The notes below the pieces were generated by a model that was given only the letters and a program-made list of their open reading frames with translations, made no database searches and was not told the origin of the DNA. DNA of 64,000 bases from Candidatus Heimdallarchaeota archaeon (GTDB lineage: Archaea; Asgardarchaeota; Heimdallarchaeia; Heimdallarchaeales; Heimdallarchaeaceae). The DNA is taken from assembly GCA_030603365.1 (NCBI GenBank), contig JAUVXV010000004.1, positions 32,001-96,000 on the forward strand. Reading direction: 5' to 3'. Position 1 is the first letter of the stretch; each line of letters opens with the position of its first letter. Positions 1-64,000 of this stretch are shown here, piece after piece. The position numbers and the translations under genes are program-made.

Positions 1-2
1 AG

Positions 3-740
3 ATGGATGCTCCTTTAATCTTGGTAGCAAACTTAAATCCACATGAAGTAGATGACGAATCTCATAATGTTGATACTTGTTCTAAATACCCTCTATCTTT
101 CTATGAAGCTACATTAACCCGATCATCACCAAAAGCTGTTCTACCCGTCATAGATATGATAAGTAATCGTTTAGATAATCAGACAGCATATGAAGGCTTT
201 TACTATACGCATGAAACTTCTGCAATATTTGATGGCCCTGAATCTACTGCGTATAAAAATTTAGAGACAATGAAAGATAAGGTTGATGCACAGCTTCAAG
301 TTGCACATTTGATAAGATCTGTCGATGTTAATGATGTTGCAACACGCATTATTGTTAACCATTTTATCCCTGATCTAATAGGTAACATGAGAAGATTTGG
401 TTCACAGAAATTCAGATGTACAAAATGTAACAAAATATACAGAAGAATACCTTTGAATGAAGTTTGCCCAAATTGTAAAATGCCTAATTTGAATTTAACA
501 GTTCATGAAAAGTCTGTTACTAAATATCTTCAAATGGTTGAAAGTTTAATTAGTAAATATGAGCTTTCTGAATATTTGAAAAATCGATTAGCACTAATAA
601 AACACAATATAGAAACTTTGTTTGAGGGAGGAACCATTGCTACTACCAAAGGAACCACTAGTAAAAAAGTTGAAGGTATAGTTAAGTTATCAGACTACTT
701 TGTGAAAGCTAATGCAAACAGCAACAAGAACTCAAAATAA
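3..740 (+). CDS. polC: DNA polymerase D large subunit DP2, C-terminal part (gene truncated by window edge)
   Basis: HFIPDLIGNMRRFGSQKFRC-x2-C...C-x2-C-(NLNLTVHE) zinc-finger region typical of the DP2 C-terminus; PIP-box-like KLSDYF near the end. Confidence 0.93.
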   Translation: MDAPLILVANLNPHEVDDESHNVDTCSKYPLSFYEATLTRSSPKAVLPVIDMISNRLDNQTAYEGFYYTHETSAIFDGPESTAYKNLETMKDKVDAQLQVAHLIRSVDVNDVATRIIVNHFIPDLIGNMRRFGSQKFRCTKCNKIYRRIPLNEVCPNCKMPNLNLTVHEKSVTKYLQMVESLISKYELSEYLKNRLALIKHNIETLFEGGTIATTKGTTSKKVEGIVKLSDYFVKANANSNKNSK

Positions 741-812
741 TTAATTTCAACTATAACTTTCAACATACGAATAACTTTTTATTTATCTGAACATCTCTAA
801 ATCTGAAAGATA

Positions 813-1547
813 ATGGCTGATTTGAAGGAACAAGAAAAATCTCTCAAAATGAAAACATTAACCGAATTAACAGGCAAGGCAAAATATTCCTATGCGATGT
901 TATCTTTTGTTTTTGTAGTTACTCTAACTCTTATTCTATATCTGGTTCCTGATTATTATTTTCTAGAGAAAATGACGAAGGAAACTGTTTATCAGATATT
1001 GGAAATATATCAATTTCCCATCGAAGATGGTGGTTATTATTTAGAATTTGATACAGATAAAACATTCTTTGTAATTTTTACAAGGGTTTTTTCTAGCCTC
1101 GATGGTCATGGTGGGGAAACACCGGTTATAAGATCAACAGATTTAGCTGCATATAGGCAATTTGCTGTAGTACGAGCTTGTACAGGGATGCAAGCAGGTG
1201 CATTATTATTGGCTTTAATTATTGTTACTCCTGCAGATTCGAAAAAGAAAATAAAAGCAACTATTTACTCTCTTATAGCTTTAATTATTGGGAACTTTCT
1301 TAGAATTGCTCTAGTTATAGGTATGACTATTACAATTCAAGCTTCTTATGGGGCAGATAGTGCTGCTGCTTGGTTTTGGGCACATGATGTGCTAGGCAAA
1401 CCCATTGGTTTCTTTGGAACAATATTCTTTGCTATTATTATTGAAAGACAAGGTGTTCCTATCTTAAACACCGTTAGTTTATGGATTGATTCATTTATCG
1501 ATTTACTGAAAATGATTACTGATAAAATCAAGAAATTAGCTAGATAA
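813..1547 (+). CDS. Archaeosortase/exosortase-family membrane protein
   Basis: Multi-TM protein with catalytic-type ACTG, GNFLR and downstream His (WAHD) motifs. Confidence 0.8.
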   Translation: MADLKEQEKSLKMKTLTELTGKAKYSYAMLSFVFVVTLTLILYLVPDYYFLEKMTKETVYQILEIYQFPIEDGGYYLEFDTDKTFFVIFTRVFSSLDGHGGETPVIRSTDLAAYRQFAVVRACTGMQAGALLLALIIVTPADSKKKIKATIYSLIALIIGNFLRIALVIGMTITIQASYGADSAAAWFWAHDVLGKPIGFFGTIFFAIIIERQGVPILNTVSLWIDSFIDLLKMITDKIKKLAR

Positions 1548-1690
1548 TTACTTCTACAATATTCTAACTTAACTGTATTTTCGTTTTTTTATCTTCTTTA
1601 AACCAATTTAGCTAGACTGGTAACTTTCGATAACTTTTATTAAACGTAGTAATATATATTATCTCGAATATAATTTGAGTGTGAAGCTTA

Positions 1691-2632
1691 ATGAGATACT
1701 TAGAAGTCCATGAGGACGGTTCTTTAGTAGAAATGACGGAGTTAGAGCTTGGTTCAGAGAAAGTCATAATCATAGTTGATGAGATGGAGAAAAAAATGTG
1801 GTTATGGAAGGGGTCTAGCTGTCCAATTAGGAAAAAATTCATTGGTAGTCGTGCTTTGTCTGATTTAAGGAAAAAAGAATATGGTTTTGCTTATGTTCCT
1901 CAATCATGCGATCAAGATGATGAAACTGCAGAATTTGTTACAATGTTACAGAAAGTAGATAAAACCGGTCTGATTTCAGAGGGTGTTATGAAAAGAGCTC
2001 AAGAGATTATTGATAGACAAAGTAGAATTAATGTTTTTGAGGAATCCCAGGAAAGTGTTCCCTCTTTCCCAACTCCAACCGAAACCTCCTTACCAGATGA
2101 AGATGTGACGTTAAAAGATCGTCCTGCTCAAGTTCCATCATCTGAATTGCCTTCTCATGTAGCAAAAATGGGTGCTCCTGGTAATAGACCTATGCCAACA
2201 ATTCTGTCAGCTTTGGAATCGGAGTCCATTGAGATAAAGAAGGCTGAAGATGTACTGGCACCAAAAGATGAAGCAGTTTCTTCTCAGCCAGTTGTTGAAA
2301 CAGCACCTGTTAAGAAAGATAGCATTCTCGAACAGTCCTTTAAAGTATTGAGAGATTTAGGTGCTCCAAAAGGTTTCTACAGGGATCTAGTAATTATAGG
2401 CAATAAAGTTTATACAGAAACATATACTGGCGGATTTGAAGAACTAGATGAACCTCCTGAAGGTATTTTCTTCTCCAGTTCTCATGTACCAAGAATGATT
2501 TGTGAAAATGGTTTAGTGAGAGCCATAGAATTTCTAAAACCTGAAGAAGGAGCTGAATTGAGCGAAGAAGATGAAGCAATAGCTCAAGATATTGAAGATT
2601 TACTTGGAATGTTTGAAATTGAAGTAGGGTAA
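1691..2632 (+). CDS. Gelsolin-like domain protein (Asgard 1DGelX-like architecture)
   Basis: N-terminal VIIIVD...MWLWKGSSCPIRKKF gelsolin-fold pattern, P/E/S-rich linker, C-terminal beta-rich domain (RDLVIIGNKVY...PEGIFF...AIEFLK), acidic tail. Confidence 0.65.
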   Translation: MRYLEVHEDGSLVEMTELELGSEKVIIIVDEMEKKMWLWKGSSCPIRKKFIGSRALSDLRKKEYGFAYVPQSCDQDDETAEFVTMLQKVDKTGLISEGVMKRAQEIIDRQSRINVFEESQESVPSFPTPTETSLPDEDVTLKDRPAQVPSSELPSHVAKMGAPGNRPMPTILSALESESIEIKKAEDVLAPKDEAVSSQPVVETAPVKKDSILEQSFKVLRDLGAPKGFYRDLVIIGNKVYTETYTGGFEELDEPPEGIFFSSSHVPRMICENGLVRAIEFLKPEEGAELSEEDEAIAQDIEDLLGMFEIEVG

Positions 2633-2661
2633 GATAACCCTTCAATTTATCTATTTTTTTA

Positions 2662-2952
2662 GTGATAACAATGAATCAATTTACGCTGACTATCATTCTT
2701 CATCCATCTATACCATCTAGTAATCGTATCTTAACAGGAAAAATAGACGGTGAAACTCGAATCTTGGATGGATTAATCTCTATTCTTACAACTGATAAGG
2801 AAGCAGCTAATTTGCTTATTATTGAGAATGATATTAGACCGGGTTATCTCCTATTATCTAATAAAATAGAACTCAAAACTACAGGGTTTTTCAATGAAAA
2901 AATTAAAACTGATTTAGAAGTAAGAATAATACCCATTTCACACGGAGGATAG
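2662..2952 (+). CDS. Ubiquitin-like beta-grasp protein (Urm1/SAMP/MoaD family)
   Basis: 96 aa; IRPGYLLL and C-terminal ISHGG diglycine resemble Urm1 (RPGILVL...LHGG). Confidence 0.8.
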   Translation: MITMNQFTLTIILHPSIPSSNRILTGKIDGETRILDGLISILTTDKEAANLLIIENDIRPGYLLLSNKIELKTTGFFNEKIKTDLEVRIIPISHGG

Positions 2953-3053
2953 TTTTTAGGATACTAGAGAAGAGAGAAGTATAATCTCTTGTAACTCCAT
3001 TAGATATATTTTTAATCACATTAATCTCTTTACATGTTGCTTGATTGACTAAT

Positions 3054-3139
3054 GCCAGGATAGCCAAGCGGACAACGGCGCTGGTCTTGAAAATCAGTTC
3101 CTTATAGGATCCGGGGTTCAAATCCCCGTCCTGGCTCCA
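3054..3139 (+). tRNA. tRNA-Ser(TGA), encoded CCA
   Basis: GCCAGGA/TCCTGGC acceptor stem, CTGGT-CTTGAAA-ATCAG anticodon arm, long variable arm, CGGGG-TTCAAAT-CCCCG T arm. Confidence 0.93.
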
Positions 3140-3153
3140 TCTCCCTAGTTCAT

Positions 3154-5277
3154 TTGAAAACGAAATTTAACTGTAATGGTGTTAATTATTTGTCGACAAT
3201 AGAAGCTCCATATATCTTAGGAATTGCTGAGAAACCACAGGCAGCTAGAAGATTAGCCTATGCTCTAGATGAAAATAACAAACCTATAACCAAGAAACTA
3301 AGAAACATTTCGATTTTTATTTGTAATAGGGAAGGTAATAAAATCATTATAGCTCCTGCAGTAGGGCATTTATTTACTCTTTCTTCGATAGGTAAAACTT
3401 GGAACTATCCTGTATTAGATTATGAATGGGTACCAAGTTATACTGTAGATAAGAAAGCCAGAACAAAGAATTTCATTGATGCTTTCAAATCTCTTGCAAA
3501 AGGAGCTAAAAATGTCATCATTATGACCGATTTCGATAGAGAAGGTGAAGTAATAGGTTATTTAATATTGAAATATCTGATTGGAAGAAATGATGCAGAA
3601 AGAATGAAGTTTTCTACCTTGACTGTACATGATATATTACAAGCATTTAACCAAAGGGAAAAATCTCTTGATTTAGGCTTCCTAAATTCTGGGCTGATAC
3701 GCCATTATGTTGATTGGTTGTATGGAATAAATTACTCTAGAGCTTTAAGTTTAGCATTGAAAAAAGTTTCTGGCCAATTCAAAACTATTTCAATTGGCCG
3801 TGTTCAAGGTCCTACATTAGGTTCTGTTGTGGAATTAGAAAATAAAATAAAGATGTTTCTTCCAATTCCTTTCTGGAAAATTGAAAGTGAAGTAATTATA
3901 GATAATAAGAAGTTTAAAGCATTCTATGAAAAATCTGAGATCGAAACTCAGAAAGAAGCTGTACAAATTGTTAAGGATTGTAGTAGTTTACTTGGTAAAA
4001 TAACAGATATTTCTGAGGAGATGTCCTATCAGTATCCTTTCCCTCCTTTTGATCTAGGATCACTGCAGAGAGAAGCATATAGATACTTTAAACTATCTCC
4101 TAGTAAAACTCTAGAATTTGCAGAAAATCTTTACTTAAAAGCTCTTATTTCATATCCAAGAACTGACAGTCAGAAATTACCAATGACTCTCGGTCATAAA
4201 TCCATACTTGGGAAACTGACTAAACAAAGCGATTATAGTGTTTTCGCAAATGAAATAATTTCTAGAAAGAAATTCAAACCAAAAGAAGGTAAACGTACAG
4301 ATGCAGCTCATCCCGCAATACATCCAACAGGGAATGTTCCTGATAATTCACTTTCTTCCTCTGAAAGAAAAATCTATGACTTGGTAGTTAAACGCTATCT
4401 TTCTGTTTTTGGTAAAAATGCTGAGATTCTTAAGAGACGAATTGAAATTCTTATAAATAATCATAAGTTTGAGGTTCGAGGTAGTAAAATTATTGATGAA
4501 GGTTGGATAAAATATTATAAACCATATTTTTCGCTTTCTGAGAAAATTATACCAGATGTTCTATTGAATTCTGATATCAAATTTACATACATCGATTCAA
4601 AGGAACGATTTACATCTCCTCCAGCAAGATATAATGAATCATCTCTTTTAAAAAATATGGAAACAGAGAAAATAGGAACAAAAGCTACTAGAGCTGGAAT
4701 TATAAAAACACTATTTGATCGAGGATATATTGCAGGCAAGGAAATTTGTCCTACACCACTAGGAATAGGAGTTGTAGATGTTCTACAGAATCAATATCCG
4801 GTTCTTGTGAAATCAGAAATGACAAGAAACTTAGAAGACATAATGGAAGATGTTCAACAAAAGAAAAGAAGTATTGATTCTACAATATTTTCCATAAAGA
4901 ATGAATTGAAGGATTTATTAATATTATTTCATAATAAGGAAGAGGAAATTGGTCAATCTTTATACGAAAACCTACAATTATCAGAAAAATCTGAACTTAC
5001 AATTTTAGGTAAATGTCAAAAATGCAAGAAGGGTGATTTAAGAATTATAAAGTCTAGAAAAACAGGAAAACGTTTTATCTCTTGTTCAGCATATTTTGAT
5101 AAAAGCGTTAAATGCACTACTACATATCCTTTACCAGGTACTGGAAATATTAAACCTACTTCAAAGAAGTGTCCTCACGATGGTTTACCAATTATAGAGT
5201 GGCAAAGAGGTAGAAGAAAATACCAAATGTGCATTTCGCCAGAATGTCCATCAAAGAAAGAAGGTGAAAAAAATTAA
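3154..5277 (+). CDS. topA: DNA topoisomerase IA (true start probably slightly downstream)
   Basis: TOPRIM AEKP and DFDREGE, GRVQGPTL, catalytic ISYPRTDS, C-terminal Cys zinc ribbons. Confidence 0.96.
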   Translation: MKTKFNCNGVNYLSTIEAPYILGIAEKPQAARRLAYALDENNKPITKKLRNISIFICNREGNKIIIAPAVGHLFTLSSIGKTWNYPVLDYEWVPSYTVDKKARTKNFIDAFKSLAKGAKNVIIMTDFDREGEVIGYLILKYLIGRNDAERMKFSTLTVHDILQAFNQREKSLDLGFLNSGLIRHYVDWLYGINYSRALSLALKKVSGQFKTISIGRVQGPTLGSVVELENKIKMFLPIPFWKIESEVIIDNKKFKAFYEKSEIETQKEAVQIVKDCSSLLGKITDISEEMSYQYPFPPFDLGSLQREAYRYFKLSPSKTLEFAENLYLKALISYPRTDSQKLPMTLGHKSILGKLTKQSDYSVFANEIISRKKFKPKEGKRTDAAHPAIHPTGNVPDNSLSSSERKIYDLVVKRYLSVFGKNAEILKRRIEILINNHKFEVRGSKIIDEGWIKYYKPYFSLSEKIIPDVLLNSDIKFTYIDSKERFTSPPARYNESSLLKNMETEKIGTKATRAGIIKTLFDRGYIAGKEICPTPLGIGVVDVLQNQYPVLVKSEMTRNLEDIMEDVQQKKRSIDSTIFSIKNELKDLLILFHNKEEEIGQSLYENLQLSEKSELTILGKCQKCKKGDLRIIKSRKTGKRFISCSAYFDKSVKCTTTYPLPGTGNIKPTSKKCPHDGLPIIEWQRGRRKYQMCISPECPSKKEGEKN

Positions 5278-5515
5278 TTCTAAAACAACTCCTTCTAAAT
5301 GTCCAATCTGTAGAAAAAACAAAGAGAATTCTCAAACCAAATATTGTAAAAATCACAATACTGCTAAGAAAATGATAAAGCAAGGGTATGAATTGTGGTT
5401 AAAAGCGTACGGATTAATTTCTTGGGATGAATTTCTTAAGAGATTGATGGATTTGGAAGGTTTAATCGGTGATTATATTAAAGAAATAGTTGAATATGAG
5501 TTCTATTTTCAATAA
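5264..5515 (+). CDS. Small hypothetical protein with putative zinc finger
   Basis: CPIC...YCKNH motif; overlaps topA stop; SD-like GGTG at start. Confidence 0.6.
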   Translation: MKKINSKTTPSKCPICRKNKENSQTKYCKNHNTAKKMIKQGYELWLKAYGLISWDEFLKRLMDLEGLIGDYIKEIVEYEFYFQ

Positions 5516-5561
5516 CATCATTCCTAATTTTTATTTTACACTCCCCTTTAAGAAAATAATG

Positions 5562-5801
5562 TCAAGAAAACAATGCTGTATGAATCTGTTCTTTTTCTGG
5601 TAACCCCTCGATTTTTGTTTGACCAACTAAAATTGTTGGAATAGAAGAAATTTTCAATTCTTTTTTAGTACTAACTTTTATACTCTTATAATTAAAAAGC
5701 CCATTATATTCATCTAGAACGTTCTTTAATATTTTTTCTGCTATGTTGCAGTAAGGGCAATCTTCAGCTGTATATAGCACAATTTGCTTCATTTCATACA
5801 T
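5562..5801 (-). CDS. Glutaredoxin/thioredoxin-like protein
   Basis: CPYC active site, SIPT cis-Pro loop. Confidence 0.88.
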   Translation of the reverse strand: MYEMKQIVLYTAEDCPYCNIAEKILKNVLDEYNGLFNYKSIKVSTKKELKISSIPTILVGQTKIEGLPEKEQIHTALFS

Positions 5802-5905
5802 ATTCTCTGCTAAAGTATTAAAAGAGCAACAAAAATTTTCGGACTAGCGTAGATGATATTGTAATATTACATCTATAAAATGCCATAAAAAACCAAGTAA
5901 AGAAA

Positions 5906-6199
5906 TTAAATTAAATTACAACTACAAGGATTATTATTACATTTTGGGCATGAGTCAGCATATTTTTTGAAAAAAACTTTTTCTATATCAATCTCAAGAA
6001 GATTTGCAATACTCGCAGTCCAAGCTATAACATCAGTAATTTCTTCTGAAATTTTGTCAATATCCTCCAAAAGAACAGCTTCTGATAGTTCTCCTATTTC
6101 CTCAACAAGTTTCAATAACGTTTTCTCTTTCCCTCTTTCTTTATCCTTATCATAAAATAGATCCTTCATTAGTCTCTGAATTTTGTGAATAAATCTCAC
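5906..6199 (-). CDS. MazG-like nucleotide pyrophosphohydrolase
   Basis: LVEEIGEL...EEITDV motif, C-terminal CPKC...C-x-C. Confidence 0.88.
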   Translation of the reverse strand: MRFIHKIQRLMKDLFYDKDKERGKEKTLLKLVEEIGELSEAVLLEDIDKISEEITDVIAWTASIANLLEIDIEKVFFKKYADSCPKCNNNPCSCNLI

Positions 6200-6229
6200 C
6201 TCATTGTTTGGTAGAAAAATACTTGCTTA

Positions 6230-6418
6230 CTAGTAAAAAATATTACCTATAATAACTACAATAATTAGGATTATACTAGCGCCAATAACATACCAAGGAC
6301 CAAGTTTTACACCTGGTAGATCTTCGTCATAATATCTCATTAACCCTGCGCCTGTGGCGGGCATTGGACTAGTATCACGCTTTTGTTGCTTTTTTCTTTG
6401 AGAACCTCTTCTACTCAT
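6230..6418 (-). CDS. secG: Preprotein translocase Sec61-beta (SecG-like)
   Basis: GAGLMRYYDED...KLGP plus one C-terminal TM; start reassigned to MSRR at 6418. Confidence 0.9.
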   Translation of the reverse strand: MSRRGSQRKKQQKRDTSPMPATGAGLMRYYDEDLPGVKLGPWYVIGASIILIIVVIIGNIFY

Positions 6419-6576
6419 TATGCTCAAGTGCTTCTTAAAATAGAGATATATATTATTTTTTATCAATTACATTTAATTAATGAACCAAAATGAGAATGTT
6501 CTTTTAACATACTAAATGAAACCCACCATCAAAAAATTTAAGATATGATTAAATTCAATGAACCATAACATTCATC

Positions 6577-6675
6577 GACCCCGTAGCTCAGCTGGATAGA
6601 GCACCAGCCTTCTAAGTTAAACGGATTAACGAAGATAGTTGGGGGTCGCGCGTTCGAATCGCGTCGGGGTCGCCA
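6577..6675 (+). tRNA. tRNA-Arg(TCT) with 22-nt intron at 37/38 (6615-6636), encoded CCA
   Basis: GACCCCG/CGGGGTC acceptor stem; CTTCTA[intron]A loop; canonical bulge-helix-bulge (CTTC/GAAG helix, TAA and ATA bulges, GTTAA/TTAAC intron helix). Confidence 0.93.
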
Positions 6676-6731
6676 AGTTTGTCTTCCAAATAAGAAATAC
6701 AATTCTTTATAAAAAACAACGTTGCTTTGTC

Positions 6732-8354
6732 ATGAATCCATCTAAACAGCTTCGAAAATTGGTTGCCGAAGGTTATCAACTTACTCCTGAAGCCTTTTCG
6801 TATCTTAGTTCTTTAGAAAATCTAGATTCAGTTATTGAGGAGATTCTATCTTCTGGTACTGAGAAATTAATTCTCTCTATTGACGATATAAATGAGATTA
6901 TAGATAAGGTGGGTGATGTAGATGCAAAAATTCATGCTGACTTCAAAGTTGAAGATGAAGTTGATACTGTACCAGAAGTAGAAATTTCAGAAACTACACA
7001 AACTTTGGATACAATTGATTCACCAGTACAAACTGAAGAAGAAGTTTCAGAGAAAACAATAGATCTACCACAAAAGGAACAAGAATCTCATACACAAGTA
7101 AGAAAAGAGAAAATTGCATCAGATTTAGAAGTTATCTATTCTCCTCAGGTAACCAAATCACCAGCTACTGCTGCTAGTTTTCGTAAATATTTCGAGAATC
7201 GATTTGAAGTAATTGGGTCTTATTTTTCCAAAAGAAGAGATATAACAAATAAAGTCACTATCAGTGATTTGGAACCAAACAGAGATAAAGAAAAAGTGTC
7301 TGTAATTGCACTAGTTAGTAAAATACAAAGAACAGCAAAAGGTAATGTAATAATTGAATTGGAAGATTTGTCTGGTGGTATAACATCCCTCATTCATGTT
7401 TCTAAGCCAGATCTTGTTCAAAAATCACAATTTATCTTAGAGGATTCTGTTTTATGCTTTTTTGGGGATTGGAGAAGGGAAATGTTAAATGTTAAAGATG
7501 TTCTCTGGCCTGATATTCCTTATACAAATAAATCAAATAAATCTTACGAAGAAGTGCTTTCTTTACATATTTCGGATATCCATGTTGGTTCGAGGAATTT
7601 TGCTGGTAATCTCTTCCATCGGGTTATAAATCTAATAAATGGAAAACTTGAAAGCGAAAAATATAATGAAATTGGAAGAAAAATCAAATATCTTTTTGTA
7701 GCTGGAGACGTTGTTGACGGCGTTGGAATTTATCCTGGACAAAAAGAAGATCTTGTTGTAGATAATATACAAATGCAATATCATTTAGCTACTGAATATT
7801 TCGATCAAATCAGGAAGGATGTTGAAATTATCATCATCCCTGGTAACCATGATGGTGCGAGGTCTGCAGAACCTCAGACTCCAATTCAAAAGGAATTTGC
7901 TCAAGAGCTTGCTGAGCTAGATAATGTGCATCTCCTTGGTAGTCCTTGTTATTTGAAAGCACATAATGTGGAAGTTATGTTAAACCATGGTAATTCTATA
8001 CTGGATATAAATGCGGCAATACCTGCTATTCCACATGAAACCTCTATTCCAGCAATGATTGAAATGTTAAAAAATCGTCACTTAGTCCCAATATATGGAA
8101 AAAGAACACCCATAGCACCAGCTCCAACCGACCAATTAGTTATTTCAAAAATTCCTGATATTTTTCATACGGGACATACTCATATAGCAGGTGATGATAA
8201 GTATAAAGGAGTATTATTACTTAATTCTGGAACCTTCCAACATCAAACAAGCTATCAAAAAAGTATGAATATAAACCCAACTACCGGATTAACATATATT
8301 GTAAATTTAAGTAATCTACAAAGAACTAAAATTAATTTTCAAGAAATAAATTAA
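6732..8354 (+). CDS. polB: DNA polymerase D small subunit DP1 (3'-5' exonuclease)
   Basis: OB fold plus calcineurin-like motifs SDIHVGS, AGDVVDG, PGNHD, HGNS, GHTH; start moved to MNPSK because the longer ORF overlaps tRNA-Arg. Confidence 0.95.
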   Translation: MNPSKQLRKLVAEGYQLTPEAFSYLSSLENLDSVIEEILSSGTEKLILSIDDINEIIDKVGDVDAKIHADFKVEDEVDTVPEVEISETTQTLDTIDSPVQTEEEVSEKTIDLPQKEQESHTQVRKEKIASDLEVIYSPQVTKSPATAASFRKYFENRFEVIGSYFSKRRDITNKVTISDLEPNRDKEKVSVIALVSKIQRTAKGNVIIELEDLSGGITSLIHVSKPDLVQKSQFILEDSVLCFFGDWRREMLNVKDVLWPDIPYTNKSNKSYEEVLSLHISDIHVGSRNFAGNLFHRVINLINGKLESEKYNEIGRKIKYLFVAGDVVDGVGIYPGQKEDLVVDNIQMQYHLATEYFDQIRKDVEIIIIPGNHDGARSAEPQTPIQKEFAQELAELDNVHLLGSPCYLKAHNVEVMLNHGNSILDINAAIPAIPHETSIPAMIEMLKNRHLVPIYGKRTPIAPAPTDQLVISKIPDIFHTGHTHIAGDDKYKGVLLLNSGTFQHQTSYQKSMNINPTTGLTYIVNLSNLQRTKINFQEIN

Positions 8355-8368
8355 TTGGGCAAGATTTC

Positions 8369-8782
8369 CTATTCAGGTGGTATTTCGTCTTCATCAATTT
8401 GAACATACGATAATATATCAGCAATTTGTGGTGCATGATTAGATAATACGGCAATTGCTGTTTTGAATTCTTCAATATCACTGGTACCACCAACTAGATG
8501 AAAATCTCCAATGGATTTGAGTATCAAAAAACCATTTTTACCGCGAACCATTACATCGTTGATAGGAGAATAATTTAGTCTTTCAAGTGCTAATCTAGCG
8601 GCAGCAACAAGTGCAGCACCTATAGCTGACAACTCAGTTGAATTAGCTCTTTTATCCCCTGCATAAAATGCTACTCTATCACCTGTTGCAGTTAAAACAG
8701 CTAAAGCTTCCAATTTTGCTTCTTGAGTGATATCCTTCAATTCCTTTGCTAATGCATATGCGATTTTCCTTTCTAACCTCAT
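8369..8782 (-). CDS. Roadblock/LC7 domain protein
   Basis: AVLTATG...ELSAIGAAL...VMVRGKNGFLILK roadblock pattern. Confidence 0.8.
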   Translation of the reverse strand: MRLERKIAYALAKELKDITQEAKLEALAVLTATGDRVAFYAGDKRANSTELSAIGAALVAAARLALERLNYSPINDVMVRGKNGFLILKSIGDFHLVGGTSDIEEFKTAIAVLSNHAPQIADILSYVQIDEDEIPPE

Positions 8783-9057
8783 TGCTCTCTAAAACACTTT
8801 AAGTTAGAAATATCTTAATTAATGTTCCTATGGTTTCTCACAAATCTGAATATTACAAAAAAATTCGAAGCATATTTATATTACAATTGTAACCAAACTT
8901 TTTATTTCCACTAGTCATTTTTTTTCTTCCACTTCACAGCATTAGATTTTCATTCAGAAAGACTATTCATAAGTAATATTTTTAAACGTCTTTCTTTACC
9001 CAACTTCAAAAAAGTACTTGTTGTTAGTTTTAGTACTAAACATATTGGTGTATTACA

Positions 9058-11331
9058 TTGTCAGATGATTCAGGTATTTCTGGAACTCTAGGTCGATTTT
9101 GGAGAAGAATAGTAGACCATTTTGAAGATTATGAATTCAATAGGGAAGTTCTACTTAATAGACTTAGTTTGCTAATTATTCTTACTGCAGGTGTTATGAT
9201 TCGATTATTTTCATTAATGAAGGGATACGATACCCTCATAAAAGCATTTGATCCTTATGTTCAGTTGGTAAGTGCCGAATACATAAGTGAAAATGGATTT
9301 ACTGCATTCATACATTGGTTTAAGGATAATTCATGGTATCCATATGGATTTCAAACAGGGCAAGAACTATATTGGGGTGTTCCAGTTAGTGCTGTAATTA
9401 TCCATGCAATACTAAATTTCTTCTCGATTGGTGTATCTATCCAACAGGTAGCTTACTTTAGCCCAGTAGTTTATGGTCTCTTGACTATTGTTGCCGCATA
9501 TTTCTTGGGAAAAGAAGCTGTAAGTACAAGAACTGGTCTCTTTACGGCTTTCTTTATGGCATTTTCTCCAGCATTTCTATCAAGAAGTACGGCGGGTTTC
9601 TTTGATAATGAATCTATAGGTATTCTATTTACAGTATTAACCTTGTATTTCTTTATAAGAGCAATTAAGCGTGGAGGAACCATCTCTTCATTTCTTGCAG
9701 GTATCAGTTTAGGACTTCTTATTGGAAGTTGGGGCGCATATAGATATGTTTTGGATCTATTACCTCTTGCAGCACTCTTTTTGGTTTTAACAAGAAAACT
9801 AACTTATAGGCTAATCAAAGTATATACAATAACAATAGTAACGGCATTAAGCATCGGTTTTCTAATTCCAAGAGTGGTACAAAATAGATTCTACAATATT
9901 GAAGTTATAATACCCGTTTTGATGATAGGTTTTCTTATTATAGTTGGATTAGTACAAAATCTATCAAAGAATTTAAGCGAAAAGACGTTCAAACAAGTAA
10001 TAATTGTTGGTTCTATAACTGCTTTTATTCTCATCACAATATTTGTAACTATCTTCCTATCATTAGGGATTTTTTCGAATATTGCAGATAAATTCTGGGC
10101 TGTAATTCTACCTGGTAATAGAGCAAGTATCCCGATTATTTCATCAGTTAGTGAGCACCAACCTATGACTTGGGCGGAGCTCTTTAACAGTATTCACATA
10201 ATGATGTTTTTGATGCCTTTAGGTATATACTACTGCTTGAAGAAACCAACAGACGTTAACATCATCATTCTAACCATGGGCATTACTACTATATACTTCT
10301 CTGGTTCAATGGTCAGACTTGTTCTTTTACTAGCACCCTCAGCTTCATTACTAAGTGCAATGGCAATTGATAAACTACTTTACACTTATTCATTGAGCGC
10401 TCATGGTAAGATTGCTTTAACAAAGAGAAAATTGCGTATTACAAAATCTATTGGGAGAGATGAAGCAGTAATGGCATATTTGGTGATATTTGGTTTACTA
10501 ATTACCTTTACATTTCATAGTATAAACCTCGCTGATGACTACTCACAATCTGAAATGGCTCCTGTAATATTCCAAAATGACATTCCAGCTTCTGATTGGC
10601 AAGAAGCATTGATGTGGTTAAGAGAAAATGCTCAAGGTGGAGGAATTGTTGATAATAGTGATCCAGTAGTTTTAAGTTGGTGGGATTATGGTTATTGGAT
10701 TACGAACTATGGGAATGCTACGACACTTGTAGATAACGCGACTACAAACAAAACACAGATTGGAATGGTAGGTACAATGCTAATGTGGAATTTCACAGAG
10801 GCAGTAACAATGATGTATAGGTACAATATCAAATATGTACTAATAAACTCTCAAGCAGGTCTCCCTGGACTTGGATCAGATCTAGGAAAAGCACTATGGT
10901 GTATTAGAATAGCTGAATCAACCGTTCCAAGATATGGCATAGATGAAGATGATTTCTATGGAATTTCTGAAGATGAAAGACAATATCTGTACTATGACCT
11001 ATTCTATTATTCAGTTTTATACAGATTAGCAGCCTATGATAGTATAACTGGTTTCGGTTGGTCTCCAGATTTTACAGGCACCCCAACAAGTACTCAACCT
11101 GGTTTACTAACTTTGGCAGAACAATTTCCAGTTTATGACTTGAAAGGTCCCGATGGTATTACTTATTTCAAAGAAGTTTTCAGAAGCTATGGTTTAGCAA
11201 CAAGCATACAAGATGCTAGAAGATATCCATTAGTAAGGATTTACGAAGTAGTTTATCCTGAGAACATAGAACAATTATCTGCTGAATTAAACTACAATCA
11301 TCCACTTCCTGTGGAAGAAGAGACAGATTAA
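9058..11331 (+). CDS. aglB: Oligosaccharyltransferase AglB/STT3
   Basis: FDPY, DNE, SVSEHQP, WWDYG and DNAT motifs; many TM helices. Confidence 0.96.
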   Translation: MSDDSGISGTLGRFWRRIVDHFEDYEFNREVLLNRLSLLIILTAGVMIRLFSLMKGYDTLIKAFDPYVQLVSAEYISENGFTAFIHWFKDNSWYPYGFQTGQELYWGVPVSAVIIHAILNFFSIGVSIQQVAYFSPVVYGLLTIVAAYFLGKEAVSTRTGLFTAFFMAFSPAFLSRSTAGFFDNESIGILFTVLTLYFFIRAIKRGGTISSFLAGISLGLLIGSWGAYRYVLDLLPLAALFLVLTRKLTYRLIKVYTITIVTALSIGFLIPRVVQNRFYNIEVIIPVLMIGFLIIVGLVQNLSKNLSEKTFKQVIIVGSITAFILITIFVTIFLSLGIFSNIADKFWAVILPGNRASIPIISSVSEHQPMTWAELFNSIHIMMFLMPLGIYYCLKKPTDVNIIILTMGITTIYFSGSMVRLVLLLAPSASLLSAMAIDKLLYTYSLSAHGKIALTKRKLRITKSIGRDEAVMAYLVIFGLLITFTFHSINLADDYSQSEMAPVIFQNDIPASDWQEALMWLRENAQGGGIVDNSDPVVLSWWDYGYWITNYGNATTLVDNATTNKTQIGMVGTMLMWNFTEAVTMMYRYNIKYVLINSQAGLPGLGSDLGKALWCIRIAESTVPRYGIDEDDFYGISEDERQYLYYDLFYYSVLYRLAAYDSITGFGWSPDFTGTPTSTQPGLLTLAEQFPVYDLKGPDGITYFKEVFRSYGLATSIQDARRYPLVRIYEVVYPENIEQLSAELNYNHPLPVEEETD

Positions 11332-11563
11332 CTCTTCTTTTACTTCTATTTTTCACATTATTCAACTATTTATTTTGATATGGTAGATTGCACTTTTTTT
11401 ATACTAAAATTGTGAATGTTACATAAGCAAAATACATGTCAAATTATGGTTCTTGACAAAGACAACAGAACCAAAATGCTTTTAATAATTCAAAGAGGGC
11501 AATTATTAAAGTACATCCAATAAAATAATAGTACTACTAAATCAAAAAAAAGGTGTATAAGAA

Positions 11564-12850
11564 ATGAGCTCAAAAGGAAAACCTCATTTAAATCTAGTAA
11601 TCATTGGTCACGTTGATCATGGTAAATCTACTATGACTGGTCACTTACTCTATGTCTGTGGAAGTATATCTGAAAGAGACATTCAGAAATGGGAAAAAGA
11701 TTCTGAATTAATCGGTCGAGGCAGCTTTAAATTTGCCTGGGCTCTTGATAAACTGAAAGAAGAGAGAGAAAGAGGAGTAACTATTGATCTTGCGTTTTAC
11801 AAATTCCAAACAAAGAAATACTACTTCACAATTATTGATGCTCCAGGGCATCGAGATTTCGTTAAGAACATGATCACTGGTACTTCCCAAGCCGATGCAG
11901 CTATTCTAGTAATTAGTGCTGGTACTGGTGAGTTTGAAGCTGGTATTAGTACAACTGGACAAACAAGAGAACATGCATTACTTGCAAAGACTTTAGGTGT
12001 AGATCAACTAGTAGTAGCTGTAAATAAAATGGATCTTGCTGATTATAAACAAGAACGTTTTGAAGAAATAAAGAACGAAATGGAAAGAAATCTAAAACTC
12101 TTTGGTTTTGATATGGAGAAAAAAGTAATGTTCGTACCAACAAGTGGTATGCAAGGAGATAATCTTAACACCAAACCAGACAAAATGCCTTGGTATACTG
12201 GTCCTACAATCCTTGCAGCTTTGGATACATTCACAGTACCACCAAAACCAAGCGATAAACCATTGAGATTACCTATCCAAGATGTTTATACAATAACTGG
12301 AATTGGAACAGTACCTGTAGGTCGTGTGGAAACTGGTGTTTTAAAACCAAAAGATGAAATCATCTTCCAACCAACAGGAAAGAAAGCTGCAATTATGTCT
12401 ATCGAAATGCATCATGAAGAAATTCCCGAAGCTATTCCTGGAGATAATATTGGTTTTAGCTGCAAAGGTTTAGCAAAAAAAGATGTACGACGTGGAGATG
12501 TTGTTGGTCACGTTGCCAAACCTCCAACCATAGCTAAAGAATTCAATGCTACAGTTCAAGTTATCAGACATCCATCTGCAATAGCTGTCGGCTATACACC
12601 AGTAATACACTGTGGTACAGCACAAGTAGCAACTCGTTTTAGCGAATTGAAAACAAAGGTTGCTAAAGGGAAAAAGATAGATAAACCTGATTTCCTTAAG
12701 AACGGTGATGCTGCAGAAGTAGTTATGATTCCAACTCGTGATATGGTTATTGAATCATATACAGAATTTCCACCACTAGGACGTTTTGCTATTAGAGATA
12801 TGGGTCAAACCGTAGCTGTAGGTATCGTTAAAAAAGTAACACCAAAATAG
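11564..12850 (+). CDS. tuf: Translation elongation factor EF-1alpha
   Basis: GHVDHGKST, ERERGVTID, DAPGHRDF, NKMD, LGRFAIRD. Confidence 0.99.
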   Translation: MSSKGKPHLNLVIIGHVDHGKSTMTGHLLYVCGSISERDIQKWEKDSELIGRGSFKFAWALDKLKEERERGVTIDLAFYKFQTKKYYFTIIDAPGHRDFVKNMITGTSQADAAILVISAGTGEFEAGISTTGQTREHALLAKTLGVDQLVVAVNKMDLADYKQERFEEIKNEMERNLKLFGFDMEKKVMFVPTSGMQGDNLNTKPDKMPWYTGPTILAALDTFTVPPKPSDKPLRLPIQDVYTITGIGTVPVGRVETGVLKPKDEIIFQPTGKKAAIMSIEMHHEEIPEAIPGDNIGFSCKGLAKKDVRRGDVVGHVAKPPTIAKEFNATVQVIRHPSAIAVGYTPVIHCGTAQVATRFSELKTKVAKGKKIDKPDFLKNGDAAEVVMIPTRDMVIESYTEFPPLGRFAIRDMGQTVAVGIVKKVTPK

Positions 12851-12900
12851 TTCTTTTACTATTTTTTCATTTTTTTATTTTTCTTAAATATTTTTCTATA
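12851..12900 (+). terminator. T-rich archaeal terminator region between convergent tuf and ftsY
   Basis: Several oligo-T runs directly after the tuf stop codon. Confidence 0.5.
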
Positions 12901-12937
12901 AATGTAAACAATGATGTTGAGAAAGGAAATCAGAGAA

Positions 12938-13849
12938 TTACTTTTCTGGTACTATATTTTCAACTATTTTTTCAGGTAGAAAAGGTTCTAAATCTTTATA
13001 GTGTTGCCCTACTCCTAAGAAAACTATGGGTTTTTCACTAATATGAGTAACTGAAACAGCAGCACCACCTTTAACATCTGCATCTATTTTATTCAAAATA
13101 CTGCAGTCAATTCCAACTTTTTCATTGAATAGCGTAACCTGTGATATTAAGGCATTCCCAGTTAGAGCATCACCAACAAATATTTTCAAATCTGGTTCGG
13201 AGACAGAACATATCTTTTGCAATTCAGACATAAGGTTTGAACTAGTTTCAATTCGTCCTGCAGTGTCAATCAATACTACATCTATATTCTTTGAAATGGC
13301 ATGGTTAATTGCATCAAATGCTACTGCAGCTGCATCTGAACCATAAGTTTGTGCAATCACTCTGATCTGCAAATCATCCCCATGTTTCTGTAGTTGTTGA
13401 ATGCTTCCTGCTCTGAATGTGTCACCAGCAGCAAAAACGCAAGAAATACCATTATCTTTGAAATACTTCCCTAATTTCGCAATAGAAAGGGTTTTTCCTA
13501 CCCCATTTACTCCAAAGAAGGCAATAACAAATGGTGTTTTCTTCTTCTTTGATTTTTCTATTTCTTTTAAAATATCTATGGGTTCGGCTGGTGTAAGAAC
13601 CTCAAGCATCACTTCTCTCAAAGATTCTAAAACAATAGCTTTTGTATTAGTAAATCTAGTGTGTTCTGTTTTAGAGAGTTTATCTGTTAGTTTTTTGCAT
13701 ATTGTTTCAGCAGTATTTACAGCTACTTCATTTCTAATAAGAACATCTTTTAGCTCTTTAGTTACTTTAGAAATTGATTTTGGAGAAAAATCTGCAATTG
13801 TAATTTTTTTAATTGCTTTTGAGACGCTCTTTCTAAGTTGATCAAACAC
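12938..13849 (-). CDS. ftsY: SRP receptor FtsY
   Basis: GVNGVGKT, DTFRAG, DTAGR, KGGAA, GVGQ. Confidence 0.96.
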   Translation of the reverse strand: MFDQLRKSVSKAIKKITIADFSPKSISKVTKELKDVLIRNEVAVNTAETICKKLTDKLSKTEHTRFTNTKAIVLESLREVMLEVLTPAEPIDILKEIEKSKKKKTPFVIAFFGVNGVGKTLSIAKLGKYFKDNGISCVFAAGDTFRAGSIQQLQKHGDDLQIRVIAQTYGSDAAAVAFDAINHAISKNIDVVLIDTAGRIETSSNLMSELQKICSVSEPDLKIFVGDALTGNALISQVTLFNEKVGIDCSILNKIDADVKGGAAVSVTHISEKPIVFLGVGQHYKDLEPFLPEKIVENIVPEK

Positions 13850-13870
13850 TAGAATACCACGTCTCCTATT

Positions 13871-14308
13871 TTACATAACGGATTTAACAACCCTATCTAT
13901 CTCTCTTAAACGTTCTAGAACTTCATTATAACTAGCTTTGATTTGGGTGAGCTGGTTTTCTACTTCTGCTTTCTTCTTTTTAATACCTTCAATTGCATCA
14001 GGTAAATTACGCTCACTATGAACACCAGCACCTATTGTTACTATTACGTTTTCACCATCTTCAATAGAAGCATAAACAAAATTTCCAGCACCAATAGGAA
14101 CCAATATCTTTTGATTTGTCTTAGATTCTTTAAGATCGCCTAGTGTTTGTTCAGCAGTATAAATTTCGTTATAATAACTATTTAAAAGTTCAATTTGCTG
14201 ATTGTATCTTGTTGCTTGTTGCTCTAATTGCTGAGCTGCAAGCATTAAATTATCTAATTCTTCTTTGGAGACCTTGGGTGGAGTAGAATCTTCAGACAGT
14301 TCTTTCAC
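13871..14308 (-). CDS. pfdA: Prefoldin alpha subunit
   Basis: Coiled coils flanking ILVPIGAG...VTIGAG hairpins; conserved operon position. Confidence 0.93.
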   Translation of the reverse strand: MKELSEDSTPPKVSKEELDNLMLAAQQLEQQATRYNQQIELLNSYYNEIYTAEQTLGDLKESKTNQKILVPIGAGNFVYASIEDGENVIVTIGAGVHSERNLPDAIEGIKKKKAEVENQLTQIKASYNEVLERLREIDRVVKSVM

Positions 14309-14574
14309 TTCCTCTTTGGGATGGCTAAATCGTCTTCAACTGCAAAAGTCTTTACAACAGAATCTTTAATCTCTTCAGGATCTGTAATCTCTCGAATATC
14401 CTTTGGATTTATATTAATCATGTTTCTTTTTACCTTGTGTTTACTTCCAAGAGTATCATAGATGTATTCTAGAGCATCTTTTTCGTTTACTGCTCTAACA
14501 TATTTCCCAAAAGGTATTTTTCGTTTTCTCACTTGAAATTCTCCGCGAATATGAAATGTTTTGACAGAGGTCAT
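14305..14574 (-). CDS. rpl18a: Ribosomal protein L18a/LX (eL20)
   Basis: YDTLGSKHKVKR motif; operon context. Confidence 0.9.
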   Translation of the reverse strand: MTSVKTFHIRGEFQVRKRKIPFGKYVRAVNEKDALEYIYDTLGSKHKVKRNMININPKDIREITDPEEIKDSVVKTFAVEDDLAIPKRK

Positions 14575-14643
14575 TTAGTATTCACCACTTACTGCAATTT
14601 GCTGATTGTAAAAGGGTTTTTCAACTTTTTGAATCTAAAGTCA

Positions 14644-15318
14644 TTAATGTGAGAGTAAAATCTCAAAAATTCTCATACTTTCTGGACCTGTACTATCGCT
14701 GCCAATAACAGCACCATTAGAATTGGCAAGTATTCCCACACGAGGATAGGGTATTCCCCTATTAATTGTACAAACATCAGTTTTAACTTTAAAAATTGAA
14801 GATATTTCATTGATTTCTTCTTCTGACAGAAGAGGATGTACAAGAGCTCCTCTATTTGTACTCATAACAATGCTTCCTACGAGAGGAGATCCTAGTAAAT
14901 TACCTACAGTAACTTCAAAATTCAAGGCATCACGTATTTGCTTCTGAGCATTCTTTTCAAACATATCACTGATAATTGCTCCCTTGTCATTAAGAACCAT
15001 AAGATTCCCTAATGCTGTGAATTTGCTGTTTAGCTCTATAATTTCAACTTCTTCTCCCAATGAATCGTGTATAGTTTTTAGCTCTTTTTCACCTATGTTA
15101 GGAGGTAAAAAGAGTGTGTTTGAGTTACCAGCTGACAATGTTCCAACAAGAACTGAATTTGAAATGGTAGTTTTGATAACTTTAACCTTCAGTGTTTCTA
15201 CTAATGTATTTACAGAAATATCCTTTACTCCGAAAGGAACAACAGAGTATTTTTCTGTTGACAATGCAAAAACACCCAAACCTGAATTACCTAAAATGGT
15301 GGTCTTTGCAATATCCAA
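14644..15318 (-). CDS. eif6: Translation initiation factor 6 (aIF6)
   Basis: Repeated GN/GS-LVG units, TINRG, NSNGAVIG..TGPE; start moved to TTG at 15318 after GAGG SD. Confidence 0.93.
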   Translation of the reverse strand: MDIAKTTILGNSGLGVFALSTEKYSVVPFGVKDISVNTLVETLKVKVIKTTISNSVLVGTLSAGNSNTLFLPPNIGEKELKTIHDSLGEEVEIIELNSKFTALGNLMVLNDKGAIISDMFEKNAQKQIRDALNFEVTVGNLLGSPLVGSIVMSTNRGALVHPLLSEEEINEISSIFKVKTDVCTINRGIPYPRVGILANSNGAVIGSDSTGPESMRIFEILLSH

Positions 15319-15358
15319 AATTATCAGCCTCGAAAAATAATTGATAAGAGAAACAGAT

Positions 15359-15796
15359 CTATTCTTTCTGTTCCTCTTCTGTAGATGAATCTTCAGTTGG
15401 TTCTGGTTGCTCTTCAACAACTGTAGTCTCTTCATCTTCCTCTTCTTCTTCTTCGTCCTCTTCTTCCAATTCACCAGGAATGGTGATACCTTCTAATTCA
15501 GGACGAGCAGCAGCTTCAACTTCTTCATGAATTAATTCTACAGTAGCAATTGTTTCCTCATCAATTGTTTCAACAATTGCTCGAACTTTGACTTTTCTTG
15601 GAGGTTTTCTTATTCCTCTTTTCCACATGAATTCATTTAATTCTTCATCAATTATAACAAAATCAACTTTTGTATGCTTATGAATGAATTGTTTGAGAAG
15701 CCTAATAGCTTTTGGTGTTCTTTTATAAGGTGCTGTTTCATTTAGTTGAGGATAAAACGGAATAGTGTAAATGTTCTCTATAGCTTCTTGAGACAT
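15359..15796 (-). CDS. rpl31e: Ribosomal protein L31e with acidic C-terminal extension
   Basis: YTIP...KRTPKAI...LNEFMWKRGIRKPPRKVKV. Confidence 0.93.
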   Translation of the reverse strand: MSQEAIENIYTIPFYPQLNETAPYKRTPKAIRLLKQFIHKHTKVDFVIIDEELNEFMWKRGIRKPPRKVKVRAIVETIDEETIATVELIHEEVEAAARPELEGITIPGELEEEDEEEEEEDEETTVVEEQPEPTEDSSTEEEQKE

Positions 15797-15810
15797 TATT
15801 TTTCATCTCC

Positions 15811-15966
15811 TTATCTTTTAATTCTACTAGCCCGCCATCTTCTACGTTTAGGATGTGTTCTGAAACGACGGTTTGTTCTAATAACACACCAACTAGGAAC
15901 GGGGCTATTCTTTCGACCTTCTTTTGCGTATCTTAATTTTCTTGGTAGGTTTTTATATCTCGCCAT
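15811..15966 (-). CDS. rpl39e: Ribosomal protein L39e (51 aa, absent from ORF track)
   Basis: Hand translation MARYKNLPRKLRYAKEGRKNSPVPSWCVIRTNRRFRTHPKRRRWRASRIKR; start overlaps the PDCD5 stop. Confidence 0.93.
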   Translation of the reverse strand: MARYKNLPRKLRYAKEGRKNSPVPSWCVIRTNRRFRTHPKRRRWRASRIKR

Positions 15967-16304
15967 TATAATCGCCTTATATCGACTTTAGTTTCACGCT
16001 TTTGTCCCTGGATTTTACGGAGTATATCTTTCAACTGAGCATCAGTTAATTTTTCAGACAATGACCCTTGTTGAGCAAGCTGTATTAAACGAACTTCAAC
16101 AGATTCTGCGAGTTGAGGACGTACTAATTTTATATTCGCTAGTCTTTGCCTTGCTTCTTCTGTCAAGATTTGACGAAGTATGGTTTGCTTTTGAGCCTCA
16201 AGGGTTGCTCTTTCCTCCTCTTGAGCTTCTTGAGCAGCTTGTTGCTGTTGCATTTCAGCAAGTTTTCTTTGCCTTATTAAGTCCAATTCTTCATCATTAT
16301 ACAT
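15966..16304 (-). CDS. PDCD5-like DNA-binding protein
   Basis: ILRQILTEEARQRLANIKLVRP...LIQLAQQG. Confidence 0.92.
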   Translation of the reverse strand: MYNDEELDLIRQRKLAEMQQQQAAQEAQEEERATLEAQKQTILRQILTEEARQRLANIKLVRPQLAESVEVRLIQLAQQGSLSEKLTDAQLKDILRKIQGQKRETKVDIRRL

Positions 16305-16363
16305 CTTTTTTCACATCCTTCTAATAGAGAGTGTTCTGCATTTAATTCATTATTTGCAGTTCC

Positions 16364-16837
16364 TTAATATCTTTCTAAGGATGGGATTTGTTTTTTGATT
16401 TCAGCAGATAACTTGTCAATGAATGAATGCCCTTTAGGAGTTATAACACGTCCTACTATTACACGTCCTTTACTTCCATGACCACTCTTTTTCTGAATGT
16501 AATTAGCTTTTTCCAATTGCTGCAGAATACGTCTGATAACTGCACCACTGCCTTTAGCAAAGTGTTCAGGTTTAACACCTCGTCTATTGCGACCACCATA
16601 AGCTATGCGAAGTTTTGCAACACCAACTGGTCCATAAAGGTAAATTTTGCGTAGCATAGAGGCGGCCCTAATATACCACCAGTCTTCTTGAACTGGAGAA
16701 CTTTCTTTATGTACTCCTGTTTTAGCAAAAATTGCCCACTCTGGTGCTTTGATTTCTGTTTCTTTTTTCAATTCTTCAGTAATTCGATTTATTAGTAAAT
16801 CCGCTGGAACATCGTAAGCTGTTGGCATAACTTTCAC
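16364..16837 (-). CDS. rps19e: Ribosomal protein S19e
   Basis: KTGVHKE..P..DWWYIRAAS..RKIY, YGGR..RG. Confidence 0.96.
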   Translation of the reverse strand: MKVMPTAYDVPADLLINRITEELKKETEIKAPEWAIFAKTGVHKESSPVQEDWWYIRAASMLRKIYLYGPVGVAKLRIAYGGRNRRGVKPEHFAKGSGAVIRRILQQLEKANYIQKKSGHGSKGRVIVGRVITPKGHSFIDKLSAEIKKQIPSLERY

Positions 16838-17077
16838 TCTTCTTAAATATACCGTAAGAGAGAGCTCTTTCGTATTTTTTCAGTCTCTGGGGAACAAACC
16901 TCGTTTAAAAAGATTACTTTGCAAGTTATATGAATCAACAATTTTCAACAGCCAAATCCTTTCTTTAAACCAAGAAAAAGCAGTACTAAAGGGGAACTAT
17001 TAAATTTAAAAGGACAAAGAAACAATTAAAAACAAGGCGTCGTAAACGAATATATCTCAAAGAAGGCGGAAACAAAA

Positions 17078-17278
17078 TTGAGTGAAACGAATACAACTAC
17101 AAAAAGGAAAAGGAAGATGTTCTTTAATTCCATTGACGATCTATTCATACTTTTTGGTATTATTCTTAATGGTTTTAGTTCAGTTGTTACTTTAACCTAT
17201 GGTCATGTGATTGCAGGTATAATACTCATTACATGCGAAATTCTCCTTATTGGAGCTTATATTATGAAGTTATTTTGA
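17078..17278 (+). CDS. Small hypothetical membrane protein
   Basis: Basic N-terminus plus two hydrophobic segments; fills the intergenic gap. Confidence 0.5.
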   Translation: MSETNTTTKRKRKMFFNSIDDLFILFGIILNGFSSVVTLTYGHVIAGIILITCEILLIGAYIMKLF

Positions 17279-17283
17279 AAAAA

Positions 17284-17991
17284 TTACTCTTCATCTTCGG
17301 TGGATGAAAACCTATCAACAATATATTGTCCAAGAATATCAAAAGCTGTGTCTATATTTGATCCTGTTTTAGCGGAAGTTTCCAAAAAGAAATTTTCTAT
17401 TGAAAGTTCCTTTGTTTTTTTGTTAAGTTCTTTTACAAATTCTTCTGCTTCTTCTCTAGTTACCTCTTGTTCATCTACAAGATCCATTTTATTAGCTAAG
17501 ATAATCACAGGAACAACCCCTCTTCCACTGAATTGGTACAATTCTTCAATCCAGTTACTCAAATTGAGAAATGTTTCTCTACGAGTAATGTCAAAAACTG
17601 CTAAGGAACCAAAACATCCCTTGAAAAATCTTGGTCGGACATTTTTAAACATTGGTTGTCCTGCTAAATCCCATATTTGATATTTGATTTGGAAGTCACC
17701 AACGTCCTTAGTGATGGCAGCAAAATCAGCACCTAAAGTAGTCAAATGTTCTTTTTCAAAACCCTTTCCCAAATATCTCTGCCTGATAGAGGTTTTCCCA
17801 ACAGCAGCATCTCCACAAAGAACTAGTTTTATCATATAAGCATTGGTAGCTCGCCTCTTAGATCCCTCTTCAGCAACTATTGTTTTTACAGACTTAGTTT
17901 CTTTGTGCTTGTTTATGTTCTCTTTGAACATAATAGGACCTTTACCAGATTCTTTATCAGATTTATCTGAAGCTTGCTTCTTCTTAGCCAT
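17284..17991 (-). CDS. Rab-like small GTPase (Ras superfamily)
   Basis: GDAAVGKTS, TLGADF, IWDLAGQ, NKMD, ETSAK. Confidence 0.93.
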   Translation of the reverse strand: MAKKKQASDKSDKESGKGPIMFKENINKHKETKSVKTIVAEEGSKRRATNAYMIKLVLCGDAAVGKTSIRQRYLGKGFEKEHLTTLGADFAAITKDVGDFQIKYQIWDLAGQPMFKNVRPRFFKGCFGSLAVFDITRRETFLNLSNWIEELYQFSGRGVVPVIILANKMDLVDEQEVTREEAEEFVKELNKKTKELSIENFFLETSAKTGSNIDTAFDILGQYIVDRFSSTEDEE

Positions 17992-18050
17992 GCTATCTGA
18001 TAAGTAGTAAAATTGAATATATAAAAATATGTGGTATGGCTATAAGGGTT

Positions 18051-18797
18051 TCATTCATTTCTAGACGTATGCTGGTGGATTATTTTGTAGTTTTTAGCCA
18101 GTTTTCCAAGTTTTTCAGCCTCAGGAATGGACAGATGAAAGGGAGTTTTCTTTTCTTTATACGTTCCTTCAATTAGTGCATAATCCACATCTGTGATATG
18201 TTTTTTGAGATCTTCAAAATACCCAGTATCTCCAGTGTAAAGAATTCGTTCACCTTTTTTTTCAATTATATAACCTACTGAAGGAATGTTAGGGAGTTTC
18301 TTACCTCCAACAATTGAACCACGATGTTGAACCGGGAATGCTGAAATAGTTATATTTTTGATATGTATTTTTTCAATAATTTCATTCAATTTAATTTCAT
18401 AAGGTATAGAATTTGAGTAACTTTCCTGAAAAGTTCTTACAATGCCCTCTATCTCTATTACTTTTGGTGGATAGATTAGCAATAGTTTCTTGTTTCGGTT
18501 TATCATTCTTAAGAAACCTAGAAATGAAAATAGCCCTCCAATATGATCAAAATGACCATGTGTGCATAATATGGCGTGAATATTCTCATAGTATTTCTCG
18601 GGAAGAGAGACAAGATCACGGAGAATTCCGTCTCCTATATCGATAAGAAAACATAATTCTTCTTCAATATCATAAACAAGAATTTGTGTAGCTATACCTG
18701 CTTTTGAATAAAGTACTTTCACGTAAAGATAATCACCTTTCCAATCCCAAAGATCCTTCTGTAGAGAATTCATGATTGAACTAATAAGTAAAAACAA
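18051..18797 (-). CDS. Metallo-beta-lactamase fold hydrolase, RNase Z-like
   Basis: THGHFDH, YTGDT, IEGT, HLS motifs. Confidence 0.8.
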   Translation of the reverse strand: MFLLISSIMNSLQKDLWDWKGDYLYVKVLYSKAGIATQILVYDIEEELCFLIDIGDGILRDLVSLPEKYYENIHAILCTHGHFDHIGGLFSFLGFLRMINRNKKLLLIYPPKVIEIEGIVRTFQESYSNSIPYEIKLNEIIEKIHIKNITISAFPVQHRGSIVGGKKLPNIPSVGYIIEKKGERILYTGDTGYFEDLKKHITDVDYALIEGTYKEKKTPFHLSIPEAEKLGKLAKNYKIIHQHTSRNE

Positions 18798-18856
18798 ATA
18801 TCTCTTTCGATACCTCTGCCGATATACTTTTACTTCGAAGTGTTATAACCTAACTA

Positions 18857-19876
18857 ATGACCATTGCACGTGAGGTTTTCGCTAAATTTTTGCAAAGACT
18901 TTCAACGAGATGGGAAATGAAAAACAAGTTTCACCTTGCTGCAAAAGTGGGATATTATAGTTATTCTGTTGGTGGTGGGGACAAAGAGGAACTACTGAAA
19001 CTTGCTGCTCTAGAAATGAAAGTAGAACAATACAATTCAGCAATTCAATATCTAGAGAAATACCTTGAGGAAAATGTAGATTCAGTAAAAGCTCTGCTTC
19101 TCCTTGGAATAGCATATAGACAAAGTGGTGATTATGAAGGAGCAATTAAAACTCATTTGAAATGCTTGAAAAAAGGAGAAGAAAATGTGAATATTCTGTA
19201 TACTCTAGGCTTAGATTATGAAAAAGCAAAGAAAATTAGAACGGCTAAACGATACTATTCAAAAGCCGTTGAAACAGAGAAAGCTTCTTCAAAAGCATAT
19301 TTTCGATTAGCACATCTCTATATGCAAGAAAAGAAGTATGAATTAGCAGTAAACCTATATCTAGATGGTCTTTCTCTTAGAGATGGTTCAGCAAAAGATT
19401 GGATTAATCTTTCACTTTGTTACTTGATGACTTCAAATCTGAAAGCTGCAGAAAAAGTCCTTTTGGAAGCTTTAGAGATCTTTCCTCAGTTTTCAGAAGT
19501 TCTATTTGCCTTGGGAACCTGCTACATAAGAAAACGTGATTACAAGAAAAATGCAATGATAATAACCAAATTGAATGAAAGGGGAAAAATCAGTTTATCT
19601 CTATCATTACAAATAAAGGAAGCATTTGATAGAAAAAACTATGAGCAATTAGGAAAGTTACTTGAAGAATTTACTAAGAAAGAAAGAACTGCAGAATACT
19701 GGTATATGCAGTCTATAGTATGTGCAAATACAGAGAATGATAAGAAAGCAATAACTTCTCTAAGAAAAGCAATTTCTACTAATCCTGAATTGAGAAAAGA
19801 AGCAATAAAGGATGACAATTTTGCAATAATAAGAGAACTAGCAGAGTTCAAGCATATTGTTTATCCAAGGAAATAA
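18857..19876 (+). CDS. Tetratricopeptide repeat protein
   Basis: Serial TPR consensus (LG..Y...G.YE.A) and C-terminal A.KDDNF end-of-TPR cap. Confidence 0.85.
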   Translation: MTIAREVFAKFLQRLSTRWEMKNKFHLAAKVGYYSYSVGGGDKEELLKLAALEMKVEQYNSAIQYLEKYLEENVDSVKALLLLGIAYRQSGDYEGAIKTHLKCLKKGEENVNILYTLGLDYEKAKKIRTAKRYYSKAVETEKASSKAYFRLAHLYMQEKKYELAVNLYLDGLSLRDGSAKDWINLSLCYLMTSNLKAAEKVLLEALEIFPQFSEVLFALGTCYIRKRDYKKNAMIITKLNERGKISLSLSLQIKEAFDRKNYEQLGKLLEEFTKKERTAEYWYMQSIVCANTENDKKAITSLRKAISTNPELRKEAIKDDNFAIIRELAEFKHIVYPRK

Positions 19877-19887
19877 AAGAGAGGATT

Positions 19888-20367
19888 TCAAGCATCCTCA
19901 AACCATTGAACAGCTATTACCATATCTGCATATAAGGACTTTTTAGATTCCATTTTATGATAGTTAAAGCTTACAGGGAAACATTGGAAACAATTCCATC
20001 TTCTAATCTCATTGTTACCAATCATCATTACAATAGCTATGGATTTTCTATGATAATCGCCGCTATCCTGTCTGGATATCTCAAACCAATTGTAAATTGA
20101 TGGTTCTTCTGTAATGAGGATATTGTGGATTGTTATATTGTTATATGTAAAACGACCAGGTCTTTTATGGGTTAGAGGATTATCTCCATCAGTGTATTCA
20201 ATAACCTGTGTTTCAATCCCTAAACCAGAAATTGAATCAAAAACTATAGGTTCTTCACCTTCAATCTCAAGCCTGTAGGATGCAAAATTATCATTTAAAA
20301 TATTAGTTCTGAATTTCGTTTTATCTGGTACTTTGTCTGGCATTCTTTCTGGTATTCTTTCTGACAT
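19888..20367 (-). CDS. Phage/contractile-injection-system tail tube protein (T4 gp19/Afp1-like)
   Basis: F.SISGL..ET.VIEY.DG....HK.PGR.TY.NIT, W, RKS..I, RRWN...CFP pattern. Confidence 0.8.
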   Translation of the reverse strand: MSERIPERMPDKVPDKTKFRTNILNDNFASYRLEIEGEEPIVFDSISGLGIETQVIEYTDGDNPLTHKRPGRFTYNNITIHNILITEEPSIYNWFEISRQDSGDYHRKSIAIVMMIGNNEIRRWNCFQCFPVSFNYHKMESKKSLYADMVIAVQWFEDA

Positions 20368-20476
20368 TATTTAACCTCTTTTTTGTTTTAGAAGAGATTC
20401 TATAGACTTGAATTAATAAATCTTACACTAGTCTAAATCAAGAAAACAATTCAAAGCTCCAGAAATCTTAAATAAT

Positions 20477-20923
20477 TTGTTGAGAAAGAAAACAGTGATG
20501 TCAGAAATTGATCGCGACTCAATTATAGAAGCAGTAAAAAAAACAGTCAATAAAATCTTTGAATCATTAGAAAAACTTGATTCAGAAGTTGTTCTAGCAA
20601 ATTATCATAATCATGCAGACTTCAGATTTGTTGGACTAATTTTTGGACAAACTCTCAACCTAAACTACGATGAATTTACAATGGCTATGAAAGGAGCATA
20701 TGAGACGATGAAAGAGCAAAAAATGATCAGAGAAACAGAATATTTTAATGTTCTTTCAGAAACAAAGGTTTTGTACAACACAACAGGAACAGGATGTCAA
20801 ATACCAAAAGAAGGGGAAAGAAACGATTTTGCAGTAGTAGTGACACAAATACTTTCGTTAATAGACGGGGAATGGAAAGTAATACACGAAACAGAAGCAG
20901 CAATTCCAAAAACAGCAGAATAA
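20477..20923 (+). CDS. NTF2/SnoaL-like protein
   Basis: C-terminal DGEWKVIHE motif; size. Confidence 0.7.
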   Translation: MLRKKTVMSEIDRDSIIEAVKKTVNKIFESLEKLDSEVVLANYHNHADFRFVGLIFGQTLNLNYDEFTMAMKGAYETMKEQKMIRETEYFNVLSETKVLYNTTGTGCQIPKEGERNDFAVVVTQILSLIDGEWKVIHETEAAIPKTAE

Positions 20924-20954
20924 TGAGAAAAAAAAGCTCAAGATAAGAAAATTC

Positions 20955-22658
20955 TTAGCTTAGCGGATTAGTGCTCAATGGGTAAAGATCTATACTTCCT
21001 GCTGAACCATCTAAAGCATATGTTCCTGTTATCCAATCATCCCAGAAATTCCCCATCAAAGTTACAGCATTAAACCACTCATTTGGACCACTATCGTCAT
21101 AAGCTTGGGTGTTCCCTAAGTTATTTGATAAGAAAGCATTGAAAGAGATTGTATTATTTAGTGAAAAATTTAGAATTTTAATTGCATAATCTGTATTGTT
21201 ATAGAACAGATTATACTGTATAGTGTTGTTAAGCGTTAGTTTATGTCCTACTGCTAATGGAGCAAAAAGGTACATTCCGTTGAAATTTTGTTCAAAAGTA
21301 TTATTTGTAATCAAATTAAAGTAACTTCCTAGCATGAATATCCCCCAATAGTTCCCAAAGAAGAAGTTTTCATTTACATTAAAGTATCTGCAATGGTCCA
21401 TGTCCAAACCTTCTTCAGTACTATTAGCAATTAGGTTGTTCGTTATATTTCCATAAGCATTTACTGAACATCTGATTCCTGTTTCAGTGTTGAATATCTT
21501 GTTATATTCTATTGAAAAATTGGAGTTTGTCATAACTTCTATACCCATTCTACTATTGAAAATGTGATTACTTTTGACATTAGAACCAAATGTATCTAAA
21601 AGATAGATTCCTATGTTTCCAGAAGAAAGAATACTGGTTTCAATGGTACAATTATCTGATTTATGTAAAACAACTCCATTGTAAATGGAATTTGCAGTAT
21701 TGTTGAAAATATGTATGCTAACAGATTCATAAATCCCGATACTTTGAATGCTGTTTTCCAATATATTATCAAAGACTGAACAGAAGAATGACATTTCAAG
21801 AAAAATACTTTGATCACTATCTTTAACCAAATTGGAGTTTACAGAACAATTTATTGATCCATGAAGAGATATACTGCTTCCTGCATAACTACTAAGTACA
21901 TTATTTGTGATGTTGCAATGACTAGAATCAATTAATCTTACTTTAGTTAAAGGACCCATGTTGTTAGATACTGTTGTGAAATTTAATCTTTCCAAAGTCA
22001 GGCCAATGTTAGTAAAAGAGTTATTTATTATACTTATTTTGGTTGAATCCAATACCTTGAAACCTTTATGAAAAATGCTCTCAAAGGTGTTATCAGATAT
22101 CAAGGTATTTCTTGAGTCAATTATTTCAAGTAATGATCCTTCATTGTCACTTTTTGATAATGTATTATTGATTATTGAATTCCTCTCACATTTCTCCAAA
22201 GCAATTGAGTTAGTGTTTAACTCAAAAGTATTGTTCAATATTAGATTGTTATTGGAATTAACTAAATTCAAACCAATACTGCAATTTACTATCTGATTGT
22301 TGAGAACAGAAGCTGTTCCTTCTTCAATATTCTCAATATATAATCCGTAACTATTTGTCTTTAGACCTTGAATCAAACAGTTCTCTATCTTGAAGAATTT
22401 AGATGTTCCAAGAATGTATATAGCATAGTTCTCTGCCGTAGTAATATTATAGTTTGTAATTAAATATGGACTTGATTGAGTGCCCTCTCCAGGAAAACCA
22501 TAAGCTTCGAAGTCCTCATCTTCCCAAATGATGATTGGATCATGTTCAACTAGTCTTTCTGGTTCGATTACAAAGAGGGGAATTGTAACTGCTACGATAA
22601 GGATTGCTACGAACACTGCACCTACTGAACCTATTAGATATTTATTCTTGAGAATCAT
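20955..22658 (-). CDS. Membrane-anchored right-handed beta-helix (NosD/CASH) protein
   Basis: N-terminal TM, HDPI.I...G.GT..PY.I, many I.NN repeats, GNFW.D...D.YPL ending. Confidence 0.85.
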   Translation of the reverse strand: MILKNKYLIGSVGAVFVAILIVAVTIPLFVIEPERLVEHDPIIIWEDEDFEAYGFPGEGTQSSPYLITNYNITTAENYAIYILGTSKFFKIENCLIQGLKTNSYGLYIENIEEGTASVLNNQIVNCSIGLNLVNSNNNLILNNTFELNTNSIALEKCERNSIINNTLSKSDNEGSLLEIIDSRNTLISDNTFESIFHKGFKVLDSTKISIINNSFTNIGLTLERLNFTTVSNNMGPLTKVRLIDSSHCNITNNVLSSYAGSSISLHGSINCSVNSNLVKDSDQSIFLEMSFFCSVFDNILENSIQSIGIYESVSIHIFNNTANSIYNGVVLHKSDNCTIETSILSSGNIGIYLLDTFGSNVKSNHIFNSRMGIEVMTNSNFSIEYNKIFNTETGIRCSVNAYGNITNNLIANSTEEGLDMDHCRYFNVNENFFFGNYWGIFMLGSYFNLITNNTFEQNFNGMYLFAPLAVGHKLTLNNTIQYNLFYNNTDYAIKILNFSLNNTISFNAFLSNNLGNTQAYDDSGPNEWFNAVTLMGNFWDDWITGTYALDGSAGSIDLYPLSTNPLS

Positions 22659-22744
22659 TTTTCGTCACCTAAATAATGTCCTCCCATTTAATAAGAAATT
22701 AGGTGGGCAATAAGAGGGAGAGTTGTAGGAGGTTATATAGAACT

Positions 22745-23773
22745 TCATGCAATCACCATCTCTCCTGCTTTTGTTATGTGAATAATAATATTTCTTCCCC
22801 ACTTTTCTCGTTTTACTAAGCCTTTCTCTTCTAATGCAAGAAGATTTCTTGATGTTTTGGATCTTGAAAAACTAGTAATGATAATCAATTCTCTTTGTTT
22901 GATTTTTCCATCGTTATCTTGAACAAGCTTGAGAAGGGTTTTTTGTGCATCATTCAAGAGAGAACCACTGATTGTTTGAAAAGTTGATTTAGCTCTTTTT
23001 CTCACAAGCCATAATGTAAAACCAGCACCAGCCATTAAACCAAGAATTGGTCCAACAATAACTGCCCATATTGGAAATTTTCTCTCTAGAGGTATATCAA
23101 AACGTACGAAATAGAGTGGATTGGAGGATGGAGAAACATCTTCCTCAACCCAAGTATAGATTATTCTATGACCAACTGTATCTTGAGAGTAACTAGCGGG
23201 GTAAATCTCAGTTACTGAACTTTGATCATGTAAAAAACTGTCCTTGGGAAGTTTGATGGATAATTGATGATAAAGAGTAGGAAAATTGATAGTTGAATAA
23301 AACTCAAAGTAATAGTAATTGAGTGTTTCCTCAAGAAACAATGAATCAAGAAGAGAGTAGGAAATGTAGATAATTTCAGTTTTATTAATAGCTAATTCAG
23401 GACGTAGAATAACAGAGAGGAGAAAAGAAGAATCAACCTCTAGAACAGTGTTGAAATCAAGAGAACCATCACCATCTTCTATAGTGATATTTGTATAAGA
23501 ATGGTTGAGCCAAAATTCGAAGGAAGAAATAGATGTATTCAAACTATTTTCAAGATTGAGGATTTCTAAAACATTAACAGAATCATCATTACGTATGTCT
23601 ATATTGGTTATATGGGAAACAACAAAAAGAGTTTCGTCTTCAAAGAGAAGTAAATCTTGATGATTAAGATTCAATGAGCTAATAGCAGAAGAATTGGAAA
23701 GCAGAAACATTAGAAAGAAGAAAAGAAATGCAATTTTATTCCGTCTAATAGTTTGTAAGAACACAATCTCCAC
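22745..23773 (-). CDS. Membrane-tethered winged-HTH protein (COG2512-like)
   Basis: Signal peptide, extracellular beta domain, TM, C-terminal Q.EL...SRSKTSR.L..LE.KGLV.REK.GR. Confidence 0.72.
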   Translation of the reverse strand: MEIVFLQTIRRNKIAFLFFFLMFLLSNSSAISSLNLNHQDLLLFEDETLFVVSHITNIDIRNDDSVNVLEILNLENSLNTSISSFEFWLNHSYTNITIEDGDGSLDFNTVLEVDSSFLLSVILRPELAINKTEIIYISYSLLDSLFLEETLNYYYFEFYSTINFPTLYHQLSIKLPKDSFLHDQSSVTEIYPASYSQDTVGHRIIYTWVEEDVSPSSNPLYFVRFDIPLERKFPIWAVIVGPILGLMAGAGFTLWLVRKRAKSTFQTISGSLLNDAQKTLLKLVQDNDGKIKQRELIIITSFSRSKTSRNLLALEEKGLVKREKWGRNIIIHITKAGEMVIA

Positions 23774-23921
23774 TTTCCAAACAATAAGATTTTTAGTGAA
23801 TATAATCAGTGACTAATAAGGTCCAAAGGTATATTAAGAGTCGTGTGGGAGAATTTAAAACAATCATGGAAAGAAGTCTAACAAAGATGTTGGAAATTTG
23901 AAAGTGAAAATAGTTTAGTAC

Positions 23922-23950
23922 TCAAGATAAAAAAATTGACTTCTAAAGGA
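23922..23950 (+). repeat. Direct repeat, copy 1 (TCAAGATAAAAAAATTGACTTCTAAAGGA)
   Basis: Matches 24726-24755 except for one indel. Confidence 0.85.
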
Positions 23951-24010
23951 CTTTTCTTCTGTTTTCTTAATTAGAAAACAATTATATGTGTTTATTACAT
24001 AGTATATTAG

Positions 24011-24673
24011 ATGAGAAGACTATTCAGACGTATTCTTTCTCTTTGTCTTACTTTCTTAATTATTCTTAGTCTTTTTATCCCACTACTCCAAGCATCTTAT
24101 TCTGGGTATACAATTTACACCAGAATAACCAATATAGACTTTCCTCCACACAAATCACCTATGACATTTTTCCCAAACCACACTCTGTTTGAGTTTGATT
24201 ATTCTCTGGAGCTTATTAATCCATCGGGGATAGAACTCGTTATCAGAACACCTTCAACATGTTTAATCTTTAATTCGGGGAACATAACTTTCGAAGATGA
24301 TCAACATGAAGGTTATATCTCAAGTGGAAATATTTACTGTGGGCAAATGTTTACAAACCATGAAATTCCGCCGGGAATCACTGACGTATCATTCAGTTTC
24401 TATATTTCTATTAATGGCACACTTGAAAGCCTTCCTTACGGGAACTACACAATAAGTATCGCAATCCCAGATTATTTGGAAGCGCATGACTATGTACATT
24501 ATCCCTCTACTATTTATTACTCAAATTCAAATCTGGAGATACTTCACACAGGTGAGAACGTAACTTTCACTTTTCCTTCAGTTCCCTCTTTTCAGAGTAT
24601 TTCCTCCTATTTCTTGTTAACTTTCATGGTAGGGTTTACTATTGTGATTTTCATAAGAAGAAAGTATTATTAG
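24011..24673 (+). CDS. Secreted, C-terminally anchored hypothetical protein (paralog of 55045-55743)
   Basis: Signal peptide, C-terminal TM plus RRK; shares RI...(F/Y)PP, E..NP, PPGI and LP.G.Y.I motifs with 55045. Confidence 0.7.
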   Translation: MRRLFRRILSLCLTFLIILSLFIPLLQASYSGYTIYTRITNIDFPPHKSPMTFFPNHTLFEFDYSLELINPSGIELVIRTPSTCLIFNSGNITFEDDQHEGYISSGNIYCGQMFTNHEIPPGITDVSFSFYISINGTLESLPYGNYTISIAIPDYLEAHDYVHYPSTIYYSNSNLEILHTGENVTFTFPSVPSFQSISSYFLLTFMVGFTIVIFIRRKYY

Positions 24674-24725
24674 TAGTATAATAGGGAGCAAAATCTGGTT
24701 AAAACAAATTCATGTGAAAAAACAG

Positions 24726-24755
24726 TCAAGATAAGAAAAATTGACTTCTAAAGGA
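24726..24755 (+). repeat. Direct repeat, copy 2 (TCAAGATAAGAAAAATTGACTTCTAAAGGA)
   Basis: Matches 23922-23950; lies just upstream of the tRNA-Cys promoter region. Confidence 0.85.
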
Positions 24756-24803
24756 TAGAAAAGTTTTTTATTAAAAGAAAGGGAGAAAAGACAAGAAAAC
24801 TAT

Positions 24804-24877
24804 GCGGAGTTAGCAAAGCGGCTATGCGGAAGTCTGCAAAACTTTTGACAGGAGTTCGAATCTCCTACTCCGCTCCA
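24804..24877 (+). tRNA. tRNA-Cys(GCA), encoded CCA
   Basis: GCGGAGT/ACTCCGC acceptor stem, GAAGT-CTGCAAA-ACTTT anticodon arm, AGGAG-TTCGAAT-CTCCT T arm, U73. Confidence 0.95.
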
Positions 24878-25089
24878 AGCGTCACTTCTTTTACATTTTA
24901 AGCATTCTAGGTAATAAGCAAAGCGGCTATGCATCGCATGTTATGAAGCTTTCTAAGTTTCTTTTGAAGACTTAGTGCTGCTTGATGGGAACTTCCCATA
25001 CTCCTCACATGCGGAGAGGAGTTGATTGTAATTTCTTTATTCTTTCTTGTTGGGTTTAAATATAGCACTTTAGATAAACCAATGATACT

Positions 25090-25269
25090 ATGAAGGCACT
25101 TAGATTGATTAAGAGTTTCAACCTAAAGAAGAAACGCGGAAGCCCCATACTTGAGGAGATTCTTCTTATTGGCATTGCAATCTTAATCTTCGCAATCATT
25201 TTTGGTGTAATATTTAGTTTAATTGATTGGTCTTTAGTTTCTTTAGACAACCTGTTTGGTAGAAACTGA
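25090..25269 (+). CDS. Small type IV/Flp-like prepilin (59 aa, absent from ORF track)
   Basis: MKALRLIKSFNLKKKRG/SPILEEILLIGIAILIFAIIFGVIF...: basic leader, Gly at -1, Glu at +5, hydrophobic helix. Confidence 0.7.
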   Translation: MKALRLIKSFNLKKKRGSPILEEILLIGIAILIFAIIFGVIFSLIDWSLVSLDNLFGRN

Positions 25270-25489
25270 ATAAAGGCAAAAATGGTTTCTTGGTAGTTTA
25301 TATAATCTAATACCATTTTAGTTATGGAGCTAGCACTAATTCTGAAAAGAACTTTGTATTCAACATGATTCTCGCTAGCTTCTCTAATTCTCTTTAGCTG
25401 TCCTCTTTTGAATTTCCATTCTCACCTAAATCATTTATGAATTCAAGTATGGAATTAACTGCTTCAGGAGATTCCAGATAGATACCATA

Positions 25490-25884
25490 TTCCTTGGAAC
25501 ATTCCTCTCAAAATTTGGTTCCTATGGAACAGGAGATGGGGAGTTTGATGGAACTCGAGGAATATTTACAATCATCGCATTCAGGTTTTCGATTCTAATC
25601 ATAATTTCATAACAAAATTTGGTTCCTCTGGTTCTGAAGAAGGATTATTCAATGTGCCATCGGGGATAGATATATTGTATGAGGGAAATTCATCTCTGAT
25701 TTACGTAAATGACCATTCTAACAATAGAATACAAGTTTTCAGATATGATGAAAAAATTGTAACTGTGATAAAAACCATTACAATAACAGAAGAAGCTGGC
25801 TCAACTCTTACCATTCTCTTAACTACGCTTGCTTCTGTAATGGTCTTCGTGTATTTGAAAAAGAGAAGTAAATCTAAAATATAA
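25490..25884 (+). pseudogene. Degraded NHL-repeat (beta-propeller) surface protein
   Basis: FLSKFGSYGTGDGEFDGTRGI in one frame, then YNHRIQVFD...KFGSSGSEEGLFNVPSGI...NNRIQVF in another (shift near 25565); C-terminal TM plus basic tail; no intact 5' end. Confidence 0.75.
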
Positions 25885-25900
25885 TGAACAAAGAGCCGCG

Positions 25901-25946
25901 GTCTGCAAAACTCTTGACCGGAGTTCAAATCTCCGACTCCGCTCCA
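25901..25946 (+). repeat. Copy 2 of tRNA-Cys 3' part (att-like relic)
   Basis: GTCTGCAAAACTCTTGACCGGAGTTCAAATCTCCGACTCCGCTCCA vs tRNA 24832-24877: 4 mismatches in 46 nt. Confidence 0.9.
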
Positions 25947-25972
25947 AACTCTATTTTAGTTTGTTTTCCACT

Positions 25973-27085
25973 TCATAAGACACTCTTCAACGCTTTAAGG
26001 AATCTTTCAACATTCTCTGGTTGTGCAGTATGTCCCATTAACCCAATTCTCCATATCTTCCCTGCTAGTGGTCCTAACCCCCCACCAATTTCGATTTTAT
26101 GTTCAAACCTCAGTTTCCTTCTAACTTCTGCTTCGTCAATACCTTCAGGAATGGATACTGCATTAAGCATTGGAAGACGATACTTACCTTCAACATACAT
26201 TTTCAAGCCTAATTCTTCCAGCCCTACTTTCAATTTATTGTGACATTCTGCATGCCGTTGAAATACTTTTTCCGCTCCTTCTTCAAAAAAGAGCAAGAGT
26301 GCTTGATATAATGCGTACAGCATATTTATGGGTGCTGTATGATGATATACTCGTTTGTGATCCTTTTGCCAATATTCTCCAACCAAACTCATGTCCAAAT
26401 ACCAGTTTGGAACTCGGGTCTTCCTATTTTTAATCTTTGACAAAGCCTTTTCCGAAAAACTAACTGGAGCCAAACCGGGGGGTACCGATAAACACTTTTG
26501 AGATCCGCTGTATAAGGCATCAATCCCCCAATCGTCAACTTTCACCTCAATTCCCCCGAGACTTGTAACAGCATCCACCAAGAATAAACTCTCTGTGTCT
26601 TGAATTATGTGTGATATCTCCTCGACTGGGTTTTTTACTCCAGTTGAGGTTTCTGCATGGACCATTGCAATGAGATTATAGGAATTACCCGCCAGTTTTT
26701 CCTTTACTTGTTTAGGGTCAATGGGTGTACCCCATTCAAATTCCATGACATCTACATCTGCACCTAAACGTGTAGCTACTTCGCGCATTCGTTTTCCAAA
26801 AACTCCATTTATTAATATTAAGACTTGATCTTCTGGCTCAATCAAATTAACAAAACAAGTTTCCATCCCCGCAGATCCCGTTCCCGATACTGGAATTGTC
26901 AATCTATTGTCAGTATTCAATAATTCCTGTAGTAATACCTGAATCTGATCCATTATTTTAATGAAATGGGAATCTAGGTGTCCCAAAGTGAAACGATTGA
27001 GGGCTTTATATACGTCGGGATGGACACAAGAGGGTCCTGGTCCCATTAGCAAGATTTCATCAATATCATCTAACAAATTTGTCAT
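25973..27085 (-). CDS. Alanine-glyoxylate/serine-pyruvate aminotransferase (class V PLP enzyme)
   Basis: LMGPGPS, GTGSAGME, HAETSTG, DAVTSLGG, SGSQKCL, YHHT, WRIGLMG. Confidence 0.93.
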   Translation of the reverse strand: MTNLLDDIDEILLMGPGPSCVHPDVYKALNRFTLGHLDSHFIKIMDQIQVLLQELLNTDNRLTIPVSGTGSAGMETCFVNLIEPEDQVLILINGVFGKRMREVATRLGADVDVMEFEWGTPIDPKQVKEKLAGNSYNLIAMVHAETSTGVKNPVEEISHIIQDTESLFLVDAVTSLGGIEVKVDDWGIDALYSGSQKCLSVPPGLAPVSFSEKALSKIKNRKTRVPNWYLDMSLVGEYWQKDHKRVYHHTAPINMLYALYQALLLFFEEGAEKVFQRHAECHNKLKVGLEELGLKMYVEGKYRLPMLNAVSIPEGIDEAEVRRKLRFEHKIEIGGGLGPLAGKIWRIGLMGHTAQPENVERFLKALKSVL

Positions 27086-27189
27086 GGTTTTTCACGCTAA
27101 GGAATTTTAATATCTTATCTGATAATAAATTGAAACCATTAAAAAACTATATGTGAATCTATTCGTGTAATTGACTTATATTGTCCTTG

Positions 27190-27220
27190 GACTGGATTTC
27201 AACTCTCCGACTCCGCTCCA
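27190..27220 (+). repeat. Copy 3 of tRNA-Cys 3' end (att-like relic)
   Basis: GACTGGATTTCAACTCTCCGACTCCGCTCCA: 3 mismatches to copy 2 in 31 nt; ends exactly at CCA. Confidence 0.85.
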
Positions 27221-27248
27221 AATTGTTTCTAACGTTTTTAAACTACTT

Positions 27249-27983
27249 TTAATGACTCTTCGTTTTCCTTTTTTTACGATAATTAATCCCATTAACTATT
27301 GAAATAATAATGCTAATAAACAGCAATATGGGAATTCCAATAATTGGTATTAAACATACATAAGAATAACAGATAATCTGGTTAGCAGATAATATGAATA
27401 ACACAACTAGAATAATATCAATAATGCCAAGAATTGTTTGATTAGTCGTATGTGAATCCTTGCTTCTTCTCTTCTCTGTGATTACATTCCTAATTTTCCA
27501 TCTCTCAGATATTTTCTTGAAACATTCAATTATTTCTCTCTTTTCAAATCCTATAAAATGATAAAAATCAAAATCTACATCCTTATCTAGTTGAGTGAGT
27601 ATTTTCCCTATTTCTCCTCCCCAAGAAACTATTTCACCTTCTCTGCTTTCAGGATGAATATTACTATATGCTACAATAACTTCTTGACCTTCAGATTCTT
27701 TTTCTTCATTTTTTTTCTTAAAATATGCTTCAACTACAGTAATTTCTGATACTAAACCTTTTTTATCTTCAGGTATCTTTTCAGAAATTTCTGCACTCCA
27801 TCCATCAATCTTATCTCCCCATCTTGGTTGTTGATATAGTTCTTCTTCGAAAGGTTCTAACTTTATGTTTAAGCATTTCTCAATGAGTTTGTTATTAATC
27901 TCACGAGACTTTATTATAAAAGGTAATATTTCATCATATTTTTCTCCTGTCACATAAAAGGTAAACATAGCTTTCTTTTGCAT
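27249..27983 (-). CDS. Hypothetical protein with two C-terminal TM helices
   Basis: 244-aa ORF, hydrophobic hairpin followed by a basic tail. Confidence 0.6.
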   Translation of the reverse strand: MQKKAMFTFYVTGEKYDEILPFIIKSREINNKLIEKCLNIKLEPFEEELYQQPRWGDKIDGWSAEISEKIPEDKKGLVSEITVVEAYFKKKNEEKESEGQEVIVAYSNIHPESREGEIVSWGGEIGKILTQLDKDVDFDFYHFIGFEKREIIECFKKISERWKIRNVITEKRRSKDSHTTNQTILGIIDIILVVLFILSANQIICYSYVCLIPIIGIPILLFISIIISIVNGINYRKKRKTKSH

Positions 27984-28106
27984 CTTCTAATACAAAGTAA
28001 TTAAAATTTAAAATATTACCTATTTCTGTTATGTATATTCTTTGGGTATTATGCTATTTTAAATGTGAATTTACGATAAAAATCACTCGGAAACCAAATC
28101 ATATCG

Positions 28107-28400
28107 GTGAATCTTATGGTCTATGATGTAATCAACAAGATTTGTAAAACTGCAAAGATGAATCATGAACCGTTTTATAATTCTGTAGAGATAAAGGGAG
28201 ATCTAATATTGCTATTCAGAGATAAATTGGTAAAAGAAACTGAAACAAAGAAATCTATGATGTATGAGAAATACATAGAATGGAAGGAAATAAAGAACAA
28301 TGAAATGATTGATGAAATTGATGGAGTAATAGCAAGGTTGAGAGATTATTACAAAGAGAAATTGATAATATTCTATAAAACCGCTGAAATCAGAGCATAG
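28107..28400 (+). CDS. Hypothetical protein
   Basis: 97-aa ORF, no recognised motif. Confidence 0.4.
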   Translation: MNLMVYDVINKICKTAKMNHEPFYNSVEIKGDLILLFRDKLVKETETKKSMMYEKYIEWKEIKNNEMIDEIDGVIARLRDYYKEKLIIFYKTAEIRA

Positions 28401-28480
28401 CCCCTTCTAATTCTAAACAACAGTCTATATTTCTTCCTCATTTTTACTCTACGTTTACGCTTTCGAAACATATATCAATC

Positions 28481-29395
28481 TTGTTTCTTCTTTTTCTTTG
28501 GGTACTCGAAATGCCATTAAAAGTTTTCATTGGAGGTTTACTCGAATATAATTCAGGAAAAACAACTTTTGCAAAAGATATGCTTGAAGTATTTGAACAA
28601 GATAAATCAATGAAAACAGTTCCGTTTAAGCCATTGAGCGGTAATAATCTATATTATCATTATGACCAAATAAAAGAGCATGTAGAGAAATATGGAAATT
28701 TTGTTTCTCTTGATATCGTTGATTTAATGGAATTTTCAAGTGTTGATATTCCCATGGTTTTGGCAAATCCAGTGCATAGAGTAAATACACAGGCCCTCCC
28801 TTATCCATTTTATAAAGAGGGTTCACTTAATACTTTCTTTTCGAAATATTCCTCAAGTGTTTCCTTGTTCCAGAGACTCACAAAACATGAGAAAGAATCA
28901 GAATTTACTTCTGTGTTCATTGTGAATGAACCGATTTACAATAATCCCAAATGCTGGAACGATGTCTCTCTTTCTGATCCAATCTTGAAACAAGCAAAAG
29001 ATTTGAAACATTATAAAAATGAGCACGAATATTATACGATGAACAGTAAATTCTATGCAGATGCAACAGAAAGTTCTTTTAACTATATTAAGAACCACGC
29101 CGAAGTTATAATAACTGAAAGCTTTAACAATTCAGCTCATCCCGCTTGGTGTATTAGAGAATCAGATGTGGTTATAATCGTTGGTCCAGGATCATTCTTC
29201 TTATTTGAACCAGATGCATATTTCCGTGCCATTGATAATTCCAGAGCAATTAATCGAAGCAAACCTACAACAACAGTTGAGATTCTTAAACTTGCAACTC
29301 CAGCTGCTGCATGCTCTTTATCTCTTAATTCTGATAAAAGAAAGGAAGAAATAAGAGAATTAGTAGAAAAACTCTCTAAAGAAATCAAGGAGTAG
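28481..29395 (+). CDS. Archaeal P-loop ATPase/GTPase (COG4028-like)
   Basis: GLLEYNSGKTT, FKPLSGNN, NPVH, ESFNN..P; probable start at MPLK. Confidence 0.7.
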   Translation: MFLLFLWVLEMPLKVFIGGLLEYNSGKTTFAKDMLEVFEQDKSMKTVPFKPLSGNNLYYHYDQIKEHVEKYGNFVSLDIVDLMEFSSVDIPMVLANPVHRVNTQALPYPFYKEGSLNTFFSKYSSSVSLFQRLTKHEKESEFTSVFIVNEPIYNNPKCWNDVSLSDPILKQAKDLKHYKNEHEYYTMNSKFYADATESSFNYIKNHAEVIITESFNNSAHPAWCIRESDVVIIVGPGSFFLFEPDAYFRAIDNSRAINRSKPTTTVEILKLATPAAACSLSLNSDKRKEEIRELVEKLSKEIKE

Positions 29396-29476
29396 ATTAT
29401 CTTTTACATTTCTTGCGTGATTTTTTTGTTGTGTTTTTAATATAGAGTATAATTCAATTATTGATTGGTGATTTAA

Positions 29477-29881
29477 TTGTCTATTTACAGTTCACAATAT
29501 GGATTGGAATCAATAAATGCTGAATTAATGGAATGTATAAATGAATTACGATTTAGATCCATAGGTATTGTGGATGTAGCAGTTGTGTCTCTTGAAGGTC
29601 TTCCTTTAGTATCTTTAGTTCTAGAAAGGATAGAAGAAACCAGATTTGCTGCAATGACTGCAGCAATGCTTTCACTTGGTGAGCGTGTATCTACAGAGTT
29701 GAATAAGGGTTTATTGAAGAAGATTTTTGTAGAAGGAGAACATGGATATATTGTTTCAATACAAGCAGGAGAAAATGCCGTTTTAACGGTCAGTGCTACA
29801 ACCGATACAAAATTAGGATTATTGTTTTTAGATATGCAACGAACTACTGAAAAAATAGCTAAAATCCTCTCTTATCATTAA
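29477..29881 (+). CDS. Roadblock/LC7 domain protein
   Basis: VVSLEGLP...RFAAMTAAMLSLGER...EL.KG...GEHG...KLGL. Confidence 0.92.
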   Translation: MSIYSSQYGLESINAELMECINELRFRSIGIVDVAVVSLEGLPLVSLVLERIEETRFAAMTAAMLSLGERVSTELNKGLLKKIFVEGEHGYIVSIQAGENAVLTVSATTDTKLGLLFLDMQRTTEKIAKILSYH

Positions 29882-29900
29882 ATCAAATAAGATGAACTGT

Positions 29901-30503
29901 TCATTTCATTGTGGTAAGTGCTATTTGTTCTACTTTTATAAGTTCACAAGCTAGAATTTTTGTAGTTTTCTCAATCGTATCTTTCCTCAAATATAACTCT
30001 ACAACACTTCTATAGATGTCTGGTTCTTTTATTTCCTTAGATTTGATCTCTTTAACACTTTCTGCTACATGTTTTGTACGTTCAACAAATCTATGAATCT
30101 CTTCTTTTCTATCCAACAAAAACAGAGCTAAAGGGATTTTCGCTTTACCATCAGTCAAATAACTTTTCTTGAATTCTTCCATAACATCGTCCCTAGGAAC
30201 AACTATCAAGTCTATATTTTTACTAAGCTCACTTAGTTTTGCCAAAATTGGTAGATTCAACACAGTATCTGAACACCAGTTTTCTGCAAACACAAGTATT
30301 CTGATTTTAGCATTAATCCTAGTAATTTGGTCTTTAAGATCTTTAGGGATTTTTACGCTTGAATAAACCTTATCTAAACGTTCTCTGTTTTTAGGAGTTC
30401 TTTCGATAAATTTCTGATAAGAACATCCTTTGTTAATGAAATAATCGAGAGACATAATAATAAAAAATATACAATACGATAAAAAAGAGTTATTGATTGA
30501 CAA
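29901..30503 (-). CDS. Thioredoxin-fold protein (monothiol WCSD)
   Basis: VFAENWCSDT...LP, RD, G.AKIP, ER pattern of the Thioredoxin_9-like family. Confidence 0.75.
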   Translation of the reverse strand: MSINNSFLSYCIFFIIMSLDYFINKGCSYQKFIERTPKNRERLDKVYSSVKIPKDLKDQITRINAKIRILVFAENWCSDTVLNLPILAKLSELSKNIDLIVVPRDDVMEEFKKSYLTDGKAKIPLALFLLDRKEEIHRFVERTKHVAESVKEIKSKEIKEPDIYRSVVELYLRKDTIEKTTKILACELIKVEQIALTTMK

Positions 30504-30551
30504 AATATTCCTTCATACGAAAAAGAGAAAAAGGACCAATTATAGATTATT

Positions 30552-32861
30552 ATGATAAACTTGGTAAAGGCAACTATGTATTCACTATCTGAAATTAGGA
30601 AAAAGATAGTGAAAACACAACAATTGTTGCAGAAATCACTAGAAGACGTAGGTAAAAAGAAAAGAGGTTCCTACTACACTCCTGATTTTATTGTTGAATA
30701 TATAGTGAAAAATTCTATATCACAAGTATTGGTTGATAAAATCAATTCTATTCAAACAAGAAAGAAATTCATAGATTTGAATGAATTAAAGAATAGTAAA
30801 GATCTCCAGATATTCAATCTCTTGTACAAACAAATTTTACCCAATATCTCAATCTGTGACATTGCAATGGGTTGGGGAGTATTTCTCTTACATGCTTTTG
30901 ATTTTCTATTTTCTCTATACTATTTTTCTCATTCTATTATCAAGCAAGACACTAGTAAAATCAACCAAGATGACTTAAAACAAGAAGTAAAATTCAAAAA
31001 CCATATTGTTAGTAGTATTATTTCGAATAATATCTATGGTACAGATTTATCCCCTTTGTCTGTCGATTTGGCTAAATTGAAGTTAATCGAAAAAGCATTG
31101 TTGTATCTAGAAAAAGAAGCTGCTGTTTTGCCTGATTTTAATTTGTATGTGGGAAACAGTTTAATTGGTCAAAATTTCGCTTCTGAAGGCATTAAAAACC
31201 TCTCTAATGCAGAATATGTACGGCATATAACTGATTTATTCTATTCTCATGATTCTAAATCTTTAGATGAATGGTTAAAGGAAGAATCATTGATTAATTG
31301 GGGAAGTTGTTTTAATCAGCTGAACAATAAAGGGGGATTTGACATCATTATTGGTAATCCTCCTTACATAAATGTGAAGAAATTAAACAAAATCGAGCGG
31401 AGTATCTATTCAAAATTATATCGGACATATAATCCAAATGGAGATATTTCTAACGTTTTCTGGGAACGAGGTTTGAACCTTTGCAAAGATGGTGGCAGCG
31501 TATCTTTTATCATTCCAAGATATTGGTTAGAGGGAAATGATAGTGATAAACTCCGCGAGTTTTTGTTGTCGAACTCTATAATCAAAGAGATAATTGATTT
31601 CCGAAGTAATAGGTCTCTTTTTCTTACAACAGAAAACAAGCTAGGTGTGGATACAGCTATAGTTTCTATTAGAAAGCATAAACACCAAGAGAATAAAATA
31701 AATGTACTCATATCTTTAGATAACACTACTATAAGATCAATAAACAAAAGCAGTTTTCAACAATTTGTTTTCAATCAGAGTTTATTATCCAAGAAAAGAT
31801 GGACATTTGAGAAAAGCCCCATAATTACCTTGATTGAAGAAAATGCGGACTATAATCTTGGAGACGATAAGAAACACAAAGAATTTACTGGGATCTGTAA
31901 CATAGGTAAAGGTTGCTCAACAGGAAATAACAGAATATTCAAACTTACACAAATATCAAGTAAAGTGTTTGAAGGTCATAATAAAATCAAAGTTGAGCTA
32001 GAGAAACATGAGAGAGATACTTTGAGATTACTAATTAAGAACAGCGACATTTCTAAGTACAATTGGTCAGTTAGAAATGATTTTTGGATATATTTGAAGG
32101 AGAAAAACATCGATAATTATCCTAATATCAAAAACTATCTCTCAAATTTTATACCTGAATTAGAAACAGCTCAAGAGAAATATGGATTGAAGAACCATTA
32201 TGATTATGTTGCTTATCGTTCTTTGGATTTAATAGATAGTCTTCCAAAAATAATCTGCCCTTATCAAGCCAAAGAGAATAGATTCGCCATTTTAGAAGAA
32301 AAAAACATATCAACCATTAATGAAACTGATGTAATTACTTTAGTGATTAAAGAAAAATACAAGAGTAAAATAGATTGGATGTACATACTATCGGTGCTAA
32401 ACTCTGAATTAATTCACTATTACAGCATGATAAGAAATAAGAAAATATATAACCTGTATGATTTTCGTTCAAACCAGATAGCTAATTTTCCCATTATGAA
32501 ATGTAATAAAGAATTTAGTCTTAAGAGCTTAGCACACCTCTTAATGCAACTTCAAAGGCAGAAACACAAAATAGCCCCAAGCTCCTTAATTCAAAACTCG
32601 GAATCTTTATTCTATATTATCAATTCATTAGTCTACGAGATTTACTTTGAAGAGTTATTATCAACTGAACTTAACGAATCAATAGAAAGACATCTCACAA
32701 ATTCACAATCTAGTGATGGTAATAATTTAGTAATCGAACAGATATCTACTAAGCTAGAAGAGATTTTTAGCGACAATTTAGTAAAAAAGGATTTGAAGAA
32801 AATTGATAGTCTTTTACAAGTTCAAGATATACAAGAGTTCATCAAACTATATTCAAGATAG
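30552..32861 (+). CDS. N6-adenine DNA methyltransferase (Eco57I/TaqI-like, with target-recognition C-terminus)
   Basis: GSYYTP, motif I variant DIAMGWGVFL, IYGTD, GNSL, FDIIIGNPPY, C-terminal YILSVLNS. Confidence 0.88.
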   Translation: MINLVKATMYSLSEIRKKIVKTQQLLQKSLEDVGKKKRGSYYTPDFIVEYIVKNSISQVLVDKINSIQTRKKFIDLNELKNSKDLQIFNLLYKQILPNISICDIAMGWGVFLLHAFDFLFSLYYFSHSIIKQDTSKINQDDLKQEVKFKNHIVSSIISNNIYGTDLSPLSVDLAKLKLIEKALLYLEKEAAVLPDFNLYVGNSLIGQNFASEGIKNLSNAEYVRHITDLFYSHDSKSLDEWLKEESLINWGSCFNQLNNKGGFDIIIGNPPYINVKKLNKIERSIYSKLYRTYNPNGDISNVFWERGLNLCKDGGSVSFIIPRYWLEGNDSDKLREFLLSNSIIKEIIDFRSNRSLFLTTENKLGVDTAIVSIRKHKHQENKINVLISLDNTTIRSINKSSFQQFVFNQSLLSKKRWTFEKSPIITLIEENADYNLGDDKKHKEFTGICNIGKGCSTGNNRIFKLTQISSKVFEGHNKIKVELEKHERDTLRLLIKNSDISKYNWSVRNDFWIYLKEKNIDNYPNIKNYLSNFIPELETAQEKYGLKNHYDYVAYRSLDLIDSLPKIICPYQAKENRFAILEEKNISTINETDVITLVIKEKYKSKIDWMYILSVLNSELIHYYSMIRNKKIYNLYDFRSNQIANFPIMKCNKEFSLKSLAHLLMQLQRQKHKIAPSSLIQNSESLFYIINSLVYEIYFEELLSTELNESIERHLTNSQSSDGNNLVIEQISTKLEEIFSDNLVKKDLKKIDSLLQVQDIQEFIKLYSR

Positions 32862-33743
32862 ATTATTTTCTTTTAACCAGTTAATAGGAGTCGATATTAC
32901 TACATTATGTTCTTCTAATTCTCTTATTAGTTCAGTAAACGCGTTAATATTCTCTTGAATTTTGGTTTCGGTTACATAGTCATTTTGAGAGATGTTATAT
33001 GCAAAATGCCAAGAATGAAGATTTATTGAGATGTAAGAGTTACTGTCTTCTGAATTTTTACAGATTTGAATATAACTTTGAATTACTTCCTCCTTAGATC
33101 TTTTTCCCTCAAATAAAGGCCACAAATAAGTATACATTCCTTTCATACTACTTTCTTTTGGTGTTTTAATAACGGGAAATTCTATAATTCCATTGTCAAT
33201 TCTATATGGAATTATTCCTTTATCGGATTGCTTGTATAATGAGCTATCATGGGAAAAATCTAGTTCTGAAAGGATTCCAATCGTGTTTGGTGATAATTTC
33301 ATATATGGAGCTCGAAATCCATAAACTCTTGTAGACAAAAGACTTTCAACTTCTTTTTTTGCTCTTTGTAAAAGCTCAAACTCTTCACGTTCAGAAAATT
33401 GTATTCCTGTTTGTTCTCCCGTTAGATCTTCATGATCATATCCATGAACACCATGTTCGAAAAAAGGTTTATTGAGATTTTTAAACAGGTTTTGTTGTAA
33501 TTTATTGAACATTTTTAGGCTTCTAGCCTCATAATAGAAAGTTGTTGGAACTTTGTAATCACTTAAAAAAGCGATTAGGGGATTGAAAGATTCTATTGTA
33601 CCTTTCAGTGATGCTGATAATTCTGGATTCTTTGTAATTTCATCAGACTCATTTTTTACAATATCACTAATAGCGTGTTTGAAATTTTGAATAGGTATTG
33701 CATAATCCCTGTCAAAATCAATGCAGATGAATATATAGACCAT
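32853..33743 (-). CDS. Polysaccharide deacetylase family protein
   Basis: IDFD, TTFY, HGYDHE, GFRAP, DSS, LHSW. Confidence 0.85.
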   Translation of the reverse strand: MVYIFICIDFDRDYAIPIQNFKHAISDIVKNESDEITKNPELSASLKGTIESFNPLIAFLSDYKVPTTFYYEARSLKMFNKLQQNLFKNLNKPFFEHGVHGYDHEDLTGEQTGIQFSEREEFELLQRAKKEVESLLSTRVYGFRAPYMKLSPNTIGILSELDFSHDSSLYKQSDKGIIPYRIDNGIIEFPVIKTPKESSMKGMYTYLWPLFEGKRSKEEVIQSYIQICKNSEDSNSYISINLHSWHFAYNISQNDYVTETKIQENINAFTELIRELEEHNVVISTPINWLKENNLS

Positions 33744-33773
33744 TTAATCAACCACAATCTTATGAATTTAGTT

Positions 33774-34016
33774 TTATAAAGCTAAAATTATTGTTTTACC
33801 CCTTATCTCTATGACTTTGCTGTTAGTTAAATCAGAAATATTTTTACCAATATCTTTTGCTACAGAAGTAGGAATTACTTTCAAACATTTTATTTTAACT
33901 ACCTTATCTTTCTTTAGGACATTCTGAACTTCTCGAATTATTCCTTCAGTTATACCATTTTTACCTATTCGTATCTTTGGAGGTTCATGACGAATTCTAT
34001 TAATAATGTCCTTCAT
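33774..34016 (-). CDS. YhbY/CRM RNA-binding protein
   Basis: IRIGKNGITE...VKIK...IRGKTIIL. Confidence 0.88.
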   Translation of the reverse strand: MKDIINRIRHEPPKIRIGKNGITEGIIREVQNVLKKDKVVKIKCLKVIPTSVAKDIGKNISDLTNSKVIEIRGKTIILAL

Positions 34017-34436
34017 TTATACTCCTCCTTTACGTTTGTAATAAGGTATTCTAGAATATCTGTTGCAGTTGTAACATAGTATTGCGATAACTTTATTTGA
34101 AGAAGAGAGTCTAACACGACAATTTTTCCCGGGATAAAGAAAGTCTTTACAATGCTTACAAAACCTTTTTTTCCATTCAGAAGGAAACTTTACTCTTGTT
34201 CTCATCTGTATTTTTCGGGCTTGTTTTGCTAACTTTTGGGCTAACTCATTGTCAGTCTTTATTACCTCATTAGCTTGCTCCATTAGTGAGACAATTTGCT
34301 CTCTAATATCCTCATGAGATAATATCTGCTTTTTCTTTCGTCGAGGTTTTCGTCTCTTCATTTGAAATTGAGCAGGTTTTTTGTTTGACATTAAGCCTCT
34401 TCCTTGTCTGAAGATATTGAAAAGCCTTATCAACAT
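34017..34436 (-). CDS. rnp4: RNase P protein component Rpp21
   Basis: ARKI.MR...KRFCKHC..FL.PG.N.RVR...C..C...R.PY. Confidence 0.92.
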   Translation of the reverse strand: MLIRLFNIFRQGRGLMSNKKPAQFQMKRRKPRRKKKQILSHEDIREQIVSLMEQANEVIKTDNELAQKLAKQARKIQMRTRVKFPSEWKKRFCKHCKDFLYPGKNCRVRLSSSNKVIAILCYNCNRYSRIPYYKRKGGV

Positions 34437-34499
34437 TTCTTTATGTTTTCTTTTCTGATTTAATCCTGTTTTAATAGATTAGAAAACGATATAGGGATG

Positions 34500-35636
34500 T
34501 TAAGGGGGAGGTGTTGGTATGTTTTTGACGAGTTTGCTTATTTCTTCTGTAGAAACCTCTTTTCCAAATGGTACAAGTGTTTTAGTTGATCTAGATTCGA
34601 TATTGATATTCTTGATTTTTATTTTGTAAGAGGATTCTTTTGACTGTTTTCTTCTAAATAGAGAAAAGAATAGATTTAAACTGTATTGATTGAACTTCTT
34701 CCACGTTGGAAATCTAAGAACTTTTACGATTTGCGATAACTGAGGAATTTTTTTCTTTGGTGTGGAAATCTTATGATCATTATCTTTGTGAGAATGTAGA
34801 GCTTCTTTTCGTTTTTGGCGCTTAGAAACTGTTTGAATATTTGGTATAAATCTCTCTATTTTAAAGTAAGCATCCCAATCAGTTGTACATTGTTGTTTAT
34901 TTGGAATACCTAGAAGGAATAGAATCTTATTACGTTTAATTTCATTTAAAGAATGAAAACGAATTGTAAAAGAAATCCTCTCTTTGTAAAGCAGAGATAA
35001 TTTTTGTAGCTGACTCAGGAACTCTATACTTTTCTCAAAAGAAGAGCTACTAAAGGAAATAAGAATACTTCTTAGGGACTCCTGCTTTTCTTTATTATGT
35101 TTTTTAATTGCTCTGGAACTTAGATTAAGACTGCAATTCTCAAAAGTTAACAAATCTTGAAAATACTGGGTTATATCACTATTTCCCGCTTTAGGGAAAA
35201 CTAAAGATGAAAAAACCCAATATTTATTCTCCATTTTAACAATTCTTGATTCTGATGTCTTTTTCAAAGGAGAGAAATATGCTTCCATTAACCCCTCTGC
35301 AAGACTCATATGATTTGTTGTAGAAACTATCAAATATGGATTAACTGGTTCTAATACTTGCATCTTATCAAGGAGAGTAGATACTTTGTTTATTACTTCT
35401 CCAACATTCTCAGCTGCAATTACTAGAAGTAGTTTAAGTGATGATTCGGACATTTGAATAACATAAGAGTAACCAAAAGAATCAAAAAAGTTAAAGATTC
35501 TTCGAGATTGTTGTGATAGAACGCCATCTTCAATTTTAGCAATAGAGAAACAAATGATGGATATAGCTTGATTTTCTGATTCTAATATAACAAAATCATC
35601 AGTGTTATGAATTTGAAACTTCGACATAATATCCAT
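34500..35636 (-). CDS. Hypothetical protein downstream of ftsZ
   Basis: 378-aa ORF co-oriented with ftsZ; basic low-complexity C-terminus. Confidence 0.65.
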   Translation of the reverse strand: MDIMSKFQIHNTDDFVILESENQAISIICFSIAKIEDGVLSQQSRRIFNFFDSFGYSYVIQMSESSLKLLLVIAAENVGEVINKVSTLLDKMQVLEPVNPYLIVSTTNHMSLAEGLMEAYFSPLKKTSESRIVKMENKYWVFSSLVFPKAGNSDITQYFQDLLTFENCSLNLSSRAIKKHNKEKQESLRSILISFSSSSFEKSIEFLSQLQKLSLLYKERISFTIRFHSLNEIKRNKILFLLGIPNKQQCTTDWDAYFKIERFIPNIQTVSKRQKRKEALHSHKDNDHKISTPKKKIPQLSQIVKVLRFPTWKKFNQYSLNLFFSLFRRKQSKESSYKIKIKNINIESRSTKTLVPFGKEVSTEEISKLVKNIPTPPP

Positions 35637-35687
35637 TATTATATAGAGATTATAGCATAAAAACCCAAAAATAAATGGGGGATAGAC

Positions 35688-36851
35688 TTAGTCTCTCCAC
35701 AATGCTTCAATTGATATTTCTTCAGGTTTACTTAGATAAGGAGACTTTACTTCTGCAATAACAATTGTAACTGCTAGCTCGTCATCTGGCATCATATCAT
35801 CTATGTTACATCCCCAAACAAATTCTGCTTTAGGGTGGATTTGATCAGTAATCATGGTTGTAATTGTGTCAACTTCAGTCATAGATATGTTCTTGTTGGC
35901 TTTTATATTGACTAGGGCTCCAGTTGATGAACCTATATCTACATCCAGCAAGGGATTTGATAATGCATTTGTTATAGCCTGAATAGCTCTATTCTCTCCT
36001 TTTCCTCTTCCAACTCCAATTACAGCTGGACCACTTCGACGTAAAATCTTCTTTGTGTCTGCAAAGTCTACATTGACTCTGGCAGGTAATACAATTAACT
36101 CTGTAAGACCCACGACAGCATTTATTAAGACATCATCAGCTAACTTGAAAGCATCCCAAAGAGTAAAATCAGGTGCATACATTAACAACTTCTCGTTGGG
36201 TACAACAATAATTGTGTTAGAATATTCATTAAGTTCTTGTAACCCTTCTAAAGCTGTTTCCATTTTGGTTTGTCCTTCGGATGCGAACGGTAATGTACAT
36301 ACACTTACAACTAAACAACCTTCATCTTGAGCTATTTTAGCGATATGAGGTGCAGCACCGGTTCCAGTACCTTTCCCTAATCCACAAGCAACAAAGACTA
36401 AATCGTTTCCTCTAACAAGTTCACGAAGATCCTCTTCATTTTCTTCAGAAGCCGCACGACCAATATTGGGGTCGTTTCCTGCTCCTGTACCGTTGGTTAA
36501 TTCTCTACCAAGAAGCACTTTTCGCTCTGCTTGAGTACTCAGAAGATGTCTTGCATCAGTATTAACAGCAACTGTGGTTGCTCCAATGATACCTCCCAGT
36601 GTCATGATGTTATTAGTTGCATTGGATCCTGCCCCACCAACTCCAACAGCTAATATTCTATTGGATTGAAGAACTTGCTGTATGTAAGAATCTACAGAAC
36701 GACTGGAAAAACGATCGGAAGAACCACTTTTACTGCTTAATAATTTTTCCAGTTCCTTATTGGCATCCTCACTATCAAAAGTGTTGTTTTTGTCATCTGG
36801 AACTAGATTTTCTTCTTCCTCATCTATATTAAGTATATAATGTTCATCCAT
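35688..36851 (-). CDS. ftsZ: Cell division protein FtsZ
   Basis: GVGGAGSN, NTD, GAG..P..G, G-rich GLGKGTGTG, PF..EG, NVDFAD, NPLLD. Confidence 0.96.
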   Translation of the reverse strand: MDEHYILNIDEEEENLVPDDKNNTFDSEDANKELEKLLSSKSGSSDRFSSRSVDSYIQQVLQSNRILAVGVGGAGSNATNNIMTLGGIIGATTVAVNTDARHLLSTQAERKVLLGRELTNGTGAGNDPNIGRAASEENEEDLRELVRGNDLVFVACGLGKGTGTGAAPHIAKIAQDEGCLVVSVCTLPFASEGQTKMETALEGLQELNEYSNTIIVVPNEKLLMYAPDFTLWDAFKLADDVLINAVVGLTELIVLPARVNVDFADTKKILRRSGPAVIGVGRGKGENRAIQAITNALSNPLLDVDIGSSTGALVNIKANKNISMTEVDTITTMITDQIHPKAEFVWGCNIDDMMPDDELAVTIVIAEVKSPYLSKPEEISIEALWRD

Positions 36852-36957
36852 ATGTACTCAGTCACATTTTAGATAATACACATAACAACGCAAATATGAC
36901 CGAGAAGACTCCTCCGTATTACATTTGTGTATTTTATAATATTTTTAATAAAAGAAA

Positions 36958-37032
36958 TGGTGCACGCGCCGGGATTCGAACCCGGGTTCCAGCCGTGGCA
37001 GGGCTGAGTCCTACCAACTAGACTACGCGTGC
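36958..37032 (-). tRNA. tRNA-Gly(GCC), encoded CCA
   Basis: GCACGCG/CGCGTGC acceptor stem, CAGCC-CTGCCAC-GGCTG, CCGGG-TTCGAAT-CCCGG. Confidence 0.95.
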
Positions 37033-37047
37033 TCAGTGTTTTGTATC

Positions 37048-37121
37048 TGGTACGCCAACCGGGATTTGAACCCGGGTTTCCAGCTTGGAAGGCTGAAGTC
37101 CTACCGCTAGACTATTGGCGT
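37048..37121 (-). tRNA. tRNA-Gly(TCC), encoded CCA
   Basis: ACGCCAA/TTGGCGT acceptor stem, TCAGC-CTTCCAA-GCTGG, CCGGG-TTCAAAT-CCCGG. Confidence 0.93.
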
Positions 37122-37257
37122 ATTTTCGATTATATTTTGTGTTTTAACCTTTGTTTTTAATCTTTTTGTTCGATTTGTTGTTTCATACTGTTTGGTAAAT
37201 CATAAAAATAGAAATATACATTAGAGAAATTCGTTAAATGTTAATGAGGTTTAGAAT

Positions 37258-37767
37258 ATGATGAACCAGTTCCTAAAAAAAGCTATCCTTAGACATTTGA
37301 AAGAGACAGAATTATTCTTTAAAAAGCTACATGAACAAGAGAATATCTTATTAGAGGAAATGATTGGTAAAGATACTATAAAACCAGATTCTTTGCTTTT
37401 TAAAACACCTACAGAAGGTATTCGACCTTTAGGGGAAGTACTTTTGCACATGATAAGATCTTTGGAATTTTACACAGTTGGAATAATGGATAATCATTGG
37501 GAAGCGTTATCTTATAATCTCTTGGAAATGAATACCATACCAGAAATAGTGAACTTATATGAACGCATAGTGCGAAAAATCGAAAATTATTTGACCAATC
37601 TATCTTTAGATAAATTGAATGAGTCAGTGATTAAGTTCAATCGCCCTGCTACTAAAGCTGAATTACTTCTAGAAATGCTTGAGCACAGTATTCATCATAG
37701 AGGACAGTTAAGTATTTATTTTCGGTTATTAGAAATTAAACCACCAACTATTGAATATATAATATGA
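37258..37767 (+). CDS. DinB/YfiT-like protein
   Basis: FK.P....R.LGE.L.H and HSIHHRGQL..Y.RLL...PP. Confidence 0.88.
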   Translation: MMNQFLKKAILRHLKETELFFKKLHEQENILLEEMIGKDTIKPDSLLFKTPTEGIRPLGEVLLHMIRSLEFYTVGIMDNHWEALSYNLLEMNTIPEIVNLYERIVRKIENYLTNLSLDKLNESVIKFNRPATKAELLLEMLEHSIHHRGQLSIYFRLLEIKPPTIEYII

Positions 37768-37792
37768 AAAAAGTGAAGACGATTAATCATCC

Positions 37793-38225
37793 TCATTGAA
37801 TATATATTGCTGGTCGAAAAGGTTCTGCTTGATGCTTCTTGGGAGAATCTGATTTTTCTGATAATATTACCTTAACTGTGGCTTTAGTTAGAGATTCTAT
37901 ATATTCCCGAGCGTTTTAAATTATTTCTAATTCTGTTTCTCCATCAAAGTAACAAACCAGTTTTTCTCTGCTTTTCAGTAGCTTCTTTGCATATTGTACA
38001 TCCAAATTGCCCTTTGCCCTGATATCTTCCTTTTCCATTATTCTTGGTAGAAGGTTTTCTTTGTCAGCTAAATAATCGTTAAGGATTTCTTCTTTCCAGT
38101 TGGGAGTAATAGTTATCTCAATTTCAGTAATCTTTTCAGTTTTTCTTATTTTAGCGATGTTATTTATGTCACTTAATGCTTTCAGTAAGTATTCTTCTTT
38201 TGCTTCAGCTAATGAATCAATTTCT
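37793..38225 (-). pseudogene. 3' fragment of archaeal leucyl-tRNA synthetase with internal stop
   Basis: Hand translation ..EIDSLAEAKEEYLLKALSDINNI...TPNWKE...ELEII*NAREYIE...PKKHQAEPFRPAIYIQ*; ending matches the archaeal LeuRS C-terminus (A.P.RPAIYI); TAA at 37916-37918; no 5' part. Confidence 0.78.
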
Positions 38226-39014
38226 GTTTCGTTTTAGAAAATCTAGAACAATTGAATTGAACATATCTGCTTTTGTTTCAAAGACATCATGGTCTGCAGC
38301 AGGAATAATGGCTAGTTCAGAATTTTCTATTAGTTGGTACACTTTTACCGCTTCCTGAACAGGGATTGCACTATCACGGTCACCTTGAACTATTAGAGTA
38401 GGAGTTGTTATTTTCTCTAATCTTTGTTGTGGAAATTCATCAGGATTTAACCACATTTTTGAGATGTCTGTCAACAGTTTCTTCCAATATTCGGAACCAT
38501 AAATCGCAGAATGTAATTTGGGTAACGCTTCTATAAAATTCTTCATTATTTTCTCCATCTGTTCGAAGTTCACTTCTCCTGGTCCTTCCAAACCCCAAGC
38601 TTTCATCCCTACAAAATAGTGATCTGAAACCTCACCTAAAACACCACCTGCAACCAAAGCTTTTGCAATAGTAGGAAAGTTGATACCTATTTCAAGTGCT
38701 ATCTGACCTCCATCGGACCAACCGCAGATGAATGGTTTTTCCAGATTTAATATTTCAATAAAATCAACTATATCCTTTGCCATTAATTTGTAACTAAACT
38801 CCCCAGTAGGATTATTTGTTCTTCCGTGTCCCCTACTGTCTGGTGCAATAACTCTAAAGTGCTTTGAGAAAAAATCAATTTGTTCTTTCCAATTGAATTC
38901 TGCTGTGGCTATACCTCCATGAAGTAAAATCAAAGGATATCCTTTTCCAACTTCTAGGTAATGCATCTTTAAATCTTTCAACTCAACATATTTACTTTGA
39001 TATGATTCTGTCAT
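38217..39014 (-). CDS. Alpha/beta hydrolase
   Basis: LLHGG, DSRGHG, GWSDGG nucleophile elbow, GDRD, H; start moved to MTESY. Confidence 0.92.
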   Translation of the reverse strand: MTESYQSKYVELKDLKMHYLEVGKGYPLILLHGGIATAEFNWKEQIDFFSKHFRVIAPDSRGHGRTNNPTGEFSYKLMAKDIVDFIEILNLEKPFICGWSDGGQIALEIGINFPTIAKALVAGGVLGEVSDHYFVGMKAWGLEGPGEVNFEQMEKIMKNFIEALPKLHSAIYGSEYWKKLLTDISKMWLNPDEFPQQRLEKITTPTLIVQGDRDSAIPVQEAVKVYQLIENSELAIIPAADHDVFETKADMFNSIVLDFLKRNRN

Positions 39015-39114
39015 TTTATACAACTCTCTCTTATAGAAGATATTGTGTGTTCTCATCTTTTTAAAAATAACGTGTAAAAAAATAATAAAAAAAATATTTA
39101 GGGATAATTTTTCT

Positions 39115-40365
39115 CTATTTTCCCCATAATTCAAGTGACTTTGCTAATTCTACGTGTTCTTTTGCATACTCTTCTAGTGAGATCCCCTTCAAAGTGGCAT
39201 CTAGGGCTTGTCTCATAGCCATAGCACCTTTGCGAGTACCATCAGGATGACCATGAATTCCTCCACCTGCTTGCAAAATAATATTGTTTCCACCATATTT
39301 AACTAAGTTTGGTATTTTAGCAGGATATAAACCACCTGAAGCAGTTGGAAAAACTTGTTTAAATTCATACATATTATTTAGCAAAGCATCCTTAAGTTTA
39401 AGTTCAAGATTCAAATCTGTATCCATTTTTCCTTGACCGTAAGAGCCAATATGTAATTGATCTCCTCCTGCCATTCGCACTATTTTTGCAATAGGTAGCA
39501 TAGAAATACCATGGAGTTGATTTCTAGTAAAAGCTGCGTGCATTGTACGATGAACATGTATAGGAAGTTTCACACCAGGATCCGCTGCCATTTGTGCAAG
39601 TTCTTGATAACCAGTCAATATGACATCAATCATTAAACACTTTGCACCATTATCAATAGCACTTTCTATTCTCCTCCACATTACATCGTGTTTTGCTGTG
39701 ATATTTACGGCATGAATGACGGTTCTTCCAGTTTCTTCTTTAACCAAATCCATTTTTTCTAGAACACTGACTGTACGATCTTCAATTGGACAAAAAGTTT
39801 GATTGGAAAGATTTTCATCATCTTTTATGAAGTCAACACCTCCAATCGCTGCATCATAGGCAACTTCAGCCCATTCTTTTGCAGTTAGTCCCATTTTTGG
39901 TTTAACAATTGTACCAACATGTGGGCGTCCAGGAAATTCACCTTTGTCTGTTCCTATAATTTTTCGAACGCCTTCAATACCAAATTTAGGTCCTGGGAAG
40001 TGTTCTGCAATACTTCTTGGGAATTCGACATCTAACCATCTGATATTGCGTAAAGCTCCTAATCCAAACAGATTTCCTGCAAGCATTGATAGAATGCTTG
40101 TAATTCCTGCTTCCATATCAAATGTTTCTAATTGAAAACCTATTGTTACTTCTCCACTTTGATAATTATCGTGGGTTTCAAAGATTTTCTTATCTAAAAC
40201 CTCCGCACGTAATTTAGCTACATGAGGTTTTCCCTCAGTTGTTCTTAAATCGGTCCATGTACCGACACTTTCTTCATCGCAGATTTCTTCTGCGGCTACA
40301 TCAACACTTTTTACGTGTTCCACATAATAACGTGCAACAAGTAATTCTTTATATTGTTCTGTCAT
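39115..40365 (-). CDS. rbcL: RuBisCO large subunit, form III-like
   Basis: ESVGTW, GNLFG, KPKMG, DFIKDDE, HVHR, H.G...GKM, SGG and GGG catalytic residues all present. Confidence 0.92.
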   Translation of the reverse strand: MTEQYKELLVARYYVEHVKSVDVAAEEICDEESVGTWTDLRTTEGKPHVAKLRAEVLDKKIFETHDNYQSGEVTIGFQLETFDMEAGITSILSMLAGNLFGLGALRNIRWLDVEFPRSIAEHFPGPKFGIEGVRKIIGTDKGEFPGRPHVGTIVKPKMGLTAKEWAEVAYDAAIGGVDFIKDDENLSNQTFCPIEDRTVSVLEKMDLVKEETGRTVIHAVNITAKHDVMWRRIESAIDNGAKCLMIDVILTGYQELAQMAADPGVKLPIHVHRTMHAAFTRNQLHGISMLPIAKIVRMAGGDQLHIGSYGQGKMDTDLNLELKLKDALLNNMYEFKQVFPTASGGLYPAKIPNLVKYGGNNIILQAGGGIHGHPDGTRKGAMAMRQALDATLKGISLEEYAKEHVELAKSLELWGK

Positions 40366-40391
40366 AATTATACCTCATATTTTAATCGTAA

Positions 40392-41330
40392 TTAATCCAT
40401 TTCATCATTCATAATCATGAATGGATATTCTTGTTTAACAATTAGATAAACTACTGTTGGTGAAAAAACTCCTGCTTCAGATATGATACCATCAATAAGA
40501 TCATGTGATACAGTCTCAAAAGCTGGGTTTAGGAAATTAAGCCCTTCTGGGGCATCTTCCCATATTTCTTTGCTCTCTCGCATTTCTATTTCGGAAAGTT
40601 TTCCTATACTTGTTTCTGGATCATATTTTAGGAGATTGATTGCAGAATAGAAAGGAACATCCATTTCACGAGCTGCTAATGCTAACAATCTTGTACCTAT
40701 TTTATTTATTACTGTACCTTGGCTAGTAATAGAATCTGCTCCAGTGATAATTATATCAACATCATGTCTGTTGATTACCCATCTCATAGCACTATCAACA
40801 ACTTGAGTTGTGGTAATCCCTGCATCTACTAATTCTTTTGCAGTAATACGTCCTTGATAACGAGGGCGGGTTTCTGTACAGAAAACTTCAATGTCTTTAC
40901 CTTGACGATGAGCCTCTAGAATTATTCCAGTAGACAGAGATGAATGACAATGTGTCATAATGGTACTCCCTTTTTTTATTCGATGAGCCCCATATTGGAT
41001 AACTTTCCGTTTTGATTCTTTTAGTAAATGAATATATTCTTCTGCAAAGGATTTTACTACTTCCCTTGCTTCTTGTATAGTAGATGCTTTATCGTGAAGA
41101 TTGTAGACAATGTATCTTAAACCATTTCTTAATGCAGGTTCAGTAGCTCTAGCTGTTGCTAAAGCTTGGCGAGCTTCAGCAAGTTTTTCAAACATTTTTT
41201 CTGTAGAAGCAACTTCAAGACGTTCTGCTAAAGAAGAAAATGCATAAACACCCTCAATAGCTATGTTTGTTGCACCTTGAATTTTAAGTGAGCGAATATC
41301 ATCTACAACTTGAATAAATGTTGAATCCAA
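40392..41330 (-). CDS. Ribose-1,5-bisphosphate isomerase (eIF2B-like)
   Basis: IQGATNIA, R.TEP, THCHS, ETRPRYQG, GAD, NKIGT, NPAFE; adjacent to RuBisCO; start at TTG 41330 after GGTGA. Confidence 0.9.
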   Translation of the reverse strand: MDSTFIQVVDDIRSLKIQGATNIAIEGVYAFSSLAERLEVASTEKMFEKLAEARQALATARATEPALRNGLRYIVYNLHDKASTIQEAREVVKSFAEEYIHLLKESKRKVIQYGAHRIKKGSTIMTHCHSSLSTGIILEAHRQGKDIEVFCTETRPRYQGRITAKELVDAGITTTQVVDSAMRWVINRHDVDIIITGADSITSQGTVINKIGTRLLALAAREMDVPFYSAINLLKYDPETSIGKLSEIEMRESKEIWEDAPEGLNFLNPAFETVSHDLIDGIISEAGVFSPTVVYLIVKQEYPFMIMNDEMD

Positions 41331-41492
41331 ATAAATCACCAATAGACAGTTAAAGACAATAGAACGAACCATAATAAAGAATTGTGGTTATAACACTTTT
41401 TCGTATGGAAAATTTTAATGAATTAAATTCCATAAAATATTGCGAATGGGACAAAGTAACCGATTGTTAGAAAAAAACTATTAGTAAAAAAG

Positions 41493-41627
41493 TGGTGGGG
41501 CACGACGGATTCGAACCATCGACCAATTGGTCTCTCAGTTTTGACTCTTACAAAAAATATGAGCCAACCGCCTCCTAGTAAGTGGCACGCAACCACTTTA
41601 CTTCTAACCGAGCTGAGCTAGTGCCCC
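41493..41627 (-). tRNA. tRNA with CAT anticodon (probably Ile2, possibly elongator Met) with two introns: 23/24 (41602-41572) and 37/38 (41557-41532)
   Basis: Removing both introns gives GGGGCAC TA GCTC AGCTCGGTTA GAGC G GTTGG CTCATAA CCAAT TGGTC GATGG TTCGAAT CCGTC GTGCCCC A CCA; BHB-like motifs at both introns. Confidence 0.85.
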
Positions 41628-41764
41628 TTGTTATACTATATTGCCACATGCTTCTTATTTTAAGTTTTTTCTTCGCTTCTAAAAATATTCTACATGAATG
41701 TTTTTTTGAATTCATTCTTTGTTTAAAACAACCTTATAACCAAGGATCCTATATAGCTGTTAAA

Positions 41765-42103
41765 TCATTGTATCTTTTCATCGCTTTTTGGTCCTGAAAT
41801 AATAGGATTTACATATTTTACTATAGATTCAGATAAAGTATTTATTTCACCGGTTGAAAATTTTTCTCCTCGTTTTTTAGAACAACCATTACATAATCCC
41901 GCAGGTAACACTACTTTAGAGACTAAATCTTTTTTTTCTCTACTTCTACATCTACCACATAAAGGTTTTGCGCATTCTTCGCATGTAAACCTTGCTGTAG
42001 CTCCACAATTTAAACAAAATAGCACTATCTCTTCGTTCTTTTCACCTATAATTATCACAGTAGTTATAGGATTCTCAAGTATTAAACCCCAACACTTTTC
42101 CAT
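41765..42103 (-). CDS. Small Cys-rich zinc-finger protein
   Basis: CLNC..ARFTCEEC.KPLCGRC...CNGC; true start probably downstream. Confidence 0.6.
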   Translation of the reverse strand: MEKCWGLILENPITTVIIIGEKNEEIVLFCLNCGATARFTCEECAKPLCGRCRSREKKDLVSKVVLPAGLCNGCSKKRGEKFSTGEINTLSESIVKYVNPIISGPKSDEKIQ

Positions 42104-42113
42104 AACAGTAAAT

Positions 42114-42977
42114 TTATTGCTCTAGTAGAAAGTCAGCTTCTTCTGCATTAAATGAACTTCTAACAAATGGTGCTGATGCAACAAATTGAAAACCTATATC
42201 ATATGCTTTTTCTTCATATTCCTTGAATAAATCAGGATGAACATATTCTTCAATTTCTAAATCAGAGCTTGGAGGTTTAAGATACTGTCCTATTGTTAGA
42301 ATATCACAATTTACTTCTCGTAAATCTTTCATCACTTCGAGAACTTCTTCTTTTGTTTCTCCCAATCCTACCATTAAACCTGATTTAGTGTATATTTCCG
42401 AATCCATCTCCTTTACAATCTTAAGTAAATTCAATGAAGTTTTGTAGTTGGCTTGTGGTGTAACTTTTCTAAATAATCGAGGAACAACTTCTACGTTGTG
42501 GTTGATTATATCTGGTTTTACTTCAACTATGGTTCTAATGTCTTCCTCTTTCCCCTTTAAGTCTGGTATAAGTAGTTCTATTATCAATTTCTCATTATAC
42601 TCCCTTAATTTGCGAGTAATTCCAGCAAAATGTGCAGCTCCTCCATCCTTAAGATCATCTCTTGTGACTGAGGTGATTACTACATGTTTCAAACCAAGTT
42701 TTTTTGCTGCTTCTACTAAACGGTCTGGTTCTTGTTGATCTAGAGGATTAGGTCTTCCAAAATTAATGTCACAGAATTTGCAGTTTCGAGTACAAATGTC
42801 CCCCATAACAAGAAAAGTTGCAGTTTTTTTTTCAAAACACTTTCCAATATTGGGACACATTGATTCCTCGCAAACAGTGTGAAGTTCTAGTTTTCTAAGA
42901 AGTTGCTGTACTTCACTTATTTTTTCTCTATCCATTCTTCCAATTCTTAGCCATTCGGGTTTTCGAAGTCTAGGCAT
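42114..42977 (-). CDS. lipA: Lipoyl synthase
   Basis: CEESMCPNIGKC, CTRNCKFC, RSSF. Confidence 0.97.
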   Translation of the reverse strand: MPRLRKPEWLRIGRMDREKISEVQQLLRKLELHTVCEESMCPNIGKCFEKKTATFLVMGDICTRNCKFCDINFGRPNPLDQQEPDRLVEAAKKLGLKHVVITSVTRDDLKDGGAAHFAGITRKLREYNEKLIIELLIPDLKGKEEDIRTIVEVKPDIINHNVEVVPRLFRKVTPQANYKTSLNLLKIVKEMDSEIYTKSGLMVGLGETKEEVLEVMKDLREVNCDILTIGQYLKPPSSDLEIEEYVHPDLFKEYEEKAYDIGFQFVASAPFVRSSFNAEEADFLLEQ

Positions 42978-43674
42978 TTTCTTTTATCCTCTTTTCTAAT
43001 TCTTCTTCTGTTATTTTCTTCAATCTCATTTCGAAGATAGTTTCAAACAATTGTTCAAATGTGCTATAAACTTCCTTTATATCTAGTTTTTTACCAAGTA
43101 CTTTTTCCATAGAAATAGGCTCATATTGAGTGATTCCACAAGGAACAATCAAGCGAAAATGATCCATATTAGTATTCACATTTAATGCTAGACCATGAGA
43201 TGAAATCATTTTTGAAGCTCTAGCTCCAATAGCAGCTATTTTCCATGTTCTACCTTGATGATCTAACCAAACACCAGGATATCCTTCTTTTCTCCATCCT
43301 TCTATTCCATATGTCCTTAGCAATTTGATGAGAGTTTCTTCCATTTTCCAAACAAATTGATCGACGCTTATATTTAATTTTGCGAGATTTAAGAGTAAAT
43401 ATCCAACCATCTGTCCAGGTCCGTGATACGTAATTTCTCCACCTCTCCTTACATCTACTACATCGATTCCCTCGCTTTCAAGTATTTGTTCGGTTGCTAA
43501 AATGTCCTCTCTAGACCCTTTCTTGCCTACAGTAAATACTGGATTGTGTTGCAGAACTAGTAGGAAATTATCGAACTTTCTTTCGTTCTCTTTGATGGCT
43601 CGTATTCTTTGCTGTAAATCTAGAGAATATCGATATTCGAGTTGGTTATATTCTACAAGGAAGCATTTTCTCAT
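42970..43674 (-). CDS. lipB: Octanoyltransferase
   Basis: HNPVFTVG, RGGEITYHGPGQ, KIAAIG, HGLALN, IVPCG. Confidence 0.96.
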   Translation of the reverse strand: MRKCFLVEYNQLEYRYSLDLQQRIRAIKENERKFDNFLLVLQHNPVFTVGKKGSREDILATEQILESEGIDVVDVRRGGEITYHGPGQMVGYLLLNLAKLNISVDQFVWKMEETLIKLLRTYGIEGWRKEGYPGVWLDHQGRTWKIAAIGARASKMISSHGLALNVNTNMDHFRLIVPCGITQYEPISMEKVLGKKLDIKEVYSTFEQLFETIFEMRLKKITEEELEKRIKENA

Positions 43675-43739
43675 TATCTTCTGTTTTTTAGTGTATTTTT
43701 AGCAATTGTGGTTTGTAAGTTTTATATTAATTAGTAAAG

Positions 43740-44516
43740 TTGAAAAGCAACCATGTTACATTTAGTAATTGGTTATATATGGCGAAGTTCCTGACAATTT
43801 TATTAGCTGAAGCATCTATAGAACCCTTCCCTGAAGAATGGATAAAAGATATTAAAGTTAGAAACTATTTTTCGAAAAATAAGAAGCATCCATCTGAAGT
43901 GATGTTGGATTCAAGTTATCATAAACATCTTCTAACTGATTTACCTGATATTGAAAAAAGAGGAAGACCTGATATAGTCCACTTTACACTTTTATCTTGT
44001 TTTGGATCCATTCTTGCGAGAGAAAATAGGTTGCAAGTAATAATACACACTTACAATGACGACATAATCTATTTGCACCCTGAAATAAGATTACCCAAAA
44101 ACGTTGATAGATTTAATGGTTTATTTTTGCAATTGTTCAAGGATAAGAAAGTTCCTCCTGAAGGAAATGAAACACTAATGTCTCTTGAAAAGGGTAATCT
44201 GACCGAACTTTTACAAGATTTACGCCAAAAGCATGATCTAATTATTGAATTTAGTGTGAAAGGAGATCAGTTGTCCACCTCAGAATATTCAACAACAATT
44301 TTTAATGCTGTAAATCCTCTTCTGATATTTGGTGCTTTTCCCCATGGAGAAATTTCTCCAATACCTGAAGGGTTGGTTGATAGGAAACTGGGGATATATG
44401 AAGAAGGTCTAGACCTTTTTGCTGTAATATCACAAATTCTTGCTAGTCAACATATGCTTGAAGAAGATAAACTTACGGAAACAAGCAGTGAAGATAAAAG
44501 TGTTTCTTGGGGGTAA
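43740..44516 (+). CDS. nep1: rRNA pseudouridine methyltransferase Nep1/Emg1
   Basis: LDSSYH, KRGRPDIVH, RLPKN..RF.GL..QLF, GAFPHG. Confidence 0.92.
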   Translation: MKSNHVTFSNWLYMAKFLTILLAEASIEPFPEEWIKDIKVRNYFSKNKKHPSEVMLDSSYHKHLLTDLPDIEKRGRPDIVHFTLLSCFGSILARENRLQVIIHTYNDDIIYLHPEIRLPKNVDRFNGLFLQLFKDKKVPPEGNETLMSLEKGNLTELLQDLRQKHDLIIEFSVKGDQLSTSEYSTTIFNAVNPLLIFGAFPHGEISPIPEGLVDRKLGIYEEGLDLFAVISQILASQHMLEEDKLTETSSEDKSVSWG

Positions 44517-44592
44517 AATAGACCCATATGACCAAAAACCTCTAACTTCCTAACGACATATTTAAATTACATCTTCAAGTCGCTCAATTTAG

Positions 44593-46719
44593 GTGAAAGT
44601 ACTGCCATTAGCTAAATTAGATAAATTACTTCATCCGGAAAGTGTTGCAATAATAGGAGCTAGCCCTGATAAAAAGAAAGTAGGTTATGCTGCTTTAAGA
44701 AATATGGTTCTAAGCGGATTCAAAGGTAGACTTTATGCTATAAATCCTAAAGCAGAACAATATGGCGAGATAGAGGGAGTAAAAGTTTATGCTAGTATAA
44801 ATGAAATTGATGATTACATTGATTTAGCAGTTGTTTGCATTCCTGCAAGATTTATTCCATCGTTAATGGAAGAACTTGGTAAAAAAGGCGTTAAATATGC
44901 CGCAATAATTACAGCTGGTTTTAAAGAAACAGGGGAAGAAGGAGCTAAATTAGAAAAAAAACTAGTCGAAATAGCTCAGAAATATGGGATAAGGATTGTT
45001 GGTCCAAATATTTTGGGTGTAGTTGATACTTCTGCCCCAATGAATGCAAGCTTTGCAGAACGTTCTCCAATTAAAGGAGAAGTTGCGTTCCTTAGCCAAA
45101 GTGGGGCATTATTAACAGGAATCCTAGATTGGAGTTGTGCAGAAGGTATAGGTTATTCAAGTTTTGTTTCTCTTGGAAACAAAGCTGATTTGGATGAAAC
45201 AGATTTCATAGAAGCATTAGCAGAAGATGAACATACCTTAGCGATACTCATATATCTCGAAAGTATAAGCAGAGGAACTGAATTCATCAAGGTGTGCAAA
45301 GAAGTTACTCGAAAAAAACCAGTAATTGTAATAAAAGCTGGTAGATCAGAAGCTGGTTCAAAAGCAGCTTCTTCTCATACAGGCAGTATGACAGGTGCCG
45401 ATACAACTTACGATGTTGCCTTTGAAAAGGGTGGTGTAATTAGAGCAGAAAATGCTCAAGAGCTCTTTGATATGGCGTTTGCTTTTAGTTTCATGCCCAT
45501 TCCTAAAGGAAACAAAATAGTTATAATTACCAATGCTGGAGGTCCTGGAATATTAGCGACAGATGCAGCAGAAAAGTATGATCTTGAGTTAGCAACTCTA
45601 TCTGCTGAATTTAAAAATGAACTCAAATCTTTTCTACCACCAGCTGCTAATTTTAACAATCCTATTGATGCTCTAGGGACAGCATTAGCTGATGACTATG
45701 GACGTATTTTAGAAATGTCTCTGATTGACGAAAATGTCGATGGAGTAATCATTATTCTTACACCACAAGCAATGACTGAGGGCAAAGAAACAGCAGCGAA
45801 GATAATTGAAATACGTAACAAATATCCTGACAAACCTATTGTTACCATATTCATCGGTGGAGAGATACTGGGACCTGATATATATCACTTAAAAAAGAAT
45901 AAAATACCTTGTTTTCCACTCCCAGAACGGGGTGTAAGAGCAATGGCTGCTCTAGCTGAATACAATCGAATTAGAAATAGACCTATTGATGATACAATAC
46001 CAGATTTAGAACGAGATAAAGAAACAGTCAAGACTATACTTGAAAAGGTTAAACTAGAAAAAAGAAACAATCTACTAGGAGCAGAAGCAATAGAGGTCGC
46101 TAAAGCATATGGTATTTATGCTCCTATAACTAAACTTGCACACTCAGCCGAACAAGCAGCAACATTAGCTGAAGAGATAGGCTTTCCTGTTGTTATGAAA
46201 ATAACAAGCCCAGATATAGTTCACAAAACCGATATTGGTGGTGTTCGTCTCAACATTAAGAGTAAGGAAGAAGCAGCTACAATTTATGAAGAGATTATAA
46301 AAGTCGCAAGAAAACACTATCCAAATACAAAACTTCTAGCAGTCGATGTACAAAAGATGGAGAAGGTGGGAAAAGAGCTAATAGTTGGTTCAATGAAAGA
46401 TTCACAGTTTGGATCATTAGTAATGGTAGGATTGGGGGGAATTTATACAAATTTCTTGAAGGACGTAGCTTTTGGTTTAGCACCACTTACAGAATCAGAA
46501 GCTGCTAAATTACTGAAACGTACTAAGGTATATACACTTCTCAAAGGTGTAAGAGGAGAACCACCATCTGATATCGATGCTGTGAATGATACATTGCTAA
46601 GAGTTTCCTTACTAGTACATGACTTCCCACAGATTAAAGAGTTAGATATCAACCCCTTCTTTGTATATGAAGATGGTAAAGGTGTTTCAGCTCTTGATGT
46701 AAAAATAACTATTGAGTAA
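44593..46719 (+). CDS. Acetate-CoA ligase (ADP-forming), fused alpha/beta
   Basis: IIGAS, GPN.LG, SQSGA, SHTG, NAGG, NPID, HKTDIGGV, ELDINP. Confidence 0.93.
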   Translation: MKVLPLAKLDKLLHPESVAIIGASPDKKKVGYAALRNMVLSGFKGRLYAINPKAEQYGEIEGVKVYASINEIDDYIDLAVVCIPARFIPSLMEELGKKGVKYAAIITAGFKETGEEGAKLEKKLVEIAQKYGIRIVGPNILGVVDTSAPMNASFAERSPIKGEVAFLSQSGALLTGILDWSCAEGIGYSSFVSLGNKADLDETDFIEALAEDEHTLAILIYLESISRGTEFIKVCKEVTRKKPVIVIKAGRSEAGSKAASSHTGSMTGADTTYDVAFEKGGVIRAENAQELFDMAFAFSFMPIPKGNKIVIITNAGGPGILATDAAEKYDLELATLSAEFKNELKSFLPPAANFNNPIDALGTALADDYGRILEMSLIDENVDGVIIILTPQAMTEGKETAAKIIEIRNKYPDKPIVTIFIGGEILGPDIYHLKKNKIPCFPLPERGVRAMAALAEYNRIRNRPIDDTIPDLERDKETVKTILEKVKLEKRNNLLGAEAIEVAKAYGIYAPITKLAHSAEQAATLAEEIGFPVVMKITSPDIVHKTDIGGVRLNIKSKEEAATIYEEIIKVARKHYPNTKLLAVDVQKMEKVGKELIVGSMKDSQFGSLVMVGLGGIYTNFLKDVAFGLAPLTESEAAKLLKRTKVYTLLKGVRGEPPSDIDAVNDTLLRVSLLVHDFPQIKELDINPFFVYEDGKGVSALDVKITIE

Positions 46720-46901
46720 CTTTTGTTACTCTCTATTATTGTATTATCATTGTATTATATTTGTAATTCTACTTTTTTACTTTCTTCGTTTAAGGGGTTC
46801 TAAGAGCTCTATTCAGACTTAAGGTTAAGAATACGATTTTATAATAATATTTAATGAAATTTAGAAGGTAGTAGAATTCTAGAATAACTACACGGTATTA
46901 C

Positions 46902-47513
46902 TTAATCATGTTTTTCTTTTACACCTTCAAAGACAACAAAACCTGTTTTTAGTTTCTCAGCTTCTTCTTCTGATAATTTTATAGTCTCTAATTTTGTAAC
47001 ATCTGCAGGAATTATTGTTGAATTTCCAAAGGGGTCTTCAACAATAATATCAATTGGTTTATTATTTTCTATGTATTCGTCTAGCATAGTAATATAATCC
47101 ATAATTTTTTTTCTCTCTTCTTGGGTTTCAGCATCGCTTAGCAGAAATTTTACTTTGCCTTGAATATCTCTAAGTATCCCTTCTATATTATTGATGAAAC
47201 CAACAGCATTTGGTCCTGGTTCTATTATCGCTTCAATTTGTGGGAACCTAATAGTACCATTTGCAGCCCTTACAATCTTAGTTGTGTAATCTTCTTTGTT
47301 TTCAGCATGATATATGTACCTAAAAGGATCTTTGATTGAAAGATTAATGAAATCATTATACTTGTAATGGCAATCAGAACATGACAAGTTAAAAAACCAC
47401 ATCTGAGGAAAATGAGGTAAATCCATGATTTTCTGAATAACTTTTGTATTATTACTTTCACAAACTGGACAGGGGGTTTTCATCATATCAAGATCTAAAT
47501 CTTCTGATGCCAT
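46902..47513 (-). CDS. ZPR1-like zinc finger protein
   Basis: CPVC...C..C.YK, IEPG...GFI.NIEG, EDPFGNS. Confidence 0.92.
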   Translation of the reverse strand: MASEDLDLDMMKTPCPVCESNNTKVIQKIMDLPHFPQMWFFNLSCSDCHYKYNDFINLSIKDPFRYIYHAENKEDYTTKIVRAANGTIRFPQIEAIIEPGPNAVGFINNIEGILRDIQGKVKFLLSDAETQEERKKIMDYITMLDEYIENNKPIDIIVEDPFGNSTIIPADVTKLETIKLSEEEAEKLKTGFVVFEGVKEKHD

Positions 47514-47629
47514 CTAATCGTTCTAGTCTTGTTTCTGTATCATTTAAAGATTCAGATATCATTAGAAAAATATCCTCACAAAACTTCTGATTTCCTCTTA
47601 GATAGTGATAAATTTTTGTAGAACTAGAT

Positions 47630-48268
47630 TTGAATAAACTTGAGATGAAAGAACTAATGGCAATATATGATAAACTCTACCAATTTTATGGTCCTCAGAA
47701 TTGGTGGCCTGGAGAGGGTTTGGAGATTGCTGTTGGAGCTGTTCTTACACAACAAACAAACTGGAGTAATGTCGAAAAAGCACTTACAAAACTAAAAGAA
47801 GCAGATTGTTTAGATTTAGACTGTTTACAGTCCATTCCTATTTCTAGATTAGAAAGTTTAGTTAGATCAAGTGGTTATTATAAAGTTAAAGCTCAAAGAT
47901 TAAAGAATCTGATTAATTTACTCATAAGCGAACCAAATCCAAATCGTGAAATGTTGCTTAATGTGAAAGGTTTGGGTAATGAGACAGCTGATTCCATTCT
48001 TCTTTACTTATTTGAGGAACCTTATTTTGTGATAGATGCTTATACGTTTCGCATATTAGACAGAATAGGACTATATAGCGGGGACAATTATATGGAGCTC
48101 CAAAGGATATTTATGGAGAATATTCCTAATGATATACAACTGTATAAAGAATACCATGCACTCTTGGTCAAACATGCTAAAAGTTGTTGCATGAAAAGAG
48201 AACCAAAATGTTTAGCATGTCCCCTAAGAAATCAATGTCAATATTATTTAGAAAAATCCACAGGTTAG
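47630..48268 (+). CDS. HhH-GPD endonuclease III-related DNA glycosylase
   Basis: WWP, GAVLTQQTNW, KGLGNETADSI, DAYT, Fe-S motif C-x6-C-x2-C-x5-C. Confidence 0.88.
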   Translation: MNKLEMKELMAIYDKLYQFYGPQNWWPGEGLEIAVGAVLTQQTNWSNVEKALTKLKEADCLDLDCLQSIPISRLESLVRSSGYYKVKAQRLKNLINLLISEPNPNREMLLNVKGLGNETADSILLYLFEEPYFVIDAYTFRILDRIGLYSGDNYMELQRIFMENIPNDIQLYKEYHALLVKHAKSCCMKREPKCLACPLRNQCQYYLEKSTG

Positions 48269-48299
48269 TAATATAAATCGGATGCGGTGAGCGAGTAGA

Positions 48300-49499
48300 A
48301 TGTTCCTTACAAAGTATCAAGAAAGAATGTTAGATGGCGAAATGGGTGTAGCAATCTCAAAATGTATGGAACTTATAGTGAAGATTGGTGAGTTGAATAA
48401 TGCAGATAAGCTTATACCTATTAAGAGTGCTCAAATTGCAGGAGTTTCTTATTATACAGTAGGAGAATCAATCTTCTCTTTTCTTGATATCTTTTCTAAT
48501 GAAGGAGTAAAAGTCAAAGTACCAAGTTGGTTAAATCCTGCAGGAATGGATTTACTAAAATGGAAAGATATGGGAATAACAAAAAAATTTGCTAATAAAC
48601 AGAAAAAAATTATTCAATACTATCTAGACATGGGTATTGAACAAACTCTTACTTGCACCCCTTATTTAATTGGAAATGAACCAGCATTTGGTGATCATCT
48701 ATCTTGGAGTGAATCATCTGCGGTTTCAATTGCTAATGGCTTTTATGGTGCAAAGACTAACAGAGAAGGTGCCCCGTTAGCTTTAGCATCTGCTGTTCTT
48801 GGTTTAACATCTGATTATGGTCTTCATAAGGATGAAAATAGAGTTCCAAAGATAATGATTGATGTTCAAACTGATATAAAACATTTCTCAGATTATTCAG
48901 CACTAGGTTATTGGTATGGAAAGAACTATCATGGACATATACCTTTTTTCAAAGGACTTGATAACTCTTCAGTAGACCAAATAAAGATGTTGGGTGCCGC
49001 TATGGCTGCATCTGGAAGTGTTGCACATTTTCATGTGGAGAACCAAACACCAGAATCTAAGTTTGTAGATTTGAAGTCTGTTAATGAAAAAATAGTTTTC
49101 TCTGAAGAGGATAAGAGGAAAACCTACTCCATTTTTCACCAAATAAAAGAAAATGTTGATCTTGTTGCCATTGGTTGTCCTCATACAAGTGCAGAGGATT
49201 TAGATATAATCTATTCATATATTAAAGATAAATCTCTTAGACCAAATATTGAATTCTGGGTTTTTTCATCAAGAAAGAAATTAGAAACTGAAGTCTCTGA
49301 AAAAATGATACAAAAACTAGAAAGTAAAGGCATTAAAATTTTTACTGACACTTGTATGGTAGTATCACCAATTGTCAGAGAGAAATACAAGAATATTATT
49401 ACAAATTCCGCAAAAGCAGCTTTTTACCTTACAAGAAAGGGAAAAACCAAGGTAAATCTTCAATCTCTGGAAGAAATCTCAATGGAGGTTTTTGAATGA
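48300..49499 (+). CDS. Aconitase X large subunit (phosphomevalonate dehydratase-like)
   Basis: GVSY, LNPAG, TCTPY, WSESSA, TNREG, IGCPH, DTCMVVSP, TNSAKAA. Confidence 0.9.
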   Translation: MFLTKYQERMLDGEMGVAISKCMELIVKIGELNNADKLIPIKSAQIAGVSYYTVGESIFSFLDIFSNEGVKVKVPSWLNPAGMDLLKWKDMGITKKFANKQKKIIQYYLDMGIEQTLTCTPYLIGNEPAFGDHLSWSESSAVSIANGFYGAKTNREGAPLALASAVLGLTSDYGLHKDENRVPKIMIDVQTDIKHFSDYSALGYWYGKNYHGHIPFFKGLDNSSVDQIKMLGAAMAASGSVAHFHVENQTPESKFVDLKSVNEKIVFSEEDKRKTYSIFHQIKENVDLVAIGCPHTSAEDLDIIYSYIKDKSLRPNIEFWVFSSRKKLETEVSEKMIQKLESKGIKIFTDTCMVVSPIVREKYKNIITNSAKAAFYLTRKGKTKVNLQSLEEISMEVFE

Positions 49500-49903
49500 A
49501 AGAAATAGAAATAAGAGCAATTGTTGAAGGAAAAGTAGAGAGTCCAGCCGTTGTTTCCCCTATATCAATTTCTTTTCTTGAAGGAGTTGATCCAGAAACT
49601 GGAATTATTATAGACCAAGAGAATCCTTTATTTGGTACAAGCATTGCAGATAAAATATTTGTGTTTCCAGGGAGTAAGGGGTCGACTGTAGGTTCATATG
49701 TAATCTATGGATTACAGGTTAATGGTGTTGCTCCAACTGCTTTAGTGACTTATGATGCAGAACCAATAGTTGTAGCAGGAGCAATTTTAGCTGATATTAC
49801 TCTTGTTGATAAACCTGACACGGACATAATCTCATGTATAAAAACAGGAGATATTATAGCAATAGATACAAGCAAAAGAATAATTGAAATAAGAAAAAAA
49901 TAG
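49496..49903 (+). CDS. Aconitase X small (swivel) subunit
   Basis: ISFL.GVDPETG, FP..KGSTVGS; overlaps the large-subunit stop. Confidence 0.9.
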   Translation: MKEIEIRAIVEGKVESPAVVSPISISFLEGVDPETGIIIDQENPLFGTSIADKIFVFPGSKGSTVGSYVIYGLQVNGVAPTALVTYDAEPIVVAGAILADITLVDKPDTDIISCIKTGDIIAIDTSKRIIEIRKK

Positions 49904-49918
49904 TGAGGATTTCGTAGT

Positions 49919-51604
49919 TTACCTTCTTCTCTTGCCTTGTTGTTCAGCAAGAAGTTTTTGAAATTCATCTCGTAGAAGTGTTTCTTGATCTTGTAAAGCC
50001 TGTTTTCTGTCTTCAGTAAGCTTTTCATTCTGTTCCTCTAAGGCGGTTTCCTTTTCTTTATTCATTTCTACTGTTAAATCATCTAATTCCTTTTTATGTT
50101 GCTCTTCAAGTTGTTCTACAAGTTCTTTTTGCTCTGTTTCTGATTGTACTTTAGCTGTAGCTTGAATTCGAGCTTTTTCATCTTCGAATGATTGTTTCAG
50201 ATTATCAACTTCCAACAGATGATCCTCAGCTAGTTGAGCTTTTTCCTTATCAAGTTCTGTTTTAGAATTTTCAAGTGCAAGGTGTATTCTATCTTCTATT
50301 ACCTTATCACGACCTTCCAAAACAAGTTTAAGGAATTCTTTACCTGTAATCTCTCTAACGATTTCATGAATCTGTTCTATGCTTTTGATATTTGTTTGAG
50401 CTGTCTCAAATTCTTCTCTTGAAAGCATTTGTTCTGAATCTTTGATGATGTTTTCCAGAAATCCCATAATGAGATTGATTGCTTTTTCTGGAATAATTTC
50501 AATCGAATTTAGAGCATTCTTTAGTTCAAGACCCTTTGCTGCAAGTTCTGCAAGTTCAATCTCGTATTCCTTGATAATACTTTTCTCTCTGAAAATGAGT
50601 TCATATGGTCCTATCATCATTGTTTGTTTTGTTTGAAGTTGATCATAAAAAGTGACATTTGCACTTAATTCGTGTTTAGCCTCAGCTTTAGTTTGGGTTC
50701 CTTGAATAACTAATTTTTGTTCAGTTGTGTGTTTTGCAGGTAGGCTATCAATTATTATTTCTTTGCTCCCTTCTAGTATTTCAACGCCATCTGGAACATT
50801 CAATTTGAAAACAAGATTATATGCATCTCCTTCACCTTCATTTTCAATAGCTAAAACAAGTTCTGTTGATTCTCCAAAAACTAAATCTCTAGAAATTTTA
50901 AGTTCTGGTACAATCCTTGGCAATTTAACTTTAGACCTAAAAGTTTTAACAACAGTTTCCATTGCGTCGTCTATTGAAGTGAAAAATAGTTCTCCCATTA
51001 TTTGGGATAATCCTGGTTTAAGATGTCCTCCAACAAGTTGTTGTGCGTTTAAAAGGGAATTAGTGTCTGAATCTTTAACTGCTTTAATTGCATGACCTGC
51101 TGCAAAAAGTATTTGTTGAGCTCTTGTGAAGCCTGGGTCATCTTGAATTTGTTCTATATATTTGTTGTATAATTCTTCTGCTCCCTGATAATCTTCAATT
51201 GAAAATAGAAAGAAACATGCGGTAGAAACTAGAATTATTCCTCTATCATATTCGTTCCACATTAGATATTCTTGTGCTGCATTTACCAAATCATCTACCA
51301 CTGCTCTTGTAGCTGCAATCCAATCATCCCCTGAACCAAGTTTCTTATAAACATAAGAAACATAATAGAGATTTTGAGCGCTCATACGATATTGTTTTTT
51401 CTCTTTATTTTCCTCAGAAGCTCTGATGAAATTCTTTATTGCTTCATGATACAAATCTTCAGCTTGAGCAAGACCCATTGTCGCTTCCTGATTTTTAGCA
51501 GCTTCCAAATATTTCCTTGCTGAGTCAGAAAAGTTAGCGCTTTTAAATAAGTCTCGGGCTTCTGACATTAGTATTGCAAGGTTCTCATCATATGATTTTT
51601 CCAT
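49919..51604 (-). CDS. Hypothetical protein: SNAP/TPR-like helical N-terminus, Ig-like (CARDB-type) domain, long coiled coil
   Basis: Helical repeats to ~aa 220; L.I.N.G.G.A.N Ig motif; E/K/Q-rich heptads at the C-terminus. Confidence 0.6.
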   Translation of the reverse strand: MEKSYDENLAILMSEARDLFKSANFSDSARKYLEAAKNQEATMGLAQAEDLYHEAIKNFIRASEENKEKKQYRMSAQNLYYVSYVYKKLGSGDDWIAATRAVVDDLVNAAQEYLMWNEYDRGIILVSTACFFLFSIEDYQGAEELYNKYIEQIQDDPGFTRAQQILFAAGHAIKAVKDSDTNSLLNAQQLVGGHLKPGLSQIMGELFFTSIDDAMETVVKTFRSKVKLPRIVPELKISRDLVFGESTELVLAIENEGEGDAYNLVFKLNVPDGVEILEGSKEIIIDSLPAKHTTEQKLVIQGTQTKAEAKHELSANVTFYDQLQTKQTMMIGPYELIFREKSIIKEYEIELAELAAKGLELKNALNSIEIIPEKAINLIMGFLENIIKDSEQMLSREEFETAQTNIKSIEQIHEIVREITGKEFLKLVLEGRDKVIEDRIHLALENSKTELDKEKAQLAEDHLLEVDNLKQSFEDEKARIQATAKVQSETEQKELVEQLEEQHKKELDDLTVEMNKEKETALEEQNEKLTEDRKQALQDQETLLRDEFQKLLAEQQGKRRR

Positions 51605-51716
51605 AACCCTACGCTACTGTTAAAATATATAAAGATTATTTAAGCTTCTAACAAGAAGTCGCCCTAGAGCCAAGAAATGAGATTGTAAGAGTAATTTATT
51701 CAATAGCAAAGATTGG

Positions 51717-51793
51717 TGGTGGACCGGGCGAGATTCGAACTCGCGGCCTCTTCCATGCCAAGGAAGCGATCTTCCAGACTGATCTACCGGCCC
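51717..51793 (-). tRNA. tRNA-Ala(GGC), encoded CCA
   Basis: GGGCCGG/CCGGTCC acceptor stem with G3:U70, CTTCC-TTGGCAT-GGAAG, GCGAG-TTCGAAT-CTCGC. Confidence 0.95.
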
Positions 51794-51869
51794 AGAATTT
51801 AAGGCTCAATCAACAGAATTATTGAGCATAAATGAGTTTTTTTAACTATGAAATTTAATTAAAGCAAAT

Positions 51870-52034
51870 CTAGTGTCTGTGCCAAGCATAGTTTCTAATT
51901 TTTGTTGATCTTCCGAATCCACAAGATGCACATTGTTTATGTCTTCTATGGAAGGATCTATTACCACATCTTCTACATATAATGTGGGGTGCTTTTTTGT
52001 TATGCTTTCCAAATGATGGAGTTCCCTTTGTCAT
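51870..52034 (-). CDS. rpl37e: Ribosomal protein L37e (54 aa, absent from ORF track)
   Basis: [43 protein letters not shown]...; downstream of Lsm as usual. Confidence 0.95.
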
Positions 52035-52055
52035 TTTTATACCTTCTAATTAGAT

Positions 52056-52283
52056 TTATTTCGGAGGAGGACTAATCATAATTACATTGTCACCACGTAC
52101 AATGATATCTCCTAATTTTGTAGTTCCTTCTGAACCAATCTCTTCTGCGTTTTCAAGTGTTAGATTTAGATGAATATCATAATTTTTTAAGATGCCTCTC
52201 ATTCGACGATTACCACGTAATCTGATTAATACTCTTTTTTCTCTAGCTTGATTTAAGATATCCATCGGTTTGCTTGTTGTCAT
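52056..52283 (-). CDS. Sm-like (Lsm/SmAP) protein
   Basis: G.L..YD.HLNL.L..AEE, IVRGDNV. Confidence 0.95.
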   Translation of the reverse strand: MTTSKPMDILNQAREKRVLIRLRGNRRMRGILKNYDIHLNLTLENAEEIGSEGTTKLGDIIVRGDNVIMISPPPK

Positions 52284-52519
52284 AGTTATTACTCCAAAAC
52301 TATACGAACTCCAACTTTAAGATTTCATTATAAAAGTTTTTATCATGTAGTCATATTGAACCCATCAACTATCAATTTAGAGAAATAACTGAAAGTAAGT
52401 TATTACGAGGGTTTTAATAGCGAAATATAGGAAAAAAAAGAAGAAGAAAGAGTTAAGGTTTAAAATTATAAAACTTTCTGTTATGAGTTACTTTTTCCGA
52501 CAATTTCCGAGTAGAAGTT

Positions 52520-52768
52520 GTGAAGAGCGTTTCAGGACTCATCCTAGACCAGCGTAGTGTAGATGAAAAACAAAGTTCTTCATAGGTGTATAACTGCACA
52601 AAATGGAAAGATAAACAATTCAAGCTGTGACAGTACCGGTCTTCTGGAGTAGAATATACAAAACTGTATACCTAGCTCAAAGGAATCATTTCCCGTTACG
52701 AGAGGGAACTCATTACCTGACCTAGCAAAGCGAAGCAATTGATAGGTCCTCTACCTGTCCCATCGAAT
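52520..52768 (-). ncRNA. Putative TnpB omegaRNA scaffold / element right end
   Basis: Non-coding, GC-richer stretch directly 3' of tnpB with several stems (52719-52748, 52690-52708, 52655-52670); candidate TTCAC end at 52524-52520. Confidence 0.45.
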
Positions 52769-54370
52769 CTAGAGAAACGATGTATCCCCTACGGAATACT
52801 TAAGCCACTGGCTTAAGGGTTCAAAGCATTCATACCACTCTAGCTTATGGAAGTCTCCAGAAAGTGTATCACGGAGGTTGTATTGATAATTTTTAGTTGG
52901 TTCTAAAACATATTTGATCAACCTCTTAGCTATGTTTCTCGCCCCGTTCAAGTCAGCATTGAGTTCATACTTGCATTGGTGGCAAACAAATCGTCCTTGA
53001 CTTGAGCGGGTAGTCTTTGTAGAAAAACATCTAGAACATCGTTTCGAGGTATTTTTCTCATCAACAGCTACAACGCGATAAGACTCAAATCCGTGTTTTT
53101 GAAGTTTGTACATCAGTTTCGTTATAAAGAGGCGATAACACCACTTATGTAACTGACGACGTAAAGATTTGTTTCCACTTCCACTTTGGTGATTTTTCCG
53201 AATATGCTTAGGATAGCCAACAGATACAAACAGATTATAACGCTTCTTCAACTGGAGAATGAAATCAACTAATTGATTGACTGCATAGCCCAGTTCCTGT
53301 TCCGTAACAGAACGAAGTCTTTTCCGTAGTTGGGAAAGTTTGACGTTAAGCTGGTTGTGGGGTTGACCATTCTTCTTCCTTGTATCTAGTTCGCTCTGAA
53401 TAGATTGAATCCTTTTCTCTAGTCGATACATCTTAGCTTGTCTCTCCTTATTGACAATGAAACAAAGTTCATCCATAATTACTTTCCCAGTTGGGGTAAG
53501 TAACACAGCAACAGCTGTCTTCTTTATTCCCAAATCTACGCCTAACACTGCGGGAGGGTTAGTGGATTGGTAGCTGGGAACAGAAAATTGTTGGCTGAAA
53601 TGCGCCCACCATTGTTGCTCTTCGGATTTATAGACTAGTTCCAACTGCTTAGTTTTCGCTAGTTTCAGCTTCTTCTCGTGACAAGGGGAATAAGCTAAAG
53701 GTAGCCACATCTTAGGATGGATATGTCTATCAGCTCTTTTTGAATCAAGAGAGTCTCGCACTTCTAACCATAGTTTGGCTTCAGGATTGTCGGGTTTAGG
53801 ATGAATCCTTACCGTCCAACTACCTGGTGTCATTCTTGGATACAAAGGACGAGGGATTTTCTTCTTGAACTCTGGTCTATTCAGATTCGTCTTAGAACGC
53901 TCTTGTAGTTGTCTCCAACTTTCATAAGCCCAGATAGCTTTGTCTCTACATTCTTGGAATTCATTAACTGAACTGCGAGGAAAACGTTTCTTCAGATCGT
54001 GAGGAACAGAAGTTCGTAACTTGTTCTTCCCTTTTCTGACCGTCGTTAAAGTTAACTTATCCAAAACGGATTTGTTTACTGTTAAGTCCTTCTTGATTAG
54101 TTTTTGTAATTGGCCATCTATTAGGACTTGTTTTTCCTCGTTGTGGTAGATGATTCTCAAGTAGTCTCGAATGATTCTCGTATCTCTTTCGGTTATTCTT
54201 CGCAACCTTTCACACTCTCTAACAGACATTAGTTCCGTCTTGATCCTTAGAGGAACGGCCTCATAGAATGTAACTAATGATGCTTGAGAAGTGCTTTTGT
54301 CTTCTTCAAATTTGTCGTGTTTCTTGTTCTCATTTAGTTCTTCTTGTTTATTCATTTCTTCTTTTTTCAA
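52769..54370 (-). mobile_element. tnpB: TnpB-family RNA-guided endonuclease (533 aa, rearranged RuvC-II), no adjacent transposase
   Basis: RuvC-I LGVDLG, VSVGYP in place of the canonical Glu, VDEKNTSKRCSRC...CHQC zinc finger, RuvC-III NADLNGARNI; GGAGGT SD; GC-richer than flanks. Confidence 0.88.
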
Positions 54371-54671
54371 GTCTTTTACCTCCTGAAATTATAAGTGTTT
54401 GATAAACATTGAACCTTTTTTCGAATTGTCGAAAATCATTGGTTCCTCTTCTAGAATCGGTGTGAAACTAGTAGAGGAACCAACGACTGGTACCACGTGT
54501 AAAATTGCTTCAGGAATTCGAATAAGATTTCAGAAGAACTACTTAACCTCTTTCTATCCTCCTTTTTTTGGTGATAAGCGAGCGATTAACAGTCCACGGG
54601 GGGTGGAGACGTAGTTATTCTCGCTCATCTACGTACAAACAAAAGTTGACCTTATAAACCCCAAGGAAATT

Positions 54672-54920
54672 TCATGACCTGCCTTTTTCTGTCAGATAAT
54701 TTGTCAATTCTCTTTGTGTACAGAATAGCAATTGCTGGCTGTATGGGAGTTTTTTCTCTAAAGTAACTTTTTCCAGTAAACCTTCTAATGTTATTTGTGT
54801 TGTTCCAAGAATAGCTTGCTCTATTTCAAACTCTGAAAATTCCTTTAATACAATAGAACAAACAATTTGTGCACTGGATCTGGTGTCAAAAAATAATGCT
54901 GAAATGCTCTCATCAAATTG
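54672..54920 (-). pseudogene. Start-less open frame, probable gene remnant
   Basis: 82 sense codons (QFDESISALFF...LTEKGRS*) with protein-like composition, bounded by stops, no upstream start codon. Confidence 0.3.
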
Positions 54921-55044
54921 TTAAATAGTTAAGAAACACACGTAAGTAACAACTAACAGAATAAGGATTTAACTTTAAATATCAAAATGAGTATGCATAT
55001 TATAGATACAGTACAAATCAGAAATATAGGAGAAATTATTTAGG

Positions 55045-55743
55045 ATGACAGTAGTAAACAAACAGAAGGTTAAGACCATTTTATTGATAAGTACAGTTCT
55101 ACTGTTAATGGGGAATAAGCAAGAGGTTATAGCAGAAGAAGAATATCTGATTGTAAGAATAGTAGATGCTGAGTATCCTCCGTCAGTCTATGTATTTACT
55201 GGTTGGAATTATACAGGTTTTAGTTTACGTTTTTATATGGAAGTGGAGAATCCAACACAATCAGAAATAAACATAACCTACTGGTGTAGTCCCCTACCGT
55301 TTCCACATTTAAGAACAAATCTGGAGAATGAAAGTCTTGAGGCAACAATATCTACTCAATATGAATGGTCATACCCCCAAAATTATTCTATGCCACCTGG
55401 AATTGAACAGAGATCACATCCTGCAGCTATAATAATTTTCAATTATGAAGAAACTCAACTTCCCTTAGGTGAATATGAGATATGGTATGATTATACAGAT
55501 TGCAGTTATACATATGTTCCTGTTATAACACAAAGCATGTTCATTTATGTTACAGAAGATAGTATATCCTACTTCTTCGAATACAATAACGAAACGAAAG
55601 TTGTTTCTACGACACAATTTACAGATACAACAAATCAATTTACAGATACAGCAAATCTTGTTTTAATCTATTTTATAACACCATATATTGTAAATGCAAT
55701 ATTAAATAGAATGAGAATGAGAATGAGAAAAATAAATAAATAA
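55045..55743 (+). CDS. Secreted, C-terminally anchored hypothetical protein (paralog of 24011-24673)
   Basis: Signal peptide, shared motifs with 24011, Thr-rich repeat, TM, basic tail. Confidence 0.7.
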   Translation: MTVVNKQKVKTILLISTVLLLMGNKQEVIAEEEYLIVRIVDAEYPPSVYVFTGWNYTGFSLRFYMEVENPTQSEINITYWCSPLPFPHLRTNLENESLEATISTQYEWSYPQNYSMPPGIEQRSHPAAIIIFNYEETQLPLGEYEIWYDYTDCSYTYVPVITQSMFIYVTEDSISYFFEYNNETKVVSTTQFTDTTNQFTDTANLVLIYFITPYIVNAILNRMRMRMRKINK

Positions 55744-55820
55744 ATAATCTTTAGAATATCTGATTAACCATTATAGTAATCTTGATTGATTTGACAACTT
55801 GAACACTTATCAATATAACG

Positions 55821-56160
55821 TCAAAGACTAATAATTACATCTTTAGATTTTTTACCACTCATATATTCGATATCAATTCTTCCTACGGCAACTCTAGTAA
55901 CAGATTGCTCTGTTTATTGTTTTTCAGCTACTTCCTCTGGTTTCTCATCTAGTTTCTTAATCATAAGTTCCAAAGCTGTTTTTTTCTCTTCAAAATCTTC
56001 TAGAAAGCGCACTTTACCCTTGAATTGAGCGGTTGCATACAGATGATCACAAGCTCCTTGAATATACCCTTCATCAACTAAAGCCTGTCCACACACAATG
56101 TTATTTTCTTTTAAGATATCGACTTTTTTACCCTCGCTTGCACAATGGAAAAAATTATTG
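55821..56160 (-). pseudogene. Pyridoxamine-5'-phosphate-oxidase-like (NimA-type) flavin-binding protein remnant
   Basis: FHCASEGKKVDILKEN.IVC...Y.T..F.GKV.F.ED..EKK.AL...*...IDIEYMSGK; internal TAA at 55914-55916; 5' end missing. Confidence 0.75.
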
Positions 56161-56326
56161 TGATGGATTAATTACGAATTTACCGATTTCAAATGGGTTC
56201 CTTCATTTTAATTTTTCTAGCAAAACGATTGCTACTGCACAAGTATTTCTTTAGTTAGAAATCGTTACCTTTAAGTAGAGAACGGCTTGCTTCCTTCTTA
56301 AGTTATTATTATATGAGGCGTAACTA

Positions 56327-56824
56327 ATGAGTACTGAATATGTAACAGTGGATTTACTTGTAGATGGAGGAAAAGCATCACCAGGAGGAGCAATGGGTCC
56401 AGCTCTAGGTCCACTTGGTGTTAATATGGGTAAAGTAGTTCAAGAAATAAATAAAAAAACTCAAGCTTATGCTGGAATGAAAGTTCCCGTAAAAATTGTT
56501 GTAAATAAAATAACCAAATCCTTTGAACTCGAAATAGGTATTCCTCCCGCCTCTGCACTTGTATTGAAAGCCGCAAACCTTCCTAAAGGATCAGGTACTC
56601 CTAGTAAAGAAATCATAGGAAACATCACTTTTCCACAATTAATTGATTGTGCCAAAGCGAAGTGGGATGATTTAACTGCTAGTACCATAGGCGCTGCTTG
56701 TAAAGAAATTCTTGGTACCATGGTTTGTATGGGTGTAACTTGTGAGGGAAAAGATCCTCGGGAAGTGCAGAAAGAAATTGATGAAGACAAATACGAAGAA
56801 CTTCTCAAAGAAGCTGCAATGTAG
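56327..56824 (+). CDS. rpl11: Ribosomal protein L11 (uL11)
   Basis: GGKASPG..MGPALGPLG.N, GMKVPVK, PPAS.L. Confidence 0.96.
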   Translation: MSTEYVTVDLLVDGGKASPGGAMGPALGPLGVNMGKVVQEINKKTQAYAGMKVPVKIVVNKITKSFELEIGIPPASALVLKAANLPKGSGTPSKEIIGNITFPQLIDCAKAKWDDLTASTIGAACKEILGTMVCMGVTCEGKDPREVQKEIDEDKYEELLKEAAM

Positions 56825-56896
56825 GTCTTTATTCTTTGAGTTAATCAACAGAACAATTAAAAATAAGAAATAAAAACGATTAGTGAGGTAAAAAAC

Positions 56897-57091
56897 ATGA
56901 GCAAAATTGTTACTAAAACCCGAAGTTTCTTTATTAATAGTCGTAAAGTACTTCGTCATGCCAAGAGACCAAGTAGGCGTGAACTATCTATTACTACCAA
57001 AATGAGTGCTTTAGGCATTATAATTATAGGTGTAATTGGATATGTTATTAGTTTACTTTTCAATGCTATAATGAGTGCAATTACTGGTTAG
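56897..57091 (+). CDS. secE: Protein translocase SecE/Sec61-gamma
   Basis: VLR.AKRP.R.E...K..ALG...IG.IGY.I. Confidence 0.92.
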   Translation: MSKIVTKTRSFFINSRKVLRHAKRPSRRELSITTKMSALGIIIIGVIGYVISLLFNAIMSAITG

Positions 57092-57147
57092 CTAAAGAGA
57101 CCTCTCAAATCAAACACGATAAAAAATCAAGAAGTAGATGTGATAAA

Positions 57148-57636
57148 ATGCCCATTTATGCTCTTAGAACAACAATTGGTCAAGAACATTCTCTAAGTGA
57201 GCATTTGGCTCGTAGAGCTGAACGAAGACCCCATCTCAAAATATTCTCTGTTTTAGTTCCAGGGGGACTTAAAGGTTATATTTTCGTTGAAGCAAGTTCT
57301 ATTGATGATGTTGAATTATTAGTGGAAGGGATGAGACATGTTCGAAAGAGACCCAGAGCTTCGAGAGCTGAGGAAATACCAATTAATGAATTGGATCATT
57401 TCTTAGTACCAAGACCTGTTATAGAAGGAGTAGATATTAACGACATAGTTGAAGTTATTAATGGTCCATTCAAAGGTTCAAAAGCAAGGGTTCTTGATAT
57501 TAATGTAGGGAAAGAAGAAGTAACAGTTGAACTTCTAGCAATGGACTTACAAATACCTGTAACAATATCTGGTGAATCAATTCGTGTAATTGAAAAATCA
57601 ACAGAAAAGGAAACAGAAGAAGAATATCTTTTATAA
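57148..57636 (+). CDS. spt5: Transcription elongation factor Spt5/NusG
   Basis: RTTIGQE, LKGYIFVEA, KOW motif VEVINGPFKG. Confidence 0.95.
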   Translation: MPIYALRTTIGQEHSLSEHLARRAERRPHLKIFSVLVPGGLKGYIFVEASSIDDVELLVEGMRHVRKRPRASRAEEIPINELDHFLVPRPVIEGVDINDIVEVINGPFKGSKARVLDINVGKEEVTVELLAMDLQIPVTISGESIRVIEKSTEKETEEEYLL

Positions 57637-57690
57637 TATTTTCTACAATTCTTATTTCTTTTTATAAAATCAGTGCAATTTAAAACCAAT

Positions 57691-58734
57691 TTACAAGTAT
57701 TCTTCTAGAGTTGGTTTTTCCTTTGCAAGTTTCATAGGCCTAGCAAACAATTTTAATTTTTGTCTCACGATTGCAGCGAACTCTGAATCAAACCCATATA
57801 ATGTGAAAACTTTCTTTGGGTTTATTGTTTGAACATGATTTAGAAGTTCATTACAATTAGCATGCATTGAAAAAGGAAACGCTTGCTCAAAACTAGAAAA
57901 AGCAAAACGCGCTGCTTGACCTGTTACTATGCTTCTTGCGATTCTACGTTCTTTCAAAAATTCTGGTATTTCTTTTAATGCCCTAGGTAATATTATTACA
58001 CTATTCTCTGCTCTAAATTCAGTATCATTTAAGATATCGAAACTGTTCCAATTTAGCGAAATTCCTTCTTTTTTGTAGATTTTATTAATTTCACTTGTTC
58101 TATTATCACAGTAAATGTCAACTGAAAGCATTTCATTTAAAAAAGCAGTTAATTCTTGAGCTCCCCCTAGGTGACCAATATTGATAATGGGTATCTTCTT
58201 ATTTTGGAGACTATCCGTAATCCATTTTAGAATAGAGATTTTTGTTCTCTCTCTAGAATCGAACATCAAATCAGCTTTACCGTAAGTTGATTCAATTATT
58301 AAGACATCAATGTCAACATCAGGGATCTCTGCTTTGGGTACGGTTATCATTTCGTTTGTACTTATGTCTCCTGTATAACAAACTGTCATGTCATCAAAAT
58401 AAAGGATAATTTGTGCAGCTCCAAGTAGGTGTCCTGCAAGAATGAACTTAACTTCAATATCATTCACTTTTATTTTCTTATTGAAATCCACAAAATGAGT
58501 GTTTTTTGGCTTTCTTGCTGTCAAACTTTCATACAATCTACTAGCAATTTCAGTAGAATAAACTTTAATCCCTTTATTTGGAAAAGCTATTGAATGATCA
58601 GTATGTGCGTGTGTAATAAGAGCAGCATCGCAATTTGAAGCGGCTTTTGTGGTTGTTGGGTCAGCTATTAAGGACATATTATCAGGTTTTGATATGAATT
58701 TAATACCGCTTTCATACTTGAATAAAGTTGGCAT
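57691..58734 (-). CDS. MBL/beta-CASP-like ribonuclease
   Basis: THAHTDH, AGHLLGA, YTGD, IESTYG, SMHA. Confidence 0.85.
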   Translation of the reverse strand: MPTLFKYESGIKFISKPDNMSLIADPTTTKAASNCDAALITHAHTDHSIAFPNKGIKVYSTEIASRLYESLTARKPKNTHFVDFNKKIKVNDIEVKFILAGHLLGAAQIILYFDDMTVCYTGDISTNEMITVPKAEIPDVDIDVLIIESTYGKADLMFDSRERTKISILKWITDSLQNKKIPIINIGHLGGAQELTAFLNEMLSVDIYCDNRTSEINKIYKKEGISLNWNSFDILNDTEFRAENSVIILPRALKEIPEFLKERRIARSIVTGQAARFAFSSFEQAFPFSMHANCNELLNHVQTINPKKVFTLYGFDSEFAAIVRQKLKLFARPMKLAKEKPTLEEYL

Positions 58735-58819
58735 AAGCTGAACCTCAGATATTCCAATTGGTGTTGAGACTCTATTAATTGTAGTATTAAATCTTTTTAA
58801 TATTCTAAAGACAATTTTC

Positions 58820-61195
58820 CTAACTATCTTCTAATTCTTTTGCTACAGCATCAGTTATTGTTCTGAATTTGAGGCCTAGCATCATAGATCCTTCAAATTT
58901 CAATTCTTTGGCCATGTAAGCAGATGCAGCGTTAACTGTTCCTGCAAAGATACCACTTGCAATAGAAGGGTCCATACAAATAGTAACATCTGGTTTTTCA
59001 ACTTTACTTTCACCTGTTGAAAACAATCCATTTTCTATCTTTATGTAGAAATGCTTGTCGTCTCCAATTGAAATTTGGAACAATAGATTGTTTTTCTTGT
59101 TCTTCTTTTGTATCTTTTCGTCCTCATTGCAAATTTGTGCTAACAAGTCCAAATAGCTAGGTATGTCCTCATTAGTGAATGTCCGTCTCTTAATCTTTAT
59201 TTTGATTAAAGATTTTAAACCCCCATCTTTTATATCCATTTCATCGGAAAATAACAAATCAGCTTCTGGAGTTTCAACAATAAGACCGAGTTCATAACCT
59301 TCCTGAATTGAATCTAGTATTTTTCTTGGATGGACTTCTTTGCAATCTCCTATCTTGAACACTCTCTTTACATGTTCTTTTACATCATTTTCAATTTCCA
59401 ATGCTGGTTGTACAGAAGTTAAAACTAGTTCATCAAACTCAATTTCTATCTCTTTATTGTTGTGAACTGCAATTATTTTATTCTCTTTTACCTCCTTAAT
59501 GGTTGTTTCAAGCATAATCTCTATTTTATCATCTTCCTCAATTGTAGGAATTACTTCTTTAGCAACTAAAGAATAAATGTCAGTGCCAAGTCTCTTCTTT
59601 TCTGTTATTAAGGTTACATCTTTGTTTGCACATGAAAGGAATTCAGCTAATTCTATACCTATCATATCTCCACCCAAAACAACAATTTTTTGCCCTTTAG
59701 GAACAGAACCATTCAAAATTTCCGAATACATTTGGTATTTAGTTCTACCAATTCCCTCTATGTCCGGTAATTTGGGTGAAATGCCTGTGGCCAATATAAC
59801 GGTGTCTGGATCATATTCCATCAAAATTTCCTTTGAGAATGGAGTATTTCGTTTAATATCTATTTGGAGCTTATCAGTAATGAAACCATAATATTCAATT
59901 AAATTCTGAACTTCCTTTTTCATAGGCGCAATTTTTGCATAATTTAATGACCCTCCTATAAACGATTCCTTCTCAATTACAATAACATCATGTCCTCTAA
60001 GTTTAGCTATTCTAGAAAACTCTAAACCTGCGGGACCACTTCCTACTACTAATATCTTTTGAGGATTTACTGTTTTTCCTATTATCTCATCACCTGCTAT
60101 AAGATTTGGATTGATTGAACAAAGAACCTGTTGCTCAGTCATTATTTGATTGAGACAAGCATTGCACCCTATACAAGTTCTAATAGTTTCAACTTGTTTG
60201 TCTTTTATTCTATTAGGGAACTCAGGGTCTGCGATCAAAGCTCGACCTATAGCTACTAAATCTGCTTTATTGTTTTGAAGAATGTCTTCTGCTACGTCGG
60301 GGGTGTTTATCCTTCCGACAACAGCAACTGTAGTATTTTCTAGTGCTTTTTTTACCAAACTTGCATTATGAACAAAACAACCTCTTGGGTAGTTCATATA
60401 AGGAACAACTGGGAATCTGGGGCTATCAAAGACTCCACCTGTGATGTTAAATAGATCTACTCCTTCCTTTTCTAGAATCTTCGAAATTTGAATAACGTCT
60501 TCAACTTCTAATCCTTCTGGAATATAATCACTACCATTTAATCTAAACCCTATAATGAAATCAGTTCCACACTTTTTCCTCACTTCTCTAATAATCTCAA
60601 CAGCTGCTCTAGTTCTATTCTCAAAGTTTTGTCCTCCATATTCATCATCTCGTTTATTAGTTCTTAGAGAAAAGAATTGGTTGAGTAAATACCCATGCCC
60701 TGCATGTATTTCTGCACCATCAAAACCAGCTTTTTTAGCTCTTAAACAAGCTTCCCCATATCCTTTAACAATTTTAGAAAGTTGCTTTCTTGTTAACGCT
60801 ATTGGTGTTTCTCCTGCCATCTCAAAAGTTATAGCTGATGGAGCAACAGCTTGAAGACCAATCATATACGATGATGCTTGGGCCCCTGCATGATATATTT
60901 GGATGAGAGCATGAGTGTCATGTTTTTTTATTGTATCTACTAATTCCTTGAACTTTCCAATCCTCTTGTTACTATCAATACTGAGCATTGTAGCAGTTCC
61001 GGCACCTCTCTTGTCGAAGTATGCACCTTCTACAATAATTAAACCAACACCACCTTTGGCTCTAAGTTCATAGTAGTCAATTAATTTATCAGGAACATTT
61101 CCCTCCTCATCACCAAAATTTGTATCCATTCCTGGCATGATGATGCGGTTCTTTAGCTTTGTTTTATTGATTATAATTGGTTCAAACAGTTTCAT
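58820..61195 (-). CDS. NADH:flavin oxidoreductase (OYE/2,4-dienoyl-CoA-reductase-like) fused to C-terminal SCP2 domain
   Basis: KNRI.MP, RAKGG.GL, EIHAGHGYLL.QF.S..N.R.DEYGG, CIGCNAC, GSGPAG; C-terminal PDVTI.M...AYM.KELKFEG (SCP2); start moved to MKLFE. Confidence 0.88.
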   Translation of the reverse strand: MKLFEPIIINKTKLKNRIIMPGMDTNFGDEEGNVPDKLIDYYELRAKGGVGLIIVEGAYFDKRGAGTATMLSIDSNKRIGKFKELVDTIKKHDTHALIQIYHAGAQASSYMIGLQAVAPSAITFEMAGETPIALTRKQLSKIVKGYGEACLRAKKAGFDGAEIHAGHGYLLNQFFSLRTNKRDDEYGGQNFENRTRAAVEIIREVRKKCGTDFIIGFRLNGSDYIPEGLEVEDVIQISKILEKEGVDLFNITGGVFDSPRFPVVPYMNYPRGCFVHNASLVKKALENTTVAVVGRINTPDVAEDILQNNKADLVAIGRALIADPEFPNRIKDKQVETIRTCIGCNACLNQIMTEQQVLCSINPNLIAGDEIIGKTVNPQKILVVGSGPAGLEFSRIAKLRGHDVIVIEKESFIGGSLNYAKIAPMKKEVQNLIEYYGFITDKLQIDIKRNTPFSKEILMEYDPDTVILATGISPKLPDIEGIGRTKYQMYSEILNGSVPKGQKIVVLGGDMIGIELAEFLSCANKDVTLITEKKRLGTDIYSLVAKEVIPTIEEDDKIEIMLETTIKEVKENKIIAVHNNKEIEIEFDELVLTSVQPALEIENDVKEHVKRVFKIGDCKEVHPRKILDSIQEGYELGLIVETPEADLLFSDEMDIKDGGLKSLIKIKIKRRTFTNEDIPSYLDLLAQICNEDEKIQKKNKKNNLLFQISIGDDKHFYIKIENGLFSTGESKVEKPDVTICMDPSIASGIFAGTVNAASAYMAKELKFEGSMMLGLKFRTITDAVAKELEDS

Positions 61196-61309
61196 CTGAT
61201 ATTTCTCCCTGTACAGCAAAAAATAAGAAGTAAGTTGAATAAAAATATTTGTTGTATATCCGGTCAATAAAGTTAAAGTATCGTTTTATTCTAAATATCA
61301 TGATACTAG

Positions 61310-62392
61310 ATGGCTGACGAAATTCCTCTTTTTAGGAAATATCCGAAATTAAGAAGTATTCCTTGGGTTTCTGTCATTAATTCCCCTACTCCAATTCACA
61401 AAATGGAACAAACAAGTAAAGAACTTAATCATAAAGCGATTTGGGTTAAGAGAGATGATTTGACACACGATATATACGGGGGAAATAAACCAAGAAAATA
61501 TGAGTTTGTCTTTGCAAATATATTGAAGAAAAATAAGAAAAGAATACTTACACAAGGAGCAATAGGCACAAATCATGGTTTGGCTACAACAGTCCATGCA
61601 AAGAGATTTGGTTTAGAGACTCATTTATATTTACTAGAACAAAAACTATCTCAAACTGTGATAGAAAATCTTCTTTGTCATCATTACTTTGGTGCAAAAC
61701 TAAATTTAATGAAAAACAAGAATCATAGAAAACTGGCAATAAAAACAAAACTATTCTTTGATAGAAAAGCGTATTTTGTTACTACAGGTGCAAGTTCCCC
61801 CTTGGGAACACTAGGTTTTGTAAATGCTGCATTTGAACTTAAAGACCAAATAGATGACAAAACAATTTCTGAGCCCGATAGATTGTTTGTGACTGTTGGT
61901 TCTCTTGCTACTTGTGCAGGGTTAGTTCTAGGTTTAGAATTAGCACAGGTAAAAACACAAATTGTAGGTATAGGTGTAACCGACCCTTCCTGGAGTTCTA
62001 AGAAAGCTACAATAGAGTTAGCTTCCAAAGCTTTGGAGATTATGAGAAAAGAAGACCCCTCTATTCCAGATGTATCAAACGAATTAGAAAAGCGATTAGT
62101 TGTAGATCATTCTTATTTTGGAGGTCAATATGGTGTTCCTACAGATGAAGCATTGGAAGCAATTGAAATAGCAAAGAAAGATAAACTTAAGCTAGAATAC
62201 GTATATACAGGTAAAACGCTTAGTGGTCTTATTGATTACATTAGGAAAGAAAAGATTTCAAAAAATGAAGTGGTTGTTTTCTGGAATTCAAAAAGTTCTG
62301 CTGATTTGACAGATTTTGCAAATGAAGTTAAACACCAAGATTTACCTAGAAAGTTTCACAAATTCTTTGAAGATTCAACCCAGATATCTTAA
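61310..62392 (+). CDS. D-cysteine desulfhydrase/ACC deaminase family PLP enzyme
   Basis: KRDD, GGNKPRK.EF, TNHG, LE.VYTGK. Confidence 0.9.
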   Translation: MADEIPLFRKYPKLRSIPWVSVINSPTPIHKMEQTSKELNHKAIWVKRDDLTHDIYGGNKPRKYEFVFANILKKNKKRILTQGAIGTNHGLATTVHAKRFGLETHLYLLEQKLSQTVIENLLCHHYFGAKLNLMKNKNHRKLAIKTKLFFDRKAYFVTTGASSPLGTLGFVNAAFELKDQIDDKTISEPDRLFVTVGSLATCAGLVLGLELAQVKTQIVGIGVTDPSWSSKKATIELASKALEIMRKEDPSIPDVSNELEKRLVVDHSYFGGQYGVPTDEALEAIEIAKKDKLKLEYVYTGKTLSGLIDYIRKEKISKNEVVVFWNSKSSADLTDFANEVKHQDLPRKFHKFFEDSTQIS

Positions 62393-62596
62393 AGACCACA
62401 AAGATAAATTGGTGTTGAGAATCAACATACCTCGAACAATCATCAATCAGACAGGGGTAACCAAATCATTTTCTCAACAAGTATCGATTCTATGAAAAAA
62501 TATAATGTTTTGGTTTGATAATAAAAAATTCTTTTGTGGAATAAAATCAATCAAGGAAATTGTTTTTGGGTAATTTAGCTTCTTGAAACAAAAAAA

Positions 62597-63208
62597 TCAT
62601 TCTCCTCTCTTATCATATTCCGATTTTAACATTCCATAATGAAATAACCCAAAACGTTTGTTTTCTTCAATACTACATTCCCTTAAGTGCCCCTCCTCGA
62701 TAAAATTTAGCCGTTCTGCAAGTTTGATACTTTCTGCATTTGTATCTCTTGTAATTAAAATAATTTTATGAGCATTCAATTTACTAAAAATAAAGTCCAT
62801 ACTCCGTTTTACAGCTTCTGTTGCATATCCTTTCTTTGTGTAACCTTGATCAAGATAATATCCGATTTCAAATGATGGCACTTCCCACTTTTTTGGTTCA
62901 ATCCAGATGTTACCAATAAAATAATTCGTTTCCTTTAACCAGATACCCATAACAAATCTGTTTCGATTAATAAAATCTGCAGCTAATGAACACTCACGAA
63001 TTTCAGCCTCTTCTAAGGTTTGAACATTCGTTGCTTCATCAACATGCTCTTTTAGAAACTCTCGATTGTTGTTTCGTTCTAGCAAATTGAATAATCCTTT
63101 ACCATCTCCCTTCTCAAATTTTCTGATAACCAATCTTTCTGTTGTAATTTCAGTAGGTAAATCGAGGAGTTTCTTTTGTATTTCTTTTTTCATATTAATC
63201 GTATTCAT
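62597..63208 (-). CDS. GNAT acetyltransferase (RimJ/RimL-like)
   Basis: TERL.IR, EIGY, KGYATEA, N..S.KLAERL.F..EG. Confidence 0.9.
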   Translation of the reverse strand: MNTINMKKEIQKKLLDLPTEITTERLVIRKFEKGDGKGLFNLLERNNNREFLKEHVDEATNVQTLEEAEIRECSLAADFINRNRFVMGIWLKETNYFIGNIWIEPKKWEVPSFEIGYYLDQGYTKKGYATEAVKRSMDFIFSKLNAHKIILITRDTNAESIKLAERLNFIEEGHLRECSIEENKRFGLFHYGMLKSEYDKRGE

Positions 63209-63351
63209 TTGTAATTATATCATGGGTTTTTATAAATTTCTCAAATATCAAGATAAGAATCCTCAGCGATTCTTTGAACCTTATTTTCTGGACGGAAAGT
63301 ATATGAGATATAATGTTTTCAATCAAATTGAAGGATATGGATACAAAAGAC

Positions 63352-64000
63352 ATGAAACTATTCATAGAAAAGATTCCTCTTCTAAAAAAACCATTATATG
63401 TTCTTTTAACGATTTTGTATCTATTAAGCTTAACATCACTGACAGTTTTGTTTTTTTATTTTGCTGACAGAATTGAGTGGTGGGGTCCTATATTATCCCA
63501 AGGGATTATGTGTATAATTGTATCCATTTTAGGGCATTTACATTTCAGATTTGCATCTTTTTACAGAAAGAAATACAAAGACCTTGCATATCAAAGATTC
63601 TTTTTTGTCTTCATCTTACCATATCTAGTTACTTGGTATGGGTGTTTTTTTCATCCTGCTTTCATTACTGGAGATAAGATTCTTCCAATTTGGGCACAAG
63701 TGATACTTGTTGTTGTTTGCTTACTTTTAATGATATCAACTAGTATTCAGATTGAGAAAGCAGGTTTTTCAATGGTAACACATGGAATGGATGTTTTTAC
63801 TGTATTTCCAGAAGAAACAACAATTGTTAGAGGTAAAATTTATTCATTTATCAGACATCCATTATATTTTGCATTATTGATGGGTGGGTTTGCAATGGGT
63901 TTTATCAGCAATACCTGGATTGGATTAGTAATAGCCACCTTCCAAATTATTCCTAGCATTTTGATTGGATTTTGGGAAGATAGAGAATTAATTACACGTG
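63352..64000 (+). CDS. ICMT/PEMT-family membrane methyltransferase (runs off window end)
   Basis: Uninterrupted frame from MKLFIEK; multiple TMs; IYSFIRHPLY motif. Confidence 0.75.
   Translation, partial: MKLFIEKIPLLKKPLYVLLTILYLLSLTSLTVLFFYFADRIEWWGPILSQGIMCIIVSILGHLHFRFASFYRKKYKDLAYQRFFFVFILPYLVTWYGCFFHPAFITGDKILPIWAQVILVVVCLLLMISTSIQIEKAGFSMVTHGMDVFTVFPEETTIVRGKIYSFIRHPLYFALLMGGFAMGFISNTWIGLVIATFQIIPSILIGFWEDRELITR

Follow-up and report, generated by a model that had tools for sequence, protein, structure and literature searches.

A TnpB with a relocated RuvC-II glutamate in an Asgard archaeon, probably part of a non-autonomous mobile element

In TnpB2 nucleases and in all Fanzors, the canonical RuvC-II glutamate is replaced and an alternative glutamate is found about 45 residues downstream (Jiang et al. 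2023, PMC10530073). One TnpB2 protein, TvTnpB of Thermoplasma volcanium, is an active TAM-dependent nuclease (PMC10530073). Altae-Tran et al. (2023, PMC10691335) place RuvC-II rearrangements in eight large branches as well as two major clades, with several almost confined to archaea, and the TnpB2/RIIr type is described as common in archaea (PMC10530073; PMC10691335). Fanzors and pro-Fanzors are defined by a RuvC-I DPG motif together with the alternative glutamate, and pro-Fanzors have been found only in cyanobacterial IS607 elements (Yoon et al., PMC10711439).

Here we describe a tnpB gene in a 64,000-nt stretch of DNA (the window) from a Candidatus Heimdallarchaeota archaeon. An earlier note on this DNA had read the gene as a stand-alone TnpB with a Fanzor-type active site, probably active, and possibly domesticated or non-autonomous. 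Its assumption of an Asgard host agrees with the homologues and same-genus contigs that we found, which are labelled Heimdallarchaeota or Promethearchaeati. Like TnpB2/RIIr, the gene product has a glycine at the RuvC-II glutamate site and a glutamate just before the zinc finger, and the two have in common archaeal hosts and a (here predicted) 3' omega-RNA that ends at the right end of the element. Unlike TnpB2/RIIr, the clade studied here is seen in Asgard genomes only, has a larger protein (533 aa) and no Y1 or serine TnpA in cis, and adds a conserved, structured leader of 300 nt and, past the scaffold, a spacer with a polypyrimidine tract; its tnpB is also often linked to a gene for a HerA-like ATPase.

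Catalytic layout and predicted fold

The tnpB ORF occupies positions 52769-54370 (-) and encodes 533 aa in uninterrupted codons, the length that had been claimed. It starts with TTG after an AGGAGGT Shine-Dalgarno sequence, and relatives begin at the equivalent position with TTG or ATG. The product matches Pfam PF07282 (2.3e-16; 60.1 bits versus a cut-off of 26.3) and comes slightly below the cut-off of NCBIfam guided_TnpB (97.9 bits versus 100). [quoted passage not shown] The alternative glutamate, E438 in VDEKNTS, lies 53 residues C-terminal to G385 and, with the spacing E438-KNTSKR-C445, six residues before the first CxxC of the zinc finger (C445/C448/C463/C466).

In the phmmer alignment to AsCas12f (8j3r/8j12), G385 falls on the canonical RuvC-II glutamate ('MEDL') and E438 on the proline of 'IDPQYTSQRCS' (a D-P-x-Y-T-S-Q motif). 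Across 67 aligned relatives with 25-73% identity, D279, G281, G385, E438, T441, S442, C445, C448, C463 and D473 do not vary. Because the catalytic and zinc-finger positions are invariant in this alignment, the Gly/alternative-Glu layout, which the earlier note had described correctly, is not due to chance. For tnpB, dN/dS versus five relatives is 0.21-0.31. Judged from its sequence, the gene encodes a predicted nuclease of the TnpB family in which the D-E(alt)-D set and the zinc finger are intact; the 3' RNA is conserved as well. The earlier suggestion of a probably active nuclease is upheld, and its element is probably non-autonomous.

An AlphaFold2 model was built on the 67-sequence alignment (pLDDT 88.8, pTM 0.82). 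In the model, G385 is located at the end of strand 379-386 and E438 right after strand 433-437, ahead of the zinc ribbon; this predicted topology is the one published for alternative-Glu enzymes, and homology, together with published work on Fanzor2 and TvTnpB, would place E438 in the catalytic pocket. The top structural matches obtained with Foldseek and VIA-align were AsCas12f and OsCas12f (Z 19-20), with ISDra2 TnpB at Z 17.8 and the mimivirus Fanzor2 (ApmFz2, 9b0l) at Z 16.6. Fanzor1 was not found among the best 50 structural matches, and by sequence the PDB matches were Cas12f only. The fold match thus adds to the two profile matches in favour of a TnpB nuclease. The window TnpB has the WED/REC/RuvC/zinc-finger build of Cas12f and ISDra2 TnpB, from which it differs by the relocated catalytic glutamate, the lack of a CRISPR array and an identity of just 16-20%.

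Leader, 3' RNA and guide region

Upstream of the ORF, a 19-locus alignment delimits a conserved leader or left end of ~300 nt (54371-54676, -). It begins at CATGAAATTTCC, overlapping the stop codon of the ATPase gene described below, with the start consensus CAT(G/A)AAATTTCC at this overlap, and holds a TATA-like TTTATAAG, a ~19-bp hairpin at 54434-54489 and a second stem. In total, 38 pairs are predicted in the leader, 5 of them compensatory.

On the other side, an omega-RNA-like scaffold composed of long-range helices and hairpins (52483-52812, -) reaches from the last ~40 nt of the ORF to an invariant TAACTCAT (52490-52483). It extends ~290 nt beyond the ORF and can be aligned across 20 loci, for which RNAalifold gives 41 pairs with 97% of cells paired and compensatory changes at 11 pairs. 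These values were reached by 0 of 500 shuffles, and slid controls collapse; whole hairpins are cleanly lost from the scaffolds of some relatives. In all 20 loci the scaffold ends sharply at TAACTCAT, beyond which the sequences are unrelated between loci, and this edge is where the scaffold-guide boundary would be expected. Covariation thus predicts a structured 3' RNA that overlaps the end of the ORF, a feature expected of a TnpB. Rfam gave no family match at 52200-54900.

The variable spacer that follows the scaffold (52453-52482, -) starts with AACAGAAAGTTTTATAAT and is a candidate guide. The 18 nt past the scaffold agree with the unoccupied allele of genome G016 at all but one position, and in that allele the matching stretch directly follows a CAT. 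For an insertion of the sister clade (L052), which also has a 718-nt deletion beside it, the other species reads ...ACAACAT and then the guide match. A CAT is found 5' of the guide match at 4 of the 6 resolvable sites, L137 being a resolvable site without it, which hints at a TAM that contains CAT and at insertion 3' of CAT. For the guides of the genome's three scaffold ends, there was no convincing second match in the genome.

Directly after the spacer lies a polypyrimidine tract of 24 nt with a T8 run (52429-52452, -), which is likely the terminator of the 3' RNA. The tract is present in 20/20 close loci, on the same strand, with a length of 12-35 nt (core T7-T10) and after a variable spacer of 7-127 nt; in this genome, the same rule holds at 1.9% of random and 5% of AT-rich control positions. 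The sister clade has no such tract. Since the empty sites of the window and of L137 lack them, both spacer and tract are part of the insertion.

At the return to host DNA in the window, in the promoter region of an Sm-like gene, the guide region is present a second time in imperfect form, as CATGATAAAAACTTTTATAAT (52327-52347, -). The scaffold-proximal copy is G016-like and the distal one G036-like. Similarly, an imperfect repeat of the spacer's first 18-45 nt is found 45-380 nt downstream, at the resumption of host DNA, in L137, L029 and L119 as in the window, and possibly also in L136 and L140, giving a spacer repeat of nearby host DNA in 4-6 of 19 loci. Candidate explanations for the duplicated guide are the recombinational integration of a donor carrying its flank, scars of self-cleavage repair, or guide-directed insertion. 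A simple model in which the guide equals the flank does not account for the spacer, the tract and the duplication of the guide. At L138, the final ~30 nt of the scaffold (with ...GAGAATAACTCAT at their end) appear once more, on their own, ~170 nt past the scaffold end, after the first spacer and polypyrimidine tract, an arrangement that looks like a mini-array of two units.

Mobility, ATPase linkage and the insertion site

TnpA, whether Y1 or serine, is absent from the window and from all ~20 close loci. A profile search found no Y1 TnpA in this genome (89% complete), and none was found in the complete Ca. H. aukensis genome; Ca. H. endolithica has just one, which is unlinked. The serine recombinases of the window's genome are all located outside the window. 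Solo TnpBs are common, and the lack of TnpA is therefore compatible with TnpB membership. The genome as a whole (G000) has 18 TnpB zinc-ribbon matches, at least 7 of which are ~425-aa copies and three of which are TnpBs of 644-678 aa that adjoin serine recombinases (IS607-like).

No tandem or CRISPR array was detected within 40000-64000, and identity as a Type V CRISPR effector (Cas12f) was rejected on the lack of an adjacent array there. The description of the gene as stand-alone holds with respect to TnpA and CRISPR arrays nearby but misses a 72-codon remnant of a HerA-like ATPase directly upstream (54675-54890, -). The aCas1-associated Asgard TnpBs (Cas1H-Asgard-1/2) of Altae-Tran et al. 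(PMC10691335) are alike in having Asgard hosts and a hypervariable stretch downstream of tnpB, but no Cas1 adjoins any examined locus of the family studied here. This genome has no Cas1 above the cut-off, the loci have no recurrent Cas1-like neighbour, and the downstream GTTCACTCA motif reported for those TnpBs is absent from 20/20 loci; on these grounds, identity as an aCas1-associated TnpB was rejected too.

Sequence searches recovered the family only from records labelled Heimdall-, Thor- and Promethearchaeia. It is present in 9 of 18 same-genus genomes, with 0-7 copies per genome, and was not found in the other sampled families of the order. Viral contigs gave no close relative, and the viral TnpBs found were mostly canonical, with proline at the alternative-Glu position. 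A count of genomic copies, suggested in the earlier note, yielded one further full copy in this genome (contig C3, 64% identical) and two fragments. A sister clade (~37% identity) consists of TnpB-only units of 1.86 kb, of which the two complete Ca. Heimdallarchaeum genomes hold at least 15 copies, 82-93% identical. Inverted repeats built on TTACGTAA bound these units, whose right end has the sequence ...GTAAATCAT; terminal inverted repeats, clear in the Heimdallarchaeum clade, were not convincingly found in the window's clade. The sister-clade copy L052 stands in place of 718 nt of a host gene, which the sister species has in full (G038:C1:3292900-3293900), and the CA microhomology at its left junction fits a deletion that took place beside the unit once it had inserted. 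The family moves although it has no recognisable transposase in cis.

In close relatives (70% identical), a gene for an ATPase of ~890 aa is located ~300 nt upstream of tnpB on the same strand (L104/L105, L107-L109, L032, L137, L138 and L140). The ATPase carries HerA (DUF87) and TrwB-type P-loop signatures and shows weak matches to CedD and anti-phage HerA. The full gene is found upstream in 7 of ~20 distinct loci, with clear remnants in 3. The remnant in the window comprises the last 72 codons and is 76% identical to the full-length L104 gene; L031 and L144 have kept 65-92 ATPase codons, and other loci 0-60 nt. L104 and L107 are 90% identical over 4.9 kb and have unrelated flanks, from which it follows that the ATPase and TnpB genes travel together as one unit of 4.9 kb. 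Such a unit is the source of the window copy, which has lost all but 72 of the ATPase codons. In the literature searched, we found no description of the frequent HerA-like ATPase pairing or of the odd 3' end: the main text of Altae-Tran et al. (PMC10691335) reports no association of an ATPase, HerA or DUF87 with TnpB, and the aloposon papers (PMC8813620, PMC11529989) do not mention TnpB.

Several further ATPase genes and large ORFs were observed. A paralogue of 948 aa (41% identical) at G000:C8:14608-17334 (L116) lies directly upstream of rpl1-rpl10, and almost all genomes of the genus have its core, so that the mobile ATPase may have had a chromosomal gene as its source; tblastx of the window versus this C8 locus gave no match. 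A third paralogue (49% identical) is located at G000:C3:36702-42080 (L111/L115), 7 kb upstream of the tnpB copy on C3; its neighbours, which are DUF4365-like, HEPN (RiboL-PSP) and SAP-domain genes, give it a setting like that of a defence island. In Thorarchaeota relatives (35% identical), a divergent giant ORF of 1600-1880 aa is found ~270 nt upstream of tnpB (L064:90-5738 (-), L044, L048, L049, L054, L055 and L062). The giant ORFs have no Pfam or PADLOC match, and two giant-ORF/tnpB pairs in one genome suggest a larger mobile unit.

In at least 12 same-genus genomes the site is empty, with the Sm-like gene flank and the rpl11 flank only 19-80 nt apart. Because these flanks abut in the congeners, positions 52351-56248 form a lineage-specific inserted block of 3.9 kb between the Sm-like gene and rpl11. 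The block is a mosaic of the TnpB unit, a 232-aa gene, an inverted gene copy and a ~100-nt unit. The 232-aa gene (55045-55743, +) has no Pfam family and lies beside the ATPase remnant; a paralogue (65% identical) at G000:C2:46389-47551, near a serine recombinase gene, also adjoins an ATPase fragment. The inverted copy of ~370-375 bp (55783-56157) is 95% identical to its source, part of a gene 40 kb away at G000:C14:125227-125601 that is conserved in all same-genus genomes. The ~100-nt unit (52340-52445, -) is situated between the polypyrimidine tract and the promoter of the Sm-like gene. It is 75-77% identical to two stretches of contig C15 (C15:29882-29979 and C15:18263-18352), each of which immediately precedes another tnpB gene (436-454 aa), and related copies occur in genome G032. 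From four DNA runs, which gave short contigs of low depth, one read contig confirmed the assembly across 52340-52565 and none bridged an empty site.

Alternative readings and significance

We estimate a probability of about 0.78 that the gene is a non-autonomous, TnpA-less mobile TnpB of the OMEGA type, belonging to an Asgard-only clade (Heimdall- and Thor-labelled) with the alternative glutamate of TnpB2/RIIr. The failed search for a transposase, the 3' features that do not fit a simple flank-derived guide, and the L137 site without CAT weigh against this reading. For such an element, we infer that a promoter in the leader would drive tnpB, and that the 3' end of the ORF with the ~290 nt downstream would be transcribed as a structured omega-RNA up to TAACTCAT. 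The guide would be the ~18-20 nt beyond this point, with transcription ending at the T-rich tract 30 nt on. The RNP would recognise a short 5' motif, probably CAT, and the guide match, and would cut via D279/E438/D473. Its natural target would be the unoccupied allele of the element's own insertion site, so that, as with other TnpB elements, cutting would lead to recombinational repair that helps to keep or copy the element.

With its alternative glutamate placed, like that of Fanzors, six residues ahead of the zinc finger, and with its Asgard host, the protein could also be taken for an archaeal 'pro-Fanzor', that is, a close relative or ancestor of eukaryotic Fanzors; the earlier note spoke of a 'Fanzor-type' active site and of relevance to Fanzor origins. 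Fanzor2 (ApmFz2, 9b0l) and the cyanobacterial pro-Fanzors do have this spacing and the TnpB fold in common with the window TnpB, which differs from them in its archaeal host, the lack of an IS607 TnpA and its RuvC-I motif. Throughout the clade this motif is D279-L280-G281 (DLG), with L280 nearly invariant in the 67-sequence alignment, where the definition of Yoon et al. (PMC10711439) requires DPG. What the protein does have is the hallmark of alternative-Glu TnpBs, G385 in place of the glutamate and E438 six residues before the CxxC, and an equivalent layout occurs in many TnpB branches (PMC10691335). Structurally, Fanzor2 ranks below Cas12f and ISDra2 TnpB and is no closer to the window TnpB than canonical TnpB is, Fanzor1 is outside the top 50, and the PDB sequence matches are confined to Cas12f. 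We therefore regard a special kinship with Fanzors as very unlikely: by the published criteria, applied to these sequences, the clade would not count as a Fanzor relative. The statement that the Gly/alternative-Glu layout marks Fanzors and related TnpB clades is right for the published TnpB2/RIIr but incomplete for Fanzors, which need DPG too, and the shifted glutamate is the already described TnpB2/RIIr variant and no special clue to Fanzor origins.

A domesticated, vertically inherited host gene in which TnpB has a cellular or regulatory role would account for the lack of a transposase in cis, the long conserved leader and a size above that of typical TnpBs. We give it hardly any credence, since the Sm-like gene and rpl11 are adjacent without the block in at least 12 same-genus genomes, and since the family is patchy, multi-copy in relatives and found at differing sites with differing flanks; with the locus a lineage-specific insertion, long-term domestication at this site is ruled out. 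A decaying relic, with the ORF still open, the element immobile and both nuclease and RNA inactive, is unlikely as well, though less so. The truncated ATPase gene, the mosaic locus, the single other full copy (64% identity) besides two fragments and the failure to find a cognate transposase point that way; the 533 uninterrupted codons with all invariant residues kept, the dN/dS of 0.2-0.3 and the pairings retained in the leader and the 3' RNA point against it. The window copy, which lies within a rearranged mosaic and has just one other full copy beside it in the genome, may nonetheless no longer move. Slightly more doubtful than the relic is a new, undescribed Asgard mobile element made of the HerA/CedD-like ATPase-TnpB pair, with its guide carried internally between the scaffold and the polypyrimidine terminator; this spacer would direct insertion or homing beside matching host DNA, aided by the ATPase, which would process the cut DNA. 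Such an element could explain why spacer and tract are missing from the empty sites, the tract in 20/20 loci against 2-5% of control positions, the recurrence of the spacer at the resumption of host DNA (in L137, L029, the window and L119), and the mobility of the ATPase-TnpB pair as one unit. However, the repeat is seen in just 4-6 of 19 loci and at distances of 45-380 nt, the tract is missing from the sister clade, and the duplicated guide fits repair scars as well as recombination between donor and recipient alleles (one copy being G016-like and the other G036-like).

On the preferred reading, as a TnpA-less mobile OMEGA-type TnpB, what is new for the family is the mobile unit of a HerA-like ATPase and TnpB, the conserved structured leader, and the 3' end with its spacer and polypyrimidine tract. 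The family is Asgard-restricted and well delimited; as its scaffold is defined, its TAM likely short (CAT) and the limit between scaffold and guide clear, it would be easy to test as a compact nuclease. Its 3' end, comprising the spacer, the polypyrimidine tract and the occasional duplicated target, goes beyond current TnpB models. Together with the transposase-less mobility and the ATPase coupling, this 3' end could bear on how TnpBs move and acquire their guides.
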